A DNA stretch of 64,000 nucleotides, from NCBI GenBank assembly GCA_030264375.1, contig JASCQW010000132.1, forward strand, positions 81,283,860 through 81,347,859. Direction: 5' to 3'. Position numbers and translations under genes: made by a program. The stretch is from Carcharhinus longimanus (Eukaryota). Positions within the stretch are counted from its first letter, which is position 1, and each line of letters opens with the position of its first letter. The notes beneath the pieces were generated by a model. It was not told where the DNA came from. It worked only from the letters and a program-made list of their open reading frames with translations, and made no database searches. This document shows positions 1 through 64,000 of the stretch, in pieces.

Positions 1-357
1 TGGAATGCCATAAGCATAGACAAGGGTCATGGGTGGAGAGGGGACTCATAATGTTAAAATGGCGACTCAGGCTCGTAGGGCCAAAGGGCCTGTTTCCTGT
101 GCTGTGTTGTTCTTTGTTCTTTGAGAATTTACAAGGCATGGTTAGTAAGTTTGCAGATTATACCAAGATCAGGGGCATAGTGGATAGTGAAGAAGGTTGT
201 CTCGGATTGCAATGGGATCTTGGTCAATTGGGCCAGTGGGCTGATGAATGGCAGATGGAGTTTAATTTGGATAAATGCAAGGTGATGCATTTTGGTAGAT
301 CAAACTAAGGCAGGACTTATTCAGTTAATGGTTGGGCTCTGGGGAGAATTATAGAAC
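1..357 (+). mobile_element. CR1-type LINE fragments (3' tail 1-122, RT fragment ~130-357)
   Basis: SKFADYTKI...QWADEWQMEFNLDKCKVMHFGRSN is a CR1 RT motif. The tail reads gggcctgtttcctgtgctg(ttcttg)n. Confidence 0.9.
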
Positions 358-401
358 TACCACACACTCACCATTTACCACGTGGAAGATGATACCAAGC
401 C

Positions 402-760
402 TTATCTTGAATCAGTCAGCCATCCATCACTGCGGATGACTCCCCTTTCCTGCAGGATTGAGCTGGAGCGGGGAATGTTCTCTGCTTGGGTTGCCTTGAG
501 CCATGTTAGCAGAGCTTTTTCAACTTTGGAATAGTCGGCTGTTCTCATTCTCTTCCTTGCCAGAGATAATTCCTGCTTGCTGAAATATTCCAAGATGTAT
601 GCCTTGTGTTTCATGATGATGGACAAACTCAATAATGGAATCGTACATTCTTTCACAATGTCTGCTTTCCAGCATAGTTTTCCAGATTCTTTATCAACTT
701 CACCTCCTCACTGATCGGCAATACTTGAATCTTCTCACAGATTTAGCCATACTTGCAGGC
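402..760 (-). mobile_element. Tigger/pogo transposase N-terminal remnant (CENP-B HTH)
   Basis: RKRMRTADYSKVEKALLTWLK...NIPRSSSILQER resembles the TIGD/CENP-B HTH. Frame is disrupted. Confidence 0.75.
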
Positions 761-974
761 TTTATATGTTCTCTCACCAGGAGATCCCAATGTCAAATGA
801 TGGTGATTCCAGCAGTCCATGATTTCATGCTCTTATGTGATCTAATTCCTCTCTGGCTGGCACAGTCATATGACAAGTTTGGCTAATCTAGAGTTACCAG
901 TATGGAATTTTGGCTTCTAAGGGCATAATTCTATGGGATTTACTATTCTGTCAGCAGGAATGGCTGATGACTTC

Positions 975-1640
975 AACATAGGAAATGAGAAGAATTTGTT
1001 TCTCTCAGAGGGTTGTGAGCCTTTGGAACTCTCTTCCCCAGAGAGTGATAGGGGCAGGGTCATTGAATATTTTGAAGACAGAGGAAGATAGATTCTTGAC
1101 AGACAAGGGAGTCAAAGGTTATTGGGGATAGGTAGAGTTGAGGCAACAATCAGATCAGCCACAGCCCTATTAAATGGTGAAGCAATTGAGGGGCTGAATG
1201 GCCCACTCCTGCTCTGAATTCATATCTTCATATATATAGCTGCACGTTTGTGTCACCTGATTCTGATTCATCATGGTTTTACTGTACCAAGTACTGGTTT
1301 GGTCAAACTCGAGTACTGTGTTTAGTTTTGGACATCACACGTGAAGAAAGATATATTGGCTTTGGAGAGAGCACAGTGTAAATTTACTAGAATGATAAGT
1401 GGACTCCAAGGATTAAATTACATTAATTAAAGCTGCAATCCCTCAAACTTTGAAGCTGAAGGGGTGATTTGATCATAATTTTTGAGATATGAAGGAGAAC
1501 TGCAAGGGTAAAGAGAGAAATGATTTTTGCTAGTTGATTAAGACTTAGGAACATAGCCGAAATATTAGATCCAGATCATTCAGCACTGAAACATTTCTAA
1601 ACTCAGAGCAGGTGTTGGGAAGCCATCTCTCTAATTGACA
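975..1640 (+). mobile_element. Degenerate CR1 LINE 3' fragments
   Basis: tctctcagagggttgtgagcctttggaactctct, gggctgaatggcccactcctgctc and gagtactgtgtttagttttgg motifs. Confidence 0.7.
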
Positions 1641-1674
1641 GTTGATGCTGAGTTAATTGTTATTTTAAGCCTAT

Positions 1675-2030
1675 GAGTTGTGGCTGAGTTGGGAGCACTC
1701 TTACCTCTGAGTCACTCATTTTCAGGTTAAAGTTCCACTCAAGGAGTTGAGTACACAATTCAAGACTGATACTCCAGTAGTGAAGAGTGCTTAACTGTGG
1801 AGGGGTCTTGATTTGGATGAGATCCCATTGAATCCCTATCTGCCTGTTTGAGTGGATGTAAAGGAGGCAGGCACTATTTGACAAAAAGCAGGGGAGTTAT
1901 CCCTGGTCTCCTGGTCAATGTTTATCCCTTAGGAATCATACAAAAGCAGACAATCTGGTCATTATCACATTGCTGCTTGTGGGAGTTTGCTGTTTGAAAG
2001 TTGCCCGCTGCTATTCCTACAGTGATTGTG
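1675..2030 (+). mobile_element. DeuSINE-like SINE (SacSINE1-like)
   Basis: tRNA-like head (gtggctgagttgggagcactcttacctctgagtca) and Deu-domain-like core ttggatgagat...ggcactatttg...gcaggggagttatccctggtctcctggtcaa. Confidence 0.65.
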
Positions 2031-4393
2031 AACTGGATTTTATGTTGAGGGCAGGCTCTCTCAACCCTAGAATAAATTTTGGGTGTGAGCCATCCTTCGC
2101 TTACTGGGTTTGTCCCAACCTTTAATTTTTTGGGTGATGGCCCTTTAATTAGTCTGTGGTGAGACTTCCCTCTGTTCCAGCAGGAAGCCATGCCTCTCAG
2201 AACTACTAGTTCTGTACCCCTTGTGGTGCCAAGTTGGAGCAGTGATCACTCCTGGTGCTGTAGGTGGGGCAGGAAAAGGTCCAATGATGGACCTGGGCAT
2301 TGAACTAAGTCCAAGATCTTCCCATAGGAAAAGAGACAGGTCTCAGCCATAGGTAGTGGGGGCATGTTGGTCATGGAAAGTGGGGAGGGTGAATATAGAG
2401 AGGCAAACTTTGGGGATGGACTTCTGTTTGGCATAGCGGACCTGGGAAACAGGAACCTCGACTACCCCACTTTCACTGACCAGCAGCCCACTGGGTAAAG
2501 CCTGCTGGGCTAAACATTGGGCCATGGCCTCTCCTGTTGCCCATTTTATTGAAGCAGCGGCAGAAGACAGGCCATGATTGGGATTTAATTAAGATCCTCA
2601 GTTAGGCTAGTGGTTGGCACCCCTGCCCCAGACCCCTCCCCCATATAATTGTGGTAGGGCGGGAGTAGATGGACAGGCAGTGGTTATGTTGCCAATGGCA
2701 TGGCACCCTAACTTATGGAGACACCCATTGTGTTATATAATTGTAAGTCATTCTTTTTATTGACGTTTTTGTTAAGCAAAAGTAATAAGGATTAGGCAGC
2801 CAAGCCAGGTATATACTGTGGCCCAAAATTCACTGCCCAAAGTCTTTCATAACCTGCAGGCAGACACAGAATACTTTCACCTTTTCCAGGCTGCAGCATA
2901 GCCAGAGGGCTGAGATAAAGGACAGAGTGATAAACAACTGCACCACTTTGTCCCATTGTGGAAACAAAACTAATGCTCACCGCTGAGATTGTCAGGTTAT
3001 TAATGCTACAGTTAATTGTATGAGAATCAATATTAATCATAATTTCTTATGAAACAAGCAAACTGAAACATTTCTGAACATTTTAATAGTAATTACTTTA
3101 TTATCTTAACACTGCCCACAAATAACAGAGGGAGAAGTCACTAAGATCTGAGAATGTGATGACATTAGATTAGGAAAGAACATTTCCAGCATTGGGTTGA
3201 GGTAAGATTTTCACTGATGTTAATGTGAATAATGCCATTCACCATTTGCTACATCATTGTGAAAAAGATCTTTAGGTTTAATCCACAATGCTTCACTCGA
3301 TTGTTCAATAATCACACTGCATCATGCTACAGCCAACGCCACATTTGGTACAGTGTGAACTTTCCCAATGTTATAATTTAAACACAGGCTTGAATTGAAT
3401 CTGTCCAAACATAGACCTTGATAGTGCAAAATCTTTTCATCTGTGCAGAGGCAGCTTTGGATAGGAAGTGTTGGAGCCACTTTGCCAGTGGTGGTGTAAG
3501 AATGACAACAGCTACCAACAGCAGAGAGTAGATAATCGCCAACGCACATAGGGATAAATTTCCTCTGGGATCTCACTGGCAGCAGATGCCCTTCACACCA
3601 TCACACCCCAACCCTGCCCCTGACTGAGGCTAAAGCCTGGCAGAAGGCGGGAGAACACCGCCCTGTGGCAGGCTGGAAGGCCAGTGGGGCTAAGTCTAAT
3701 TCACTCACTTCAGCCTCCAGAACAGCAGTCTCCAAAGGACCACAACTACATCTACAGGCCATCCAGTGGAGCATCTACCATCCTGGCAGCCAAGGCTGCA
3801 GTTTACTTTGATCTTTTTTTCCAGTCTTCGGAGGGCACCCCCATCTTGTGATGCTCTCTTGATCTTCTAATCCCACACCTCCAGGGGCAGGGCTCACCTC
3901 TCCCTGTGGGGTTGCCAGCTGCACCCAACCTTTGGTGCTCCATGTCAGCTTTTCGCCTGCACAGCCTGTCAGCCACCCTTAACTGGCCAAGGTACCGGGG
4001 GGCAGCTAATAAAGAGGCCTCCTTGGGGAGGAATGCACAAGTGGGCATATCTTAGAAACAATTGTGGTTGGGCCTTGGAAGTGACTCTGACGAACGAAGA
4101 AGATCCAAGGCAGTAAGGTCCCATGCTGTGTCTTTTTAATGGAATGTGTATATTAGTAATATATTATCTTGACACCTCCATAGTTGTTTTTGTACAATTA
4201 GCACATTATCAAATGAAGAAAGTTACACTGCACTTGCCAATAGCATCAATGCTATCAAATAGGCCTTCAACCTATTGACCCCTTGGAAATCATTAACTAA
4301 CTGGTGAATCAAAAACTGGGGAGCTCTTCTCTAATAGATCACTCAAACATCACACTCCCACCACCTGAATTTCAATGTATAAGCACTTGACAA

Positions 4394-5636
4394 CACGAGT
4401 TCTCAACCAGAGGCAGATGACCCACTTGGGGTTCATGACAAGATTTTAAGAGGTTCACCAATGGCACCTCATGGCTTCCCCCAATACCAGCAATCCAGCC
4501 CCCTGGTTTGGTCTAGTTCTTAGTAAGAAGTCTCACAACACCAGGTTAAAGTCCAACAGGTTTATTTCATAACAAACGACACTAACTTTCGGAGAGCTGC
4601 TCCTTTGTCAGGTGAGTGGGAGTTCTGATCACAAACAGAGCATATAAAGGCAAACACACAGCTTACAGAATACTGATTAGAATGCGAGTCTTTACAGCTA
4701 GTCAAGTCTATCTGTAAACTTGAGCTAGTTTAAAGCTCAAGTAAACTAGAGCAGACAATGTGAGTGGAGATAGCACTAAGCATAGGTTAAAGAGATGTGC
4801 ATTGTCTCCAGACAGGACAATTAGTGAGATGTTGCAAGCCCAGGCAACTCTTGGGGGTTACAAATAGTGTGACATGAATCCAAGATCCCGGTCGAGGCTA
4901 TCCTCACGTGTGCGGAACTTGGCTATCAGTTTCTGCTCAGCGACTCTGCGCTGTTATGTGCTGTGAAGGCTGCCTTGGAGAATGGTTACCCAAAGATCAG
5001 AGGCCGAATGCCCGTGACCACTGAAGTGTTCGCCAACAGGAGAAGAGTCTTGCCTGGTGATTGTCGAACGGTGTTCATTCACCCGTTGTCATAAACTATG
5101 TTCATTCATCCGTTGTCGTAAATTGTGTTTACCCCAGTCCATTGCTGGCATCTCCACATCATGGTCTCCACATCATGGTCATCTTACCAACCACTGATCA
5201 ACAGCCATCCCTGTCACACCATAACAGGCATGTGACTCATCTGACCTTTCACATCTCTCTCTCCTGAACAAGCATTTTGTTTGCAAAGACGGCAGGAGCT
5301 CCGTCTGGGCATTGGAAGCAGCGAGGGCGCTGTATGGGCATTGGAGAACACAGCACTGTTTGTTCTGCAGAGGAGAAATTGTTCGTCCCATTTAGCACAA
5401 TCTATAAACGCAAAGCTGGATTTTCAGCAATGACATCAATGAAAACAATGTACCAAATCAGGATGAATGTTGGCCGTTAAGAAAAACAAAAATAATAAAT
5501 ACATATGCTTGTTTTTGTAACTAATTTTTATACATAAAAACTACTTGTGTTGTGCATTGAGGGGGTGGGGGGGGGAGGGACATGGAATTTTTATATATGA
5601 GGGGGACTGAGAAGCAAAAATGGTTGTGAATTCCTG
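4394..5636 (+). mobile_element. hAT-Charlie/Buster-type DNA transposon remnant with nested Penelope fragment
   Basis: TIRs cacgagttctcaacc / ggttgtgaattcctg (12/15). Degenerate 8-bp TSD cttgacaa / ctttacga. hATC-like peptide LFVPFSTIYKRKAGFSAMTSMKTMYQIRMNV at ~5380-5475. Confidence 0.75.
4515..5140 (-). mobile_element. Penelope-like element 3' fragment (GIY-YIG C-terminus and 3' repeat)
   Basis: Translates QRVNEHRSTITRQ..PVGEHFSGHGHSASDL..RRVAEQKLIAKFRT..DLGFMSH. Same family at 33036, 34218 and 37665. Confidence 0.8.
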
Positions 5637-6109
5637 CTTTACGAGATCAAACAAACAACACTTTTCCCTGAACTATTCACAGCATGCAACATCACCAACT
5701 GCTGGTTGAGATACAACATTGTAAAATGCCTGTCTCAATCATGGAATGAGTGAGGAGTCGGGGTGGTGAGAGACACGAAATACATTTACTCCTGTTCAGG
5801 CTCCAGACTCCTTTCTCATTTGGGACTCTATGCACTCATTCCGTCTTAAAATGATCCTTAAAAAAAATCCTTGTTTTTAACATTGTTATACAAATTAAGC
5901 CAAGCTACAGTAAAATGCCAAAGTATAAACATTTCTTGGTAGATGTGTATTGAAGCTGTAGCAGTCGCTGCATATGTAACAAGGATAAATTTCAAGTGTG
6001 CCTATGCCACTGAGCATCTGGACAGTGAGTGAATTTTAGCAGAAGCCAGAGTGATATTATGAGTTTCTTCAAAGTCAGGATTCATTGAGTATCTGTGCTT
6101 AAACACACA

Positions 6110-6826
6110 GGGCTGGAACTTGCTGAAAAAGTAACAGTGAGAATGACACATAGTATCGTGATGTGTACACTTATCAGCAAGTTCAAAGATTAAGATGATG
6201 CTATGATATGTGAATCTCCAGAAGTCGCTGCTTGTTTTGTAGCTCTCTGCTGTTTGCTTTGTGCAAAATGACGTCTTGTCCTTAGCTTCCCATTATCTTT
6301 AAAATGTTCTGGGCTTTCAGATTAATTGCCCATTAAAGTTGATAGTAAGACCTTATGTATCCTTTTAACAATGTGATCATTGTTAATGATTACCAACAAG
6401 CCACTCTGGCCAAGAGAGTGAATAATTTAGTGTAGACTCTCATTCATTCAGATTGTGAATTATTATTGGAGATTTTATAAAGGTCAAATTTTCCTTCCTT
6501 TTTTTCCCCTCTTCCTCTTAATCCAAACTTCAATTCCCTTTTATATTCCTCTTTTTGTAACTGAATTGATTTGAAGTTATCCACTCTTCCTTCTCAGTTG
6601 TCCCACTGTTTATACTTCACTGCTTAAATCTCATTGGTTAAACAAAAACACTGTTGGTTCCATTTGTTCCCTCGGGTCTCAGAAGCCCTGTTGCCCTCAC
6701 TATGTCTTTATCATCTCTCATTTCCAATTAGTTAGGGCGCAAAACATTTTTGAAATGGAGGTGCGGGGAAACATTCAGCTAACAATGCATGACGCGAGAT
6801 TCCTTATTCCAGCAAGTTCTGGCTGA
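6110..6826. mobile_element. TIR-bounded non-autonomous DNA element (Harbinger-like)
   Basis: gggctggaacttgctg ... cagcaagttctggc inverted ends. Related sequence appears near 40900-41570 and 44340-45130. Confidence 0.45.
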
Positions 6827-7298
6827 TTAATTCCACCAGAAATCTGGTCTCCTGTTGTATCTGCAGCAAGAGATGTGTACAGCCCTCCCCCCAAAAAATG
6901 TAAATGGTTGGCTCTTTAATCATCTGTACTGTTTTCCTGTGATTTCAGCTGGTCTCCCCACTTTATCTCTGGCAGGAGACCAGGAGAAAGTACAGAATTT
7001 CAAGACCACTAATTCTATATACAGACTTTACGAAATATGTTTTATTTATCTTACTTCACAAATACTTTTGGTACTATTTTGACAATGGCTTTCCATATCA
7101 AAGGAAGTTTTACCAACATCAGTCATAAAAATAACTAAAATCCTATTAAAATTAGCTGCTTTAAACTGCTTACAATGGCACATATTCATAACGCAGTTTT
7201 CATTGAACTCTTCTCAAGAAAAAAGATGTGACAAACCACAAAAATATTAGACAAGTATTTCTATTTCTGGTTGGCCAATGGCATTAGAGCAGGTTAGA

Positions 7299-7616
7299 GG
7301 GCAGCATGGTGGCACAGTGGTTAGCATTGCTGTCTCACAATGCCAGGGACCTGGGCTCAATTCCTGCCTTGGGTCACAGTCTGTGTGGAGTTTGCACATT
7401 CTCCCCACATCTGCATGGGTTTCCTCCAGGTATTCTGGTTGACCAAAGATGTGTGCGTTAGGTGGATTGGCCATGCTAAATTGACCCTAGTGTTAGAGGG
7501 ATTAGTAGGGCAAATGCACGGAGTTACAGGAATAGGGCCTGGGTGGGATTATGGTCGGTACAGATTCAATGGGCCAAATGGCCTCCTTCTGTACTGTAGA
7601 GAGTCTGTGATTCTAT
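7299..7616 (+). mobile_element. HE1/V-SINE-like tRNA-derived SINE
   Basis: Head gggcagcatggtggcacagtggttagc, core gttaggtggattggccatgctaaattg, CR1-like tail gggccaaatggcctccttct. Confidence 0.85.
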
Positions 7617-7920
7617 AATATGGGTTAGTATTACTTGATCCCAGCACAGTTGGAAGGGTATTAGGTTTTCCACCTTCGCTACTCTCTAGAAACACTGGTT
7701 CTGGAAAATAGTTGGCATCTAACATTTAAAAAGTGTGATAAAAGATTTTCCACACTTTCCATCACTTTGACAATACTGATTGCTGGGAGTCCACACATTC
7801 AATAGGCACCCAGGATTACTCAGAGAGGCACAGCAGTACAAGTAATTTGTCAACTCAAGTTATGTCCAGCAATCTTTTAAGTAGAATGAAGTGACAATTC
7901 TAATTGGCAGATTTTGTCAC

Positions 7921-7926
7921 TTTATT
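7921..7926 (-). promoter_or_regulatory. Candidate polyadenylation signal AATAAA for the RAPGEF5-like gene
   Basis: tttatt on + strand, about 680 nt past the stop. Other hexamers exist further on (e.g. 7041), so this is tentative. Confidence 0.25.
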
Positions 7927-8604
7927 AGATCAAAGACATTGTTTTTTTAATGTTCACACTGACTGCCTCTAAGTTGCTACAGCAATATGTCTCATGTAGC
8001 AGCGAACATTTCCTACACTTCCCAGTGGCAAGCTCCCAAAAATGTGTCACAACCTGGCCAAAATAAATTTAAATAGTTCCATTTCTGATATTTTACCAGG
8101 GTTAGTGGCAGGTTAGTCCAATGGGTGCAAAGCCCACCCTGCCACACATCCTCCTGAGGAAGGTCCTAATCATTCAATTACAAAATAACTCGAAACATCT
8201 CTGCTTTGACAGTTTGGCACAGAAAAGTGCATTAAAAGTAATTGTCATAATCTGACAGAAATTGATAAAATTCTGTCCTGCTTAGTTTAAGCAAACACTA
8301 GTGCTTGTTTCTTAGTTTGTTGACTGCCCAGTGCTGCTGCTGAAGTTTCCTGGATAATGCAACAGAGCTTCTGGATTGCATACCATGCAAGGTCTGATCA
8401 AGCCCATTGTTTCTTTCTCATCTGAAAGTAACCCAGCTTGTTTATGACCTCTTGCGTTGAATTTTCAAGTAAACCATGTCCATGATTTCACAAGAGACCT
8501 CTCACATAGCACATTAGTTGTGTCACTTTGTCACAGTTGTTGCGACCACAGTTCCCCGTAGTATCTTTCAACATCAGTAATCTTATGGGCAAATGGAGCT
8601 TTGG

Positions 8605-8723
8605 TTAAGTTCTTGGCTCAAGTCTGTGAGAAAGCTGAAATAAGGTCTGTTGGTTGTCAATAACGTGCAAGTGGTGGACATAAGACTTCACATCCTGGTG
8701 GTCTTTCTGAGTATCATCTGCAG
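8605..8723 (-). CDS. RAPGEF5: RAPGEF5-like terminal coding exon: [38 protein letters not shown]
   Basis: Family C-terminus 'SYV..L.VID.Q..LF.LSHR.EPR'. TAA at 8605-8607, attacag acceptor. Confidence 0.92.
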
Positions 8724-9620
8724 CTGTAATCAGAGGAGAAAATGCTGTAATGACTGTCACATCGAAGTTTGCTTATTTGTCAACTAGGTGTCTCAAATGC
8801 ATGGAACTTCAGCATTAAAGGTAGAAAATGTTACAAGAGAAAAGTTCAACAGAAACGTTGCAGTAACTTTGTCTGCGTGTGTAAATGGTGTTTCTGTTAC
8901 ACATCTGGTGACATTATGGTTGCAGACTAGGAGCAGCTGTAAGGAAATCCATTTATATTTAGGACTCTCCAAAATAAGCCAGTAGAAAGTCCAATAAACC
9001 CATCTTGAGTGTTTACTGAAACCACTGTGTTAGCTGAGTTTCACAGTGCCAACTGATGAGTTAGACAGAAGGTGGCACTGAAGGCTTGACTTACAGCAAA
9101 CTGCCTGCTTTACAGTAAAACTACTTACTCAGCAGTGCCATCCACTTAAACAGTGGACAACAGCAAACAGTCTTTTTAAAAAGGATCTCCACGAACTACA
9201 GTGAATTGAAATCATGTCACAAACTACAGAAATGTCTCCTAAGGGTAGCAGGTGATTTCTCCAGTAAAAGCGGAGGGTACTTAAAATACAAATCAATTAA
9301 TTCCACTGAAACATTTAGTGAGTGAAGGATAATTATGTCAAAATTCTGTGCGTAAAATCAATCAGACAGAGCAAACCTACAGTTTGAAGATTGAAAGTGC
9401 TCACCTCTAAATATATTCCCAACAAAAGTTAACTTATCGGGTGACTTTTTTTCACCAAGTGATCCATTTTTACAAAATTAAAATGCTAGATAATTAATTT
9501 TCTCCTCTATATATTGTGCATGTGTCAAGAAGGAGCTGAATTAATGGCCAGTTGAGAGGGAGCATCCTTTTTTTTGTAAATTTTGTTTATAGTTTTAAAT
9601 TTTAAAAAATTATTCCATCC

Positions 9621-9895
9621 AAAAAACCAAATTCAAATTGAATTCAATTTGTGATCCTCACAAGAGAGACAAGCAACACCCAAGTGGATAAGATGAGGCA
9701 TTGCACCCCATCCTGGGCATGATCCGATGCTTCATCTTTGCCAAAAGGCCAAGATGGCTTTGAAAAATTGCATCAGGCGATGCCTCAGTTGAACCTCATT
9801 GGCTACTTGATGATTGACTCTACCCTAGCCCAGGAGATCCACTTGCATGATTATGGTTTCACCCCTGCCAGATAAATGAAGATTGAGAGGTAGGT
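9621..9895 (-). other. Composite snRNA-derived element: U1-like, U4-like and U2-like segments
   Basis: U1-like 9824-9877 (ATTTATCTGGCAGGGGTGAAACCATAATCATGCAAGTGG). U4-like 9782-9806 (GTAGCCAATGAGGTTCAACTGAGGC). Sm-like GCAATTTTTCAAAG 9758-9771. U2-like 9730-9754 (TCTTGGCCTTTTGGCAAAGATGAAG). Confidence 0.75.
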
Positions 9896-10627
9896 NNNNN
9901 NNNNNNNNNNNNNNNNNNNNNNNNNNNNNNNNNNNNNNNNNNNNNNNNNNNNNNNNNNNNNNNNNNNNNNNNNNNNNNNNNNNNNNNNNNNNNNNNNNNN
10001 NNNNNNNNNNNNNNNNNNNNNNNNNNNNNNNNNNNNNNNNNNNNNNNNNNNNNNNNNNNNNNNNNNNNNNNNNNNNNNNNNNNNNNNNNNNNNNNNNNNN
10101 NNNNNNNNNNNNNNNNNNNNNNNNNNNNNNNNNNNNNNNNNNNNNNNNNNNNNNNNNNNNNNNNNNNNNNNNNNNNNNNNNNNNNNNNNNNNNNNNNNNN
10201 NNNNNNNNNNNNNNNNNNNNNNNNNNNNNNNNNNNNNNNNNNNNNNNNNNNNNNNNNNNNNNNNNNNNNNNNNNNNNNNNNNNNNNNNNNNNNNNNNNNN
10301 NNNNNNNNNNNNNNNNNNNNNNNNNNNNNNNNNNNNNNNNNNNNNNNNNNNNNNNNNNNNNNNNNNNNNNNNNNNNNNNNNNNNNNNNNNNNNNNNNNNN
10401 NNNNNNNNNNNNNNNNNNNNNNNNNNNNNNNNNNNNNNNNNNNNNNNNNNNNNNNNNNNNNNNNNNNNNNNNNNNNNNNNNNNNNNNNNNNNNNNNNNNN
10501 NNNNNNNNNNNNNNNNNNNNNNNNNNNNNNNNNNNNNNNNNNNNNNNNNNNNNNNNNNNNNNNNNNNNNNNNNNNNNNNNNNNNNNNNNNNNNNNNNNNN
10601 NNNNNNNNNNNNNNNNNNNNNNNNNNG

Positions 10628-10827
10628 GGTTTCCTCCGGGTGCTCCAGTTTCCTCCCACAGTCCAAAGATGTGTGGGTTAGGTTGATTGGCCATGCTAAA
10701 TTGACCTAGTGTCAGGGGAATTACCAGGGTAAATATGTGGGGTTACAGAAATGGAGCCTGGGTGGGATTGTAGTCAGTGCAGGCTTGATGGGCCGAATGG
10801 TTTCCTTCTGCACGGTAGGGATTCTAT
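10628..10827 (+). mobile_element. HE1-like SINE, 5' part lost in gap
   Basis: Core and tail match the 7299 copy. Confidence 0.85.
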
Positions 10828-11470
10828 AACCAGAAATTACTTAGCACTTAGTACTGTAGAATAATCCTTCAGCATATAAATGTACCTGCTTCAGTCCTCT
10901 AATCCAGTTGTTAATTGGCCTATTAGTGGGGTAAAGTGCAGATATTCTGCTCTTGTCTGAGAATTTAATACACTGCCAGAGCTTATTGGAAATGTGGTTG
11001 ACTGCAGTGTACAATTTATTGATGATCTAATTAGGTGGAAAATCATGTGCCAAGTGTCCCTACATTTCCAATATATGTGATCAGTTGGAAAGGATTCCCA
11101 CAAAGTCGGAAACTTATTTCTTTAATTTAAACCTATAGTCAACCCTGAACAAACATTGAATATTAGACAATTCCACAAGTCTAGTTTTAGCTTTTATTCT
11201 ACAGGTTGTGCAAAGACTGCAAAGAGCAGAAACTCCCACTTTGTAGCATTATTTTTGTTACTAAATTTGAACCATTAGATATTTTCTTAAAAACTGCAGC
11301 TAAAGATGACTTTGAATTATGAACAGATAGCCCTTGATTGATAAAACTTAAATCCAATTGTCTTCGGATTTACTGTGAACTTACGCACATCAAATACCTA
11401 AGCACATGGAAACTGACCTTGAAACAGCAATCATTCAAGAAAATATTAAATATATACAAATTACACATAC

Positions 11471-11535
11471 CAGCTTTTCAAAGTTGACAAGATTGTCCAG
11501 AAAGGTTTTGTTTCCTTCATGGATAAATGTTACGT
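11471..11535 (-). CDS. RAPGEF5: RAPGEF5-like exon: (D)[21 protein letters not shown]
   Basis: Matches the recalled RAPGEF5 segment. tattag acceptor, gtatgt donor, 65 nt. Not in the ORF track. Confidence 0.95.
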
Positions 11536-12254
11536 CTAATAGAGAAAAGGATGACAAAGTCACAAAAACAGTTAAATGTGGGTATAAGCTACAGGCTCAA
11601 TAACACAGCAGAGGCATCAATTTGGACTGTAGTGTTGACTAGGGAAACCATAATATCTCCATTCATTTGGTGAATTATCGTTATCATTTAATTGAACTAT
11701 TTGAGCAATGTGCTTAAGACACAATGAGGTAAAACTGTGTATTCCTAAAGTACTTCTAATGTTTGGACTAATCTCACTACGTAACGCACATGTACAGCGC
11801 TAGTGCAAACAGTCATTTTCATTGCCTGGGTGATAATCTAATGGAGCAGATTATTCAGCTTCTGCAGAATCTGCCAGATTTACATTCTATTGAATTCATT
11901 GCAATAAATGGGATAAACATTGGGTTTGTTATCTAGATTCATGCTGTACTCAGGAGAGATATTAAGCCTTGCCAGTGTTTGTGCAATTGTAATCCAACAA
12001 GGAAACAATCCCAATAGCAGAAGAAGGGAATGGTGGGGGGCTTGGGTGAGAGTTGAGTGGTAGAGAGGGAAATAGTGAGAAAAAGGACATTTAACAAGAA
12101 ATACATAGGTTGACATCTTCCAATCCCACCTGGGTAGGCAGGATGGAAAATTCAGAAAGATGGTCAAACACCCATTGACTTTGGCTGGGGATCTGAAGAT
12201 CCTGGCCATAAGTTTAGGTTTTTCAGAAATTTTTTGACAAGGTTCCTTTTTTTA

Positions 12255-12705
12255 AAAATTATTGGGAGTTGAGTGTTGCTGGCAAGGTCTGCATTTATTG
12301 CCCATTTTTAATTGCCCTTGAGAAGGTGGTGGTGAGTTGCCTTTTTGGGGCATTGCAGTCCATGTGGTGTCAGTACACCCACAGTGCTATCAGGGGAGGC
12401 AGTTCCAGGATTTATTTTCTGTGACAGTGAAGGAATGCCAATATATTTCCAAGTCAGGCTGGTGAGTGGCTTGGAGAGGATCTTGAACTGGTCATATTCC
12501 ATGCATCTGTTGCTCTTGTTTCTCTTGGTGCTAGAGGTTGAAGGTTTGGAATATGTTGAGGAAGGAATTTCTGTTATGGTTGCAGTGCATTTTGTAGGTG
12601 GTACACACTGCTGCCACTGTGCATTGGTGATGGAGTGGATGTTTAATGTGGCGGATAGGGTGTGAATCAAGGGGGTGTTGTGCTTCTTGAGTGTTGTTAG
12701 AACTG
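12255..12705 (-). mobile_element. LINE 3' fragment (CR1/L2 group), related pieces at ~23505-23670 and ~42825-43100
   Basis: Shared gcatttattgccc..aattgcccttgagaaggtggtggtgag..gacagtgaaggaa motif across copies. Confidence 0.6.
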
Positions 12706-12764
12706 AGCTCGACAGACAGGAAAAAGAATTGGGGTTTCCTAGGGATTGTTTCTTGTACATTGGT

Positions 12765-14520
12765 TTCCTTGATATTATATATATGCAAAAGCTGGACACT
12801 GATGGCCAGGGCACAATTTCAAAATTGGCATATGACGCAAAATTGCCAGGGACCTGGGTTTGCTTCCCGGCCTTGGGTCACTGTCTGAGTGGAGTTTGCA
12901 TGTTCTCCCCGTGTTTGCATGAGTTTCCTCCAGTTGCTATAGTTTCCTCCCACACTCCGAAAGACATGCTGGTTAGGGGCATTGGCCATTCTAAATTCTC
13001 CCTCTGTATACCTGAACAGGCGGCGGATTGTGGCGACTGGGGAATTTTCAAAGTAATTTCATTGCAGTGTTAATGTAAGCCTACTTGTGACATTAATAAA
13101 TAAACTTTAAAAAAAATCTGTGAATATTGTGAACTGTGAGGAATATACCAGTAGATTTCAAGTGGATGAAAAGGCTGATGGAATGGTCGGACACATGACA
13201 GATGAAATTCAATGAAAAGAAATGTGAAATAATACATTTTGTTAGGAACAACAAGGAGATGCAATATGAAATAATATATTAAAAATATAAAATAATTCTA
13301 AAGAAAGTGTAAGAAGAGAGCTGGGTATTTGTGTACAAATCATTAAAGGTTGCAGGATAGGTTGAGAAAGTGGTTCAAAATGGATCCTGGTTTTTCTGGG
13401 GAGGGGGTGGTGCAGTGATATTGTCACAGGACTAGTAATCCAGAGACCCAGGGTAATGTCCCGGTTCAAATCCCATCATAGCAGATAGTGAGATCTGATT
13501 TCAATAAATACCTGGAATTAAAAGTCTAATGATGACCGTGAAATCATTGTCGAGTGTTGTAAAAACCCATCTGGTTTACTAATATTTAGGAAAGGAAATG
13601 TGCCGTCCTTACCCGGTCTGGCCCTACCTATGACACCAGATCCAAAGCAATGTGGTTGACTCTTAAATGCTCTCCGAAATGGCCTAGCAAGCCACTCAGT
13701 CCAAGGGCAATTAGGGATGGGCAACGCATGCAGTCTCAGTCAGCACTGTACACCCTCTGAATGAATTTTAAAAAACAGAGACATAGGACAAGATTTTCCG
13801 GCTACACTCTCCCTAAAGCCTGAAAATCTTGCCTGAGATCAACAGATCTTTGCATGGTCCACCCCCTGCCCGTGACGAATGCTGTGGCAGGTGGGACAGG
13901 AAAATTCTATCCATAAAGTATAAAAGCAAGGCTGTTATGATGAGCATTCATAAAACCTAGTTCAGCCCCATTCGGAATATTGTGTCCAATTCTGGACACT
14001 GCAATAAAGGAAGGATATGGAAAAGGTAAATGCGGATGATTCCAGAGATGGAGTCTTCCTGGGGAGGTGGAGGTATTGTCATTGGTCTAGTAATCCAGAG
14101 ACCCAGGTTCGAATCCCACAGTTATGTGGATGGTTTGGAGAAGCTGAGGTGAACATTGAGAGAACATTTGATTGAGGTGTTCCAGATAATGAGAGTCTAG
14201 ACAGAGTAGACAAGGAGCAAATATACCTAACGGTGGAAGGATTGAGAACCATTGGACACCAACATAAGGTGAATGGCAAAAGAACTGATGGCGACAGAGA
14301 TAAACTTCTTCATGCAGTGACTGATTAGAATCTGGAATGCATGGATTGAAAGTTGGTGGAGGCAGGTTCAATCACAGCATTAAAGAAAAAATCACTGGAT
14401 ATGCAGCTGAAAAGATTAAAAGTGCAGGTTAAAGGGGGAAAGGCGGGTGTGGACTAGCTGAGTTGCTCTTGCAGGGAATCGGCATAAGAGGCTGTATGAT
14501 CTTCAGTCCTCCAACCATTC
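12765..14520 (+). mobile_element. Fragmented CR1 LINE interrupted by SINEs (12844-13107, 13408-13770, ~14065-14120) and a MITE (~13787-13912)
   Basis: QGTISKLAYDAK and cagatgaaattcaatg..aaatgtgaa RT motifs continue on both sides of the inserts. Confidence 0.7.
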
Positions 14521-15922
14521 TGTGATAAATAATGAAGAGTTAGAAGTTTGTAATTTGATTTGAAATTTGCTAATAGATAGGAAGGAAAATTATAGAGGTA
14601 ATATTAAATGTAGGTGCAAATTCAACACAACAAATGGGTCAAAGGTGGTTAGGAGAATTAGCCAAAGCATATTTATACAATGTCTACACAATTCCTCATG
14701 AACCTCTTTAGTCTGGTACTACCTCAGATGGATTGAAGAGAAGAATTGCCCTCATTGTGTGTTAATTAAATAGTTGCATGGTGTGCTAATTAGAGGGGAA
14801 AAAAGATCTCTGGAGCTCATAGTAGAAAATAACATGACACTATTGGCATATTATTTAGCTGCAATAAAGATACTAAATAAGGGAAGTGGTGGCATTAGCA
14901 GAGGCTTAGAGATTGCACTGTTTCTGCAGAAGGTGTTGCTCATCCTATCTGGACTGTGTAGTTCCGTGATGTATGTAATTCTGATTACCCAGTCATACAG
15001 AGGATTTTGTTGTTCTTGTGACAGTATGGAGACAAATACTGAGAACGATTCGTGGTATCAGGAATTTAATTTATGAGAAAAGGTTAAAGAAATTCTTTGA
15101 CATAAAAGAGGCTTTGAGTTGATCATAACTATGAAAAAAAAAACATAATTTTAGCTGTACAAATTTGTTCATAAGGGCTTTAGGTTCAAATAACAAGAGA
15201 TGCATGTTAAAATTAGAAAAGCGCAAAACCAATACTTTCTCACTCAAAGGAGAATAGAATTTGAGTAAATTAGAAATATAAATGGCTAATAGAACCATAG
15301 GCAATGTCTTGGGAGAGGAAGGGGTAAGTGATAAGTGAGAAGGCGGGTAGGTAGGCAGAATAGTCTTTTTCTGTTCTGTGGATATTATTAGAGTTTAATT
15401 TTCAAGCTTTCCCCTATTTAATGCAGCCGAACAGATATTTAAGCACCAATGTTGACAGAGGTGGGATTGGGAAGCAGATCATTTTAGTCAGGAAACCTGA
15501 AAGCTGCTTCCGTTATATCTGGAAATGGTCGAGTAGTTGGTGGATTGGAGTCACAGTTGGGATTTTTAAAATTTTATGCACTTCATGACTGAATCGTACG
15601 TTCCTCTGTTAACAAAATGGTAACGATATTCATTTTTAAAATACTGTTAGAGACAAATGCTGCCATTAGTGGACTCACAGATTTAAAAGAAAACTTACTC
15701 ATATCAGAAAATAGCTTAGATTTAATCTTGATGCTAGCCCACTTATTTAGAGCTCTATAATCATCAGTGGCACTGAGTTGTTCTGCAACTTGCTTCAATC
15801 TCTCACGTTTTCCAATCATAGGATTATGTTTCCATAGAACCCAAGCAAGTGGCATTAAATCAATCTATTTTCTAATCTAACACAACAGTTATCCCTCAGA
15901 AAGAACCCAGTCTGGGTGTTAC

Positions 15923-16010
15923 CTTTCAGCAGAAGAGGCATGAATGGAATCTTTGGTGGCTGCATCTCTTTGAAAGCGTCTCTGTATGCTTTATGATTCA
16001 GAGATGGATC
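15923..16010 (-). CDS. RAPGEF5: RAPGEF5-like exon: [29 protein letters not shown](D)
   Basis: Near-identical to recalled RAPGEF5 '[30 protein letters not shown]'. tcacag acceptor, gtaaca donor, 88 nt. Confidence 0.95.
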
Positions 16011-16204
16011 CTGTGAAATGGTGAAAAATGTGCTTAATACAAAAAAAATGCGCTGATAAAAACTATGCAGCTTTAATAAACCATTGGCGTTTTCTGCCAT
16101 TCAGCTTTCATAAAAACAGAATAACGTTCCTGCTCATGTATTCTTTGCCTTGGCTAATAGAGGAAGAAATTCCATACACCTTCTTATAAATCACTATCTT
16201 CTCA

Positions 16205-16870
16205 CGAGTAAAAGAGCTTACATTTGTCTAGCACCTTTCCTGACCTGAGGATATATCACAGCATTTCACAGCCAAGGCAAGAGCAAAATAATGCAGGTGC
16301 TGGAATCTGAAACAAAAACAGAAAATGCTGGAAAAATCTCAGCAGGTCTGACTCCACCTGTGGGAAGAGAATAGAGGCAATGTTTCAAATCTAAATGACC
16401 ATTCGTCACAACAGCTCTGACAAAAGGTCATCTAGACTTGAAAAGTTGGCTCTACTCTATCCCCACAGATGCTGTCAGACCTGCTGAGATTTTCCAGTAT
16501 TTTCTGTTTTTATTTCACAGCCAATGATGTGCTTTTAAACTATAGTTATTGTTTTAATGTAGGAAACACAGCAGCCAATTTGCACAAGTAAGATCCCATA
16601 AAAAATGAAATAATCGATCATATCATTGGTTGGATGGAGGAAAGATAATGGCTCAGCCGCTGGGAGAACTGCCCCACCTTTCCTCACGTGGTGCCATAGA
16701 ATCCTTTGCGTCTAACTGAGGCTATAATCAGGACCTAAGTTTCATTTGAAAGATGGTAACTCCAACACTGCATCACTCCCTCAGTATTGAACTGAAGTGT
16801 CAGCAGATTATATGCTCATATCTCTGAAGTGCATATTGTGTCTTATGACCTTCTACGACAGAGATGAATG
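16205..16870 (-). mobile_element. DeuSINE-like copy with a palindromic Penelope-related insertion (16283-16512)
   Basis: Reverse complement of the 1675 element motifs. The insert is a long hairpin atctcagcaggtctgac...gtcagacctgctgagat. Confidence 0.6.
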
Positions 16871-17105
16871 TATCATCATCAAGTCAAACAGGACTTATAT
16901 TTCATCATGGAACTACACCCATCAATGCATATTAGGAATTTGAGCATGGAGGATAGAAAACCCTGAATGATTTATCTTCCATTCATTTTCTTGGCATCTG
17001 AAATCCCAACATGTGAAACTTTACATTGGAAATGTAAATTCATGAAATGACTCCAAAAATGGTGTCCTGAAAACTGTAAATATTACCAAGTGTACTGGCA
17101 CTTAC

Positions 17106-17156
17106 TGTTAAATGCTCAAGTTCAGAGAACAGCTTCTTAAATTTCCCAGGCACCTT
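17106..17156 (-). CDS. RAPGEF5: RAPGEF5-like exon: KVPGKFKKLFSELEHLT
   Basis: Matches 'KIPGKFKKLFSELESLT'. ccttag acceptor, gtaagt donor, 51 nt. Not in the ORF track. Confidence 0.95.
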
Positions 17157-17329
17157 CTAAGGAAGAAACAAAGCAATGTGAATAAGAATACTCTCTTTCA
17201 ATAATATCTCATAAGTACAATGTCTACATAAATAACAAGCAGTTGTTCTCCCCCCAAGGAATATTTTCCAAATGGTGAAAAGGTAGAATCAGAAGAGGTT
17301 CAAAAAAACCTGAAAGTTCATGTATAAAA

Positions 17330-17545
17330 ATCATTCAAGTGCCAATAGCTGATATAGAAATAATCAAAAAGACTAATGGAATGCTGGCCTTTATGTTGCA
17401 AAACCAGAATACAAGGACTTAGAAGTCATGCGTCAGCTATACAAAGATCTGCTTAGACCATACCTGGAGTACAGTGAGAAGTTATGTGCTCTACACTTCA
17501 AGAGGGTGTCTGCCCCTTGGAAGGGATTTACTAGAATGAGACTTG
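17330..17545 (+). mobile_element. Old CR1 fragment
   Basis: LYKDLLRPYLEY resembles CR1 LYKxLVRPHLEY. Confidence 0.7.
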
Positions 17546-18924
17546 CAGGGCCAGATTTTTGTCTCCAATTGGAGGTGGGAATCAGTGTTTTTTTTGGAGG
17601 CGGACCAATTTTTCTCTGTCTTCCCAACACTGCACTATTCTTGTGTGGCCTTTGCAGAGGTCAGGAAGGCCTAGTGTGAAAAATGTAAACGCATCTCTTC
17701 TGAGCATGGGGTTGCCATTGCGAGGACCATAAGAAAAATTACATTTTTTCTGACACACTTTTATACAGTGGTGTGTGGTTTTGAAAGCCCTAAAAACATG
17801 TTTCCTTAGAGAGGTGATGACCGCTGGAAGAAGCCTGCTGCAGAGTCAGAAACATTCTGACAATTAAGCATAAAATATTTTGACATCTTTACTTATCACT
17901 AATAGATGTTGTATTGTAATATAAGTGCATTTCTAATGGAATGATTAGTCACAGGGACCTGTCCTGCAAGGTAAGTTGACTCTTACGTTGACCAGTATTG
18001 CGTATTTGTTGTTATACATTGTAGTAATATTCCAATTGTCAAAAGTGCCATGATGCATTCAAAATGTAAAAAAAAGTTTTCTGCTATAATTTAAATTGGC
18101 TGACAACACTGCCATAAAAAAAACTTTTGAAAGTCGAAACAAATCTCTGCATCTACTCCCATCCATTGATTGAAAAGTACTTTGTTTTGCAATGGAGATG
18201 GGACACTATTCTGTTCGGTCAATTTCAGGAAATGTAAGCAAGTTTTTCTTATGATAGCTGCAACCAATATAAATGCTTGGCTGGGTTTCAAAATGTGTCA
18301 ACGGCTTCAGCTCAAAGTGATCTATTGATCCAAGAGTGATTGATAATTTTAAGAGGCTGCAATAACAAATACGCCTTTGATGTGGTTTCTTGTTTGTTTA
18401 CAAACCTAATGGGCACTTAAAGCATTACAATTTATTTTACAATGGAATAGTTTATTTTTCTTTTCAGTATCAATTATAATGTGTTTAAATTTAGGGTTTT
18501 ATTAGAGCGTTACAGATTTTTCCCCAATGATTTAAAAACAATTCCCACTGTTACTACATGCCTCATGAGAACTTTATATAGTGGATGTAACTCTGGAATA
18601 TACATGACGGCTTGGAGATGCCATGTCGTATCTGAGAGGGCCTAGGTTGACACGGGAGTGGGTAGGGTTAAGTGGGCATGGGATTGCCATAGGTTATCTG
18701 AATGGAATGGGGCACTTTAAACAATGTTGGGAACCAGTTGCTGTATTACTAAACCAGAATGGATCTACTAACTGGTCTGCCTCCACATTTACACTCTTCA
18801 TGCACTCCATTGTGGCTTGCAAAATACACTGTGAACCCAACCCATGTGCAAAGACAAAAATCCCTGGCAAAGTCACAAGTAGGTTTACATTTTGGAAGAT
18901 GCAGTTTTGCACAGGTTAGGTTTT

Positions 18925-19285
18925 CCCAAGCTCAAGGTTTTCCTGGACTGCAATTGTTAAATTATGGGGAGAGATTATATGATCTGAAATTTAGAAGGTT
19001 AAGGGTGATAGGATTGAAGGCTCCATGATATTAAAGGGAATATGTAAGGTAAAGTGGAAGAAGATATTTCCCCTTTTTAGGGAGCCTAGAAGTCTAAAAA
19101 TTAGAGCTTGACCTGTTAGGAGTGAAATTAGGGAATGTATTTAAAGGGAGATAGAAACTGGGTAGTCTCTTTCCACAAAAGGCAGTTGATGCTGCATAAA
19201 TTATAAATTCAAAATCTAAAACTGACAGTAAAATATAAGGCAAAGGTGAGTATATGGAGTTGCGGTACAAATCAGGCATGGTCTC
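18925..19285 (+). mobile_element. Old CR1 3' fragment
   Basis: attatggggagagatta..tttagaaggttaagggtga..aggagtgaaattagg, likely continuing the 17330 fragment. Confidence 0.55.
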
Positions 19286-19289
19286 ATTA

Positions 19290-19598
19290 TAGAATCATAG
19301 AATCCTACAGTACAGAAGAAGGTCATTCAGCCCATTGAGAGCCTGCAATGACCTGACCCTATCCCCATAACTCCATGCATTTACCCTAGCTAACCGCCTG
19401 ACACTAAGGGGCAATCTAGCATGGCTAATCCACCTAACCCAGCACATCTTCAGACTGTGGGACACAACCGGAGGACCTGGAGGAAACCCATGCAGACATG
19501 GGGAGAATGTGCAACACAGTGACCCAAGCCCAGAATTGAACCTGGGTCCCTGGCATTGTGAGGCTGCTGTGCTAACCGCTGTGTCACTGTGCCATCCC
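19290..19598 (-). mobile_element. HE1-like SINE
   Basis: Reverse copy with (atagaatc)n tail. Confidence 0.85.
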
Positions 19599-20676
19599 AA
19601 TCAGGGAGTTTCTGCTGATATTAGCGACAAGATCACATTCACATTTTACCTTCCATTTCTCAACAGAACTTTGGAAGTGTGATTTCTGCCTCAATCAAGC
19701 CAGATTATTATTGCTGATTACTTCATCCATCAGATTCAAGATATTTAAGTGTGGAATACTGACATGCTACAGGCAATTCTGACTATCTTTGTGCTTGCAG
19801 GGGAAATATTTTTTACTCTGTTCTTTGATGCTTTCTATTATAATGGCCATGTTGTGCATGGAACAGGGAGGTTCTGGGTGAATGTGGTAACAAGTCTGTA
19901 ATTTCGAAAGCCCGGGTAGTTTCTACCAATATTAGTGACAGGATCACATTCACGTTTTACCTTCCATTTCTCAACAAAAGTGTGATTTCAACTGATATTG
20001 AAGCATACAACCTTGCCAAGACTGGTCACAGGCACACCTCTTGACTCAGACCCGAAGAATGTAAGCAGGCATTTGTGCAGTGTAATGGGCTGCATTCCCT
20101 GATTTTAAATATTAACGAGTGGAGAAAGCATCAATTTAACATCAAAGCTGAAACTGGAACTGTGAAATTGAAATCAAATTGCGATTCTTCCTCACAAGAG
20201 TCCAAAAGACTTTTCCCCAAATCATCTTGACATCATGTCAAACTTATTTTTATGAAAAAAAAGCCAGGTTAAATTGCTAAGATATAAAAGTTATCCAAAG
20301 AATAGCGAATTGATTCCATGGAAATAATGAAAACTTGTAGTGTTTAGACAGCAAGCAGAAGTCCAAAAGTGATTGAAAATTTGGACAGAGCATTTTGCGC
20401 TTTCATCAGTTAAAGGCATACAATTAATTTGTGTAACTGACTGCTGCCTGTCTGTGCCCCTCCAAAGCTTTCTACCATAAAGCAATAGGTCAGGTATAAT
20501 TGCGCTCCCACTGCTGGTATATCTTTATATGTAAATAAGGTTAGATACTGACACCACTCTATGACTCATCCTAATTTCCCATAATGTTACATTGATTTCT
20601 ATTTTCTTATGTTTGCACAAGGTCTCACATTCCTGATGACAATAATTTAAGTATTTTAATTCAATTCTCTCCTTAC

Positions 20677-20767
20677 CTCCCATGTCTGAGAGAGACGGCA
20701 AATGGCAGCACTGTTGAGACCCATGATAATGGCGAAGAAAGAGTTAAGGTTCCTCAATGCTCTGCAG
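20677..20767 (-). CDS. RAPGEF5: RAPGEF5-like exon: CRALRNLNSFFAIIMGLNSAAICRLSQTWE
   Basis: Conserved CDC25 block NLNSFFAI.MGL..RLSQTWE. cccag acceptor, gtaagg donor, 91 nt. Confidence 0.95.
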
Positions 20768-21216
20768 CTGGGAATTAGAAGAGATTTCAGTTTAAACTGT
20801 AGTAGAATTAAAAAGTTCATATCATGCACAAAGACCAATATATACTGCAAACTGCTCACAGAATAAGGACGTGTTGTCTGCTGTCCATTACCTTACCGTC
20901 ACACACAACTGGCATGTTAAAATTAGTGCAGACATTTTTTCCTATCTTAACTTTCTCTCTCTCACCCATTACAATAGGTTCCTCATGTGGCAAGAGTAAA
21001 AAATGTTTTTTGTTCCTGATTCTTTGAAATGGGATCTCAAATTCTCTTTATAGCTTACTATTCAATTTTGTTTCTATGTCACATGCAAAGCATCAGGTCA
21101 TACACTGATCTGGAGTTACTTCAGAATTATGTTTCAGTACATAATAGGCACATATTTATTTAAACTCATCACCATCTTGATATAACGAAGACTGCTCTCA
21201 TTAGATGTTATTATAA

Positions 21217-21667
21217 TAGAATCAAAGAATTCCCTACAGTGCAGAAGGATGCTATTCAGCCCATTAAGTCTGCACCGAGTCTTCATCAGAGCATCTTACC
21301 CAAGCCCTATTCCCGTACCACATATTTATCCCGCTAATCCACCTAACCTACACATCTTTGGACACTCAGGGCAATTCAGCATGGCCAATCCACCTAACCT
21401 ACATACCTTTGGACATTCAGGGACAATTTAGCATGGCTAATCCACCTAACCTGCACATGTTTGGACTGATGGAAGAAACTGGAGCACCCAGAGAAAACCC
21501 ATGCAGGCACATGGAGAACGTGCAAACTCCACACAGAAAATACCGAGGCTGGAATTGAATCCAGGTCCTTGACACTGTGAGGCAGCAGTATAAGAACATA
21601 AGAACATAAGAAATAGGAGCAGGAGTCGGCCATCTGGCCCTTCGAGCCTGCCCTGCCATTCAATAAG
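21217..21667 (-). mobile_element. HE1-like SINE with extra internal ~51-bp unit, abutted by a CR1 3' tail (21590-21667)
   Basis: gc(t/c)aatccacctaacc at 21333, 21383 and 21435. Tail aagaacataagaacataagaaataggagcagg. Confidence 0.8.
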
Positions 21668-21964
21668 NNNNNNNNNNNNNNNNNNNNNNNNNNNNNNNNN
21701 NNNNNNNNNNNNNNNNNNNNNNNNNNNNNNNNNNNNNNNNNNNNNNNNNNNNNNNNNNNNNNNNNNNNNNNNNNNNNNNNNNNNNNNNNNNNNNNNNNNN
21801 NNNNNNNNNNNNNNNNNNNNNNNNNNNNNNNTAACTAGACTCACATACAGAAACCAGCTAGTTATAGATTGCTGAGGATCTTCTTCCTTAGACTAATTCT
21901 GCTCAATTTAAATCAGACCAGCTGGAAAATTATGTAAGTGTAAAACAGGTTTTGCTAAACATGC

Positions 21965-22125
21965 AATTTAGAATGGCCAATCCACCTAACCTGCACATTT
22001 TTGGACTGTGGGAAGAAACCAGAACACCTGGAGGAAACCCACAATGAGAAAGTGCAAACTTCACCCAGACAGTTACCCAGGGCTGGAATTAAACCTGGGT
22101 CCCTGGTGCTAACCACTGTGCCACT
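21965..22125 (-). mobile_element. HE1-like SINE fragment
   Basis: Core ggccaatccacctaacctgcac and head gctaaccactgtgcca. Confidence 0.75.
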
Positions 22126-23912
22126 GGGTAATTCTATGCTGAATACTGAAGAAGGCTTTCTGCTGGATTTATCTCAGAGTATTGGATGATGTTTGGGAAA
22201 AGGGGTGCTTCTCAGAGTTCAGGAAACATAGATAGTTAGGAAAAAGGGTTAATTTCATGAGATACTGTGGGTGAACAGCAATTAGTGTAGTTAAGTGCAC
22301 TATTGTAGTGTACTATAAAGTCTTTCTTCCTGTATATTTTCTTTTAAATTAATACATATTCTTAATTAATTGATCACAAAACAATTGGACTGTTCCTCCC
22401 TGGTTTGCATATCTTTTTTCACAGTATACCAAATTGAAAATATACACCACTAACAACCGGTATTCCAAGTTAGCTTTCTGGCTTTGGGATACCCTCACAT
22501 GCAACATCAGGGGGGGTTCATAACAGTACAACATCAGAAGCCAAATATTTTTACGACTGCACCATCAAAATTAATCAACATTTAATCTCTTGGATCTCCA
22601 TGGTACCTTTCCTTTTTGCACCTTTGTGAATATGGTTCTAATATATTGGATCTCAACAACATTTTTCTTCTGGAGATTTTGATATTCTGTAAGTGAGCAA
22701 TTCGATTAAAAAGAAACAAGCCTTTTGTTTTTTTTAAACAGAATTCTCAGAGTAAATGAGAAAAAACCTGTGGAAGTAAGCAATAAATTAATTCCCCTCT
22801 TGGGTGGTAATTCATGCCAGTGAAATATAAAACAATAATCTATCCATGTAATGAATTATCACTTGAGGAGTTAGTATAATGTTCCAGTAATAAATCAAAC
22901 ACCCCCTTAGTATCCCAGGACTCATTTCCATTCATGGTATAAGCAAAATTGTTCTCTAGTGACCATGAGTTTCTTTCACTTGTGTTAAAGACTCCATTAT
23001 AAGTCTCTCAGAATGCTCCTCCAAGGGCTAATAAACAAGCTGCAGAAAGAGCCTCATCATCAGTATAGCTCTCAAGGCTCAAAGTATTCAGAGAAACATT
23101 CACTAAATTTACTGCACTCCTTTTTTCTGTTTAGTTCATGGGTGCTGGCAATGTCATTGGTGAGGCTGGCTTGTTAGTGTGGCTATCCCAACAGAAGACG
23201 GGATCTGAATTTGCATTGCAGATATTATTAATAAACACAACATCTTCCAGCAACTATCAGTTCAGCTGCATGCATGTTAGTTACATTTGCTTGTGCTACA
23301 CGGCTCAATAAGTCTCTTGAGACAAATATCCTATTTAGAACAGAACTCCCTCTTTGTATGCAAATAGAAAGATAATTATGTTACAGTTCATTATTTTTCA
23401 GCTGTATTTTTAAAATAATGCTTCTGGATGGCTCCATCATTATTGCAAAAGGTGTCATAAATCTTCATAAGTTTCTCCACTATTAAGAAAGTCATAATTT
23501 TAAAAATTCTTTCACAGGACGTGGGTGTCACTGGTTAGGTCAGCATTTATTACTCATTCCTAATTACCCTTGCAAAGGTGGTAGTGAGCTGTTTTTTTGA
23601 ACTGCTGCACTCCATGTGATGTAGAGAGGGACTTTCAGAACTTTGACCCAGTGACAGTGAAGGAACAACATTTCGCAAACTCAACTTTGCAAATTTTATC
23701 AAAATGTGTGGTTAGGTACTTTGTGTGTGGTGTAATGAAAATGGTGAAAAGTTCTTGCTCCCTAGCCAAAGAAAAGCTTTCTGAACACAGACCTCAAGGA
23801 CAGTGTCCCTTTGAGTGCTGCAGATGTGTCCTGGAAACGCTGTGACCTTGGGATTGCTATTGTTTTTCAATCCCTCCATGACCTATTTATACAAAGTGTC
23901 ATTTTCACTTAC

Positions 23913-24082
23913 TGAGCAGCAACCTTGATGAATTTTTTGACAAGCTGCACCCGTTTGGACAGCTGGTTGCAGAGGAGGATTTCAGTAGCAACCCACAGTT
24001 GAACCTCATTGCACCGCTGAAGCAGAAAGTCAAGGTTGGCAGTGGTGCTCCCTCTGCGGAATGTGTAATATATCAGTTCCTG
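23913..24082 (-). CDS. RAPGEF5: RAPGEF5-like exon: [56 protein letters not shown](H)
   Basis: Close to recalled RAPGEF5 '[36 protein letters not shown]'. 170 nt, NAGNAG acceptor, gtaagt donor. Confidence 0.95.
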
Positions 24083-24509
24083 CTGTGAAGGAAACACAAA
24101 CAAAGGAAGTCTGTGCATGCCCTTATGTTAACAATGTATGTACTCATCAGAACTTTCTGCTATTTAATGTAAGAAACCAACAGAGGTGAGAGGTATCTGC
24201 ATATTCATTCTCCTTTAACCCAGATCAAAGAATCTCCATTGTGCAAAGGCCATTTGGCTCATCCCTGTAACCACACTGATTTTACCTGGCTAATCCCCCT
24301 AACATATATATATCTTGGGACACTAAGGGGCAATTTAGCATGGCCAACCCACCTAATCTTTGTTACAAATTTTGCCACTCCGCCTGTCACACCCATCGAT
24401 CACTGCCTCAAACACTCTTGTGAACCTTTCTCGATCCCGACAGCACCATCCTCCCACATGTTACAAGCGAATCATGCTCACAGATTGAGCGGAAGTGTGC
24501 CACAAAGTG

Positions 24510-26500
24510 ATGATCCAATCTACGTTCAGTCTCCTGAGTGTAGAGGAACAGTGAACAGTGAATATATTAGGATAAACTGAAAGCTGTACAAGTAAACCAC
24601 TGCTTCACCTGGAAGGAATGTTTCAGGCCTAGGACTGTGAGGAGGTAAAGAGGCAGGCATTACCTCTGAAAGCTACTTTGGGAAGGGAGTGAGGTGTTGG
24701 AGGTGTTAGAGGATTGGACCAGTGCGTCACAGAAGGAATAATTCTTTCAGAACGCTGATGGGAGGGGAATATTTGTTTGTTGGTGAAATCATGCTGGAGG
24801 TGATGTAAATGGTGAGAATGATTATTTGAATGCAGAGGCTGATGAGTGGAAAGTGAGGACAAGGGAAGAATATTGTGCTAATATAAAGGCAATATACTGC
24901 AGATGCTGGAATCTGAAACAAAAACAGAAACTGCTGCAATATCTCAGCGGTTCTGACAGCATCTGTGGAGAGAGCATAGAGTTAATGTTTTGAGTCAGGA
25001 TGACACTTTATCAGAGCTGTTTGACATTTTTCTAGGAAGGAGGGGAAAGGGTGAGAGATAGAAGTGCGGCAATGCATCGGGCACATTTGAGGGCCCTGAC
25101 AACCACACTGTTCGGGGGAATCCTTGGTTCAAGTAAAAGGAAGACATCTCAGAAATTCAAGGTGGAAGGTGACATCATCAGAATAGAAACAAGGGAGACA
25201 GAGAAACAGATGGGATCAAACAGAGTCTTTGCAGGAAGCAAAGTGTGAGGAGGTGTGGTCAAGGTAGTTGTTGGATTGGTGGGCTTGTAGTGAATGTTAG
25301 TAGACAGTCTATCCTCAGAAATAAAGGCAAGTTGTCAAAGGAGGAAAGTGTTGGAGCTGAACCATGTGAAGGTGAGAGGAGGGTAAAGATTGGAAGCAAA
25401 ATTGTTTATTTTTTCCAATTTTGCAAGTTAGCAGAAAGCGGCACCCATACAATCATCATTGAGTTGGAGAGAGAGTTATGGAAGGAGATCTGAGTTGCAT
25501 TGGAATAAGCAATGTTCCACATACACTACAAAAAGAAATTGGCATATCTAGAAGTATGCCATGTTATTGGCATAACATGTGGATACCCATAGCCACATCT
25601 TTTAGTTGCGACAATTGGGACAGGTTAAAGGAGAAATTGTTCAATGAGAGAAAAAGTTTATTCACGTGGGGGAGGGTAGTGGTAGATGGGGACTGTTTAT
25701 TAGAGCTGTCAGATGGTTCTGGTGGGGGAATGGAGGGATTGGCCATCCATGGTGAAACAGGAAGTGGTTATGGCCAGGATAATGGACCTTGTTGGAATGA
25801 CACTGGATGCCAAAAGAATCAAAAATGTAGATGGGAAGCAAGCAGATTTATTCTGAACCTGGTTCAGCCAGATGAAGCTGTCCTATTTCAAACTCACACC
25901 TGAACATCCACTCTCCGCAACAATTGTGTCACAGTACTTTTCTATTAATTTGAATGACAATTCCAATAATGACAATTTGGATTTAAATAAAAGCAAATTA
26001 CTGCAGATATTGCAATCTGAAACCAAAAGCAAAAATGCTGGAAAATCTCAGCAGGTCTGGCAACATCTGTAAGGAGAGAAAAGAGCTGATGTTGAGTCCA
26101 GATGATCTTTGTCAAAGCTCTGACAAAGGGTTGTCGGGACTTGAAATGTCAGCTCTTTTCTCTCCTTACAGATGCTGCAAGACCTGCTGAAATTTGGATT
26201 TAAATACTGCCTTTAAAGTAGAAAAATAAGGCAAGGGAGGAGTTGTTACAAGTGTTGACAAAAAAGTGTTTAAGGGTTTCAAAGGAGGAGAAAGAAGTGG
26301 AGATGTCCAAGGATTTTGGGTGAGAGGGAAGGGTGTGGAGGTATGTTGGGGGGGCAGAGGAATAGAGCATGGGGTCCAGATGGCTGAAGACATGGAAATG
26401 TTTGCAGAAAATACTGGAATCAGACAGAGGTGCAGGGGCTGGGGAGTTTGTGTGCCAAACAAACATTTCTGCAAGGACATATCCAATGGCTCTGCATTTT
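24510..26500 (-). mobile_element. Degenerate Penelope-like RT region with hairpin inserts (24884-25020, 25988-26195)
   Basis: SLNNFSFN..QLKDVAMGIHM resembles the Penelope RT motif NxFxF..Q.xGVAMG. Confidence 0.65.
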
Positions 26501-26872
26501 ATTCAAATACAGAATAGTTTTGAATAGTCAACTGACAGAATTAGCTTTAGTTAAATATTACATGATTAGAAGTAATGCAGTACACATTGATTTATATCAG
26601 CCACCAAATGAAAATGTGTGTTTAGGCAAACTGCTTACTCTGTCACTAGTGCATGTTTGTTTAGTACGAATAGCAGCCTAAAGGAAACAAACAGCTTAGT
26701 GTTTCCTTCAGATACCTGTGCATTGGATGTACTTACTTCAGAAGTTGTTTGAATGTTCAACTGTTACTCAAAATGCTCACTTAGCAACAGTGAAGTTCCT
26801 GAACAGAATGAATAAAAGCTTTGACGTGTGCCAATAAGCTACTCTGTAACATGTTTAATGTATAAAACTTAC

Positions 26873-26995
26873 TTCACAGATACAGTTAAACAAATCCCAG
26901 TCAAAATCAGTTAATTTGTTGGCCAATTGCCAGGTGTTCATTCCAAGCATTTGGATAGTTCGTGGTGGTATTTCATCGATTTCCGCAGTAAGAGT
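26873..26995 (-). CDS. RAPGEF5: RAPGEF5-like exon, start of CDC25 domain: TLTAEIDEIPPRTIQMLGMNTWQLANKLTDFDWDLFNCICE
   Basis: 'LGMNTW..A..L..FDW.LFN' motif. ttccag acceptor, gtaagt donor, 123 nt. Confidence 0.92.
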
Positions 26996-27560
26996 CTGGA
27001 ACAGAAACAGGAATATCAAATCAATAACTGCATGTGTGTCCTCTCCTGGATAAGCTATGAATACCTATGGCCCTGGAATGAAGCTGCAGAGTAATCAATA
27101 AAAAAAACTGATGCATTTGTCTGAAATTTCACTCTTTGCTGTCATAGGTGAAGCATTAACCCATTTAAAATGAGGAACTCATATCCCACTGAAGCATCAA
27201 AGAATGGAATTTCAAATTAATCTTGCTGGTATTATAATGCTGATGTGATGCCATACTGGTATAAGCAGGACAAGGAGAGGGCTAGATAAACTTGGCAAAA
27301 ATAATACTAATTTCGAGATGGAATGAAACATCTGTTATCTTTAGAAATTGGACATGATTTAGTGTTCAGTATTCTTCCTGCTTGTCCTTGATTGTGTAAG
27401 GCAGTCCAGTGCTCAGGCTATCTTTGGCTTCTAGTACAGCCACATTAACCTCTGTTATTGCATAAGTTATCATCATACAGCAGAGATCAGAGAGCAGACA
27501 GAGAAATCAGAAATATTGGGGCATGGTTTACTGTGCAAAAGTCAGAAAATTGTTTCTTAC

Positions 27561-27658
27561 CAAGAAATCAGTGGGATCTTTTTTACAAACAAAGAGACGA
27601 GTGGTGGGATCCAGAGATTTAAAAATGGATATGTCATCAGGTTGAAGAATTTGCTTTT
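27561..27658 (-). CDS. RAPGEF5: RAPGEF5-like exon: (E)KQILQPDDISIFKSLDPTTRLFVCKKDPTDFL
   Basis: Resembles 'EKHELQPNDLVISKSLEASGRIYV'. ttctag acceptor, gtaaga donor, 98 nt. Confidence 0.88.
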
Positions 27659-27868
27659 CTAGAAACAGGAAATAAAACTTGAATTAGAAATTGGGCAAAA
27701 TGACCATTTCAAATCTACAAATGTCAGAAGCAGCAATGGGTAAAATCACTCTTCAACCTGCATTGAAACAATCAACAGTTCCTAAAATTAGGAACCTAAA
27801 CTTAAATAGTAATTGAAGCATCATTTTGTGTTAAAAACTTCAGTTTGAAACGGGAAGAGGAAACTCAC

Positions 27869-28018
27869 CCTCAGTGGAAGTGACGATAGTAAGCAATAAG
27901 TCCTCTTCACATTGCTGGAGCTTTTCAGCCACAATGTGGAGAACCTGCCGTGCTGATGTTGACACTTTGGTTCGAAAGCTGACATATGAATGGTCTGCCA
28001 CATAGACACGGCAGAAAA
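27869..28018 (-). CDS. RAPGEF5: RAPGEF5-like exon (RA-like): FCRVYVADHSYVSFRTKVSTSARQVLHIVAEKLQQCEEDLLLTIVTSTE
   Basis: Family motif FCxVYxxDHSYV. cctgcag acceptor, gtgagt donor, 150 nt, phase 1-1. Confidence 0.92.
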
Positions 28019-28780
28019 CTGCAGGGAAAGTAAAAACAAAAGCTTCAGAATTATTCAATTCCCAACATTTAGGATTATATATGCAAAGCCTGCAGACAAT
28101 AAGAGAACATGGAATATGTTTCAGAAAGTGATAAACTTCACCATTTTCTGAGCGGTATCAAGTTACCACTATTAATACTTTTCATATACAAACACTAATA
28201 CGATACTAGAAAATGGAAATTAAATTTTCAGAACTATACCTTTCTGTAAGTTTCTGTTCTTTTTGATGTGTGGACAAAGGTCACAGTGAACCAATGGTAC
28301 ATCTTACCTCTGACTATTCTAAGGATGGGGTATGTATGAAGGGCAATGGGGGTGGGAAGAGGGACACCTGGGGATTATGATCAATCATGGGCAATTGGTG
28401 GACATCATAACACTGACAGAGCAGCTTTATAAAAAAATTGGAATTTGTGAAGGTTCTGCTTTTTTTTAAAGACTTTCTTTCAGGTTTGAAACTCTTCCTC
28501 TGGATGCTGAGGCACAGACAAACAACAAGAAACTCATTTTAGAGCAACAAAGTCCCCTCCCCATGCCCCCATACCAGCTAACCCCAGGCCCTGGTGTTTG
28601 GCACTCCCCTCTCACTGGGACCCTATGCTGGGTATATGAGGCTGCGGTGTGAGGGCTGGAGGGATATTGATTTTATTCTATTTTCACCTAGCTCGCTTCC
28701 AATCCAGCGGCCTCAAAACTGTTTCAGGGATTGGCTGGGGGGCAGGGGGGTGGGATTTGGTGGTGGGAGAGTCATAAAGT

Positions 28781-28986
28781 TTATAAAGTTTATTTATTTA
28801 CTAGTCACAAGTAGGCTTACATTAAAACTTCAAATGNNNNNNNNNNNNNNNNNNNNNNNNNNNNCACACTCTGTCCTGTTTGGGGACACTGAGGTAAAAT
28901 TTAGCATGGCCAATGCGCGTCTTTCAGACTGTGGGAGAAAACCGGAGCACCCAGAGGAAACCCACTCTGGCGCAGGGAGAACATGC
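28781..28986 (-). mobile_element. SINE, HE1-like core with alternative tail
   Basis: Tail gtcacaagtaggcttacattaa is shared with the 12844 and 45311 copies. Confidence 0.7.
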
Positions 28987-29269
28987 GGACTCAAAACTTG
29001 TCCTCCATAGATTGAAAATCTGAGTTTTCAGGGCATTTCTTCAGGAGTCAGGTTCTGGAGCCGGGAGTACTCTGACTCTACACCCAAATCAAGAGCAAAA
29101 AAATTCAGGCCTTTGCAACTGGTAAAACTTTCCAGTGGGCTCATCCGCCAAGGGGATCATGGCTGGGGGGACACGGACCATGCAAAAGGTACCCAAACGG
29201 GCTGGAGTGTGGCGAATAGGGCATTTTCAGTTGCTTCATTTGTCCTCAGATATCTCCTTCCAAACCAAC

Positions 29270-29342
29270 CTTCTCCAGCTTCAAATTCTTTAGGTTGTAA
29301 CCACTTCTCCCTGCAACTGAGTTGATGGAAAATTGTTGTGTT
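29270..29342 (-). CDS. RAPGEF5: RAPGEF5-like exon: NTTIFHQLSCREKWLQPKEFEAGE(V)
   Basis: Resembles 'NKALFHQFSLKENWLQ'. ttacag acceptor, weak gttggt donor, 73 nt gives the required phase 1. Confidence 0.8.
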
Positions 29343-30602
29343 CTGTAACCAAATAAAGGTGGAGTGTAAGGACAGAGAAATGATGCCATTGATTTCAAGA
29401 TACAATTATTCAGATTAACATTACTGAAGTAAGCAGTTTTACACATGTGTTACGAAAAGATTTTTCTTTCAATTTTGGCGTGTATGCACATATTGTAGGA
29501 TTTTATTCACTGTTATCTTATAGATGCACTGGCAAGGCTGTAAGTGATAGGCCAGCATTCCTCTTGAGGATGTGGACCAGAAAAACATTGTTGCACTGCA
29601 ATAAAATTGGTGACACATTTTTTGAAATCAATCTTTCTTACAGTTACCAAATTAAATGTCAAATCTAAACACCAAAGTTAGTTTATTATAATACATTGTA
29701 CATGCTTGTAACCGCAAGATGTGAATTTAATTTCACAGGCCTGAATAAGATATATATCATTTCCCAGAGAGCAACTGAGCAGGATTGTGGCAATGTGGGG
29801 GGAATTGTCAGTCACTGGCTGGCTCTGGCTAAGATCCAGTGAAAGTTTGGGGATAAGGAAAGCTAACTCTTCCTCATAAAGCCAGAGGTGTAAACTTAAT
29901 TGAAGATTTCTCAGAGAAATAAATGGGGGAATTCATCGTTGAATCCAGAATTCAGCCAGAAATCGGGATTCACCTGATCCATTCCATCGGCCCCAATCAA
30001 GTTCCCACCCATAGCAACCCAATTGTTATGCAAACTTTCTAATTGTAATACAAAATTATTTACAGCACTGAACCCCAGGCAACCCTACCCAATCTCTTCC
30101 TCAATCAGGACAAAATGGTCACTGCTTTCAGAATAAAAATAATGAGAAGTATGTTATAGATACTGTTTTCTTCCCTGAAATGCTTACACAACATCAGATG
30201 AATCATTTCTCAATCCCAGTTCTACTTCTGAGGAATTAGATAATAGTCAATGATTTGCTTTTAGAGACTCCTCATATCAGCTGTTTACAAACATTCCATT
30301 CTGAGAACACTGAAGTGGTGAAGCATTTGAAATGGAAGGAAAAAAATCCCTGTTGTCGGGGATTGAAGTGGCTAATTAAAATAATGTTAAAATGAGCAGT
30401 AAATTATGGTCAAGCAATTGTTAGATGCTCCCCACAATTATGACAAGCAAAGTTTAAATAAGCCCTATCCCCCACACCCCAATGATGCAGCAAGTAATAC
30501 AGTCACAAAACTCTAGGCTCTCATTCAGCGATGAATTCCCATTTTTTTCTGAGAAATTTCCAATTAATTTTATAGCATAACAATTATTTTTTACCCTATC
30601 CT

Positions 30603-30785
30603 TTAGTCCAGAGATGTGCAGGTTGGGTGGATTGGCCATGCTAATATTCCCCTTAGTGCCCAAAGATGCGTAAGTCATGATAAACGTGTGGGGTTACAGG
30701 GGAAAGAGGGTCTGGGTTAGATACTCTCTTAGACTCGATGGGCCAAATGGCCTCTTCTGCACTGTAGGGACTCCATGACTCTATC
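30603..30785 (+). mobile_element. 5'-truncated HE1-like SINE
   Basis: Core and tail motifs present. Confidence 0.75.
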
Positions 30786-31470
30786 CAAATTAACAATTTA
30801 AATAAAGTTAACAAACCATAAAGGAGGCCCTCAACTGCCAAAAACAAACACAACTGACAAAGGATGAGATTTATCCATTCTTAATCCAATTTTTAATGCT
30901 TCGTTTCCTCTTCAAGGGGAGTCCATGAATTATTTTGTTCAGAAAAAACTTTTCATTATAAATTCAGATCTACAGGTTGACTAAATATAATTTGCAGCTT
31001 ATTTCTCCCAAGCTAAATATTGAGAAATATTCCACACAAATGAGGTTGGGAAGGAATCACATAAAACAAAAACGGGGAAGAAACTTTGGTTTAACAGAAA
31101 ATAACAAATCTGAGGCTCTCAGTTTCTCCAAACACACAAACTTGTGGCTCTCCATCTGCTCCCACTCACAGTATATCTCAGCTGGTTCTATATNNNNNNN
31201 NNNTGATCACTTTGCCGGTGGCTTTGGAGTTTACATGGCCCCTGTATTCTACACCCACAGTTCTTTTCAGAGGGGGATCTGTGTGGTATCTCGCAATCGC
31301 TTTTCAATAAGCCACACAGCTAGGTGGTGCTGCAGTAACACACATCACCCATAATGTTCAAGGCACAAATAAATATATATCTAACTGCAAATTGAATGTA
31401 AGTATCAAGGTAGAAGGTTATTTTAAACTTTTTAAAACTAAGCATCTGCTCTTCCAAAAATGAAAGACAA

Positions 31471-31672
31471 GGGGTGGAATTCTATGGCCACCTCGTGGTG
31501 TTTTTCTCAAGACGGGAGGTGGCGTGTTATTGGCTGGTGGTGGGATCTTTTGGTCGCACCACGGGATTTTCCATTAACTTCACCCTACGTCGCTGGGAAA
31601 TCCGCAGCTGGAGTGCGCTGGAGAGCAGCACCAGAGAATCCTGCAGACGTGAACAACCAGAGAATTCCGGCC
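31471..31672. mobile_element. MITE with GGGyGGAATT-type TIRs
   Basis: ggggtggaattct ... agaattccggcc. Confidence 0.6.
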
Positions 31673-31970
31673 AAGGTCTGACTAATCCTGGGATGGATTT
31701 TGAAAAAAAATTAAGAGTTTCATCATTTTCTGTGCAGGTGTAAAGGTCGATTCAGAATGTTAACTGAGTACTGGCAATTTCACTTTTCCTGCGGAAAAGT
31801 GGGTCATTGTCTTGCCCAGTGAAGACATGCCCTATTCATAATTTTAAACCTACATGGTGTTCCAGTGGAAGTTTCTGGAACTACCTTTTATATTTTAAAA
31901 TGGATAGTTCCAAGCTGGTTAAGATGGCTGCCAAAAGATCAGGTGACCATTGCAGCATACCTCAAACTAG

Positions 31971-32107
31971 CGGCTGGAATTTTCTGGCCGTTCACACCTT
32001 GCCATCGCTGTGAATGAGGACAGAGAATTTAACGCTCAGCCAAATCTCTGTTCACTGCAGCAGAACCAGAAATATCCTTCGACATGAAGGGATGGAAAAT
32101 TCTGCCC
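31971..32107. mobile_element. MITE, same family at 47786-47920 and 42035-42155
   Basis: ggctggaattttctggccgttcacac ... gaaaattctgccc. Internal gctcagccaaatctc..ttcactgcag is shared between copies. Confidence 0.65.
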
Positions 32108-32199
32108 AACAATTCTTAAGCCTTTTCAATCCTGCCTTTTAGCATTTCGGCAATTTCCTGGAAGGATTTGCTGAGGATTAGAGCACATTAACCCTCATT

Positions 32200-33600
32200 T
32201 ACAAGGTACTGGTGTTCTGCATCGGATCAATCGGGATAGTATATTCTGCTAATGGAACCTCCTCTGAAGAGAGATGTGGGAGGCAGAAGAGGCTAGGTGT
32301 GTGCAGGCAGCATCCCAGGGAGAGACCTTTAAGTGGAGAGTCATGGACTGTGTTGGTGCAGGGCCAGCAGGGAGTCCAAGGCAGGCAGTACACTGCAGAT
32401 ACCATTACGCAGCAGCTAGAGCGTACAGACAGTGCTCTGACTATCTCTAAATGTCGGACCTCTAAATGTCCAGTGCGGCAGGCTACACCTCTCCAGGGCC
32501 ACAGTGACAGCAATTTATGACATGATAGTCTCAAAATTACCTCCAACTACACCGGTGGTCACTTTGCCGGTGGCTTTGAATTTTACATGACCCCCGTATT
32601 CTACACCCCCAGTTCTTTTCAGGGCTCAGAGGGTGATCTGTGCGGTATCTCACAATCGACTGCACACAGTTGTGTCAGGCTAGTGACTGATGCCATCTTT
32701 AGACACAGTTGCATGTTCATTAACTACCAGATAGATGAGTGCAGCAATGGAGAGAGCACAAGGGTTCACAACATTGGTCGGCTTCCCCACATCCAGGGTG
32801 TCATTGATTGAACTCAGCAGGTAAGCTGGGAGCTTTCATAAACAGAAAAGGATTCCACTTGATGTGTAGTTTGTCTGGGACCACAGGGCACAGATTCTTC
32901 AAGTTATGTGCCGTTACCCAGGGACCTCATATGATTCTTACATCTTCCAGGACTCACAGATACCAAGGCTGTTCATGAATCCTGCACGATTGGATGGATG
33001 GCTGCTGGGTGACAAGGGCCTCCCTTGGAGAGATGATGTGGAGATGCCGGCGCTGGACTGGGGTGGGCACAGTAAGAAGTCTCATAACACCAGGTTAAAG
33101 TCCAACAGGTTTATTTGGAATCATGAACTTTCAGAGCGCTGGTCCTTCATCAGATGAGTGACAGTGAAGGGGTAGCTGATGACCCCATTCCGTCACCCAA
33201 GAACTGAGGCAGAGATATAGTGGGAGTCATACACCCACAAAGAGTGGTGGTGAAGAGGGCCATTGGACCACTGAAGATGCACTTTAGGTGTCTGGACTGA
33301 CTCAGGGGAGCATTGCAGTAATCTCCGGAGCATGTCCCCATGGCATGCTGCATTCTGCACAATCTAGCGAGGGGGGACCCAGTGGAGGCCAAGGAAAGTG
33401 AGGCAGCTCCACAGACCAGGGAGGATGACTAGAGTGATGAGTCTGAGGAAGAGCTGGAACAACATAGGGTGAGGATATCAAGCCAGACAACAGGGACATT
33501 CAAGAAGGCAGGGATGATTTGATCCAACAAACTTTCAAATGAGAATCCAAGGCATTGAGGCTTACTCAATCCTCTTTCCTTGGCAAAATGTCATTAAATG
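32200..33600 (+). mobile_element. PIF/Harbinger (HARBI1-like) transposase remnant with nested Penelope end (~33036-33160)
   Basis: SSFQG..GDLCGISQSTAHSCVRLVTDAI, PHIQGVID, FINRKGFH, YPG..YDSYI, GWLLGDKG and ACCILHNL motifs, with frameshifts and stops. Confidence 0.88.
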
Positions 33601-34217
33601 AGAGCCCAGCCCAGATCTCCAGGACCTCACAACAGTCACAGGCCTGTGCTGCATCTGGATACTATTCAAAGCATGCAACCAACTCAGCCTACAGGAATAA
33701 ACAAAATGTTTATGACACTTCACATGAACAAAAAAAGAACAAAGTTACCAAGTCTTAAGTAAACTTTGAAATATTGAAGACAAATAACACCCCTGTTATG
33801 CTCAAGGTGCTTTAAACTTATGCCTGTGGGACTGTGTCTTGATGCATTCTAAAAGGTATACACTGCAAAAAGTACTCCCTCGCCTAACTCATGATAGATT
33901 AAGTAATTCTGTCGTATTGCTTCTGTTGTTTTAGCATATCTATATGTTATTTCTCTTCCCACATCTAGTGGTGCACAAGGAAGGCAGACATTCATCTGAT
34001 TGTGTAGTTGATTTTTCTTGGAACAGGCCACTACCCTGTCTCAGAGGCTTACAGTCTACAGCCAATCTGCATTAAGCATGGCTGACCAGGAGTTTCTCCA
34101 GTTCTTACTACCTGCCATTGACATGCATTGAAAGGATATTGCAGGTTAATATTCAACCTTTTGGCCATGTTATAAATGCACTTTCCTAGGCCATCAGGTC
34201 CTGGAGTAGAAAACAAA

Positions 34218-34536
34218 TGATGTGGAGACACTGGCGCTGGACTGGGGTAAACACAGTGAGAAACCTCACAACACCAGATTAAAGTCCAATTAATTTATTT
34301 GGTAGCACAAGCCGGAACACTTTCGGAATGCTGACCCTTCATTAGGTGAGTGGGAGTTCTGTTCACAAACAGGGTATATAAAGACACAAACTCAATTTAC
34401 AGAATAATGGTTGGAACGTGAGTCTTTACAGGTAATCGAGTCTTAAAGGTACAGACAATGTGAGTGGAGAGAGGGTTAAGCAGAGGTTAAAGAGATGTGT
34501 ATTGTCTCCAGACAGTACAGTAAGTGAGGTTTTGCA
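34218..34536 (-). mobile_element. Penelope-like 3' repeat fragment
   Basis: Matches the 4515 and 37665 copies. Confidence 0.75.
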
Positions 34537-34637
34537 ANNNNNNNNNNNNNNNNNNNNNNNNNNNNNNNNNNNNNNNNNNNNNNNNNNNNNNNNNNNNNNN
34601 NNNNNNNNNNNNNNNNNNNNNNNNNNNNNNNNNNNNN

Positions 34638-35779
34638 GGTTTGGGAGACTTGCTTTTCCTCTGCAACCTGACACTGGCAACCATAGCAACATCGTGTCGG
34701 GCGGGGCTCTACAGGAACTGCTGTCACTTTGGGCTTAACTTGACCTTGTCTAGGTGCAGTTCTATAGGCGGACTTGGGCTCCCTCATATCCGAATCCTTC
34801 CGGAGGGCCGCTATGTAATGGCCTGCCCCGTAGTGGTAGTCCCCTAACTCAGTCTCTCTCAAGTTGGCCTCTATCTCCATTGGGATACCTTGGAGCTCAT
34901 GCACTCCGCTTGCCGCTTTTTCTAAAGACAAAGCCAGCTGTAGTGCCTGTTTACAGTCCAGCTGAGCCTCCGTGAACATGCTTTTCTGTATAGTCATCTT
35001 GTTAATTCCACACACCAATTGGTCTCAGAGCATTTCATTTAGTGCCCCCCACCACTGCCCCCTCGCAAATTCACAAGCCTCCGCCAGACATCTTAGCCTT
35101 GTTAGGAAACTGGTGATTGACTTCCCGTTTCTCTAAATGAGGAGTAAAAACAGTACCTCTGCAGGATCAGGAGAGGCTTAAGATCATAATAGTTTTGAAC
35201 TAAGTTTGACAACTCTTGGAAGGAATTTGTGTCTGCTGCTTCCAGGAAAGTTAAACTACGCATAATCACAAAAGCTGCTGGTCCACACGGTCAGCAGGAC
35301 ATCTCTTTGCTTCTCATCTGAGGTTATGTCGTTTGCCCTGAACAAATACTTCATCCCTTCCACATATTGGGCCCAGTCCTCCGCTGCATGGTCAAAAGAG
35401 TCCAACTTCCCAAAAAACGGCATATTTCCTCAGCAATGGTTTTCCCTCAATATGTGCAGTGGTTCAGCAAGTTCCCTCAGGTCACTCCTTTTTCCTCGTC
35501 CCCAGTGTAATAACACCACAGAGCCGAAAGTCCCATCACCAAGTTACTTTATTTACACCATACATTGGTACACAGTCAGCTCTCCAGTTGCTCCCTGCTG
35601 AATGCAGGCTAGGAGTCTGACACACCTGCTTTAAATAGGGAGCATGAGGCTCCCTGATTTAACCATCAATTAGGATTCATCAGGTATTCTTTTGAATACC
35701 AAACAAATAAACTAACTCAAATTAACTTAAGTTCATACTCTAGCAAGCCAACCTCATTAGCCTGGCTGAAGTTATCACA
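34638..35779 (-). mobile_element. Gypsy LTR retrotransposon 5' part: LTR 35506-35779, PBS ~35490-35505, degenerate gag from ATG 35423
   Basis: LTR ends tgtaataac / gttatcaca, with TATTTAAA and AATAAA inside on the minus strand. PBS-like CTGGGGACGAGG. gag reads MPFFGKLDSFD..EDWAQY and DQLVCGIN..IQK..ALQLALSLEKA. Confidence 0.85.
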
Positions 35780-35799
35780 GGTCCCCAGATGAACTTCTG

Positions 35800-36430
35800 A
35801 GTTTATATTTCTGTCATCACTAAGACTGCCTATTTACATCTGTTTGACATCACCCCACTTCACAACATATCTGCTGCTGAAACCCTCATTCATGTCTTTG
35901 TTACCTTTAGGCCCAATATTCCGACATGCTCCTGTATAGTCTCCCACATTCTATCTGAAGTAACATGAGGTAATCCAAAATTTTGCTGTCCATTGCAAGA
36001 AATCCTGTTCTCCTATCATGTCTCGGCTCATGGACCTACTTGGCTTCTGGTCAAGCAGCACCTTGACGTTAAGGTTTGCATCCTTGTTTACAAATTCCTC
36101 CTGTCTCTGTAATTTATTCTAGTCCCACAGCCCTCCATGATATATATGCTCTCTTATTATAATGTCTTGTGCATTCCCAATTTTAACTGTTACACCATTG
36201 GTGAATGTGTCTTCTATGTCTTGGCCGCAAGCTCTGAAATATTCCCCACATCTCTCTGCCTCTCAACTTCACTTTCTTTCATTAAGACACTCTTTAAAAA
36301 CTTACTTTTAACCACACTGGTCATCTGATGTAATTTTTCCTTAAGTGGCTCCGTGTCGCATTTTGTTTTATCAAGCACGTTGGGCATTTCATTCCCTTAC
36401 AGACATTATGTTAGTGTAAGTAGCTGTTGT
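35800..36430 (+). mobile_element. L2-type LINE 3' fragment
   Basis: tctgctgctgaaaccctcattcatg (AETLIH), aaggtttgcatccttgtttacaaa and a typical L2 3' end. Confidence 0.7.
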
Positions 36431-36670
36431 TGTTTGCGTTCTCTTTTTATGGGTTCACAACTCAATAGGTTCATTATCCTAAAGATGATGCCAACTCTTT
36501 GTGCCAGCCACCCTATTAGTAAATATAGCATCCAAAGTCAGTCAGTTTGTTTAAACCTGAAGGCTCTGGAACCCTCTTTTAAGGCCATAAAATTCTCATA
36601 ACAGCAACAACAGCCAAGTAGTGCAGTGGGGCAACATTTGGTTGCCAATAACAAAAATAAATTGAAAATT

Positions 36671-36977
36671 AGCACCACTGCCTCACGGTGCCAGGGATGT
36701 GGGTTTGATTCCCGGCTTGGGTCACTGTCTGTGTGGAATCTGCATGTTCTCCCCATATCTGCACGGGTTTCCTCTGGGTGCTCTGGTTTCCTTCCACAGT
36801 CCAAAGATGTGCGGGTTAGGCGAGTTGACCATTCTAAATTGCCCCTTAGTGTCAGGAGGACTAACCAGGGTAAATGCATTGGGTTATGCGAATAGGACCT
36901 AGGTGGGAATGTGGACAGTGCAGACTCAATAGGTCAAATGGCCTCTTTCTGCACTGTAGAGTTCTATGATTCTATGA
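36671..36977 (+). mobile_element. HE1-like SINE
   Basis: Core plus (ttctatga)n tail. Confidence 0.85.
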
Positions 36978-37664
36978 TGACGTTAATTATTGATGCCTCC
37001 ACATTATGAGACACAGAAGTGGATAAAAATATTTTGTTTGGTTTATGTTTAAGAAATTTTAATCCCTCTAGTACTTAACTGTCCAGTTCAAAAGCAAAGC
37101 AACTTAATCTCAAAAGTCCACTGATATCATTATCAATTCTCACAGAAAGGAAACACGACTGGCAATGACAACATTTGCTTCCTCTCTTCCAAAGTCTGAT
37201 GTGCAACTCCTGAAACAGTATCCACTAACTTTCTTTGATCACTGCACTGGGACAGACTGAAGCAACAGGTTATCCAACACACAGTTCTGTGGAACCCCTA
37301 CTTATGAGAAAGAGACTTTAACCATCACACACTACTTTCTAAAACAGAGGCAGTTTTCCAAAGACTAACTGATTGTCCATTACCTTCTGGGTCTTTGTGT
37401 CACGTTTCCTTTTGCCTTCCAGTATGCTTCCTTCTGTACTTCTAATGTAAAGACAAAACAGAAAAATTGTAGTTCTGACTTTCTTTGCAAAATATACTTA
37501 AGCATGTAATGGCTTCTGGTACTGAAGTGGTTAATGTATGTGCACAAAATTCTATTGCACTTTATTTTATAGTATACTTGCTAACTTTTCAAATCAACAT
37601 CAACAAACGTCTTTAATTTACTTTTACAGCATTTTCACATTAAATTGAATCTCTTAGTTTTCAA

Positions 37665-38175
37665 ATGAGTCAAGAGTGTTTTCTTCCTGTTGGGGAACAC
37701 TTCAGCAGTCACGGGCATTTCGCCTCTCATCTTCGGGTAAGCATACTCCAAGGCGGCCTTCAAGACACACAACAATGCAGAGTCGCTGAGCAGAGACTGG
37801 TAGCCAAGTTCTGCATACATGAGGACAGCCTCAACTGGGATTTTGGGTTCATGTCACATCATCTATAACCCCCACAACTTGCCTGGGCTTGCAAAATCTC
37901 ACTAACTCTCCTGTCTGGAGACAATACACATCTCTTTAACCTGTGCTTAACCCTCTCTCCACTCACCTTGTCTGTACCTTTAAGACTTGATTACCTGTAA
38001 AGACACGCATTCCAACCATTATTTTGTAAATTACATTTGTGTCTTCATATGCCCTGTTTGTGAACAGAACTCCCACTTACCTGATGTAGGGGCAGTGCTC
38101 TGAAAGGTAGTAGCCTTGTGCTACCAAATAAACCTGTTGGACTTTAACCTGATGTTGTGAGACTTCTTCCTGTGC
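37665..38175 (+). mobile_element. Penelope-like 3' fragment (GIY-YIG C-terminus)
   Basis: ORF SQECFLPVGEHFSSHGH...RVAEQRLVAKF...DFGFMSH plus the 3' repeat. Confidence 0.8.
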
Positions 38176-41100
38176 AGAACACAAAACCAGAGCTTCTGGT
38201 TCAGAGGCAGGGTCACTACCCAATGCATCATAAAGCCTCCTTTTATATGTGTATAAACAGTCTACGAATCTATCCTTCTCTAATGTTTGATGACCAAGAA
38301 TTGCACCATTTCTCTTCCTATTTGCATAAAAGCATAAGAAGTAATTCAGTCTATTGTACTGTGCTAGCTCTTTGAAAGTGTTATCCCATTAGTCCCACTC
38401 CACACCCTTACCCCAAAACACTGGGGCATTTACCTTTTCAAATATATCTGCAATCTTTCTATATGAAGATACATCCAAATGGATGTCATCTTCATGCAAA
38501 CCCCCAGAACAGACATGAGATTCCTTTGTTGGGGTCATTGGCAATGCACTGCCAACATGGAGAAGGAACTGCAGCAGATTTACTACATCTAAGAGCACAA
38601 ACCAATTAGGTCAATGACATGAAGATGGAAAGCTAAACAGCACCACTAATAAGTAAATGGCCAAAAGGCATTTTATTTATAGTCAACACATGAATTACAT
38701 AAGAGTGTACACCCCAGGAACAGGGCAGTTGGCCCAATTGGTTTAAGCTGGTGTTTATGCTGCACACAAAATTCCACTTAGCCTTCTTCATCTAACCCTA
38801 TCAGAATAACCTTGTAATACTTTCTCCCTTAAATGTCTTATCCCCTTGGTCATCCCATTAAATGTACAGTGGAATGTTCTAGAATAATATAAATTATCGT
38901 AATATTACTGTAAAACAACAATGACAAAAGAACTGTGCTCCACCTCACTATTGTCAAACTAAAAGATAAGAACACAACCCAAATTGTCTCTGTAGACGAG
39001 TGGTCACATGGATGCTGGGGTAACGCTGGTATGAAAGAAGTCACGTGCTGGTAGCATGGGAGTTCTCCCAGGGTACAGACAGACACACGGCATGTAAGAA
39101 CTTCTCCATTATACCAATAAACTCATTGTGAATCACTGGTTGCCAATCTTTGCAACCCAGCACTCCTATAAGTGTCTGTGACAATAATGGTCAGTGATCA
39201 TTTCACCCAGATCTTGGGAGAGATTTTAACTCATTTACAATCAACTTAATTGCACAGAGTTAAAATGCAGTCCCAGTTCTCCACACTGCAAACATCTGCT
39301 GAGGAAAAGCTCTGGTTTTGTTTATACCTAGTTTTAATTATTTAAGTCTGTAAAATGTGCATTGAAGATTGCCATGTGATCTTCAGTGTACTCTAATGAC
39401 TCTGAAATATGCATACTGTGCAGTTAACAATGTCACTACTTTGTGCAACAATTACTGCACACACTTGGATTAGCACTAACTAAAGCGCCGATGATCATTG
39501 AAACTGTATGCCAAAATAACCTTTGAAATAATAAGCTCCACACGTGAAAAGGTTACAGCAGGGCTGTGAAAATGAATCACGAACTTGCAGACAAGCAATC
39601 AACTGGCAAATTAACATCTGGGGACTAACCTGCAATTCACAGGAGCCAAGTTATATGAGAGAAGCATTAATTTGTCCACTGTGCTGAGCATTCTGAATTT
39701 CAGTAGACCTGAAATCAGCAGTTTGAAATTTCTGAAGTAATTAACTTTCAAAAACATCAGTTCAGTTGGGTTCTGTATATCCATATCAGTAAGAACAAAC
39801 CATTACTTGCACAGATTTCTCCATATAGATAATTATATTTGTTGGTTAATCCGTTGATTCACTATTTAAGGTATTGTTTGACAGTGAGTTCCTTGAGGCT
39901 GGGTACTTGCTCTGATCTGATTCCCGATCCTCATTGGTCTGAATGCCTCTGCCTCCAGAATATGTTATTAAATGTTGGTACACACTTGTAAATATACAAT
40001 CACAGGTGCCGGAATTTTACCGCCTCACCCACCTGAGGCTCACAAGATCCCACTGGCAGTCAATGGAGAATGCCATTCTGTGAGCCTCGCCCACCCAATT
40101 CCAGGCCAGGTGTGCCAGTAAAATGTCTCTTTGTAGAGTGAACCAACTCTTTAATTCAATACTTTCCCAGTCTTCACTGTACTGTCAAGTGTAATTATTT
40201 CAGAGTATTTAACACTTCTGGTTACTTTAATTGGTAGCTTGACCTAAATTAAGAGATCCACAAACAAAATTCAGTACAATTTGTTCTCAATTGTGGTGCC
40301 ACTTAGATGATGTTTGGGCTTTGATGAAATTTCACAGCGTCCTAATTTAGCAGCATTTATTCATATAACTATGAAACTCACACAGTCACATCAAGTTGAT
40401 ACATGACATGAATTTTAGAGTGCATTCATGCTATAGCAGAAACACGTGCAAGCTTGCCTTATTCTCCTTTGTTCCAAGGTCAGGTTGAGGACTAACTCAG
40501 GATCTACTCTGCAAGATTCTGGCACTGGTGCACAGCATCCCAAGGCTAAATTGTAATTTAAAAGCACTTAAACTCTCAGTGAAGCATCAACACCAAGCTT
40601 AGAACAGTGTAGTATACTTCAACTGGTGGAACCTTTTACATCTCACATGCAAGCCGTGCTTCAAAGTCCCTTGATGAAGGTGAATTGAGCTGAGACCTAT
40701 GTTATACATGTCTGTTTTAGTCTGATGCTAGTTTGCCACAAGCTATTTGCGTGCAAGGCTTGCAGGAGCAGAGCAACTCCAACGTTGTCAGTAATCAGGT
40801 ATAGCTACGTCAGTGCTTTAATTTGTGTGAGGCTACACCATGCTTGAAATGTCACTTATGGCATAAAGCCCACCTGGTATTTTTAGGAGCAAACAAGTGT
40901 TAGCAGATTTTGACTGGTTGCAGGTATTTCACACTGCAGTAATGACCCTGATTTTGCAGTGAGTGGCAGATTGTTGCTGATCTCTGAGAAAGCTGCCCAC
41001 ATAGATCCTGAGATCCCTGTGATGTGGACTTCTCTTCTTCCAACAGCACTTGAAATCTGACACCAAGTCAAGGGGATTGTCCCAGACATGCCGCGACTGT

Positions 41101-41953
41101 AACACCAATAAACATCCAATCACATCAAATAACTTTATCTGTCACTTTCAATTGAATTGTTTCAATTTAGCTAGAAGCTAAAATGACAATGTAAATAAAC
41201 TTTTTAACACATTTTATTTTAAAAATGTGGATTTTTGATTGTACTGAAGAAGTGTTATATTTATTAAATGTACAATCAGGGCCATTGGGATATTTAATGA
41301 AACTTAGTAATACTTCATTCAACAAAGTGTAACCTTTTTAAGCGTTTATGCATTGAAATTAACAGTGTAAAAGTGATCATTCTAATCAATTCATAAATTT
41401 CCCGTTGATTGCTCTCTGGGGTTGTGGGGTAGAAGCTGGAGGAGCCTCACCAGCCATTTCTGGATTTCTGAGTTATTTTGAGCATGTACAAACTCCACAA
41501 ATTGCTGCCAATTTCAATAGTCTAATGACAACAGATGCTAACAGTTTGTCTCTCATTATCACCACAAATTTATCAATGAACACACCGACTGCGACTAGGA
41601 AGGCCTGTATGAGGAGATGCCGGCCAACAAAACATAGTATCTATATGGAGTCAATATACTCAGAGATCACTAATGAAAAACTAAAGCAACATGCAATAGA
41701 GATTTAACACTGATACTATTTTCAGCTAGATAGAGACAGTTGCTTTTAAATGTTAAAGGAAAGAGATCCAGTTTGATGCCTTATTAGTGTATTCGAATTG
41801 GCAATAGCCTGGGACCAGTGGACATGTTTGACATGAATTCCATCCTGTACCACCATAATCACTATATAAGACCAACATTTGCTTTGGAATGGAACACTGC
41901 AACATTTTCATGTTGTACACAGGAATGTCTTGAATTTATTACAAATTTATTAC

Positions 41954-41984
41954 CTTTTTTTGTGGCGAATATTCATCGATGGTG
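41954..41984 (-). CDS. RAPGEF5: RAPGEF5-like 31-nt exon: (H)TIDEYSPQKK
   Basis: tttcag|C ACC ATC GAT GAA TAT TCG CCA CAA AAA AAG|gtaata. Matches recalled 'HTVDEYSPQKK' and phases fit both neighbours. Not in the ORF track. Confidence 0.9.
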
Positions 41985-44900
41985 CTGAAACAAAAATAAA
42001 TTAATTCAGACCAATTGCAATTTTGATTATATTTGGCAGGATTCTCCAGCTGTTCAAGCTCAGCGAGAATGGAGAATATGGCGCTCAGCCAAACCTCCAT
42101 TCACTGCAGTGGGACTGGAGAATCACATCTGCGAGCGAGGTTGGAGGATCCAGCCCATTATCGTTTCCATGCCCTTTTTTCAATAAATTTGCATCAGGCC
42201 TCTGAGTGCAAGCAAATAACTTACTCCAAGCTTTCTGCCTTTCTGAAATAATCCACTAGGAAGTGTGTGAAAGTGGCTGAGACTCCTGCACTGTTTATAG
42301 ATGTCAGTGGTGTAATATCTGGACTCTGTCAATCAGGGCAGAATAAGTCAATATTGGAAGCCTATTTTACCATGAATACAGCTTGCATCATCATTGCCAC
42401 TAACTATCTGCTTTATGCACAGATGATCAGCTTTGCAAGTTTGGCTCACGTTGTCAATACAGCTGATACGAAGGTAACTGAACATGTCCCATAATGCATA
42501 GTACCTTGGCTTTGTGCAATTAAAGGAGCAAGCTGAAAGAAGCAAACAGCCTTTGTGGAGGAGGAGATGAGGAGGCGTTGATGAGGAGGTGGAGATGAAA
42601 GAGAAACAAACATCAGGGGGCAAGCTGGACTTAAGGGAAATATGGACCCCAAGGGGTAAAAAAGAATGGAGGCAAAGGGAGGGGATTTTAGTGATACAAG
42701 CCTATGGGTTTACTGGCTTACAGATTGGGAGCCCCATAAGTTTTTGGGTGGCTGTCCTGCCACCCACTGCTTACCCAACTCATCTCCAATTTTATTTAAG
42801 GTGGGCAAGACTCAGGACAGACCTCTCAATTTACAAACATTCACTCCCTCCACCATCAATGCACACTGGCAGCAGTGTGTGTCATCTGTAAGATGTACTG
42901 GAAGAACTCACCCAGGCTCCTTAGACAGCACCTTCCAAAGTCACGACCACTACCATCTAACAGGATTACGGCAGGAAACACATGTGAACACCAGCACCTG
43001 GAAGCTCTCTCCCAAGCCATTCACCATCACAATTTGGAACAATATCACCATTCCTTCACTGTCACTGGGTCAAAATCCTGGAATTAATTCTCTTTGAGTG
43101 ATGGTATGAGAAACCACGCCATCCAAAAGACTCTGCCCAAAGATGTTGGTACAGATTAAAGAAAACAGAGTTTTGATGTGTGAAATGGATAGGATGAGGC
43201 AAGTATAGAAAATGGAAACCCAAAAGAGCGTGGGGAATAAAATCAAAGATTCTGGGGTAATTCTCACAATTGGATTGGAAACACATGATCACGAGGAGAA
43301 ACCAGAGAAGGTGAAATGTGAGACAAATTGGACAAAGGGAAATATATTAAAGAAAAAAGAGAACCAGGAATCAGTTCAAGAAAAATCTCCAAAAAAGGAT
43401 ATGACAAAGGTTAAATAAGGCTATGAAATGAAAGGTCAAAGGTCTTAGAATGATCGGAATCACAAAAACATTGGAATAAAATCCTAAATGCATTCCAAAT
43501 TTAAGATACATTCACATTGTAAGGAGCAGCAAAACCCATTGGGCACAGCAGTATTTTGAGTCTCGATTTTGGACTTCACTGTTTCTTTCCATTATTCCAT
43601 GCTAGGCGTTGCTGGATCTCAGAAACCAGCGATTCTTCAGCTAAAAGGGAACGCCTGACTCTGCAGCATTGGAAATTCAAAATCTGTTATTTTCCAATGC
43701 TCTAATAGTGATAAAGAGGCTCTGTTCTGTGTTATATTGGGGCATCAATGAGAATTTCAGCCTGGAATCTAATTGTGGCATCGTTTTCAATCATTCCCTT
43801 GTTGAGCAGACAATCAGTTTTTTCAGGCCCTCACATTTGGGCTGTTTGCTCTTGTAGCTGGAACTCAGCTGCTGTATATAATTGACATGCGTGCATGAGA
43901 TGCATCTGTGTCCAAAACGCTGATCTCATTAACCGCCATTTAAATTAATATAAAGCACGTTACAAAGTGCCATCAGAGGCAGTCCAAGAGGCAACTGCAA
44001 ATTATCTGCTGCCAAACCAACATGCCAGGGTTCTCACCTTGTCATGTGCTCACTTCTGACTTTCACATAATGCCAAAACTGAGTCAAACATGTGTAGGGT
44101 TTGCAGTGCATGCTGGAAGTTGTAGCCTGCTCTGCCATGTTTGATTCTTGCTATGTGGAACTACAATTCCCAAGGGTGTCTTGTTGGTATCATTATCAAA
44201 GAGGACAGAAGGTCATTTGGAAGCAAGTTAGATGGTGGAGTTGGGGGCAAAGATTAGAGTTTGGGGCAGTTTTTACTGTAGCAGGGCATCTCATGACATT
44301 TGCTATTAGTTAGATTTGCCCCTGCATTCATCAACTCAAAATATTTTGGCCCACAGCATTTCTAAAAGTGGGTGCTGACAGTGACGCAGTGAGGAAAACA
44401 AGACATCTGGGACTTGAGTAAACAGAAAAGCCAGCAAAGTGGTTTCCTTTGCCCATCAGATTTAAGAATTAGGGAATAAACAGTGCATGAGATAAATGGA
44501 GTGAATTTTATATCTAATCAGGTCCATAAAAATAAAGAGAGTGGAGGAAAAACTGAATTAAAAGAGAGAGAAAAAGATACAAGAAGAAAGGATAAGATTT
44601 TTAAAATAATTTGAAACCTCCTAAAACAATTCAAAGCCTAAAAGAATGATATTCTACACTTGTACTCATTAATATTTTGGTGCCAGAGAAATTAATTGGC
44701 AGTCAATAATACCTATTACATATTTAATTGGGAGTTTACACAGCTACTATTCCTATCTGTTTAGGTTTAGTTCACATCTACTNNNNNNNNNNNNNNNNNN
44801 NNNNNNNNNNNNNNNNNNNNNNNNNNNNNNNNNNNNNNNNNNNNNNNNNNNNNNNNNNNNNNNNNNNNNNNNNNNNNNNNNNACTATTCCTATCTGTTTA

Positions 44901-45310
44901 GGTTTAGTTCAAATCTACTGTACAAACACTGCAACTTTTCAATTTTCAATATAGTTCAATGGTGAAGGCTGACAGTGAAAAACTATTTTACTGAAGTTAC
45001 TGGTAATTTATTGGCATTCACATTTAACCTTGCGTCCGTGCCATGTCTGACTGGACTGGACCATTTACACGTAAATAACAATAAGTGCCATTAGCCTTAA
45101 ATTGACAATGTTACTTTGACAGAAATGACAGATCAAAAATACTGTTTATTATCACCTGGTGATTGGGTGGATTGGGTTAGCCACTAACAATAAACTGAGT
45201 GTGGACAAACAACCAGGACTGCCCATTTACCGACCTTTTCCACATGGAAGCTCTGGATGTTTTATCAGCTTACATAATGTCACTTTACGCAAACATACTA
45301 CGTAAGATGG

Positions 45311-45598
45311 ACAGCACGCTGGCACAGTGGTTAGCACTGCTGCCTCACAATGCCAGGGACCTGGGTTTGATTCCTGACTTTGGTCACTGTCTACACATTC
45401 TCCCCGTGTCTGCATGGGATTTTTCCAGGTGCTCTGTTTCCTCCTGCAGTCCGAAAGACATGCTGGTTAGGTACATTGACCATCCTAAATTCTCCCTCAG
45501 TGCACCCGTAGAGGCGCTGGAGTGTGACAACTAGGGGATTTTTACAATAACTTTATTGCAGTGTTAATGCAAGGCTACTTGTGACACTAATAAATAAA
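45311..45598 (+). mobile_element. SINE, HE1-like head with alternative tail
   Basis: Head acagcacgctggcacagtggttagc. Tail ttgcagtgttaatgcaaggctacttgtgacactaataaa. Confidence 0.8.
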
Positions 45599-45853
45599 AA
45601 TAGAATTAACGGCCACTTTAATAAAACTTTTGCTAGTCAGTGGATGGTAGAATATAGAAGGGAAGTTGTGCCCATTCTTTTGAAATGATGTACCTACGGA
45701 AGGGGTTGTTTATAGAGCATCTCAGGCACCATGCTCCTCCCCTTGCTCTGTTGCCACAATGAATAATAAGTGTCGGCACATCCTGTTAATTCGACAAATA
45801 TTAATAGCACTAACGCACAGCTCCAGGCAAGGAATGTACTCCGTTGTACTCAC

Positions 45854-45951
45854 TGTCTGCGAGGTGTCCAAAACAGGCTCTGGAGTTCTTTCAAACCCTT
45901 TTCCAAACTGGGATACTCAAAAATATCATCAAGCACACACCTATAAAGATT
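45854..45951 (-). CDS. RAPGEF5: RAPGEF5-like exon: NLYRCVLDDIFEYPSLEKGLKELQSLFWTPRR(H)
   Basis: Resembles 'IYRNVLDDVYEYPILEKELKEFQ'. ttccag acceptor, gtgagt donor, 98 nt, follows an 85-nt intron. Confidence 0.9.
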
Positions 45952-46036
45952 CTGGAACACAACAATTAAGAATAATGCATTTGTTTGTGAAGACTTTCTA
46001 AAGACTAAAATAACTCTTTTCTTTTCAGTGCTGTAC

Positions 46037-46184
46037 CTTGAAAACCAATTTTGCATTTTCATCTTCTCGTAATAAAGTCCGATAAAGAAATACCCATTGT
46101 GACACAATGCGTAGCACTTTGCGCTTTCGGTACAAGCTGTTATCTGAATCTTCTTGCTTTTCTGTATATGTCTTCAGACAATAG
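46037..46184 (-). CDS. RAPGEF5: RAPGEF5-like exon, most 5' in window (REM region): (H)YCLKTYTEKQEDSDNSLYRKRKVLRIVSQWVFLYRTLLREDENAKLVFK
   Basis: Resembles recalled RAPGEF5 'RRKRKVLHLVSQW...EDEHSKMFLK'. 148 nt (1+49 codons), GT donor, non-canonical AC acceptor preceded by a U12 branch motif. Confidence 0.85.
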
Positions 46185-46205
46185 GTAACTTTGAGTCAAG
46201 GAAAA
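46185..46205 (-). promoter_or_regulatory. U12-type (AT-AC) intron 3' end: branch site and AC acceptor
   Basis: Minus strand reads ttttCCTTGACtcaaagttAC|exon. Branch A at 46196, the 12th nt from the intron 3' end. Confidence 0.8.
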
Positions 46206-48104
46206 TACCTTTGCAATTAAGAAAAAATCATATCTCTAATGTAATGTGAATTTTACCTGCTTCTATGCTTATGGAGGTCAGAGTTTGTTTTATTTCTGGC
46301 TCAAATGGTTGGGAGAAATCTGTTTGGGGAGCAATCCATCTGTGTTCATTATTAGTGGCCAACAGAAATAATGGTGACTGCCATCAGCTTACAGAGCTGT
46401 TCCATTGCCTTTGCCTTGGGACACTGGGGAAGGGCAGCAATCAATATTCCATTGATTATTTCCAAGCAGCCATATTCAATGTTTTAGGAATGTTGAGTTA
46501 GCTCTAACACAAGTTGGCATCGCTGCTGTGGTTCCAAACATTGCTCACTGATGCTCTTTATTCAAGAGTCTGTGCTCCAAGAGTAGAGTTTGAATTTTTC
46601 AACCTCTCAATGGAACTCTTCAGTATGAANNNNNNNNNNNNNNNNNNNNNNNNNNNNNNNNNNNNNNNNNNNNNNNNNNNNNNNNNNNNNNNNNNNNNNN
46701 NNNNNNNNNNNNNNNNNNNNNNNNNNNNNNNNNNNNNNNTATCCCTCTGAATTGCTGTAATTATATCTGCTGCGTATTAGAATACAATAACACTATTTCC
46801 ATTCACCAACGTTTACAGGTTAATCGGTTCTTCCAGTTACATTTTCAAATGAAGCATAGGGAATATCAGTGAGCATAAGACCAAAATAAATATTGACATG
46901 ACCAAAAGAAGATTTGCAATCACATTCTCAATCAATGATGAGCAATATAGTCTTGATAGTGATGCCCAATGCCACATTAAACAAATAGTAGAGCTGTTAA
47001 AGAAATAATGTAAGAGGAGAAAAGTTGACAAAATTATCTCAGTGCCCTTTACAAAACTAAATAAACTGAATTATCTCTGCTTGTGTTGCTGAGTCCTCCA
47101 AGGTAAAGGGTAAGACCTATATTTTGCCTGCCAAGTGATCCCTAACATTGTCATCCTAAATCAACCATGCCATCTTACTGTAAACCAATTGCAGGAATCT
47201 TAGCCAGTTACACCAGACTTGCCATTAAATCAAGTCATTCTCGTTATCTCCTTGAAGACGGCTTGACCTTGCTTGTCCAAAGCAGAACTGATTTAGTAAC
47301 TGCATTTTTCTGATAGGAGTATCTGAGTATCAAGGAACCATCACATTTCCTGCCAACAAATTTTATTAACTCTGCCTGACGTTCAGAGGACCTTAACCTC
47401 TAGAATGCAGTTACACGTTGAATGTGCAGCTATTCTGTAAATAATAGTCATGCAGAAACATAAATTTTGTCTCTGGCAATTCGGGTCCTGAATGCATTTG
47501 TTCATCCTATTTGTTACACAGGAATTTTACAGTACTAAGTTTGAGATGTTAAATTATGTATTTAGACATCAGCCAGATGTAATTCTTTTTATTACTCTGG
47601 CCATTGCCTCTCCCCACTTTCCTCTCTTGAAGGTGCTGAATTTTGGTGGGATAAAGATCCACCAGCACCAGCCACCCTTTGGCATGTATCCTAAATACCC
47701 ATCTTTCCAAATGAACAATTTGAGTGATAGTTAACCATTGAGAAGCGTTCTAGCAAAGCCCAATTCTGTTCTTATCGACATATAGGCTCAAATTTTCTGG
47801 CTGTTCAAGCCCTGCTGTCATTAGAAGCGAGGATGGAGAATTTAGTGCTCAGTCAAATCTCCGTTCACCGCAGTGGGACCATAAAATCCTGCCAGTGTGA
47901 ACGGCTGGAAAATTCCCCCTACACACTCCTTTCTGTGGGAGTCACTTGTGTTCCTGGGGACCAGGAACCTTGATCAATTTTCTTCCTCTTTGGCCTAAAG
48001 CACATTTAGGTAAATGGTAACATCTAACATGACGACTGAGCTAAATACTGACCAGGGATTAAACCTTGTTCAGTTTCACCTTGGGCAGTGTATTTACTAT
48101 CTAG

Positions 48105-49225
48105 ATGCTTCCCCCGGATCCCCAGCTGAGGTTAGGCAGCCTGCTGACTTCCATGCCCTGTTGCCTGAGATGATCTTGGCAGGCATCCCCTGGGGGGGCC
48201 TGTGCCTTAAGGGTCCTGGCCTACTTTCGGGCAGCACGAGTATTGCAATGCAGTCACCATTGGTGTGTTGGGTTGAAGGAGTATTGATTTCAGGGAGGGG
48301 GACTCAGATAGGCTGGATACCCCCACGGTCTCCTCAGTGGAAGGCACTGTGTTATGCACTAGTGATCCTCATCCCTTCAGGTGCCCAATGGGCCTGAGAT
48401 CCTCCAAGAGATAGAGGGGCATCTGGAGTGAGGTCCACTGTCCTCTGGTGCTGACACTCATGGATTCCAATCAATGCCTGTACCATGCAGTTAAAAGCCC
48501 TACACCATGGATTTCATGTCTTCTGACATGGAGGTCATGAGGTGAACCATGGTGTGGCTATCTCCTGCCACTGAGTGAATGTCCCAATCCAAAGTCTCCA
48601 GTGCAGTCTTGGCCTCGGTTCGCTGAAGTGACAGCACCATCTCCTTGACATAAGGTGATGGGATTCCTCCAGTCGGCCTTGCATCCTAGGAGGGGTGCTT
48701 TCATCTCCTCCTGATGCTCACAACTGCCTTTGCAGCTCCAGCAGCTCTGGTCTAGGGGCACATCATCAGGCAGGGGCCCAGCAGTGTCCTGACCTTTGAC
48801 ATCCTTCCAGGTTCCCTGGGACATCCCTGCTTCCAACTCCTGTGGATTTTCAGCTCTGTGGAGCTCACCAATGAGTGACCAGAAGCCTGCCTACTCAGCC
48901 CATCCACTGAGGGGTAATTATCTGTGCTAGTGCTGAGTCTGCGTGACAGTTGTGACACATTTTCAGTGGCAGGGTTTGAGAAGTCTCCATCATAGTTACT
49001 CGATTCCAGTAGGTGCAGGGAGTGGTCCAGCCTGTTTTGCTGCTTTGCCTGCAAGAGAAGGGAGGTTGCATTAATGCATTACAGGGAGTAAAGGAGGGAA
49101 TATTGATTATTCACTTGAGACATGAGGAATGCAGCGTGACCTGAGGATTCTCACATTTGTCTGCTGCCCCCACCATCATCACAGGCGTAGTCCCTTCTCC
49201 TTCGTCAACTTGAGGGCCCTCTCCT
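48105..49225 (-). mobile_element. GC-rich degenerate fragment, possibly a Harbinger accessory-ORF region
   Basis: GC-rich, coding-like low-complexity stretch in an AT-rich intron with no intact ORF. The family assignment is inference. Confidence 0.3.
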
Positions 49226-49234
49226 GAGATGACA

Positions 49235-49560
49235 TAAAGCCATAAGATATAGGAGCGTCATTAGGCCATTCGGCCCATTCAATCTGCTCCACTATTCAAT
49301 CATGGCTGATAAGTTTTCAACCCCATTCTCCCACATTTTCCCTGTAACCTTCGATCCTCTTACCAATCAAGAACCTACCTATCTCTGTCTAAAATATACT
49401 CAATGACCTGGCCTCCACAGCCTTCTGTGGCAATGAATTCCATAGATTCACCACTCTCTGGCTGTAGAAATTCCTGCTCATTTTGTCCCTTTATTCTGAG
49501 GCTGTGCCCCTGGGTCCTAGTCTTACCTACTAATGGAAACATCTTCCCCACGTCCACTCT
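49235..49560 (-). mobile_element. CR1 3' fragment
   Basis: cataagatataggagc tail and RVDVGKMFPLVGKTRTQGHSLRIKG. Confidence 0.85.
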
Positions 49561-51059
49561 AATAACAATAAATAAAACAAACATTATTAGAATTCAATGT
49601 CTTGCTCCCACACAGACTGAATGAGTGCTCAGCAGCAGAGAACTAGCAGGAGCTGCCACAGATAATGGAGTTGTCCCTTCCAATTAAACTACATTTGTAT
49701 CATTCAAACACTCTGCTCCACTCCATGGCACTTGATGCATCAGACAACATTCAGGCTCAAGTATCAACAACCATAGTGCTGTACTTGTAGGGCTGTCCGC
49801 TCACCCAGAGCGCAAAGGTACTAATCCACCTCCGCTCTGAGACAGATATTGATATATACAGCACCTAATCATTTCACTTCTTTCTACCAGTGGAGAAATA
49901 GAAGCACCTACCACAGTGGACCCTGCCACAGTGAACCCAACTGATATTCACTTTAATGTTGTCTGGTACCTGCCACAGTGAACCCAACTGACGTGTGTTT
50001 AGTTTGGTGTGTACATATGTAACGTACAGGTTCACTGATATTCCATATTACATTGCTACACTTCATTTGGGATGAGACAGGAATATGGTAGTTGTGGAGA
50101 AGTACTGTGATAAAGAAAAGGCTGGGAAAAACAAGTAGGTTTTTCTTTTGCCAGGACTTTGACCACATGTTCAGATGTCCTGTTTTGCATAGGATGGTGC
50201 AAGCATTAAAATCACTCCTAAAGTGTGGTGTCTACTGTACCTTTCTTTAAGCACCAGTTTGACTCAGTTGACAGGACAATACAGGCTGTGATTTTCCAAC
50301 CCTGCCTGCCACTGCCATCATCCAGTCCTGCCGAAAGTTGATGGAATTGTATCTGGGTCGCTGCATGCCCTGCAGTTGATCCCATAGTGGCAGGGCTAGA
50401 GATTCCAGTCATTGATTGAAAAGTTGTAGATTCAAGCTCCACGTTGCACTCACAGGACATGAGTTTCCTGCATACACATTATTGATCCCATATTGATGCG
50501 AAACTTGAGCCCACAATTTCCATTAACACACGCTCAATGTAACATCAGAGCCAGATAACCTAAAGTCATCATTGCAACAAAATCATCTAGCTTATACCAG
50601 AATCGAACACATAAGATTGTATGATCATGAAGACAGAAAAGAGCACTTGAATTACCAGCTCAGAAATGACGTAATTTATAGTTTATGAGCCAAGGTGGTC
50701 AGTCTTGAAGTCATTAGTAATATATCGGCATTCTTTTTAACATCACTGTATCCAATGTTTGAAATCATTTTTTTCAAATGTAAATGATGTAGAATGTTCA
50801 ATTATAGGCTGGTTCAATCAATAAAATTGTACAATATAAATTACCTAAAAAAAAGGAACATAAATGGTACATTAGCATCACTTTTAGGGTTCTGACTTCA
50901 ATGAATACTGCTCATTTGTTTTACTGAAATCAATAGCACTCACCAGCTAAGGTTATCTAACAGAACATTAATACCTGAGGAGTCTGGCCTTATGGAAAGG
51001 TATTTGACAAACAGCTTTATAACTAGAATAATCAATTAGAATTAATCAATAGAATCTCT

Positions 51060-51203
51060 AGAATTATAGAGAGTGTAGGAGGGAGCTAAAGAGTGGTATT
51101 AGAAGGGCAAGGAGAGGGCATGAAAGGGCTTTGGCTGGTAGGATTAAGGAAAATCCAAAGGCATTTTATTCCTATATCAGGAGCAAGAGAGTAGTTAGAG
51201 GGA
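51060..51203 (+). mobile_element. CR1 ORF2 fragment running into gap
   Basis: LAGRIKENPKAFYSYIRSKR motif. Confidence 0.85.
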
Positions 51204-54200
51204 NNNNNNNNNNNNNNNNNNNNNNNNNNNNNNNNNNNNNNNNNNNNNNNNNNNNNNNNNNNNNNNNNNNNNNNNNNNNNNNNNNNNNNNNNNNNNNNNN
51301 NNNNNNNNNNNNNNNNNNNNNNNNNNNNNNNNNNNNNNNNNNNNNNNNNNNNNNNNNNNNNNNNNNNNNNNNNNNNNNNNNNNNNNNNNNNNNNNNNNNN
51401 NNNNNNNNNNNNNNNNNNNNNNNNNNNNNNNNNNNNNNNNNNNNNNNNNNNNNNNNNNNNNNNNNNNNNNNNNNNNNNNNNNNNNNNNNNNNNNNNNNNN
51501 NNNNNNNNNNNNNNNNNNNNNNNNNNNNNNNNNNNNNNNNNNNNNNNNNNNNNNNNNNNNNNNNNNNNNNNNNNNNNNNNNNNNNNNNNNNNNNNNNNNN
51601 NNNNNNNNNNNNNNNNNNNNNNNNNNNNNNNNNNNNNNNNNNNNNNNNNNNNNNNNNNNNNNNNNNNNNNNNNNNNNNNNNNNNNNNNNNNNNNNNNNNN
51701 NNNNNNNNNTGGGCAGACCTGCTGGAGGAGCTCAAGTGAGTTCATCGCTCAGGGGGGAGAGAGTCATGCCTGGGTACTATCCCCTGGCAATGCATTAAAA
51801 AAATTAAGTTGCTGATGGAATGTCATAGGACACACCTTCCAATTTCTTTCACAACAAATATATATTTGTTACCAAATATTAACCATATTAAAGAAGCTTT
51901 TTTACAACTTACAGCAACCAACTTGGCAATTCCTATTTCCAAAAGAAAAGCGATGTGCATACTTGAGCTAGGAAACATTGCACCCCATGTTCTGACTGCT
52001 AAGAGCTTGTGGCTGAGTTAGTGTTAGTCAAATTACAGCGTTTGTAATTAATCTTTAGAATATTGTGATTGCTTTTTTCATAAAAGGTTGGTTAGCTCAC
52101 TAGATACCAAGAGTGTAAAGCAGAATAATACCAGCCTTGTGGGTTTAATCCCTATACCGGTTGAAGTAGTTCATTGAAGCCAACCCTCTTACCTGGCCCC
52201 ATGCTTGATGTTGGGCACTGCCCTTCAAATACTATAAACTAATGGGCAGGATTTTCTGATCCCGTTCTTGGGCCAGTTTGGTGGCAGGAGCGGAAAATCT
52301 TGTGAGAGGCTCAAATCAGGTTTTACTTTGGTGGGAAGTCTCATCACAATTGCCCCCATCTCCAACCAAGGAAGTATTGGGAATCCCGACATTCAACACC
52401 AGGAACTCCATTGTCATAATTCTGAGGTAATTGTCAGGCCTCTATGTCTGATAATCCACCCCCCTCTTCCCCCTGCCAGTTAGATTATCCATTGATGTCA
52501 GTGTGAGGGCACGCCAGTATGAATTACAATTGGTCTCCCATGGTTTGCAAGTAATGAGCAGACTTGCTGGGGGAGATCAAGTGAGTTCATTGCTCAGGGG
52601 GGAGTGGAACATGCCTGGACGGTTCCTACCCCTGGCACTGTGCATTAAGAAAATCAAGTTGCTGATGGAGCGCCTTAGGACCCATATCTTCCAATTTCTT
52701 TTCTATATCACTAGTGATATGGCTTTTCCCACCCTGCTGCCACAATGTAAGAAAATGATCAAATTCCGCCTGCTGTATTTCTCTAATAGAGAGAGGTTCC
52801 TGTGGTTCTCTATGGCTAATTACCTACTTTTTTTTATAAAAGTCATACAGATGGGAATGATCATTACTTCAAGAAACAGAAGCTGATACAGCTAATGAAG
52901 GCATGTCTTTGATTCTCCATGCAGTCAGTGCATGATCCACTGCCAGTATTTGAATTGATGGTAAATTACCAGTTTAACAACACTCTTTGAACAGCATTAT
53001 GAAAGAGGGTTGTACAGTTTTAAACTGCCGAATTTTACAGGGAGTATGCAGATATGATTTTTATATCAGGGACCACAAATGGATTTTAGATATGCCTACA
53101 AGTGAGAATCGGCAAATCACAGAGACAGAATCATAATTCTCAGAGCCAGATACGAACAACAATTACAATTTGCATGTGTATAGTATCAAACATGATGGGT
53201 GGAATGAGAAGTAAAGATACCACTATTGTACCTGTATTGGATACCAGGAGAAATTTAATAGTGAATACTTCTTGAAGTAAATTGACATTCTACCAAAAGA
53301 TTTACCCAATTTCTGTGCTTGCACAAATAAAATAATACAGTTTTATTATGGTTCCATAATCATATTTGGTTTTGGTTTTGTTTCATTTGAAGGAAACTGT
53401 ATTTTAATGAAACTTGTGAATAAAATTTTCAAACGTTGGTACTTGAGGTAATGGAAAGAGCAGACAATGCATGGCTAAATCTCGAGCTAGGATTTTGTCA
53501 ACAGCATGTCATTCCCAATGTGTCATTCCCAATGTGGTAAACAGAACTAGGACTCATTTTCACTTTCACTCTTTTTGCCGTTTCCCACATGATAACAATT
53601 ATAAATCCAAGTGTTTGCGGTGTGTTTGGAAAATGTGTGTGATTGAATGGTGGGGGAAGTTTCTTGTTGGTGTAAGCAGCCATCAGCTGAGAATGCTGCA
53701 TCTACAGGCAGCCTATTAAAGAGTCTGCTGGTTAGACACAGAGGCTCTGCATCAAGGCCACAATGTTACTGCTCAAATCCATTCCATTAACACAAGACTT
53801 CAGAGCATAAAGATGGCAAGGGTGCTCCTCAAAATTAAACTTCACTTGTAAATATTTCACAGTACATTGGTAGATGGTGTTGCACAGTGGGTAGCAACCC
53901 TACCTCTTCAGCAGAAGCTCTGGGTTCATGTCCAGCTCCAGGACCCACTGACCACAGAGGGAACCTTCATAATGCAGTTCAATGGGCCGATAATCAGCAC
54001 AGGAATTCTTTCACTATTTCCCCCACTATTCCCCAAAAGGAAAAAACAACACGAGTATGAAGATATGCTTTAAAAAAGTACATTGGTCACACTCTACTCA
54101 TGTGTGCATTATTATTATTTGTAGAAACTAGTTTATTTAGAGCTAAACGTATTAGCACGCCTCATGGTTGGTACACATTGATGGTTGCAGAAGAGTTAGG

Positions 54201-55120
54201 GACATTCTGTTTTTTGTGGAAGAAGCAATTAAGAACAAAGAACAACACAGCATGGGAAACAGGCCCTTTGGCCCAACGAGCCCGCGCCGCCATCTTAACA
54301 ATGTGTTTTTCCTACACCACCCTTGATCCATGTGTTTTTGTTTTCACATTTTAGTGAGCGTTTGTGGTAGTGCTGTACACACCACTGTGTGTGACACAGC
54401 TGGACTTGTAGGCTCAGTTGGCCCTTCCTTTTGTGGATTACAAAGGACCTTGTCTGAGATCACTCTCAGTGAGATAAATAAAACAAATAAACTCAAAATC
54501 CTGTAAGGCCTCTGCCAGCCAACATTCTGAGATGGACTCACATTTGAACAATACTGACACTGCCCTTTAGTCCACTAATGGGCTGAATGGCCTCCTACTA
54601 CACTGTAGGGATTCTATGATTCTAATTCACTTAGTTCGACTGACGGTCCCCACCACCCTCCTACCCCACCACACACAACCCTCTCTCCCCCACCACACAC
54701 CACATTCCCCCACTGCACACCAGACCACNNNNNNNNNNNNNNNNNNNNNNNNNNNNNNNNNNNNNNNNNNNNNNNNNNNNNNNNNNNNNNNNNNNNNNNN
54801 NNNNNNNNNNNNNNNNNNNNNNNNNNNNCAAAGGCATTCTGAAGCTAATGAAAATCCCACAAAAATGTGCATTTATCTGTTTTAATTTTTGTGATGCTGA
54901 TTGAAGGATAAATATTGTCCAGTGCATTAGGGATAATCTCCCTGCTCCTCTTTGAAATAATCTGCATCCAGCTGAGAGACGGACAGAGCTGCGGTCTATT
55001 GTTTCATCCAAAAGACAGTGCAGCCCTCCCTCAGCATTGCACTGGAGTTATTTGACAGCAGACACTTCCTTCATTGTGCGAGATGTTGGAGCTGGCCTCA
55101 CAGGGCTCAAATGTTGATTT

Positions 55121-55407
55121 CATAGAATCCACACAGTGCAGAAGGTGGCTATTCAGCCCATCAAGCCTGAACTGACCACAGTCCCATATTCTTGTAACCC
55201 CACACTCCTTGACACTAGGATCAATTTAGCATGGCCAATCAACCAAGCCTGCACATCTTTTGGACTGTGGGAGGAAACTGGAGCACCCGGAGGAAACCTT
55301 TGCAGACACAGGGAGAATGTGCAAACTCCCCACAGACAGTGAACCAAGGGTGAAATTGAACCCAGGTCCCTGGCACTGTGAGGCAGCAGTGACACCACCG
55401 TGTCACC
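55121..55407 (-). mobile_element. HE1-like SINE
   Basis: Full reverse copy. Confidence 0.85.
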
Positions 55408-56859
55408 ATTACACCCATTTCTCTCCTGGCTGAATGTGGCTTCGTGTGCCTGCTTTGTAGCTGAGTGGGAATTTTCAGTGAAGCAGCTAAGGGATGGAGA
55501 CCATGTTCTTGTATTTTTTTTACTTGACTGAGAGAAGCACCTCGTTACAATTAGGAATTTATCTCTTAAAACCACTTATTTTTCAAATGATCATTAAGTT
55601 CTGACGTAAGAATGTTTGGTCTATTCCCCCAACCTCATTGCAGCTCACTGCCTGAGAGCGAAAAGCACCAACATGCCCTATGTGTTACACATCATTTCAG
55701 CCAGACATGCCATCACTGCTGCTGTGCATGCATCAGGTCTCTGAGGAATGCAATTACTTTTTCCCTACAATTGCAACGTGTTATCACCATCTGCCCAGTG
55801 CTGCCTGAAGCAGGCCCGCCCAGTTAGCTGGTCTTGTGGGCAACCAAATGTGAAAATTAGGGCTTCTGCCTCCTCTCTATGATACGAGTACTTAATTTTT
55901 TAAAGACTTTGCAATTATAGTAGACATCGCACAAGCTACAGCAAAATGAACAAACTGAGGGGGCGATCCCCCAGGGCTGCCAACTGCAACCGAAGATTCC
56001 CGACGACTTGTTGATTGGGATTCTTGCCAGGCATCAAATCCATTGCGAGTCTCCCGGCCCGCTGCACCTGGCCAGATCAGGTTCTCACCCAGAGCGGCTG
56101 AGCAGCTGATCAGAACAAACTTAAATACATCTGAATACAATTAGCAGGCTGGAGGTCTGATTCAACAGCCTGTCTGAATGCTCCCCCTACCCCAAAACGG
56201 GAAGTTCCAATGGGTGCCAATTAGTCCTGGTGCAGACAATCGGGAACCAGGCACTGCAGACTTCGAGCGGTGGGGGGGAGGTCACGGAGCTAAGTACTGC
56301 CCCCAACTGTGCCCATGGGCTGCTCTGTTGCTGCCAGGCTGCAGAGAGGGGATCGTCAAGGGACCTGGCGCTGGGTGAGGGCACGAGCTGTGGTGGAAGA
56401 GACTGATCTCATGTCTCTCCCTCTGAATGGGGCTGTCATGATTTCTCCTTGTTGCCCCAGCAGTTCTGAAACCTCTTAGAACTGCTTTGATTAACAGCTC
56501 CAAACAGATCAAAGAGGGGATTAACCAAGGTTTGTTTCCATAAGAAACTCAGGGTCCATTAGCTGCTAAAAACGTTTCTGATTGGCAGCTCTAGGCAGAT
56601 CAAACAGTTTATTTTTTAACAATCAGTTCACATTCTATTGAGCCTGAAGTGCTTTCTCTTCACCACACTTATTCTGTCTGGCCTCATTTTCTTTAAGGCT
56701 GCATTTCTTTCAAATCTCTGATCTTTCTTAGAAAGCAGATATGCTTTCTAATACTGTTTTTTTCACCATTGGCCTTTCTTTTCTTGCCTGCAAAGCTTCT
56801 CATAGAACCCATAAGCTTCATATTACCGCTTTTTTCTCTTATTGTTTCTTTTTTTAACT

Positions 56860-57200
56860 CTGTCAAGCTTCAAGGTTGGATAGATTGGGGTTTTTACTTT
56901 TGTGAAAAAGGAGGCTGAGGGAAGATTTAATTGAGGGGCATAAAATAATGAGGGGGCTTTGACAGAGGGGAAATGGAAGGACCTATTTCTAAAAGCAGAG
57001 GAGTCTCTAGGGGCATAGATTGAAAGTGATGGGCTGAAGGATTAAAGGGGAGTAGAGGCGGAAAGTTTCCAAAACATCCAGCGAATGGTTATCCATTAGA
57101 TGTACCATGATCGACGAGATCCTGCCAACGGCTGAAAAATTGATCTCTTTTAACTGGCAGACGTCAGATGGGCTGAATAGCCACATTCTCTGCTGTTATT
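56860..57200 (+). mobile_element. CR1 3' fragments
   Basis: aggaggctgaggg..gatttaattgagg..taaaataatgagggg and gatgggctgaatagcc motifs. Confidence 0.65.
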
Positions 57201-58064
57201 GTCTCTCTGTCTGTTAATAAAATTTCAATGTAGTTCATTGGCACTCTGGGACATTATGAGGACATGATAAGGTGCTATGCAGGTCTTTTCATGATGATTT
57301 TCTCATCATTTTTAGCATCTATGCATGAGATGGTGGGCAGCTGGTCACTGTGAGGTATGCAAAGGCTGATATTGAGCTAACTCTCTCTCCCTATATGGAG
57401 AGTGCATGCTATCCAATGATTAGATTACATTGGAAACTTGTGAGGCTTTATATCCACTAAGCTCTATCTCTCTGCTTTACTGTACACAAGCTCAAAATCC
57501 TAGTGTATTGTGCCACCATGATACTCCTGCCCTAGATACAATTTAAGAACAACATCCCATTCCATTATCATTGGTATGTGTGAAAAATAGAACCATTGAG
57601 ATGCCATTTTCATGGGGAAAACTGCAGGTTTGAATCAGCTACATATCAGATAGTTTCCATGGACATGGAATATCTAATTAATCTTGTAATGAACTAAACT
57701 TTGGGGGAGAAGTTCAGTTACAGGCTTCAATGGTCTTGCTGCAGTAGAAACTGTCAGAGGTGAATCCACAGTTATAACTCCAGAAGATTGGTCTCATAAA
57801 AGATCCAACATGAAATGTGCTCTGCATCCTCATGACATTGGATTATTCCTCCTTCAGTTATTCTGAGAAAAGGAAAAACACAAAATGTTCTTGAATGTCA
57901 GCTGAACAGCTGATCACAGATTTGGGATCGTTAAATGCCTGGTTCCTTGCACGCCTGGTACGTTTGGTCCAGTGCGGGGGGAGGGGGGCATTTTTTTCAG
58001 TTTTAATTTTGTGAATCTCATCCAGTAGTGTTGCCAACACTTTGATTTAATTAGGGAGAGTTGA

Positions 58065-58204
58065 GCCTGAGTGTTTTTAGCTCTGTGATACAGTGATTGC
58101 AGCCTGAGTGTTTTTAGCTCTGTGATACAGTGATTGCAGCCTGAGTGTTTTTAGCTTTGTAATACACAGATTGCAGCCTGAGTGCTTTTAGCTCTGTAAT
58201 ACAC
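58065..58204. repeat. 37-bp minisatellite, ~3.8 copies
   Basis: gcctgagtgtttttagctctgtgatacagtgattgca starting at 58065, 58102, 58139 and 58176. Confidence 0.95.
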
Positions 58205-59265
58205 TGGTCCAGTACATGGGTATATGATGAAGATATCAGAAAATGGCTTCTGGTTGTGAAATTGCAATAACTGCCAAAAGGACATCATAATGGCAGAAAA
58301 GAGGCAATTCCCTTTTTCAAACATATGAAGATACAGGAATGATGGGCCGGAAACAAGCAGGCCATCAAACATGCCCAGCATCATGAAGTCTGAATCATCA
58401 TGGCTGAACACTTTTCACCATCCCTTTTCCCACCTCCTCGAAGCCTTCTAATTTCCTGGGAGCAATAAAGGAAAATAAATCCCAGTTCTGTAAGGGGACA
58501 AAATATTCTGGAAAATTCCCTTCCCCCAATGCTAGAACCGGCACCTGTTTAAACTCTAGTTTTCTTCTGAACTCAATGATATTGTCAATAGTTCTGCACA
58601 CCAGAAATTCCAGAGGAAACCAGAAGAATCCCAATGGAAATTTATTTGCATAGTCTGGGAACACCTGGGAGATTTATCACCATTGCTCGAAAGTGTATTT
58701 TATTTCTACACTCCTTTTCTGTCAATTATGCCTTCTCTTTTGTCTTAAGGTGCTGACTCATTGCCAGAGTATAATATTACAGCTGCTACTCATTCTCCGA
58801 CATCTTCCTCATGTGGCCTCAGGTAAGCCTGGATGATGGATGTCTGCAGGTTACCTAACTATAGGTGGAAGAGAAGCTCAGTCTAACCAGAATACTCATT
58901 GGATAACTGGTCAGAAATTTTAGCTCATTTTCTCTTCTCTAACCTGGGGGACTGCAGCGACCTGCCCAGAACAACCTGAATGGGATGACTGAATTCCAGG
59001 CAAGCTATGGATTCAACTTGGGTAGTCCCTGCTCTGCATGGTTCAGCCTCTCATTGTCTTTGGGGAACCCGTGGAGTTTAAAATGTAAGACATCCCCAGC
59101 CTGGTAAACATAAGCTAACAATCTGCATTATCAGCACTTATTTTTTGTTAAAATTTATTAAGATTCTTTGTATAATTTTGTTACTTTACGAATTCAATCC
59201 AGCTACAATTCCCCCAAAAAACAGATATTTTGCTGCTCCTGTGGGCAACCAAATGTAGAAATTAG

Positions 59266-60200
59266 GGCCAGGAGACACCAGAGGGAGGCATTTCACTGAG
59301 CGCCAATTGTGAGTCTCCCAGGCACTTTCTTTTAGCATGAACACATTATCACATGGAAATATCCTGCACCCATGGGCATCTCCACCCCATCCAACCCCCC
59401 ACTCCCCCCTACTGGGTAAACCCTACTGGTAGGGAGAGACGCCCCGCGGGGGGGGGCGGGGGTCAGGGGCAAGGGGGTACCCCTTCAGCAGTGCCAGCCT
59501 GGCACCCTGGTACTGCCCAAGGGGCACACCAGGAAAAGCCAAGGGGGCAGGGACATAAGAGTGAGGCTTACTGGGGTGGGGCCTATTTGGGAGTACGCAC
59601 TGCCATTTGCAAGTGGGATCAGTGGGAGAGGAAAGAAGGAAGCGATCAAGGCTGGCCATCGGGGAGGGCAAGAATGAGTACATTGGGGCTGGCCATAGAG
59701 GGGTAGGGGAGATTTGGGCAGGTCCGGTTGGAGGTGGAGGTTCTGGTATNNNNNNNNNNNNNATGTTGGCGGGGATGGGGGGGGGCAGTGGGGGAGATTG
59801 GAAAGGCCGGGGGAGGTCAGGAAGGCCAATCATGGGGGTGACGTCAGGAAGCCAGTGATTGGGGGGTTCCAGGGAAGGCCAGCAATCAGTCTGGGGGTTT
59901 GGGGATAAACAGAAGATTAGCAATCAGGAGGCCTACATGAGGCATGGGAGGAAGAGGCACTGTGCATGTGCCAATCCCCACACTGACAGATTGGCGCATG
60001 CGCAGTGGCTTGCTCCACGTTATGCTGCTGGCCTCAGGTGGGAAAAAGCCCATCACTTTTCAGAATGGATCACGCTACAACACTCAGCATTGCACAGAGT
60101 GTCAGAGATTTGTTCAGGTAAATACTCCCAAAAAATGGGCCAGAAATACTCCCATTTCCAGCCATCGGGCGCTTAGTTTTATTTTGGGGGAATGCCGGCC
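59266..60200. mobile_element. GC-rich non-autonomous insertion, probably a DNA transposon
   Basis: Ends gggccagg / ccggcc. It interrupts sequence that is nearly contiguous in the paralogous segment at 55835-55930. Confidence 0.5.
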
Positions 60201-62884
60201 TAGATCTTCTATTTTTGCTCTGTGAAGCTCAATTCTTTTAAACACTTTGCAATTATAGTAGACATTACATATACAGCAAAAGCATTGGATAATAGTCAGT
60301 AAGAATTATAGAAAATTAACAATGCCGACATGATCAGAACAAATCAGTAAAACAGTTAACAAGAATATTCCAACAAAACACTTTGATGAGGAAGGGGATA
60401 AAGCATCAGCCAGGATTTCTACTTCAGCAATTTCTTTTGAAAAGTGTAAATGTGTGGATAAAGGGGATTGAGCTTAATTCTGATGCCCTCCATCTTGAAC
60501 AATTCATTTCTAGATTCATACAATTGCTGCTGGAAAAATGGTACCAAAAAACTCCTGGTGTTCTGGAACTTAACAACAACAGTGAGTCAGCATCTTCAGG
60601 AGAACTGTGGAGGAAAGTTCAGCATAAAAATACACAGCCATGTTCCCTTTGGACCTAGCCATAATATTGTCAAATGTTTGCCTCTTGATGAAATAGGAAC
60701 TCGAGTGTTAAAAGTTAGAGGATTTATGCATGAAGAAAAAATAGTAACAACCAATAAATAAGACCACAGTGTTTTTCTTAATCGTAGCCCACACAGATAC
60801 AAGAAATTGTCTTGGGTTGGAAAGTCTTAATCAGTTACTTAGAGGCTCTCACAGAGGATGTTACAGAGCACTGTGCAAAGCCCAAAATGCTGTGTGTATC
60901 TGGCAGAGATTAAAACTTTTGGAACTTGTCTCCATAAATAAAATCCTGACTATGACAGGATTGTGTCTACAACAGTGGAATTTTTCAGTCATTAAAGATT
61001 TCACAAAACCACATTGATTTGTGATGATTTTATCTTAACACTTAATGATCAGTGCAGCCCACTGTTGTGCTGTATTGCAGAATGGAGTGTGAACTGTACT
61101 GGCAAACTTGCAGTTGTGCTTCAGTGATTGACAGGAAGTATGCTGGTTGTGCCTTAAAGTATTAACACTTAAATGAAGAGTTTGAACTCAATAATCGGGA
61201 CTGCTGGATTATTCCTGCAGTAACTTGCAATATCTCTGAACAATGCATTTTATTACAAGCAAGTAAGAACACATACTAGTATGTTCTGGGAAAGTAATAA
61301 TTAGGTTAGATTGGCCACACTAACAGCAAATTAAGATTTGATATTCTGCTGTTATTGTTAAATATTCAAAAAATGTAAAACATGTTTCCATTTAAAACAT
61401 TTAACATTTTTCAGGGAGGTTTGAAAAGAACAATAGTTCCTTATCAATAGATGACAATTTACACAATGATTTAATTGGGATATTAAATCAAACAATTAGA
61501 AATAACAGCCTGATTGTCTAATTGGAGACTTGTGCTGAAGGCAGCCTGTGTCTCATCAATTTTCTATCATCTTTATCTGGGGAGGAATGGAGGTAAGCTG
61601 TTTGAAGAGGAATGCTGAGAGAGAGCTGCAGAGCAAATGGCATGCAACAGTCACTGTGCAGGACTAGCAACCTAGAGGTTATAAATTCAGATTGGATGAT
61701 GGCAAAAATTAACTGGCAGTTGGAATAAAGCAGTGAAAACTGCAGTCCCAATTGATTTGCTAATGTCCTTTAAGCCTAACCTACATTTAACACCAGTCCT
61801 CCACTACATGAGAAGGTGAAGATTAGTACAAAATAGTGTTAAAAGAACACATATTGCAGGGTATCTGACATAATAGAATAATAAATAGGAATGAATGTGT
61901 TATATACATGAATAAGAAAATGATGGAATTGTACATAAGTATGAACTATATACATCTAGAGCATCATATATAGAGATGGAGACAAAAACAGAAGAGCGAT
62001 ATGAAAGATGAGGTGGATTTATAAGTTGTTCTCATTTTGCGCTGCCAACTATGATATCACACAAACAAGGAAATACAAATTATATCATGATTAGGATGGA
62101 ATGAAAGCAGCTTATAAAAGCATTGGGACTCAGAAATATCACTGTCTTGTATCAATTCATGCGATTACATGTCGGTGCATGTAACAACATTAATTATGTG
62201 TGCAGCATTTGAGGACTTTGAGGGATGTAATGAGGCAATATATACATTAAGCTGTTAAAGTCAGATCTTATTGCCAGCAATTCACTTTTTGGGATGCCTT
62301 TCAACGTTTATTTTTACTTTAAAAACTGGGAGCAATCAAGGGAAATCAGTAGATACCGGTAACCATTTTACTTTTAACATTATTGGAGCTCAGAAAACAA
62401 GAAATGAGTTGAACTAAATGATAGCCCGTGGCTATTTGCAAATCAGGTGTGAAAATTGAAAAGAAAATTAAATTTAGCGAGAAATGTATATCTTCTATGT
62501 GTAACCTAGGCTATTAAATTGCCAACATGGTTTGATTGCTCAGTTGCCAGCAGGGCCCTAAGCTTTGGAATGTTCTCCCAACACCTCACTGTCTCTCTAA
62601 AATGGCCAGGATTTCTCCCATGTCTCCTGCCAGTGGATCTGGTGAGACATTTTAAATTCACTTCATAAGGACCATAATCTCCCTCCAGAGGGCAGGAGTG
62701 GCTGTAAAATCCTGGCCGTGTCTTGAAATATTTTATGATTTTAAAGATATTGTACAAATATAAGTTGTTGTTACATGTAGCTCATATAATACTTCCTTTT
62801 CTCTAAATCTGTTCTTTTATTTGTGTCAAAAGCATCTGTAATTACTTGAAACGCACAATTCACATGATCAGGGTAGATATATGA

Positions 62885-63037
62885 AGGGATGGAATTCTCT
62901 AGCCTTTCCGGCTGGTGGGTGACCCCTTGCAGCAAGTTCTCCCATGGCGGCAGGCGTGTGAGGAATGTACATTGCCATTGACTTTGGTGGGACCAGAAGA
63001 TCCCGCTGGAGGCCTCCAGGGAATTGTAAATCCACCC
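62885..63037. mobile_element. MITE related to 31471, with further relatives at ~62590-62717 and ~63517-63640
   Basis: gggatggaattct ... taaatccaccc inverted ends. Confidence 0.55.
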
Positions 63038-64000
63038 CAACTATGTGCACTAACTACTATCATCGGGGTATTGTTTCCACTTGTTTCAGTTGTTCTTGAA
63101 CTATGTGGCAACATATTTTGCTTTTACCATGTAAACTAGGAACTAATAGAATTCAGATGTCTCCATAATGTATAAAAATGTGTTTTTGACATTGGGAAAA
63201 CTGGGAAACTTTCAGTCCTTGGTAATGACTTTGAAACAGCAAAATAATTATGTCTCTTTAATGGTATATCCTGCTCAGTCCATTAACATAATTAGACTAA
63301 AGGCACAACTGTCATTCAGAAATATGATACAGAAATGCAGTTTGACTTTGCAATCAAGTATTCTGCTAATGAGAATGTGGTATGTATTCACATGTTTTCC
63401 TGTACTGAAAGGAGAGGCAGGTCATGGGGTGTTTGTACATTGGGTTAGTGCCTGAACTCCAAAGGCAAGTGTCACACAAGAGGGACGATAATCACTAATT
63501 TTGTTGTCAAAATGTAGGGTGGGATTTCCTGGCCACGCTCGCCCTAGTCTGGAAATCAACAGTTAACAGACAAGAGGTCAATGGACTTTTGCATAGTCCA
63601 TGTCCTCCCCGCTACAATTCCCTTGGTGGGCAGGATGCTCTATTTAATGTATGCTTCCCTGAGAAGAAAAAATAGTTCAATCATAACTTCCAATGGAGGG
63701 GCAATTGAGGTGGATTGCCACTTTGCTCAATACCCAAATCTAGCTGATTTTACCTCTCCAGACTTTCCAACTTAGGCAGGGCTGATCTGGGGAGTGCAGC
63801 ACATCCCTGTGGCCTGGTATCGAAGGGCTGTAGAGTTGAAGTTAAGTAAGCCCATGCTCCCATATTATAGGGCACTAGCTGCTGTAAACTGGGCACTTTG
63901 TAAAGTCTAGCCAAATTTAAAGGTCCTTGACAACATAAGTGTAAAAGGTAAGTGGGTAGGATTAACGGGGCCAGGGGCACAATTGGATTGGGTTAAGTCA

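Follow-up and report, generated by a model that had tools for sequence, protein, structure and literature searches.

The window studied here, a stretch of 64,000 nt from Carcharhinus longimanus (GCA_030264375.1, contig JASCQW010000132.1, positions 81,283,860-81,347,859 of the forward strand), contains within an intron what is very probably a decayed copy of a shark retroposon family built of U1, U4 and U2 snRNA pieces, a family that probably arose when the reverse transcriptase of a Keno-like, Tx1-type LINE copied a small number of master RNAs. The copy lies on the minus strand at 9611..9879, where it is full-length; it belongs to the subfamily that we call A1 and is 87.7% identical to the majority sequence of 30 copies.

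From 5' to 3' on the minus strand, the copy opens with a U1 head corresponding to U1 nt 1-51, that is, the 5' end and stem-loop I (9829..9879), followed by a short duplicate of U1 nt 14-34 (9807..9826; in the A1 majority 20/21 to the U1 variant gene L047). Then comes U4 nt 23-47 (9782..9806), which we take to be the kink-turn of the U4 5' stem-loop and which agrees with the U4 gene L031 at 22/25 positions in this copy and at 24/25 in the majority. A T-run (9757..9771), matching U4 nt 116-130 (its Sm-site context) at 12/15 positions, precedes a U2 5' piece with stem-loop I (nt 7-31, 9730..9754), which is 22/25 to the U2 variant L053, the majority reaching 25/28 over nt 7-34. The remainder consists of a U2-derived body part that carries a hairpin (9678..9725), degenerate U2 sequence reaching nt 123 with an altered Sm-site region (9611..9677), and an A/T-rich tail ending in an A-run (9568..9610). 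The initial annotation had the order U1, U4, T-run, U2 right, and its coordinates hold; the second U1 piece was absent from it, and it ended the element at 9621, whereas the U2-like sequence continues to 9611 and the A-rich tail to 9568.

The U1, U4 and U2 reference genes used for these comparisons came from the same genome, and none of 1000 shuffles reached the score of the window copy against any of the three. The window head is closer to the U1 variants L045 and L046 (40/49) than to L047 (37/49). The Rfam comparison that had been suggested as a check finds the U1 part (31.1 bits, E 1.1e-5), but its U2 and U4 matches (E 0.33 and 1.1) are not significant; the full-length U1 alignment that it offers is a forced fit, the 3' two thirds fitting U4 and U2 better. 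With a U1 score of 31.1 bits against a cut-off of 69.5 and no promoter-bearing copy among 30 loci, this is not a functional snRNA gene. An Rfam scan of the whole 64-kb window gave no second copy and no U4 or U2 match at E<=1; weak matches to microRNA models at 16355-16471 and 26068-26170 are far below cut-off and likely represent chance hairpins. The proposal that the T-run derives from the U4 Sm-site context has moderate support, since 16 of 1000 shuffles do as well as the A1 sequence and only 1 of 1000 as well as that of subfamily B (13/15). A U1 or U2 Sm site can be ruled out as its source (256-986 of 1000 shuffles as good). Judged against the Sm consensus, the G after the run is altered, which makes Sm binding by such an RNA doubtful. 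Both Sm-like sites are altered in the family, and its majority has U1 stem-loop I and the U4 kink-turn intact.

The host gene is RAPGEF5, on the same minus strand, and the placement of the element in a RAPGEF5-like intron in the sense of the pre-mRNA thus stands: for one host exon the best matches are sharks at 95%, with tetrapods at ~78-80%. The last coding exon lies at 8608..8724 (minus strand, 95% to residues 636-674 of P0001) and the exon upstream of an assembly gap at 11471..11542 (minus strand, 96% to residues 594-617, with a RasGEF match). Residues 618-635, an 18-residue exon, have no match in the window although both flanking exons do, so the N-run at 9896..10626 most likely holds this penultimate exon, and the element would sit in the probable last intron of the gene. 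The gap begins, as had been noted, 18 nt upstream of the U1 segment (counted from U1 nt 3). The accompanying idea that it hides more of the element is unlikely: that exon is expected there, and the copy is bracketed by a candidate target-site duplication, with its 5' copy at 9883..9893 and its 3' copy at 9552..9562 on the minus strand. This direct repeat, 10/11 and weak on its own, suggests that the 5' end of the copy is probably complete. The far edge of the gap (10627-10840) shows what we take to be a resemblance to the 3' part of another common shark repeat, some of which may thus lie in the gap as well.

Searching the genome with the element gave 3391 first-look candidates, and all 40 of the matches that were scored are significant, at 77-83% to the window copy (itself excepted). 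All 30 fetched copies have only the ~270-nt unit in common, with no common flank. An 18-base sequence spanning the junction of the T-run and the U2 piece, present in 7 of the first 30 copies, occurs exactly 211 times genome-wide, its backwards control not once. The proposal of a multi-snRNA retroposon family, as opposed to a one-off pile-up, is thus borne out. A blind sample of 80 stretches of 10 kb, 711 kb once N is excluded, contained four clear copies, two truncated A-type and two B-type (two additional weak fragments being left out of the count), and the reversed control contained none; scaled to an assumed genome of 2.4 Gb, this gives ~13,500 copies of all subfamilies, with a 95% range of 3,700-35,000. 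Both A and B copies have A-rich 3' tails. Target duplications are found in 9/30 B copies, against 0-5 in 10 mismatched sets, and in A barely exceed background (4/31 against 0-3; 3/26 against 0-2). Rfam returns only snRNA-type matches for seven family loci and the window copy, and the family is not a classical Pol III SINE: it has no tRNA, 7SL or 5S head of the kind that comes with an internal promoter, and it contains internal T-runs. It is a dispersed retroposon with fixed internal junctions and subfamilies. DNA contigs from organisms F and G show a summed depth near 9,000 on the element and ~10 in the flanks, which is not a copy number; this pile-up puts the family in a second organism, F perhaps being the source itself.

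Three subfamilies can be told apart by their heads and hairpins. A1, with the order of parts described above and a single hairpin, has a majority sequence identical to L047 over U1 3-51 (49/49), and its copies average 86.2% to that majority. The sole U4 mismatch of the majority is a CpG column, at which 11/30 copies have the G of the gene. Since the window head is nearer to U1 variants other than L047, heads have been exchanged. A2, comprising 16 of 30 junction loci chosen by eye, carries two hairpins, and its U1 head extends further than that of A1, aligning to U1 9-95 at 69/76 positions across a deletion. Subfamily B also has two hairpins, its head is U2 5-40 (36/36), and its copies are 93% identical to their majority; it yielded 3806 candidates. 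The B linker is predicted to pair with the U2 branch-pairing segment. The U4 piece is intact in the older B variants L034 and L064 and decayed in the young majority, which has lost the kink-turn, so U4 is evidently dispensable for mobility. By eye, the linker of the older variants (L034:1975-2000, L064:2290-2320) is weakly like a collapsed U1 5' end, a hint that B may descend from a U1-headed ancestor.

Several U1 variant genes of this genome (L045-L051, L228-L236, L238) differ in stem-loop I, and one group of them, degraded members included, has a conserved upstream region and 3' flank in common. At L258 and L259, an A1 copy carries its U1 stem-loop I unit (~38 nt) in a gap-interrupted tandem array of at least eight units, and in L199 the U1 head of an A2-type body is replaced by what, by eye, is a tRNA-like sequence. 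U4 and U1 retrocopies that lack the SINE body and are either 3'-truncated or internally deleted are also numerous (L038, L040, L041, L042, L241-L243, L249). Near 96.73-96.75 Mb of contig C162, within ~20 kb, a U4 gene cluster (L031, L033, L034, L227) is found together with a B variant of the older kind, a copy of A2 and a B head that has a LINE inserted in it.

The ~100 nt at the 3' end, initially described as a unique tail, proved to be degenerate U2. Over the 119 nt beyond the U2 piece there is a colinear alignment with nt 19-123 of the U2 variant L053, with a score of 147, reached by none of 2000 shuffles; two other U2 variants give 19/2000 and 9/2000, and U1 and U4 give nothing. Family pieces in organisms A and B retain the U2 stretch that is deleted in A1. 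Nearly the whole length of the element is accordingly of snRNA origin. Its last 45 nt are also weakly like the 3' end of the LINE described below (as good in 25/1000 shuffles for A1, 7/1000 for A2 and 313/1000 for B).

The body hairpin can be mapped onto the U2 branchpoint-interacting stem-loop by alignment and folding, in the register given in the available part of PMC13019295: pairs 25-45 and 28-42, mismatches at 27-43 and 30-40. The hairpin has the same pairs, with the branch-pairing segment in the loop; A1 closes both mismatches and mutates the branch-pairing loop, and two of its changes, U43A and A30G, are those of the stabilising mutants described there. The folding energy is -4.5 kcal/mol for the native U2 stretch and between -15 and -23 for four good copies. 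Across five subfamily versions, 47/50 upper-stem cells pair, against 40.6 in shuffles (6/20000 as good), and in a set of 26 actual sequences, made up of the five best per version and the window row, which was misaligned, 33 cells are changed on both sides, against 11.4 in shuffles; two of the five measures on this set do not go beyond shuffles (47/500 and 426/500). The structure was derived from the very sequences tested, there are only five versions, and relatedness inflates the compensatory counts, so that these changes are good, if not final, evidence for selection on the structure of the master RNAs. An antisense-U1 origin of the hairpin loop has no support in A1 by eye, the only candidate being a 10-mer located elsewhere.

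The LINE was reached through a zf-RVT search covering 20 zf-RVT loci and 20 extended stretches. It is ~5 kb long, with ZCCHC3-type ORF1 domains, a zf-RVT domain and a weak endonuclease match (PF03372, E 3.5e-4, below the Pfam cut-off). Of its distinct 3' ends, 23 were readable: B comes immediately after five of them, the remainder of a U2 gene after two and other DNA after 16. Among five near-full-length 5' ends, four open with a U2 piece and continue with a motif that resembles the beginning of the SINE hairpin, and the remaining one comes after a B copy. Arrays in which LINE and B are nested also occur; at L227, it is the U2 head of B that contains the LINE. There is thus a strong physical association of B with a Keno-like, Tx1-type LINE. 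For A-type copies there is a single such adjacency (a fragment directly behind a LINE end, in L004), so the LINE link for A depends mainly on its homology to B.

The likeness to Keno, a U2-targeting member of the Tx1 clade (PMC4494074), consists of the weakly matched endonuclease/exonuclease/phosphatase-like domain and of the U2 site: in L074 the LINE flank begins exactly at U2 nt 39, which the available part of PMC4640811 gives as the Keno/Utopia insertion site. The shark LINE differs in that 16/23 ends lie outside U2 and full-length copies carry their own U2 piece at the 5' end. At L074:1711-2135, tandem U2 genes are both broken near nt 38/39 by A-runs and LINE pieces, as in Keno-like targeting. 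At L234:767-905, a U1 variant that retains its upstream region ends abruptly after ~40 nt, and the opposite strand of the contig has a zf-RVT match; possibly a LINE was inserted there in antisense in a U1 gene.

The same data bear on other ways in which such a family could have arisen. It might be an internally deleted, non-autonomous derivative of the Tx1-type LINE, consisting of a U2-like 5' end and a short 3' end, with U4 and U1 gained later; the U2 head and hairpin-start-like motif at the LINE 5' end are what one would then see, as is the likeness of the A2 and, less so, the A1 tail to the LINE 3' end. However, body and tail are colinear with U2 19-123 and relatives retain more of that stretch, the tails are A/T-rich and the B tail is no closer to the LINE than many shuffles, and the LINE could equally have acquired its head from the SINE; such a derivation is improbable. 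Similarly, the master could be a host-functional chimeric shark snRNA variant and the repeats its retrocopies. Full-length copies do begin at snRNA +1, the compensatory changes imply selection on RNA structure, and the genome has several U1 variant genes with common upstream sequence; but none of the 30 loci fetched with the L047 upstream region and head is a promoter-bearing chimera, the Sm-like sites are altered, and the exchange of heads and loss of the kink-turn among subfamilies are typical of selfish elements. We consider this quite improbable as well. That the copies are independent template-switch chimeras without a master element is very unlikely, even though two or more U1 variants supplied the heads and additional 5' extensions of U1 or U2 sequence turn up repeatedly: hundreds of copies have the same internal junctions and the same linkers of non-snRNA sequence, body and tail carry subfamily-diagnostic changes, and the 211 exact junctions largely refute such an origin. 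The outermost 5' extensions may still arise in this way.

At the level of the individual copy, the window element could have been kept to modulate RAPGEF5 splicing through the binding of snRNP proteins to the pre-mRNA, given its sense orientation, its likely position in the last intron and the survival of the upper hairpin and the kink-turn motif. Nevertheless, changes disrupt both stem-loop I and the lower stem of the hairpin, and the divergence of the copy is ordinary for A1 (87.7% against a mean of 86.2%), so there is hardly any likelihood in this. Folding of the whole copy is mildly better than that of shuffles (5/200 as good) and that of its hairpin alone is no better (27/200). Most likely, the copy is an inert passenger.

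Returning to the retroposon family mobilised by the LINE, we would propose that a U2-derived core came first and then gained the U4 piece, and that U1 or U2 heads were added later to this U2/U4 core, the pieces being joined by template switching during reverse transcription. The master RNAs would be transcribed by Pol II from outside promoters, Pol III being disfavoured because of the internal T-runs, and would be mobilised in trans by the reverse transcriptase of the U2-targeting Keno-like LINE. The stabilised U2 hairpin may have been retained by selection on the masters, as may the U4 kink-turn in A and in the older B variants. A search for a master locus with the upstream region and head of the U1 variant L047 found the upstream region in 10 of the 30 fetched loci, none of which continues into the element, and no promoter-bearing copy among six exact matches of a 24-mer head junction. 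It is possible, if rather doubtful, that the master RNA is a snRNP mimic that keeps protein-binding modules of U1 (stem-loop I), U4 (the kink-turn) and U2 (stem-loop I) with its pre-mRNA-pairing parts disarmed, and that uses snRNP maturation and nuclear routing as its way to the reverse transcriptase of the U2-targeting LINE without poisoning host splicing. On this reading, the disarming consists in the mutated U2 branch-pairing loop within a locked branchpoint-interacting stem-loop, in B in an added inverted copy that would bury this loop, and in A1 in a U1 5' end that is predicted to be partly paired.

The closest known system is SINEU of crocodilians (PMC4494074, Kojima 2015). The initial annotation had supposed that known snRNA SINEs each carry one snRNA type; this is contradicted by SINEU-2 and several SINEU-1 subfamilies, which combine U1 and U2 pieces. 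SINEU-3 is an internally deleted U2, and the SINEU partners are Tx1 LINEs bearing U1 or U2 heads (PMC4494074). Like SINEU-1, -2 and -3, the shark family is short and A-tailed, with internal T-runs, U1/U2 heads repeatedly added at the 5' end, tandem insertions and, as a likely partner, a snRNA-headed LINE of Tx1 type. SINEU has been reported only from crocodilians, and the published main text describes neither a U4 part nor a conserved RNA structure (PMC4494074); it prefers Mariner-N4_AMi as a target, whereas no shared target repeat of the Mariner-N4 kind is seen in the flanks of 30 shark loci. With its U1 or U2 heads (A1 and B), a length of <500 bp, multiple copies and an A-tail, the shark family fits the class of snRNA-headed SINEs; it shares neither the crocodilian host nor the Mariner-N4_AMi targets of SINEU-1/2/3 and may not belong to these families. 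The comparison was one of published descriptions, and the origin of the shark family is likely to be independent of SINEU.

Chimeras of U6 with LINE-1, and other snRNA-LINE chimeras, similarly arise when reverse transcription links a snRNA piece to a retroelement, but in the available part of bioRxiv 10.1101/2025.02.02.635956 they are one-off insertions, whereas the shark family is amplified, with fixed junctions and almost no LINE sequence. SacSINE1 and CmiSINE are also non-autonomous retroposons of chondrichthyans, but have tRNA-derived heads and L2 tails, and the term snRNA does not occur in the available text of their paper (PMC5499810). Neither a shark nor a U4-containing snRNA SINE was found in the open-access literature searched, nor in the available parts of PMC5381603, PMC4758252, PMC5499810, PMC8010984 and bioRxiv 2025.02.02.635956; a curated entry in Repbase or Dfam is quite possible. 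What is new relative to that literature is the occurrence in a shark, the presence of a U4 module and the conservation of structure; the joining of U1 with U2 was already known from SINEU.

A second, likely independent radiation of snRNA SINEs beside a U2-linked Tx1-type LINE would make the birth of such elements a repeatable outcome of U2-targeting LINEs. The original description of SINEU left its transcription and RNA biology open (PMC4494074). The shark subfamilies form a series of natural compensatory mutants of the U2 branchpoint-interacting stem-loop that includes the A30G and U43A changes made by hand in PMC13019295, so that what such RNAs bind, and how splicing stays undisturbed in their presence, becomes directly testable.
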